19,869 bases of DNA from Octopus sinensis (taxonomy: Eukaryota). Shown piece after piece: positions 1 to 19,869 of this stretch; position 1 is the first letter of the stretch, and each line of letters starts with the position of its first letter. The notes below the pieces were generated by a model, which was not told where the DNA came from, made no database searches, and saw only the letters and a list, made by a program, of their open reading frames with translations. The translations under genes were made by a program, and so were the position numbers. The DNA lies in NCBI RefSeq assembly GCF_006345805.1, contig NW_021824101.1:1-19869 (forward strand). The letters are read 5' to 3'.

Positions 1-45
1 GTCCGCAGTCAAATGACTGAAACAAGTAGTAAAAGATAAAAATGA
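1..45 (+). mobile_element. 3' tail of SINE family C (truncated by window edge)
   Basis: gtccgcagtcaaatgactgaaacaagta-gtaaaaga matches the 3' end of the copy at 16798-17226 (ggccgcagtcaaatgactgaaacaagtaaaagag). Confidence 0.8.
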
Positions 46-202
46 AGAAAGATAAAGATATGAGGCTTTGTGATCTAAACGAATAAGTACGCTGAGTAAG
101 GGACATAGTTGTTCGCCCTTTAGACACTCATTTCACAACTGAAGCTGGATCTAGGGATCCGTATTAGGGTTCCGTTATAGTGGGTTTATACTATACTAAA
201 TA

Positions 203-587
203 GGAGGCGCAATGGCCCACTGGTTAGGGCAGCGGATTCGCGGTCATAGGATCGCGGTTTCGATTCCCAGACCGGGCGTTGTGAGTGTTTATTGAGCGAA
301 AGCACTCTAAAGCTCCACGAGGCTCCGGCAGGGGATGCTGGTGATCCCGCTGTACTCTATTCACCCACAATTTTCTCTCACTCTTACTTCCTGTTTCTGT
401 TGTACCTGTATTTCAAAGGGCCACGCTTGTCACGCTCTGTGTCACGCTGAATATCCCCGAGAACTACGTTAAGGGTACACGTGTCTGTGGAGTGCTCAGC
501 CACTTACACGTTAATTTCACGAGCAGGCTGTTCCGTTGATTCGGATCAACCGGAACTCTCGTCGTCGTAACCGACGGAGTGCTTCCA
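203..587 (+). mobile_element. Full-length tRNA-derived SINE, family A (head H1 + tail T1), with 10-bp TSD
   Basis: Pol III A-box-like tggcccactgg (212-222) and B-box-like ggtttcgattcc (256-267). Homologous to 10992-11372 and 5076-5439. Flanked by direct repeat tatactaaat at 192-201 and 592-601. Confidence 0.92.
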
Positions 588-1248
588 TATATATACTAAA
601 TGAAAAAGCAAAACCAAAGCAGAACGAGTATCTCAAGTCATTTAGAATAATTTACTTTAGATTAGGTGAATTTGAAATCTGACAGCCGTTTCTGGGATAA
701 TCCAAGTGTTAGGTAAACATGTCCACGCGCTGGGCGTTCCGTCATTAGAGACAAGATATGATTATTTTAGACAAGGGAAAGTTACAGTTTACAAGGTATA
801 AAATAGATTTACATTTATAAGGAATAAAGTAGAAGAATAAAGGTTAAACGTAGATTACAAGCGGAAGAATAACGGTTACAACTCATCTTTTTCTAGAAGA
901 TATGAATGTTGGTGGGTACTTCCATGAAGGTACAGGTCTTTAGTTAAATTCCTAGGAAAATCAAGGCGGTATTTTGGCAGAATTTTGAATGCTGTATTCA
1001 TATTCGAATGATAGATATTATGCAAATATGTATATAGAGTGAGAAAAAAAGACATAAATGGGTTTCGTGAGTGGGTGTATATGGGAGAGAGAGGAGAAAG
1101 AGAGGGTGACGAAGGGACTAAAGGCAATAGGTAAAAATTAAACTAAAACCCTAATAATAGATATTTGTCAGCATTGCTTTGGGTTGAGGGGTCAAACATT
1201 AAAGTTTCGGCAAAGAGGAGACAGTGGGGGTGGCGAGCAATCTCTGTG

Positions 1249-1365
1249 TGGAAGCACTCCGTCGGTTACGAGGACGAGGGTTCCGGTTGATCCGAATCAA
1301 CGGAACAGCCTGCTCGTGAAATTAACGTGTAAGTGGCTGAGCACTCCACAGACACGAGTACCCTT
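1249..1365 (-). mobile_element. 5'-truncated family A SINE (tail T1 only)
   Basis: Reverse complement matches 471-587 at 114/117 nt. Confidence 0.9.
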
Positions 1366-1640
1366 CAATCTAGGTAAGGTCACAAAGGACAATAGTCAAA
1401 ATTATATTTCAAGTTTGGTAGTAATTAAATGATACGAGATAGAGGATTAAGTTAGAACAAAGATTAAATTTTGAAGCCTAAACTTAAAATTAGAATCTAA
1501 AAAAAACGAAAACCTACAAACTACAAAAAAATAAAAATGATTGAATTGAAACCATCTACGTTCTCAGATACTTATGTTGATACAGAGGTAGAGGAAAAGA
1601 AAATGAAGTAAAACCAAAAAAAGGAAAAAGTGTATAACAG

Positions 1641-1690
1641 ACACACACACACACACACACATATTATATATATATATATATATATATAAT
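1641..1690. repeat. (CA)n/(TA)n microsatellite
   Basis: Direct reading. Confidence 0.95.
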
Positions 1691-2407
1691 ACACCCAAAA
1701 AAAACGTCCATATAAACCGTACACATATACATACGTACATATAAACACACAAATATATGCATATATATATTGTAACGACCGTGGATGGATACGTTATGTG
1801 TGTTGATTTTTGTCTGCATTTGGACTGATCGAAGAATTTAATAGTGCGATAGAACCTATGGCCGTATGCTGAAAAAGTTTCGTTTTGTGTATTTAGTAAT
1901 TGCGATGAATTATGTGTTAAAATTTGGAGGACTTCTTTTATACATAGCCCACAAGTAGATCGCTGACCTTTCTATGGGACCTTTGTATGGGACCTCGGAA
2001 TCTAATGTGTCGCAGAAATATTTCTTCCTAATCCAAGAATCAAATTCACCGAAGAAAATGAATGAGGTAGCGAGACACTGTAAACACATTTATTAAAAGT
2101 TTTTTTTTTTTTTTCAATAACAGACATCCAATATTTTTTATATAAACTATCCGATTATGGGGATAAAATTTTCAGGTTACCATAGTGTAATAACGGTCAT
2201 CTCATTTTTACCACCTTGGAAATCAATCAACACAAACTACGTATCGATCTCCTTCAGCTGATTTTCCACTAAATACAACATTATGCGCCGAATCTCAACA
2301 ACTTAGTCATGCAGACAATACATGAAGAAGAAATCTATATGTTATTTGTAACAGAGATATCATCGAACTCACTAGACGTGTATTTGCGTTAAAGTGAAAG
2401 AATTTAA

Positions 2408-2627
2408 CTCTTTAGCGTTCAGATTGTTCTGTCAAATATAAATGCTTATTTATTCCATTGTTTTGAATTTATTCTGCGTTATCAGGTGACCTTGATATAT
2501 CGAAGGTGTGATGGTTTATGTTCAAAATTACGTTCCAAGGTAGGTGTGAGATGTGAAATACGGCCAATTTGAAGATAAAGCAAGTAGAATATTTTTGCCG
2601 GATATGGCCGGATTAAGCACATAAGGG
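2408..2627. mobile_element. TTAA-flanked MITE-like element (piggyBac-type target site)
   Basis: ttaa at 2404-2407 and 2628-2631 flank ends ctctttagc...cataaggg, an imperfect CCCTT-type TIR. Superfamily assignment is inference from the TTAA TSD. Confidence 0.5.
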
Positions 2628-2693
2628 TTAAGGAGCGGGTACAAAAAGTTTACAAGATATATTGCATGCAGAATTTTTCGGTTAAAATCCAAA

Positions 2694-3215
2694 TCTATAT
2701 AAATATATATAAAACTGAAACTTGTGTGTCTGTGTGTATATCTGTGTGTGAGTCTGTGTGTTTAACTTCTCGGCACATCTCCTCCTAGCCAACAAATCGT
2801 AGAACCACCAAAAATGGGTCACTTAAAGTTTAGGCGAATGAAAATTGAACTGCGCTATTTCTGTTCCGAAATTCATCTCACAAATGCAAAAATCGATAAT
2901 GTGTTTGTTTAGGCCTTATCCCATGTATTGAATAGTGAACTTTACTCAGTTAGCTGTTTGACGTGAACTGTGTTTCCCACGCCTTCAAGCATGCGTAAAT
3001 TGCATGAAAAATAAAAAAATCAAGATATAAAAACGAATCGCCGTAAACATTGTAGAAATTCGGCAAAGAAATGAATTTTCGGGATGGAGCCTGGAGGGGT
3101 TTTTTTTTTCGTATTAATCGTTTGGTCTTTGTGAACACATACCAATTGTTTTCATAATATTTTTAACGCTTTGAATTAAATGTGACCATTTTGAAAAGCC
3201 GGGCAATACTGCTAG
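2694..3215 (+). mobile_element. Non-autonomous Helitron-like element
   Basis: Inserted between A(2693) and T(3216); starts TC and ends gccgggcaatactgCTAG. The 5' motif tatataaaactgaaacttgtgtgtctgt and the 3' end are shared with 14093-14490. Confidence 0.75.
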
Positions 3216-4227
3216 TTTATATATTTGAGTATATATGCACAAGTAGATTTCTTCTTCATTTATTGTCTGCATGACTAAGTTGTTGAGATTCAGTGCATAA
3301 TGTTGTATTTAGTGGAAAATCAGCTGAAGGAGATCGATACGTAGTTTGTGTTGATTGATTTCCAAGGTGGTAAAAATGAGATGACCGTTATTACACTATG
3401 GTAACCTGAAAATTTTATCCCCATAATCGGATAGTTTATATAAAAAATATTGGATGTCTGTTATTGATAAAAAAAAAACTTTTAATAAATGTGTTTACAG
3501 TGTCTCGCTACCTCATTCATTTTCTTCGGTGAATTTGATTCTTCGATTAGGAAGAAATATTTCTGGGCCACATTTGATTCCGGGGTCCCATACAAAGGTT
3601 CCATACAAAGGTCAGCGATCCACTTGTGGGCTATGTATAAAAGAAGTCCTCCAAATTTTAACACATAATTTATCGCAATTACTCTTTACGATATCCAAAA
3701 ACTAATTTTGTGGAATGTGGACATAGGCATGACACATCAATCTCTTTTCCACTTTACCACTTCATGTCAAACTTCGGACAATTTCTTCCACAATAAAATA
3801 GAAAGTGAGATAGTGAAGAGAAAAAGACGATGCAGGATACGAATGAGAAAAAAGAGAGACTTGTGCACAATACCAAAGCTGTAATTTCTTTACCTACCAT
3901 GTAGAAATGGAAGCAAAATGAACGCCGAAAAGATCTATATTCACTGAAGATAGCAAAGACAAATAACGATAGACATTTTGCAGTATAAATATATTTTCTT
4001 TCTCCATTAAGTAAAAGCGTTTCCCAATAGTCTATAGTTTCAAACACAATTAATATTTATCTCTATATAAGTCAACATAAATCATCTCACACCATTTTCT
4101 GTGATTGCATAACAAGTTATAAATATTATTATATAATGCTTATTAGTTCCATCTACGCTAAAATGATGTTGCATTTCAAGTCTAACGCAGGAATACTAGT
4201 TTTCATGATTACAAGAATTACACGCTA

Positions 4228-4272
4228 GCATATATATATAAATTTACACAGACAGATATATATATATATATA

Positions 4273-4307
<35 letters not shown>

Positions 4308-4780
4308 CACACACACACATTTATACACATGAAAATGTATATATATATATATATACATATACCTGTCTGTATAAATATATATATATAATATATATGTTTA
4401 TATAAATATATATATATATACATAAATATATATACCATACACACATTTACACACATGAAAATGTATATATATATATATATATATATGCCAAAAGAGAAAA
4501 TACAAGCACGTGCACATACATGGATGAACATACACAAAATCACACACACTCACGCACATACACTCACTTACACAAACACACACACACACATATTCCCATA
4601 CATATGTATATAATCTTGATGATCTACATTTCACGTACTCACTGTTTGCATATGCGTGTGTATGCATACATACATACATACATATATATATACACACACA
4701 CACATGTTTGTGTGGATCTGTATGTACAAATACGTATATAATTCTGTATTTATGTATGTATGTATGTATGTATGTATACA
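4228..4780. repeat. Compound (TA)/(CA)/(TATG) microsatellite with an internal duplicated unit
   Basis: acacattta(t/c)acacatgaaaatgtatatat occurs at 4315 and 4441. Confidence 0.9.
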
Positions 4781-5075
4781 CATATATCCGAAAGGACTCG
4801 ATAACGCAATGCAGATAACAGGCACTTATATGGAAATCAGTTTACCCAAGAACTTTAACATTAAGAGAATGCCATCCAAACCAGTAGGAGAATTACAGAT
4901 AACACCCAATTATATTAAAAATGTATTTGAAAGTTTTAGCGTCATCTTAATTAGAAACACTTCGATTTCACATATTTAATTAAGAAATTCCGAAAAAGAC
5001 TTAGTTACTGGTTGACAAGCCAGTAATGTTACTTGCTGAAAGTAAGAGTACTGTTTTGTATGGTGAAGAGACGTG

Positions 5076-5439
5076 GCACTCTGTTGGTTTGCGACGACGT
5101 AGATTCCAGTTGATGCGCTCAACGGAGAAGCCTGCTTATGAAATTAACGAGCAAGTGAGTGAGCACTACACAGACACGTGTACCCTTGACGTAGTTCTCG
5201 GGGAGATTCAGCGTGACGTAGAGTGTGACAAGGCTGGCTCCTTTGAGAAACAGGAAGATAGAGTGAGAAAAAGCTGTGGTGAAGGAGTACAACAGGGTTC
5301 GCCACCACCCCCTGTCGGTGTCTCGTGGAGCTTTAGGGGCTTTCGCTCAATAAACTCTCACAATGCCCGGTTTTGGAATCGAAACTTCAGTCCTACGACC
5401 TCGAGTCCGCTGCCCTAACCACTGGGCCATTGCGCCTCC
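5076..5439 (-). mobile_element. Diverged full-length family A SINE
   Basis: Ends ...accactgggccattgcgcctcc (reverse of head H1); colinear with 10992-11372 but with many substitutions. Confidence 0.88.
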
Positions 5440-5774
5440 ACATGCTGAAGTGTTCGCTTTACACGATAGTTGAATACTTCTAATATAGTGCCCATGAGAT
5501 ATTTCGGATAATAAACTGGATGACCTATATATTGACATGGCTTCAATAATTCTGGTGGTGTTACGCCACATGGAGATCCTATGTCTGAGAGATGAACTTC
5601 TGTATACTTTGATACTTTGATACTTTGATAGGTTTCGGCCATTATTGGCCCAAGCCATGTCTAACTTAATGTATAAGACATCGTTATCAGACTCAGTATT
5701 AAGAACATATAAATCTGCGAACCGGTAGAATCTTGAGATAAGTGGTTAGTGATATTTCTTCCGATTTTAGATTC

Positions 5775-5895
5775 CGCGTTCGATTGCCACTGGAGTGAAG
5801 TCGATCTCTCAGCCTTTTGGGGACGATAGAATAATTAGCAGTTAAACAATGGAATTATTGTAATCGACTTATCCCCTGCCCTGGAATTGCTGGCT
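5775..5895 (+). mobile_element. Degenerate SINE fragment related to family B
   Basis: gttcgattgccactggagt...ttttggggacgatagaataa...tgtaatcgacttatcccc resembles 14640-14735. Confidence 0.45.
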
Positions 5896-5906
5896 AGTTA
5901 ATTAGT

Positions 5907-5948
5907 TAGATAGATAGATAGATAGATACATACATACATACATACATT

Positions 5949-6028
<80 letters not shown>

Positions 6029-6029
6029 T
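5907..6029. repeat. (AGAT)n/(ACAT)n tetranucleotide microsatellite
   Basis: Direct reading. Confidence 0.95.
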
Positions 6030-6242
6030 ATCTTCTCTGTGAACTGGTCTATTTTCCTGTTGTTCTGAAAATAGATTTAACCAATGCTCCTTGGATAGAG
6101 ATTTGTATGAACTCTTATTTCATACATCAACTGAAGTTCATTAGCTAACCTATTTATGACATTGGTTTCGTGGTCACTAATTTGGACAAGATTTTTACTG
6201 GTGTCTTTCTTCTCCTGCAGGCGTATGTGTATGTACGAGTGA

Positions 6243-6565
6243 GGGCGCGTGGCTTAGTGGTTAGCTTACGGCTCATGATCGTAAGGTTGTGAGTTCGATT
6301 CCCGGCAACGTGTTCTGTCCTTGAGCAAGACACTTTTTTTCACGTTGCTCCAGTTAACTCAGCTGGCAAACATGAGTAGTATCTGCATTTCAAAAAAGGG
6401 TCGTCCTTTTCCCACTCTGTGCCACATTGAATCTCCTTGCGAACTACGTTAAGGGTACACGTGTCTGTGCAATGCTCAGCCACTCGTACGTTAATTTCAC
6501 GAGCAAGCTGTTCCGTTTATCGTATCAGCTGGGACCCTCGTCGTCGTAACCGACGGAATGCTCCA
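6243..6565 (+). mobile_element. tRNA-derived SINE with a different head (H2) but the family A tail (T1)
   Basis: Head gggcgcgtggcttagtggttag...gagttcgattccc; 3' half gaactacgttaagggtacacgtgtc...gtcgtcgtaaccgacgg is shared with family A. Direct repeat tgtatgtacg at 6228-6237 and 6566-6575. Confidence 0.88.
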
Positions 6566-6859
6566 TGTATGTACGTACGTATGTATGAAAGTGTGTATGT
6601 AGAGAAACGTAGACTTTCGAATCGGTGACTTACTGGCCCTTTCAGCTTCAACAACAATGACTATTTGTCCATTAGTAGGCAAAAAAAAAAAAAAAAAAAA
6701 AAACGTGATGCTGATCAGGTTGTTCAACTCCTTCTACGATTCCATCTCAAAAATGTATTTGTAACAGCTTCGAATTTGTAGTTCCTACCATTAATGATAC
6801 CATCTTCAAATATATCTGATAATGATTTTATTAGATACAATTTTTAGCGCAACACCAGA

Positions 6860-7330
6860 ATCATCCTCATCATCACCATCATCACAACCGCATCCATTAC
6901 CTTCACCATCGTCGTCGTCGTCATCGTCATCGTCATCATCATTATCTGGCTACCGTCAACATTGTCGACGCCGTCATCATCAAAGTCGTGGTTGTCGTCA
7001 ACATCTCCATCCTCCACCTCTTCAACCTCCATCACTACCTCATCGCCTTCCTCCTCCTCCTCCTTATCACCATCATCATCCTCGTGGTCTTGTTTAGTTT
7101 TTATCTTCTTTTTCTTCTTGTTTTTCTTCTCTTTTTTCTTCTTCCTCGTCTTCTTTTTCTCCTTTTTCCTTCTTCTCCCCGCTTCTCCTCTTTCTTCGCT
7201 TCTTTCCTAATTCAACATCATCGTTCTTCTTTATCATCAACAACACCATCTTCCTCCTATTCTTCTTCTTCTTCTTCATCTCCTGCTCCTACTCCTCTTC
7301 ATCCTCCTCTTTGACCATCTTTTCCTTCTG

Positions 7331-7392
<62 letters not shown>

Positions 7393-7760
7393 ACATCATC
7401 ATCATCATCATCGTCTCCTTATCATCAACAACACCATCTTCCTTCTATTCTTCTTCTTCATCTCCTTCTCCCACTCCCCTTCTTCCTCCTCTTTGTCCAT
7501 CTTTTCCTTCTGCATCATCATCATCATCATCATCACCATCACCATCACCACCACCATCATCATCATCATCATAATCATCATCATCATCATCATCATCATA
7601 ATCATCATCACCATCATCATCATCATCATCATCATCATCGTCATCATCATAAGCATCATCATCACCGCCACCATCATCACCGCCACAATTATCATCATCA
7701 TCATCATCATCATCACCATCATTATCAGCATCATTTACCATGACATTTCGCATCATTAAT
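6860..7760. repeat. Trinucleotide low-complexity tract (CAT/TCT/TCC) with a ~185-bp internal tandem duplication
   Basis: ttatcatcaacaacaccatcttcc at 7231 and 7419; ttttccttctgcatcatc at ~7319 and ~7502. Confidence 0.9.
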
Positions 7761-7984
7761 TAATATAATTTACATCATGACATTTATTATCAGTAAATTT
7801 ACTACTTCAGTTTTTTCCAACAACCTCACAACTATCATAATTTTAAATGTTTTTTATCAACTGTTTTTTTATGTTCTGTTTCATCATTAACGTTAGATTA
7901 ATTTTTATGATACACAGTGCGGGCATCTGTATCTGCAACATAATCTCTGTGGATGCTGAGTGTTGTTGGTCTTGGTCCGAGGTG

Positions 7985-8017
7985 ATGCTGTTGTTGTTTT
8001 TGTTGTTGTTGTTGTTG

Positions 8018-8087
<70 letters not shown>

Positions 8088-8110
8088 CATCATCATCATT
8101 ATTATTATCA
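7985..8110. repeat. (GTT)n(ATT)n(ATC)n microsatellite
   Basis: Direct reading. Confidence 0.95.
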
Positions 8111-8116
8111 TTAAAT

Positions 8117-8245
8117 CAGCGAGGTGGCAGAATCGTTAGCGGGACGGGCGAAATAGTTAGCGGTATTTTGCCCAGCACTACGTTCTTAGTTCAAATTCCA
8201 CCGAAGTCTATTTTGCTTTTTATCCTGTCGGGGTCGATAAAATAG
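8117..8245 (+). mobile_element. 3'-truncated family B SINE
   Basis: gcgaggtggcagaatcgttagc...gttcaaattccaccgaagtc...cggggtcgataaaata is homologous to 14577-14700. Confidence 0.8.
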
Positions 8246-8246
8246 A

Positions 8247-8632
8247 TATTCTTTTATTTTTTACTTGTTTCAGTCATTTGACTGCGGTCATGCTGGAGCA
8301 TCGCCTTGTAGTCGAGCAAATCTATTATAGGGCTCATTCTCTGTAAGTGTTGTACTTATTCTATCGGTCTATTTTGCTTACCGCTAAGTTACGGGAACGT
8401 AAACACACCAGCATCGGTTGCCAAGAGATGTTGGGGGGACAACCACAGAGACACAAACACACACGCACAGACACACACACACATACACATATATACTTAT
8501 ATACATATATACAACGGGCTTCTTTCATTTTCCGTTTACCAAATCCACTCACTTTGGTCGGCTCGAGTCTATAGTAGAAGACACCTGCCGAAGATCCCAC
8601 GCGATGGGACTAAACCCACAACCATGTGGTTG
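8247..8632 (-). mobile_element. Family C SINE with internal microsatellite; extreme 5' end replaced by (TA)n
   Basis: cttgtttcagtcatttgactgcggtcatgctggagc and the downstream segments are the reverse complement of 16820-17220. Confidence 0.85.
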
Positions 8633-8885
8633 ATAATATATATATATATATATATATATAGTCCAAGTTTACAGAATCACATTTCGAAAACATGTGTAGG
8701 AACAACAAGCAGGTGTGTTAGTTTAACGCTCAGGAAGAATGGAAAAGTCTTTTACGTTTCGAGTCTACGCTCTTAGACAGGGAGGATTAGGAAGGAAAAA
8801 AATAGAGAGAATGAAAAAAAAAAGAACAGAGAAACGAGAAGATGTAGAGAGTATATATATCCGATGAGCTTCTCTCAAATTCCTA

Positions 8886-9111
8886 TTTCTTTACTACCCA
8901 CAAGGGGCTAAACACAGAGGGGACAAACAAGGACAGACAAAGGGATTAAGTCGATTATATCGACCCCAGTGCGTAACTGGTACTTATTTAATCGACCCCG
9001 AAAGGATGAAAGGCAAAGTCGACCTCGGCGGAATTTGAACTCAGAACGTAATGGCAGACGAAATGCGTAGCCGCATTTCGCCCGGCGTGCTAACATTTCT
9101 TCCATCTCGCT
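8886..9111 (-). mobile_element. Full-length family B SINE
   Basis: Reverse complement aligns almost end to end with 14577-14798. Confidence 0.9.
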
Positions 9112-9115
9112 GCGT

Positions 9116-9269
9116 TTCTTTCAAATTCCGTCAACCAAATCCACTTCACAAGGTTGCAGTTGGACCGAGGTGACAGCAGAAGACACAATTCGAAGGTGCC
9201 ATGCAGCAGAACTGAACCCGAAACGATGTTGGTTGGAAGCAAGCATCCTACCACACCGTCACGCCTGCA
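9116..9269 (-). mobile_element. Diverged 5' half of a family C SINE
   Basis: Reverse complement caggcgtgacggtgtggtaggatgcttgcttccaacc...gggttcagttc...ggatttggttgacggaa resembles 16800-16950. Confidence 0.7.
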
Positions 9270-9696
9270 TCTACAGAACAATCTTTAACGCTTTTAATAC
9301 GCATGTAATGTCAAGAATATTGTATATACCACCATGGTTACGATATTCCATAATTCAGAAACTAACAAGGGTTGCAAGTGCTAACCACGTATTGGATTTG
9401 GTACCAGAAGTGTTAAATTATAAACGAGATCGTGTAACACCCGTTCTAAGTCGAAGCTATACGTTTCGCTTAACGTTGGCATTAATTTAACCCACAGAAA
9501 TGTAATATCATTCATATAGATAATTAGCAGTCTGTCAGCGTGATGAGCAGACTGTCAGCGTGAGAGGCTATTTGTCAGCGTGAGCGCATGTGTCGGAGTA
9601 ATTGTTGATAGCAGGTAATTGGATTGTGTAATTGTGTATTGTAATTAACTAATTACAGTCCATCGGTTTGTTAGTTGATCGCTCAGCAGCCATGTT

Positions 9697-9768
9697 TGCC
9701 GATCAACTGATGAAAATCTAACTGTCTATCTCTGTGTGTCTCATTGGGTATAAAACTATTGATCGGTA
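9697..9768 (+). ncRNA. Degenerate type I hammerhead ribozyme-like motif
   Basis: 10-bp stem I (9697-9706/9759-9768), CUGAUGA at 9707-9713, stem II atctaa/ttgggt. The second core reads AAAAC-UA instead of GAAAC...GUH. Confidence 0.45.
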
Positions 9769-9819
9769 TCTGCTCTTATGGTGTAGTCTCTGAAAGTGCA
9801 TGCACATATGCCTACATGC

Positions 9820-9840
9820 ATATATATGTATATATGTATA

Positions 9841-9919
<79 letters not shown>

Positions 9920-9975
9920 ATATCTATGTATATGTATATATATATATGTATATACATATATATATATAATATATA
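9820..9975. repeat. (TA)/(TATC)n microsatellite
   Basis: Direct reading. Confidence 0.95.
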
Positions 9976-10114
9976 TAAATATTTAAATATTGAGGGAGAT
10001 AAATTAATATTAATTTTAATATCAATTTAAAACCAGTAGTCCAGCATTCAAAAAATCTGAGGAGTCAGAGAAAATTCAAATATATGTGTATATTGGCAGG
10101 GCTGGCCTGCTAGG

Positions 10115-10507
10115 TAGCCGGCCAAAATGCTAGAAGAAGATCATCAACGATCAAACTACAAGGGAAATTCTCTAGAGGAAGAATTCAGCGAACACCAGAA
10201 CCAACTAAATAAAAATCAGTAAGAAAGACTAAGCACGTGTCTGTCTTGACACAGAGAGCTGGGGTTAGTCTTTCAGTTTGCATCTCGAGGACCGAATGTA
10301 CTGAAGAAGTCACGGACACTTGAATTATGCAAGTAATTCTTTTTGTTAAGACCGAAACCGAGGTATGCATTTAAGTCTGTTTTTTATTTAATTTTTCATA
10401 TGTCCTGCCCGCCAAAGTTGGTTCTGGTGTTCGCTGAATTCTTCCTCTAGAGAATTTCCCTTGTAGTTTGATCGTTGATGATCTTCTTCTAGCATTTTGG
10501 CCGGCTA
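10115..10507. repeat. Perfect 92-bp inverted repeat (10115-10206 / 10416-10507) with 209-bp spacer, abutting (TA)n
   Basis: Base-by-base reverse-complement identity of the arms (92/92). Confidence 0.97.
10294..10372 (+). ncRNA. Type I hammerhead ribozyme candidate
   Basis: Stem I gaatgta/tgcattt; core CUGAAGA 10301-10307; stem II GTC 10309-10311/GAC 10350-10352 with A.C at the base; GAAA 10354-10357; short stem III ACC/GGT; cleavage triplet GUA (cut after 10365). Confidence 0.7.
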
Positions 10508-10509
10508 TA

Positions 10510-10546
<37 letters not shown>

Positions 10547-10547
<1 letters not shown>

Positions 10548-10780
10548 CTTCAAAACACGCTGGAGTTGAACTAGGGAGAGCTGATGAAGGGGTCTTTTCC
10601 TTGTGTAGTTTGTCTTGTACTCTGTTTTTCCGTTGTTAAAAAAAGGTCCGTTCCATGCTTGTTTTTACGTTTTCGTTTCTCGTTGAGTTCTACGTCTATT
10701 TGTGGTGTCCTGTACTCACGTATATATACTTATATATGCATGTATATATACATGTAGATGTAGGTACGTACATATATGTA
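10547..10780 (+). mobile_element. Unclassified dispersed repeat, copy 1 (copy 2 at 18362-18593)
   Basis: Shared ctga(t/a)ga.gggg..ttttccttg, ttttcgtttctc, tggtgtcctgtac and catgtatatatacatgtaga(t/g)gtaggtacgtacatatatgta. Both copies start next to (TA)n. Confidence 0.7.
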
Positions 10781-10837
10781 TGTATGTATGCATATATTTT
10801 ATTTATTACACTATTGTATGACTGAGCGCCCTCGCGT

Positions 10838-10873
10838 CGATTCGATTCGATTCGTTTCGTTTCGTTTCGTTTC
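10838..10873. repeat. (CGATT)n(CGTTT)n pentamer repeat
   Basis: Direct reading. Confidence 0.85.
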
Positions 10874-10884
10874 TTCTTCTCTAA

Positions 10885-10988
10885 GCAAGTTTTTATATAT
10901 ATATATATATATAGACATACATACATACATACATACATACATACATACATACATACATACATACATAAATGCATACATACATACATAT
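10885..10988. repeat. (TA)n/(TACA)n microsatellite
   Basis: Direct reading. Confidence 0.95.
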
Positions 10989-10991
10989 GGA

Positions 10992-11372
10992 TGGAAGCAC
11001 TCCGTCGGTTACGACAACGAGGGTTCCGGTTGATCCGATCAGTGGAACAGCCTGCTCGTGAAATTAACGTGTAAGTGGCTGAGCACTGCACAGACACGTG
11101 TTCCCTTAACGTAGTTCTCGGGGATATTCAGCGTGACATAGAGAGTGATAAGGCCGGCCCCTTGAAATACAGGTACAGCGGAAACAGGAAGTAAGAGTGA
11201 GAGAAAGTTGTGGTGAAAGAGTACAGCAGGGATCACCACCATCCCTGCCGGAGCCTCGTGGAGCTTTAGGTGTTTTCGTTCAATAAACACTCACAACGCC
11301 CGGTCTGGGAATCGAAACCGCGATCCTACGACCGCGAGTCCGCTGCCCTAACCACTGGGCCATTGCGCCTCC
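10992..11372 (-). mobile_element. Full-length family A SINE (well preserved)
   Basis: Minus strand begins ggaggcgcaatggcccagtggttagggcagcggactcgc...ggtttcgattccc and ends gtcgtaaccgacggagtgcttcca. Possible TSD catacatat (10980-10988, 11376-11384), weak because of the microsatellite context. Confidence 0.93.
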
Positions 11373-11554
11373 ACTCATACATATATATGAAGAGAGAGAA
11401 GAGAGGGAGATTTATACATATATATATATACGCATATTTATGTGCGATGCATCTGTGTGTATGTAAGTTTGTATGTAAGTATGTATATATGAATATAATG
11501 AAATATGTTATATGTGTATATATGTTTATATGTTTGTCTGTGTGTGTATGTATG

Positions 11555-11557
<3 letters not shown>

Positions 11558-11616
<59 letters not shown>
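11558..11616. repeat. (TG)n microsatellite
   Basis: Direct reading. Confidence 0.97.
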
Positions 11617-11621
<5 letters not shown>

Positions 11622-12164
11622 CGTTCGTCTGGTCGTGATTCGAAGCCGAATTATCGTTCTTGAATTCTATTATAATTTTAATTCCATTTCGTTTCGCACA
11701 TAATTTGAGAACTATTTTCATCAAAATATTTCACTCTTTATACGCTGTACGCACCAACAAACACACACACGCACGCACGCACGCACGCACACGTACAAAC
11801 CGCGCATGGAAATATATATGTATATATATATGTGTGTGTGTGTGAGTGTGTGTGAGTGTGTATTTATGTATGTATGTTATTGTTCAGTTTTATTTCAAGA
11901 TGTCTTGCCAATGGAGAAAGAGCCGGATTCTAACCTAGATTCAAAGCTCCTTCATTGAAATTTCAACATCAACCACCGGGTATTTTTCTTTGTATGCATG
12001 TATGTATTCTCATGCATATAGTTGCATATGTAGACATACTCATATATATTTCAATGATAATCTTCTGGAAGGTGTTACAGATTTTTATAGTTCTGGTGAT
12101 GGATTGGTTCTGTATGTATGAATGCAAGAATGTATGTGTATCAGTAGAAAAATAATATACACAC

Positions 12165-12242
12165 TCGTATATATATATATATATAATATATATATATATG
12201 TATGTATGTATGTATGTGTGTATATATGTATATATGTATGTA

Positions 12243-12315
<73 letters not shown>

Positions 12316-12327
12316 TATATATATATA
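12165..12327. repeat. (TA)n-rich microsatellite
   Basis: Direct reading. Confidence 0.95.
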
Positions 12328-12478
12328 CAAATATGGTGGCTTTTGCCTGTTAGAGAACGTTTAAATTTGAATTTAAATTTAAAATGAGGGTGAGAAATTG
12401 GACATTAATTTAATTAACATCGATTTCACACCAGTGGTCTAGCATATAAAAAAAATTGGAGGTTCAGTAAAATTGTAT

Positions 12479-12727
12479 TATATACATATTAGAAGGAAAC
12501 CACTATGTGGACACCCTTATGCTAGAAATAGATCCACTATGGTCTTACCAATATGTTAATAGAGAATCATGTATGTGAATAATCCATATTTTTATTGCTT
12601 TTTCTTTTGTCTTGATCGATTACGTTTTGGTTGTTTTGCTAAATTTTTCTTGAGAACATTTCTTAGTGGTAAGACCATAGCGGATCTATTTCTAGCATAA
12701 GGGTGTCCACATAGTGGTTTCCCTCTA

Positions 12728-12738
<11 letters not shown>
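12479..12738. repeat. 72-bp inverted repeat (12479-12550 / 12667-12738), 116-bp spacer, abutting (TA)n
   Basis: Arms differ at 2 of 72 positions. Confidence 0.95.
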
Positions 12739-12810
<72 letters not shown>

Positions 12811-13437
12811 TATGTATGTATGTAGTAGATATATAAGTATAGATTAGATATATACATAAATAATCGATATATAGTAAAGTACAGCACTAAAGGAAAAGAG
12901 GCCCACACTAAACAACATTGCTCTCACATGACCTCCGTCGCTCCTTCTCTTCCACCACAGCTCCTCACTCCTTAGCATAACGTCACTAACCCTATACTCC
13001 AGACCCACCTTAGCCCCACAAGAAGCTTTCCAAATCTATGTTTCCCGACTAATCAACATCATTGCGTGTTTGTCACGAAACCAAATCGAGTATCAACGTT
13101 TTTTTTTGGGGGGGGTTGTGTTTTTTAGAGATAATTGGTTTCTAAATATTGACGTCTAATATGATATCTAATTTTAGTTTCTGTCTTTTATTACTAATTT
13201 AGTTAATTGCGTTTCATTAACAAAACTTAATGCGACACGAAACATTTTATGTTTATAAATGTGTCGCCATTTTTTACAATTTGGGGTACATTTAATTTGA
13301 AGAGAAGACGGGGTCCAATTTGATATAAGCGTCACCAGTTTTTGTAGCAGAGTACCACAAACGCTGGTTAGTATGAAAAGGGAATTTTCCGTTGTGATTG
13401 TTGTTGCTGTAGTTATGTTGTTGTTGTTGCTGTTGTG

Positions 13438-13824
13438 CGAAGCGGTCTTCCTCCCAGGGCTCGCAAGATCTGCCTCAGTAGTGGGAAAAGTGTGAAACGT
13501 GGTCCATTGCTATTCGTAAGACCCGCAGAAGAGAAAGCAGGTCAACCCCACGACACTGAGAGTATCGACGGATGGATGGATGAATGCGCATCCATGCTCA
13601 GCGGTTGCGTAGGAAGTCGGGGACAAGTAACAAGAAGAAAGAGTGAGAGAAAGTTGGGGTGAAAGCGTAGAACAGGGGTAGCCACCCACCCATCCCCTGC
13701 CGGAGCCTCGTGGAGCTTTAGGTGTTTTCACTCAATAAATACACTCAACGCCCGGTCTGGGAATCGAAACCGCGATCCTCCGACTGCTAGTCCGCTGCCC
13801 TAACCATTGGGCCATTGCGCCTCC
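13438..13824 (-). mobile_element. tRNA-derived SINE with family A head (H1) but an unrelated 3' tail (T2)
   Basis: About 13640-13824 matches the head and body of 10992-11372; 13438-13630 has no similarity to tail T1. Possible TSD ctgttgt (13430-13436, 13826-13832). Confidence 0.82.
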
Positions 13825-14092
13825 ACTGTTGTCTTTGTTTGATGGTGTCCGTGATGATGCTGTTTTTTTTTTGTTGTTACTGTCATTGTCTTCGCCACAT
13901 TGTTATTGTTTGTTGTTGTGCTTGATATTGATGATGCAAGGTTAAGAGATGTTGGTGCTGATGATGTCTGTTACACTCATCGCCGCCATTTGTGGTCGTC
14001 ATCGTCGTTGTCGCTGTTGTCTGTTATGAGGGTTATTTTTCTGAAAGGAGCAGTGTAGATACCGTATCCTCTTTTTCACGTATATACATATA

Positions 14093-14490
14093 CTAGCAGT
14101 ATCGCCCGGCGTTGCTCGGGTTTGTAAGGGAAATAACTATATAAGCATTTTTAGAGATGTAAAGTATAATAGCCATCTCAATATGGCTAACCAAAAAAGG
14201 GGGGGGGTTGTCTGTAGCTTTTTACGTTCTGAGATTTAATAATACATTTTTAGAGAGTTACTTCCTTTATATAATAGCAAAACATGCATTAAAAATGGGA
14301 AAAAATGATGGTAATTTTTTTTTAAATCGGAGACTCATCGTAAACGCGCGCGCTAATACCCAGAAGGGCTTGATATGAATCACGACTATAAGATACCCGC
14401 TTTTGGTTAAACTGCACCGCAAAATGTGGGAGTAGTTATGAATCTAAATCGTAGGAGACAGACACACAACTTCACTTTTATATATAAAGA
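14093..14490 (-). mobile_element. Non-autonomous Helitron-like element
   Basis: Minus strand reads A|TCtttatatataaaagtgaagttgtgtgtctgt ... cccgagcaacgccggg (GC hairpin) cgatactgCTAG|T. Confidence 0.82.
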
Positions 14491-14576
14491 TAGAGAGAAT
14501 TTATAATTGCATGCATTTATATACACTTATCAATTGCATATAATGAAAATACATATATGTATATAAATGTATATGC

Positions 14577-14793
14577 CTGGCAGAAACGTTAGCACGCCGG
14601 GCGAAATACGTAGCCATATTTCGTCTGTCGTTACGTTCCGAGTTCAAATTCCGCCGAGGTCGACTTTGCCTTTCATCCTTTCGGGGTCGATAAATTAAGT
14701 ACCAGTTACGCTTTGGGGTCGATGTAATCGACTTCATCCCTTTGTCTGTCCTTGTTTGTCCCCTCTGTGTTTAGCCCCTTGTGGGTAGTAAAG

Positions 14794-14798
<5 letters not shown>
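14577..14798 (+). mobile_element. Family B SINE followed by (TA)n
   Basis: ctggcagaaacgttagc...gagttcaaattccgcc (B-box-like)...gtgggtagtaaagaaata; matches 8886-9111 in reverse. Confidence 0.9.
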
Positions 14799-14830
<32 letters not shown>

Positions 14831-15044
14831 GGAAAGAGGCAGAGAGAAAGCGATACATGCATATATACATTCTTGCATACATGCATACATACGTACGCAA
14901 TTTTTTTTCTGTAGTTTCAGCTCAAAGCTGTGGCCATTCTGGAGCTCCGCCGTTTTACTACACTGATATTACTGAGAAACTCCACTAATATGTGACACTT
15001 CGTGTAGAATGAAGTTTGATGTAACTACCGTTATTTTCACTTCT

Positions 15045-15313
15045 TGCAGTAAGGAACCTTCATCTGGGACTCACCATAGGAAGAGGTCCAGCTTTGATTT
15101 AAAAACACCTACATCCACTTTGTGCAGGTTTGCCAGGCTCTTTGGGAGAATATTAAAAAAAGCTGTGGGCTCCTGAAACCCAGGCTGTTGCAGTAACTGG
15201 TTCTGAAGCGCAATGGATATGCTGGGATATTTGGCATTGGGCAGTTTCGACCCGTCCTGGCATTGGTGTAGCTTTCAATACACTTGAATATTACTGCATG
15301 CCTTTCCCGCTTG
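15045..15313 (-). mobile_element. Decayed CR1-clade-like LINE fragment (ORF2 C-terminus)
   Basis: Manual translation: RERHAVIFKCIESYTNARTGRNCPMPNIPAYPLRFRTSYCNSLGFRSPQLF/NILPKSLANLHKVDVGVFKSKLDLFLW*VPDE. This resembles the RRERY...GP.LFN.LP...FK..LD.FL..VPD tail recalled for CR1-type ORF2. One frameshift and one stop. Confidence 0.7.
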
Positions 15314-15314
15314 T

Positions 15315-15855
<541 letters not shown>

Positions 15856-15974
15856 GGTGTGTATATGATAAAGAGAATATTTATAGTGACTGGACGTATT
15901 TAGCGTCTATTTTCAGCATACCAGACACGTTAGATTCTGAACCCTTAATTATAATTGTATCCTCTACAGTTCTA

Positions 15975-15975
15975 G

Positions 15976-16039
<64 letters not shown>

Positions 16040-16040
16040 C
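15975..16040. repeat. (TC)n(TA)n microsatellite
   Basis: Direct reading. Confidence 0.95.
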
Positions 16041-16797
16041 ATATGAAGCACTGGAAATAATTGTGTTAGGAAGAAGGAATGATGCAAGAAAAGACTTATC
16101 GGAAATTCACAGCTAACTAGAGGAAGAGCAATTGTTTGTATTCAACGATATTTGACGGAAGCATATTTGGTCAAGCATGTTACAATAAACCCGATATCAT
16201 AATATAAATTAATTGGCATGTTGACAAGCGACATAGAGTAGCTATATAACGTAATGTAATGTAAAAATTTAAAATAAAAACCTGCCGGGAATAGAATTCA
16301 ATGTTAAGCAACCAAATACGATTCATTAAATGTGAGAAATAAGAAATGTAATGAAATACTCAAGACCACTTGTAGCTGAATAGCTCAAGGAGTGGGTAAA
16401 ATAGCAAATATATAGTGGAATTCTGGAGCAATAGAATGTTAATTATTTGCTGCAAAAACATACCTAATAATGGCGGTTAACTGCCTACTTGAAAACATAG
16501 AATTTCACATTTTAGAAATTAATAATTCGTCATCCTGTCCTTGAAAACGTAGAAATATAATGCATGGTTTATAAGAAGTCGATGATGTATCAGTTGAAAA
16601 CATCGTGTTTTTGTCTACTGTCTGGTTTTCAGGCGAAATATGCTACATGTGCGCAAAATACGCCTGTGGTTACCCTATGGATATTTCTCAAATAAATTGG
16701 TAACATGTTCGAGACAATATGACGTATGGCTGCTGTTGTTGTTTTGAAATAAAATTACCCCTGTCAGGGCAAATAATCTATCTTCCTGTCCCTTGAT

Positions 16798-16986
16798 GCA
16801 GAAAGAGGCTGTGTGGTAAGTAGCTTGCTAACCAGCCACATGGTTCCGGGTTCAGTCCCACTGCGTGGCATCTTGGGCAAGTGCCTTCTACTATAGCCCC
16901 GGGCCGACCAATGCCTTGTGAGTGTATTTGGTAGACGGAAACTAAAAGAAGCCTGTCGTATATATGTATATATATGTATATATGTG

Positions 16987-17019
<33 letters not shown>

Positions 17020-17226
17020 TTGTCCCTCTAGCATTGCTTGACAACCGATGCTGGTGTGTTTACGTCCCCGTCACTTAGCGGTTCGGCAAAAGAGACCGAT
17101 AGAATAAGTACTGGGCTTACAAAGAATAAGTCCTAGGGTCGATTTGCTCGACTAAAGGTGGTGCTCCAGCATGGCCGCAGTCAAATGACTGAAACAAGTA
17201 AAAGAGTAAAAGAGTAAAGAGAGAGT
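16798..17226 (+). mobile_element. Full-length family C tRNA-derived SINE with internal (TA)/(TG) tract and (AAAGAGT)n tail
   Basis: ggctgtgtggtaag (A-box-like), gggttcagtccc (B-box-like), internal microsatellite at ~16960-17020, 3' gcagtcaaatgactgaaacaagtaaaagagtaaaagag. Confidence 0.92.
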
Positions 17227-17413
17227 ATAGGACAAAATTCATTCCTAAATTTAAAATGTTACGGTATCAGATTGGCTGCTATATCTAGCAGCTTAGACAG
17301 ACGCATTGATACATTATAGTTTGAGACCAAGAGAAACAGTTTGGTTTTTTTAGATGCAAATCTCTCATCATAAGTGATAAATATTTCATCTCCCTCCAAC
17401 AATAATATATGTT

Positions 17414-17812
17414 CAGGCGGGGCTGTGTAGTAAGAAGCTTGCCTGCCAACCGCATGGCTCCGAGTTCGGTCGCACCGCGTGGAACCTTGTGCAAGCATCT
17501 CCTACCATAGCCTCTGGCCGATCGAAGCGTTGTGAGTGGACTTAATAGAGGGAAACTGAAAGGAGCCCGTCGTATATATATGTGCGTGTGTGTGTGGGTG
17601 GGTGCATCTGTATTTGTCCCCTGCATCACCACTTGACAGCCGGTGTTAATGCGTTTGCGTCCCCGTAGCCTAGCTTTTCGGCAATAAACGCCGACGGAAT
17701 AAATACTAGGCTTTAAAAATAAGTGATTGGGTCGATTTGCCCGACCAAACTACTTGAGGGCGCTGCTCCAGCATGACCGCAGTCAAATGACAAACAATAG
17801 ACTAAAAGAAGA
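17414..17812 (+). mobile_element. Diverged family C SINE
   Basis: Colinear with 16798-17226, including the internal microsatellite and gctccagcatgaccgcagtcaaatgac. Confidence 0.85.
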
Positions 17813-18361
17813 CAATTACTGTTTTCATATCATCGTTTCTCGGTTTCACTTCAATAATATAGGCTGATTAAGCCTTATTAAATGGCATTAACAGAACGAA
17901 GAATTTGTTATATGTGATACCAAGAATAGCTAATGGGGATATTTAAATTCCGTACATAAGAACAAATACCTATAACGAAATGTTGCGGATAATGAATCTT
18001 ATTGTTACTTAACACCATGAATGAATTGCTTTGGAGCTGTTTCTGAAGGATTCGCCTCCATGATTAATTGCTGCGGTCCTTTAAGACTTAAGTTATTGTA
18101 TTTAATTATTTCGCATTTGACAAGCTTGTATTAACCTACTTAGCAAACATCTTAATGTAGTACTTGCGTATAATTTTTTTGTATATTCTCGTACTGCAAA
18201 TTTCAACAGGAAAGCAATGATATGATGTAGCTATGTACCTGTTTGAAGACTTTTATGCCTATCTACATATACACAGACATAAGAGAGTTTATAAGCAGAA
18301 ACACACTCACACACAAACAGACACACACGCACATAAACACACAGACACACACACATATATA

Positions 18362-18593
18362 TATCGAAACGTGGAGTAGATGAAACAAAGGCGACTGAAG
18401 AGGGGGAATTTTCCTTGTTTTGTATGTCCTGTACTATATTTTTTCGTTGTTTAAGAAATATGTCCATTTCCCTTGTTTTTGTGTTTATGTTTTCGTTTTT
18501 TCGTTTCTCATTGTGTTCGACATTTTTTTTTGGTGTCCTGTACCCATTATGCATGTATATATACATGTAGAGGTAGGTACGTACATATATGTA
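18362..18593 (+). mobile_element. Unclassified dispersed repeat, copy 2 (see 10547-10780)
   Basis: Shared motifs listed for copy 1. Confidence 0.7.
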
Positions 18594-19224
18594 TATTGCA
18601 TATGTTTTATTTATTTATTAATTTTTTATATATATACATATATATATATATATATAATATATATAATATATATCATATATGTGTGAGTGCATATAGCATC
18701 TTTGTATATGCAAGTCTCTTGTATAACATGTACGTATTTGTGTATGTATATATATGTGTGTGTGCATAGATGTGTGTATGTATGTCTAAATTTACGCATG
18801 CGCATATGCATAGATATGCATACATACACATAGATGTGTGTGTAAGTTTGACTGCCTACATACATATATATAACAGATTGGAACATCTAAATCCCTTCGT
18901 CTCATTAGGACGTTGAGTTAAAAGACCAACAAATTACATTATGGGTTTCTTTTTTTGCGTTATTCCCTTGTCAGAAGAACGTATACACATGCGCACACAG
19001 ACAAACACACACAGATACACAGAGATCACCCACACACACATCACACACACACAACACCATATTCATGCACAAACCACATTCATACGCACATTCATACCCC
19101 TATACATGCACATACACACCAAGTTCATTAATAAATGCCAATAACAACTGAAAATACATAACGCGCAACGCACAGAAACCAAAAACTATTAACAAATAAT
19201 AAACATATCTGTGTATATATTTTG

Positions 19225-19253
19225 GTGCATGTGTGCATATATATAATATATAT

Positions 19254-19305
<52 letters not shown>

Positions 19306-19363
19306 TATATTTGAGGTATATATATATATATATCTATATGTATATTAATATATATTAATATGT

Positions 19364-19394
<31 letters not shown>

Positions 19395-19548
19395 ATATGT
19401 ATGTGTAATGTATATATATATATATATATTAATATATATATATTATGCATATATATACACACTTATATATTTATTTATATATATTTTAAATAATAAATAT
19501 CTGTGTATATATATGAGTAAATATATTCAGCAATATATAATGTAATAG

Positions 19549-19583
<35 letters not shown>

Positions 19584-19664
19584 ATACAATATACATACAT
19601 ATTTATATACATATATATTTACAAATATATATATACATAATATATATATATAATATAATATATA

Positions 19665-19699
<35 letters not shown>

Positions 19700-19745
19700 C
19701 CATATACAAACATATATATATATATAATATATATATATATATAAT
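19225..19745. repeat. (TA)n-rich degenerate microsatellite
   Basis: Direct reading. Confidence 0.95.
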
Positions 19746-19869
19746 ACATGGCTAAACATATTCAATAAAATAAATGAGAAAACAAAGAACAATCTGACGC
19801 CTTGATTTTAAAAGGCAAAAATCGATTTTAATCAAATGGTTGGCTTATCTTAATCATCTCCCTTGGCAG

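What the first reader, a model, noticed from the sequence alone, without database searches (positions are those of the whole stretch)
10115..10507. Ribozyme-in-a-hairpin: hammerhead in the loop of a perfect 92-bp inverted repeat
Seen: the arms are 100% identical and both begin/end with TA. A further 13/14 inverted match (10206-10219 vs 10377-10390) is offset by a 25-nt insert. A nested hairpin gaaagactaa/ttagtctttc (10223-10232/10265-10274) is present, and the right end abuts (TA)n. Established: truncated Penelope-like insertions often carry an inverted partial pLTR at the 5' end. Inference: a very recent PLE-type insertion or a compact hammerhead-bearing foldback/MITE. A + transcript would self-cut in its loop, leaving two RNAs clamped by 92 bp of perfect dsRNA, a potential Dicer or ADAR substrate.
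Basis: partly seen in the sequence, partly recalled or inferred. Interest (0 to 1): 0.85.

Follow-up and report, generated by a model that had tools for sequence, protein, structure and literature searches.

The report
Head-to-head Penelope-like retroelement insertion with hammerhead
The perfect 92-bp inverted repeat is the overlap of two copies, facing each other, of a 546-bp non-coding hammerhead-carrying repeat that was retro-inserted into a (TA)n microsatellite in the way Penelope-like elements insert, so it is a fresh but ordinary example of a known kind of mobile element and not a purpose-built ribozyme hairpin.

Summary
The sequence facts hold. Arms 10115-10206 and 10416-10507 are 100% complementary, and the offset 13/14 match, the nested hairpin and the flanking (TA)n are all there.

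The feature is larger than reported, about 9969-10507. It is one insertion of a 546-bp non-coding repeat family whose unit junction occurs 388 times in this 2.72-Gb genome. Copies sit in (TA)n microsatellites as head-to-tail arrays with fixed outer ends and variable 5' truncation. About half carry a second copy in head-to-head orientation (25 of 56 insertions; none tail-to-tail). The inner junction varies (26-1077 bp), so this is not a MITE.

This is the published Penelope-like element (PLE) / non-LTR retrozyme architecture, best explained by reverse transcription primed from both strands of the cut target. The 92-bp repeat is simply the stretch both copies share.

A type-I hammerhead motif lies at 10295-10371 (predicted cut 10365|10366). 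It has the full catalytic core, no dinucleotide shuffle of the window reproduces it, and a model of this genome's own hammerheads ranks it first. It is non-canonical (A10.1·C11.1, three-pair helix II closing a 40-nt loop), Rfam misses it, and its fold is weak, so self-cleavage is unproven.

Verdict: new member of a known kind; moderate-to-low interest.

The parts
9821..9968 (.). Left flank: (TATC)n/(TA)n microsatellite, the target into which the element is inserted.
   Evidence: Tandem Repeats Finder. The element's outer end merges into TA repeats.
9969..10114 (-). Left (inverted) copy, outer part: repeat-unit positions 1-146. This is the extension past the 546|1 unit boundary (the '147-type' end, or tail). 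Its outer end is the inferred reverse-transcription start site.
   Evidence: BLAST to the 546-bp family consensus, 97.9% over 146 nt; alignment; differences are variants shared with other copies.
10102..10125 (-). Near-palindromic hairpin (consensus CTGGCCGGCTA-CC-TAGCAGGCCAG) that spans the 546|1 unit boundary. The boundary lies in its loop.
   Evidence: RNA fold of unit 521-546 plus 1-40. The exact 25-mer of this junction occurs 388 times in the genome.
10115..10206 (-). Left arm of the perfect inverted repeat = unit positions 455-546 in inverted orientation.
   Evidence: the repeat finder I1, 100% complementary; BLAST to consensus.
10207..10217 (-). Continuation of the left copy after a 26-nt skip (unit about 430-455 missing; unit about 420-429 present, with the same T421 variant as the right copy). 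It overlaps the start of the right copy, so this is the head-to-head junction.
   Evidence: 13/14 match to the reverse complement of 10377-10390; alignments.
10214..10507 (+). Right (direct) copy, unit positions about 258-546. It is 5'-truncated and ends exactly at unit position 546 without a tail. It includes the right arm 10416-10507.
   Evidence: BLAST and alignment to consensus, 98.3%. An end at 546 followed by (TA)n is rare: 3 exact-pattern matches genome-wide, of which one (L074) has no homology to the unit, leaving the window and L075; L002 ends the same way.
10223..10274 (+). Stem-loop of the unit (GAAAGACTAA...TTAGTCTTTC), with an inner GTGTC/GACAC hairpin. It is present in the family consensus as an 8-bp stem.
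10295..10371 (+). Type-I hammerhead motif. Helix I AAUGUA/UGCAUU; core CUGAAGA (10301-10307); helix II AGUC...GACC (10308-10353; A10.1·C11.1, then 3 bp closing a 40-nt loop with an inner ACUUG/CAAGU hairpin); GAAA (10354-10357); helix III AC[CGAG]GU. Predicted cleavage after GUA, between 10365 and 10366.
   Evidence: Descriptor scan and shuffles; model R2 top hit; invariant in 49 family copies except at the free core position N7. Not found by Rfam or by model R1.
10508..10547 (.). Right flank: (TA)n microsatellite (target).

Best explanation
Window about 9969-10507 is one young insertion of a non-autonomous, non-coding 546-bp retroelement. The element is of the Penelope-like / non-LTR retrozyme kind and carries a hammerhead motif. 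It inserted into a (TA)n microsatellite. Shown: the family forms precise head-to-tail arrays; its outer ends are fixed and always abut (TA)n; its inner (5') ends are variable; about half the insertions consist of two copies facing each other with both 3' ends outward. Inferred mechanism: a PLE reverse transcriptase/GIY-YIG endonuclease supplied in trans cut both strands of the TA repeat and primed cDNA synthesis on each strand. Priming started at internal AU-rich sites of a multimeric or circular template RNA. Here the left cDNA started at unit position about 146 and stopped near 455/420. The right cDNA started at position 546 and stopped near 258. The two cDNA 3' ends were joined by microhomology and filled in. 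The 92 nt that both cDNAs copied (unit 455-546) became the perfect inverted repeat. The hammerhead (unit 335-410) lies in the 'loop' only because one cDNA ran past it and the other did not. The hairpin-plus-ribozyme arrangement is therefore a by-product of integration. Any dsRNA, Dicer or ADAR consequence would be secondary.
For: Family and unit: at least 1281 first-look candidates and 106 scored matches in the genome. The consensus unit is 546 bp with 39% GC. The exact junction 25-mer occurs 388 times. Window map: minus-strand unit 1-146, minus-strand 455-546, plus-strand 262-546, refined. Fixed outer ends in (TA)n: all 35 ends examined stop at unit about 35 or about 147 next to TA repeats. 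Orientation rule: among the first 100 junction hits (56 insertions), 25 have the (-,+) head-to-head order and 0 the (+,-) order; inner distances range from 26 to 1077 bp; same-strand spacing is 546 bp. In 19 of 19 readable head-to-head insertions exactly one end is of the 147 type; the other is at 35 (13 cases), 546 (3 cases, including the window), 404, about 443 or about 77. Same template for both arms: 0 of 92 differences, and both carry the rare T536 variant (6 of 74 in other copies). All substitutions against the consensus are shared polymorphisms. Young family: 0.8% divergence within arrays and 2.2% between arrays. Enzymes available in trans: many GIY-YIG hits (4846 candidates), with intact 775-883-aa ORFs carrying RVT_1 plus a C-terminal GIY-YIG domain. 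Other PLE-linked hammerheads in this genome have the same format, with long helix II and AC[NNNN]GU helix III. Literature: PLE insertions show 5' truncation, partial tandems, an adjacent inverted 5'-truncated copy, a tail often at one end only, and a (TA)n bias (PMC8557442). A purified PLE protein cleaves and extends both DNA strands and starts reverse transcription at internal sites of the RNA, which explains the tail (PMC11167929). Tandem type-I hammerhead repeats are non-LTR retrozymes (PMC7229834), which have been proposed to be non-autonomous PLE derivatives (bioRxiv 10.64898/2026.07.22.740005).
Against: No autonomous partner sharing sequence with the unit was found among 35 PLE loci, so mobilisation by a PLE is inferred from architecture only. 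The unit (546 bp) is longer than the 150-450 bp quoted for animal retrozymes. The 'tail' here is 112 nt (positions 36-147), not the 30-40 nt described for PLEs. In vitro the two strands showed no difference in start site (PMC11167929), whereas here the two ends always differ. The outer ends coincide with AU-rich stretches, so microhomology priming by another (TA)n-targeting reverse transcriptase could give the same ends. The hammerhead is non-canonical and unproven. No empty allele or read-level evidence exists for this particular copy, which sits on an unplaced 19.9-kb contig; the left flank is unique in the assembly.
Confidence: 0.8

Rival explanations
1. A SINE-like RNA mobilised by a (TA)n-specific non-LTR (LINE) element, for example one of the R4/Dong type. 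Under this reading the inverted arm arises by L1-style twin priming.
For: The outer ends lie at AU-rich sites that can base-pair with a TA-repeat primer. No PLE shares sequence with the unit. From my own knowledge, some R4/Dong-clade LINEs target microsatellites, and twin priming gives 5' inversions. A repeat survey of Octopus vulgaris lists Dong-R4 among its active LINEs (PMC13282606); its relevance rests on my unverified guess about the organism.
Against: Precise head-to-tail multimers, head-to-head structure in about half of the insertions, a tail at one end only and a hammerhead motif are hallmarks of PLEs and retrozymes, not of LINE/SINE pairs (PMC8557442, PMC4209133). Classic twin priming gives non-overlapping inverted segments, whereas here the arms duplicate the same 92 nt.
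Confidence: 0.1
2. An ordinary satellite or minisatellite whose inverted junctions arose after the fact by DNA-level rearrangement, such as palindrome formation at breaks, replication template switching or unequal exchange. No retro-insertion is involved.
For: The units form tandem arrays. Units within an array are more alike (0.8%) than units from different arrays (2.2%), as local amplification would also produce.
Against: There are hundreds of dispersed short insertions on all large scaffolds, each bounded by the same few end positions inside (TA)n. The orientation is strictly (-,+) with no (+,-) in 56 clusters. The asymmetric end rule holds in 19 of 19 cases. Random rearrangement should not respect any of these.
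Confidence: 0.05
3. A compact foldback element or MITE, i.e. a DNA transposon with terminal inverted repeats that happens to carry a hammerhead.
For: This copy viewed alone shows perfect 92-bp inverted arms ending in TA, next to TA repeats.
Against: The homology continues 146 bp beyond the left arm. Arm length and junction differ in every insertion. Many copies have no inverted arm at all. The right end at position 546 is shared by only about three copies genome-wide.
Confidence: 0.02
4. An assembly artefact, such as a chimeric or palindromic long read, on an unplaced contig.
For: The window is a whole 19.9-kb unplaced contig. The left flank has no second copy in the assembly. Craig et al. note that PLE structures trouble assemblers (PMC8557442).
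Against: The same architecture, including the rare 147/546 end pair, occurs on chromosome-scale scaffolds (L002 on C3, L075 on C3), and the head-to-head order occurs in 25 of 56 insertions. The 209-nt asymmetric loop and the 26-nt skip are not what a missed-adapter palindrome looks like.
Confidence: 0.03

Closest known systems
Penelope-like element (PLE) insertions: pseudo-LTRs, partial tandems, inverted 5'-truncated copy, one-sided tail (Evgen'ev & Arkhipova; Craig et al. 2021, PMC8557442; Frangieh et al. 2024, PMC11167929)
   Same: Variable 5' truncation. Precise head-to-tail repeats. A second, 5'-truncated copy in inverted orientation at the 5' end. An extension past the unit boundary at one end only. 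Insertion into AT-rich/(TA)n DNA. A hammerhead motif in the repeated part.
   Different: The unit has no ORF and is only 546 bp. The extension is 35 or 112 nt, not 30-40 nt. There is no detectable nucleotide similarity to the 35 PLE copies of this genome that I could read. The two ends always use different start sites.
[quoted passage not shown]
   Same: Non-coding, low-GC (39%) tandem repeat with one type-I hammerhead motif per unit. Helix III is two pairs capped by a tetraloop, as described for invertebrate retrozymes. A PLE-like origin or mobilisation has been proposed for retrozymes.
   Different: The unit is longer (546 vs about 150-450 bp). Helix II carries a 40-nt insertion and an A·C pair where G10.1-C11.1 is expected. 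RNA expression, self-cleavage and circularisation were not tested here.
Minimal/dimeric PLE hammerheads (Cervera & de la Peña 2014, PMC4209133)
   Same: Type-I topology, very short helix III, an enlarged helix II, and an unpaired base next to A9. Low monomer activity is expected; activity may need a second copy or a protein.
   Different: Loop 3 (CGAG) is not palindromic. The conserved G10.1-C11.1 pair is absent.
L1 twin priming (5' inversions of LINE-1 insertions)
   Same: A second priming event on the other DNA strand gives an inverted 5' segment joined by microhomology.
   Different: Here the two segments overlap (the same 92 nt is copied twice), both outer ends are start sites within a repeated template, and the structure is the rule (about 45% of insertions) and not an occasional variant.

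Membership tests
Hammerhead ribozyme, type I (Rfam RF00163 and relatives) | Conserved core: C3 U4 G5 A6 N7 G8 A9 ... G12 A13 A14, A15.1-U16.1, cleavage after N-U-H | tested here: met
   CUGAAGA at 10301-10307, GAAA at 10354-10357, A15.1-U16.1, GUA then the cut at 10365|10366. The core is invariant in 49 family copies except at N7 (A 37, U 12).
Hammerhead ribozyme, type I (Rfam RF00163 and relatives) | Three helices around the core in type-I order, more than chance would give | tested here: met
   Helix I has 6 bp (one G·U), helix II 3 bp, helix III 2 bp plus a tetraloop. The descriptor gives one hit in the window and 0 hits in 300 dinucleotide shuffles. The descriptor was written after the motif had been seen.
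Hammerhead ribozyme, type I (Rfam RF00163 and relatives) | G10.1-C11.1 pair closing a stable helix II | tested here: not met
   A10.1·C11.1. Helix II is 3 bp closing a 40-nt loop. The hammerhead fold is -1.7 kcal/mol (-5.3 when the rest is allowed to fold) against an MFE of -12.4.
Hammerhead ribozyme, type I (Rfam RF00163 and relatives) | Covariance-model score | tested here: inconclusive
   Rfam gives no hit at gathering score or at E<=10. Model R1, built from 6 Rfam-scoring hammerheads of this genome, gives no hit. Model R2, which adds 4 PLE-linked hammerheads with long helix II, ranks it first in the window at 15.4 bits with a rough E of about 0.008.
Hammerhead ribozyme, type I (Rfam RF00163 and relatives) | Self-cleavage | not testable with these tools
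   This needs in vitro transcription of monomer and dimer constructs. One insertion in the genome ends exactly at the predicted cut site, but UA microhomology with the TA target can explain that.
Penelope-like elements (autonomous) | Single ORF with a PLE-type reverse transcriptase and a GIY-YIG endonuclease | tested here: not met
   The 546-bp unit has no ORF of note. RVT_1 plus GIY-YIG ORFs exist elsewhere in the genome. The unit is therefore at most a non-autonomous relative.
Penelope-like elements (insertion architecture) | 5' truncation, partial or full tandems, adjacent inverted 5'-truncated copy, tail at one end, AT-rich or microsatellite target | tested here: met
   compared with PMC8557442 and PMC11167929.
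Penelope-like elements (insertion architecture) | Sequence relationship of the repeat to the pLTR or 3' end of an autonomous PLE in the same genome | tested here: not met
   BLAST of the unit against 30 GIY-YIG loci (+/-1.5 kb) and 5 full 10-kb PLE loci found nothing significant.
Non-LTR retrozymes | Tandem repeats each containing a type-I hammerhead; non-coding; low GC | tested here: met
   Arrays have 546-bp spacing. The motif is present in all 49 copies read. GC is 39%.
Non-LTR retrozymes | Monomer size about 150-450 bp | tested here: not met
   The unit is 546 bp; the published range is from PMC7229834.
Non-LTR retrozymes | Expression as self-cleaved linear and circular RNA | not testable with these tools
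   No transcriptome access.
MITE / foldback DNA transposon | Constant terminal inverted repeats and target-site duplication shared by the copies | tested here: not met
   Arm lengths and junctions vary (inner distance 26-1077 bp). Many copies lack an inverted arm. The homology runs 146 bp past the left arm.

The most novel reading that the evidence does not exclude
This young, homogeneous family may be a natural record of PLE-type integration that shows two mechanistically different priming events per insertion. One obligatory start lies at unit position about 147. A second, looser start on the other strand lies at AU-rich sites: 35, 546, 404 or 443. The template would be a multimeric or circular hammerhead-processed RNA. 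The single insertion that ends exactly at the predicted cleavage site would then mean that this non-canonical hammerhead (A10.1·C11.1, 40-nt helix II insert) cleaves in vivo. It would also make the family a retrozyme with an unusually long unit in what I guess, without verification, to be a cephalopod.
Probability: 0.2. Interest if true: 0.55.

Novelty: new member of a known kind. Interest (0 to 1): 0.35.

Why it matters
PLE integration is still poorly understood; the first in vitro system dates from 2024. A family with hundreds of nearly identical, recently inserted copies could help. It has a strict head-to-head orientation (25 vs 0) and a strict 'one 147-type end per insertion' rule (19 of 19). 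Together these give in vivo end-point data against which the both-strand, internal-initiation model can be checked. The family also adds a hammerhead variant with a large helix II and no G10.1-C11.1 pair to the set linked to PLEs and retrozymes. For genome annotation, it shows that perfect inverted repeats beside (TA)n in this genome are integration scars of this family and not MITEs or engineered-looking RNA devices. If such copies are transcribed, their long perfect stems could feed dsRNA pathways, but that is untested.

Tried and rejected
1. Rfam on the whole window at gathering score, on 10000-10620 at E<=10, and on two full units of L024: no hammerhead or any other ribozyme family.

2. 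Model R1, built from Rfam-scoring hammerheads of the same genome: does not find the motif.

3. Thermodynamic support: the 87-nt hammerhead segment folds no better than shuffles (z = 0.04). The whole-feature MFE does not contain the hammerhead helices.

4. Search for an autonomous partner: BLAST of the unit against 30 GIY-YIG loci and 5 full PLE loci found nothing.

5. Search for an empty allele or haplotig: the left flank 9380-9820 is unique in the assembly.

6. Test whether insertions often end at the hammerhead cut site, which would show use of self-cleaved RNA: only 1 such end in the genome.

I did not try another route.

8. Organism identity: the assembly size (2,719,151,902 bases), the 13,516 contigs and a 105.89-Mb scaffold match what I remember for an Octopus sinensis assembly. 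Two literature look-ups did not confirm the numbers, so this stays a guess.

9. Considered and dropped: a coding role for the short ORF on the minus strand of the arm (about 35 codons, MLEEDHQRS...). It is too short and was not examined further.

Full report
1. OBSERVATION

The inverted repeat is real. Arms 10115-10206 and 10416-10507 are 92 nt, 100% complementary, and separated by 209 nt (re-checked).
- the 13/14 inverted match 10206-10219 vs 10377-10390;
- the exact hairpin GAAAGACTAA/TTAGTCTTTC at 10223-10232/10265-10274;
- the (TA)n run from 10508.

As RNA the 393 nt would fold at -219.9 kcal/mol, with z = -22.7 against shuffles.

The sequence left of the left arm, back to about 9969, belongs to the same repeat. 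A (TATC)n/(TA)n microsatellite flanks that side too.

2. WHAT IT BELONGS TO

The window is a whole unplaced contig (C572) of a 2.72-Gb genome with 13,516 contigs. The query has at least 1281 first-look candidates and 106 scored matches there.

Most matches cover only query positions 100/108-393 and recur every 546 bp. From 16 units I derived a 546-bp consensus with 39% GC. Mapped to that unit, the window reads:
- 9969-10114: minus strand, unit 1-146;
- 10115-10206: minus strand, unit 455-546;
- about 10207-10217: minus strand, unit about 420-429, after a 26-nt skip;
- 10214-10507: plus strand, unit about 258-546.

The exact 25-mer across the unit junction (546|1) occurs 388 times in the genome.

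The unit has no meaningful ORF. Rfam finds no RNA family in it.

3. ARCHITECTURE OF THE FAMILY

- Outer ends. Arrays of 0.3 to more than 7 units end at unit position about 35 or about 147, and the end always runs into (TA)n.
- Inner ends. The 5' ends fall anywhere in the unit.
- Orientation. Among the first 100 junction hits (56 insertions on four scaffolds), 25 insertions contain copies in (-,+) order, i.e. head to head with both 3' ends outward. None has (+,-) order. The inner distance ranges from 26 to 1077 bp. Same-strand spacing is 546 bp.
- Consequence for the hammerhead. The inverted arrangement recurs with variable junctions and fixed outer ends. Whether the hammerhead region lies in the loop (window, L003), across an arm boundary (L010) or in both arms (L017) differs from copy to copy.
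- End asymmetry. In all 19 head-to-head insertions I could read, exactly one end is of the 147 type. The other end is at 35 (13 cases), 546 (3 cases: the window, L002, L075), 404 (1), about 443 (1) or about 77 (1).
- Rarity of the 546 end. The pattern for position 546 followed by (TA)n matches 3 places genome-wide. One of these (L074) has no homology to the unit, leaving the window and L075; L002 ends the same way.

4. AGE AND TEMPLATE

The two arms differ at 0 of 92 positions. Both carry the T536 variant, which is rare in other copies (6 of 74).

Every substitution of this copy against the consensus is a variant shared with other copies. The only private changes are a 4-nt duplication at the junction and one extra T in a T run.

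Family divergence is 0.8% within arrays and 2.2% between arrays. This is a recent insertion of a recently active family, and both arms were copied from the same source sequence.

5. THE HAMMERHEAD

A type-I motif lies at 10295-10371 (+):
- helix I: AAUGUA/UGCAUU;
- core: CUGAAGA;
- helix II: AGUC...GACC;
- GAAA;
- helix III: AC[CGAG]GU;
- cleavage after GUA, between 10365 and 10366.

Evidence for it:
- All invariant core bases are present.
- A standard descriptor hits the window once and hits none of 300 dinucleotide shuffles.
- In 49 family copies the 95-nt region is invariant except at the one free core position, N7 (A 37, U 12). This is weak evidence, because the family is young and shared polymorphisms are few everywhere.
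- Bona fide Rfam-scoring hammerheads of the same genome have the same format, CUGAAGA-G..C-GAAAC-AUGU-GUC.
- Hammerhead motifs next to intact PLE ORFs of this genome have helix II inserts of 26-54 nt. One of them has A at position 10.1.
- A model built only from those independent sequences ranks 10295-10371 first in the window, at 15.4 bits and a rough E of about 0.008.

Evidence against it:
- Rfam finds nothing even at E<=10.
- A stricter genome-specific model misses it.
- The conserved G10.1-C11.1 pair is replaced by A·C.
- Helix II is 3 bp closing 40 nt.
- The hammerhead fold is far above the MFE: -1.7 to -5.3 against -12.4 kcal/mol.
- In the fold of the whole hairpin the hammerhead helices do not form.
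- Only one insertion in the genome ends at the predicted cut site.

Published PLE hammerheads with short helix III cleave poorly alone and need a second copy or a protein (PMC4209133, PMC7229834, PMC11167929). The window holds one copy only.

My reading is that this is a genuine hammerhead-derived motif (about 0.75). Its activity as a monomer in this hairpin is doubtful.

6. MECHANISM

The family's features match what is described for Penelope-like elements: 5' truncation, partial tandems, an adjacent inverted 5'-truncated copy, a tail often at one end only, and a (TA)n bias (Craig et al. 2021, PMC8557442).

Frangieh et al. 2024 (PMC11167929) showed that a purified PLE protein cleaves and extends both DNA strands. 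It starts reverse transcription at internal sites of the RNA, which accounts for the tail. Hammerhead cleavage was not needed for insertion in that system.

Applied to this locus (inference):
- Both strands of a TA repeat were cut.
- One strand primed cDNA at unit position about 146, and the other at position 546.
- The cDNAs stopped near positions 455/420 and 258.
- Their ends were joined at a short A-rich overlap (10214-10217).
- The stretch both had copied became the perfect inverted repeat.

The template must have contained more than one unit or been circular, because the left copy crosses the 546|1 boundary.

[quoted passage not shown] Enzymes are therefore available in trans. No PLE copy that I could read shares sequence with the unit, so the partner is unidentified.

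The start sites lie at or next to small hairpins: CUGGCCGGCUA..UAGCAGGCCAG around 546|1, and AAUAUA-CACA-UAUAUU at 22-37. They also lie at AU-rich stretches that could pair with a TA primer. I cannot tell protein-directed initiation from microhomology priming.

7. RIVALS

- LINE-mobilised SINE with twin priming: possible, but it fits the tandem, head-to-head, tail and hammerhead features less well.
- Satellite with later rearrangement: contradicted by the dispersed insertions, the fixed ends in (TA)n, the 25:0 orientation and the end rule.
- MITE or foldback element: refuted by the variable arms and by homology running past the arm.
- Assembly artefact: unlikely, because the same architecture, including the rare 147/546 end pair, is found on chromosome-scale scaffolds (L002, L075). 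It is untested for this locus, because the flank is unique in the assembly.

8. COMPARISON AND NOVELTY

In function and structure this is a non-autonomous PLE-like element. Equivalently, it is a non-LTR retrozyme with an unusually long unit. A 2026 preprint argues that these are the same thing (bioRxiv 10.64898/2026.07.22.740005).

It fails strict membership on four points:
- no ORF, so it is not an autonomous PLE;
- no demonstrated sequence link to a PLE;
- unit size above the retrozyme range;
- a hammerhead that lacks G10.1-C11.1 and falls below Rfam thresholds.

I file it as a new member of a known kind. The 'ribozyme in a hairpin' is an accident of where two cDNAs stopped.

Points worth a specialist's attention are the strict orientation rule, the one-147-end rule, the 112-nt tail, and the clustering of short arms at 83-95 nt next to a C-rich block. 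In the window that block coincides with the 26-nt skip.

The organism is not given. The assembly statistics match my memory of an Octopus sinensis assembly, but I could not confirm this.

Noticed in passing
L001-L030, L075 (family insertions); window 9969 and 10507: Every readable head-to-head insertion (19 of 19) has exactly one end at unit position about 147. The other end is elsewhere: about 35 in 13 cases, 546 in 3, 404, about 443 and about 77 in one each. No insertion has 35/35 or 147/147. The one-sided tail is thus 112 nt, much longer than the 30-40 nt described for PLEs.
   Followed up: partly
G000:C16:46782474-46782495 (L013/L073): This is the only insertion end in the genome that coincides with the predicted hammerhead cleavage site (…CCGAGGUA followed by (TA)n). 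It could mean a self-cleaved template, or it could be UA microhomology with the target.
   Followed up: partly
window 10207-10217; L002, L016, L018, L027: Short inverted arms cluster at 83-95 nt (unit 452-464), just 3' of the C-rich block CCTGCCCGCC. In the window the left copy skips exactly this block (26 nt) and then continues for about 10 nt. This suggests a reverse-transcriptase stall or jump site.
   Followed up: no
L068 8135/8623, L070 2078/8013, L072 7515/7922, L041 2615: Hammerhead motifs lie next to intact RT+GIY-YIG PLE ORFs of the same genome. They have helix II inserts of 26-54 nt and AC[NNNN]GU helix III. L070 has A10.1-U11.1. L068 holds two copies in inverted orientation. Rfam-type searches would probably miss most of these.
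   Followed up: partly
L031, L034-L037 (e.g. G000:C16:25146363 and 25146794): A second hammerhead family scores above the Rfam cut-off (CUGAAGA-GACCC..GGGUC-GAAAC-AUGU-GUC). At one locus two copies lie 431 bp apart, which probably marks a separate retrozyme family.
   Followed up: no
L010, L011, L012 (G000:C11660 and two places on C10918): Three insertions have identical structure and identity values (minus 368-546 | plus 71-546 plus tail). They are probably one locus present three times in unplaced contigs, through segmental duplication or redundant assembly.
   Followed up: no
window 9523-9582: Three tandem copies of a 20-nt unit (ATTAGCAGTCTGTCAGCGTG; 100/90/70% identity) lie in the unique left flank.
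   Followed up: no
window 1564-1971 (-) and 3427-3705 (+); also 8312-8776, 16778-17059, 17285-17749: Stop-free frames share near-identical peptide strings (for example KGQRSTCGLCIKEVLQILTHN; ...VYQIHS...). This shows that other dispersed repeats occur several times in the window. No real coding gene is evident. The contig is dominated by microsatellites: (AT)n, (CAT)n 7331-7734, (TTA)n, (TAGA)n.
   Followed up: no
L070 984-2653 vs 6917-8591: A 1.68-kb direct repeat (99.3% identity) flanks a PLE ORF region (unit about 5.9 kb). This is a pseudo-LTR, i.e. a partial tandem, with a hammerhead motif in each repeat and TA-rich DNA at its ends. TA-rich targets therefore seem general for PLEs in this genome.
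   Followed up: partly
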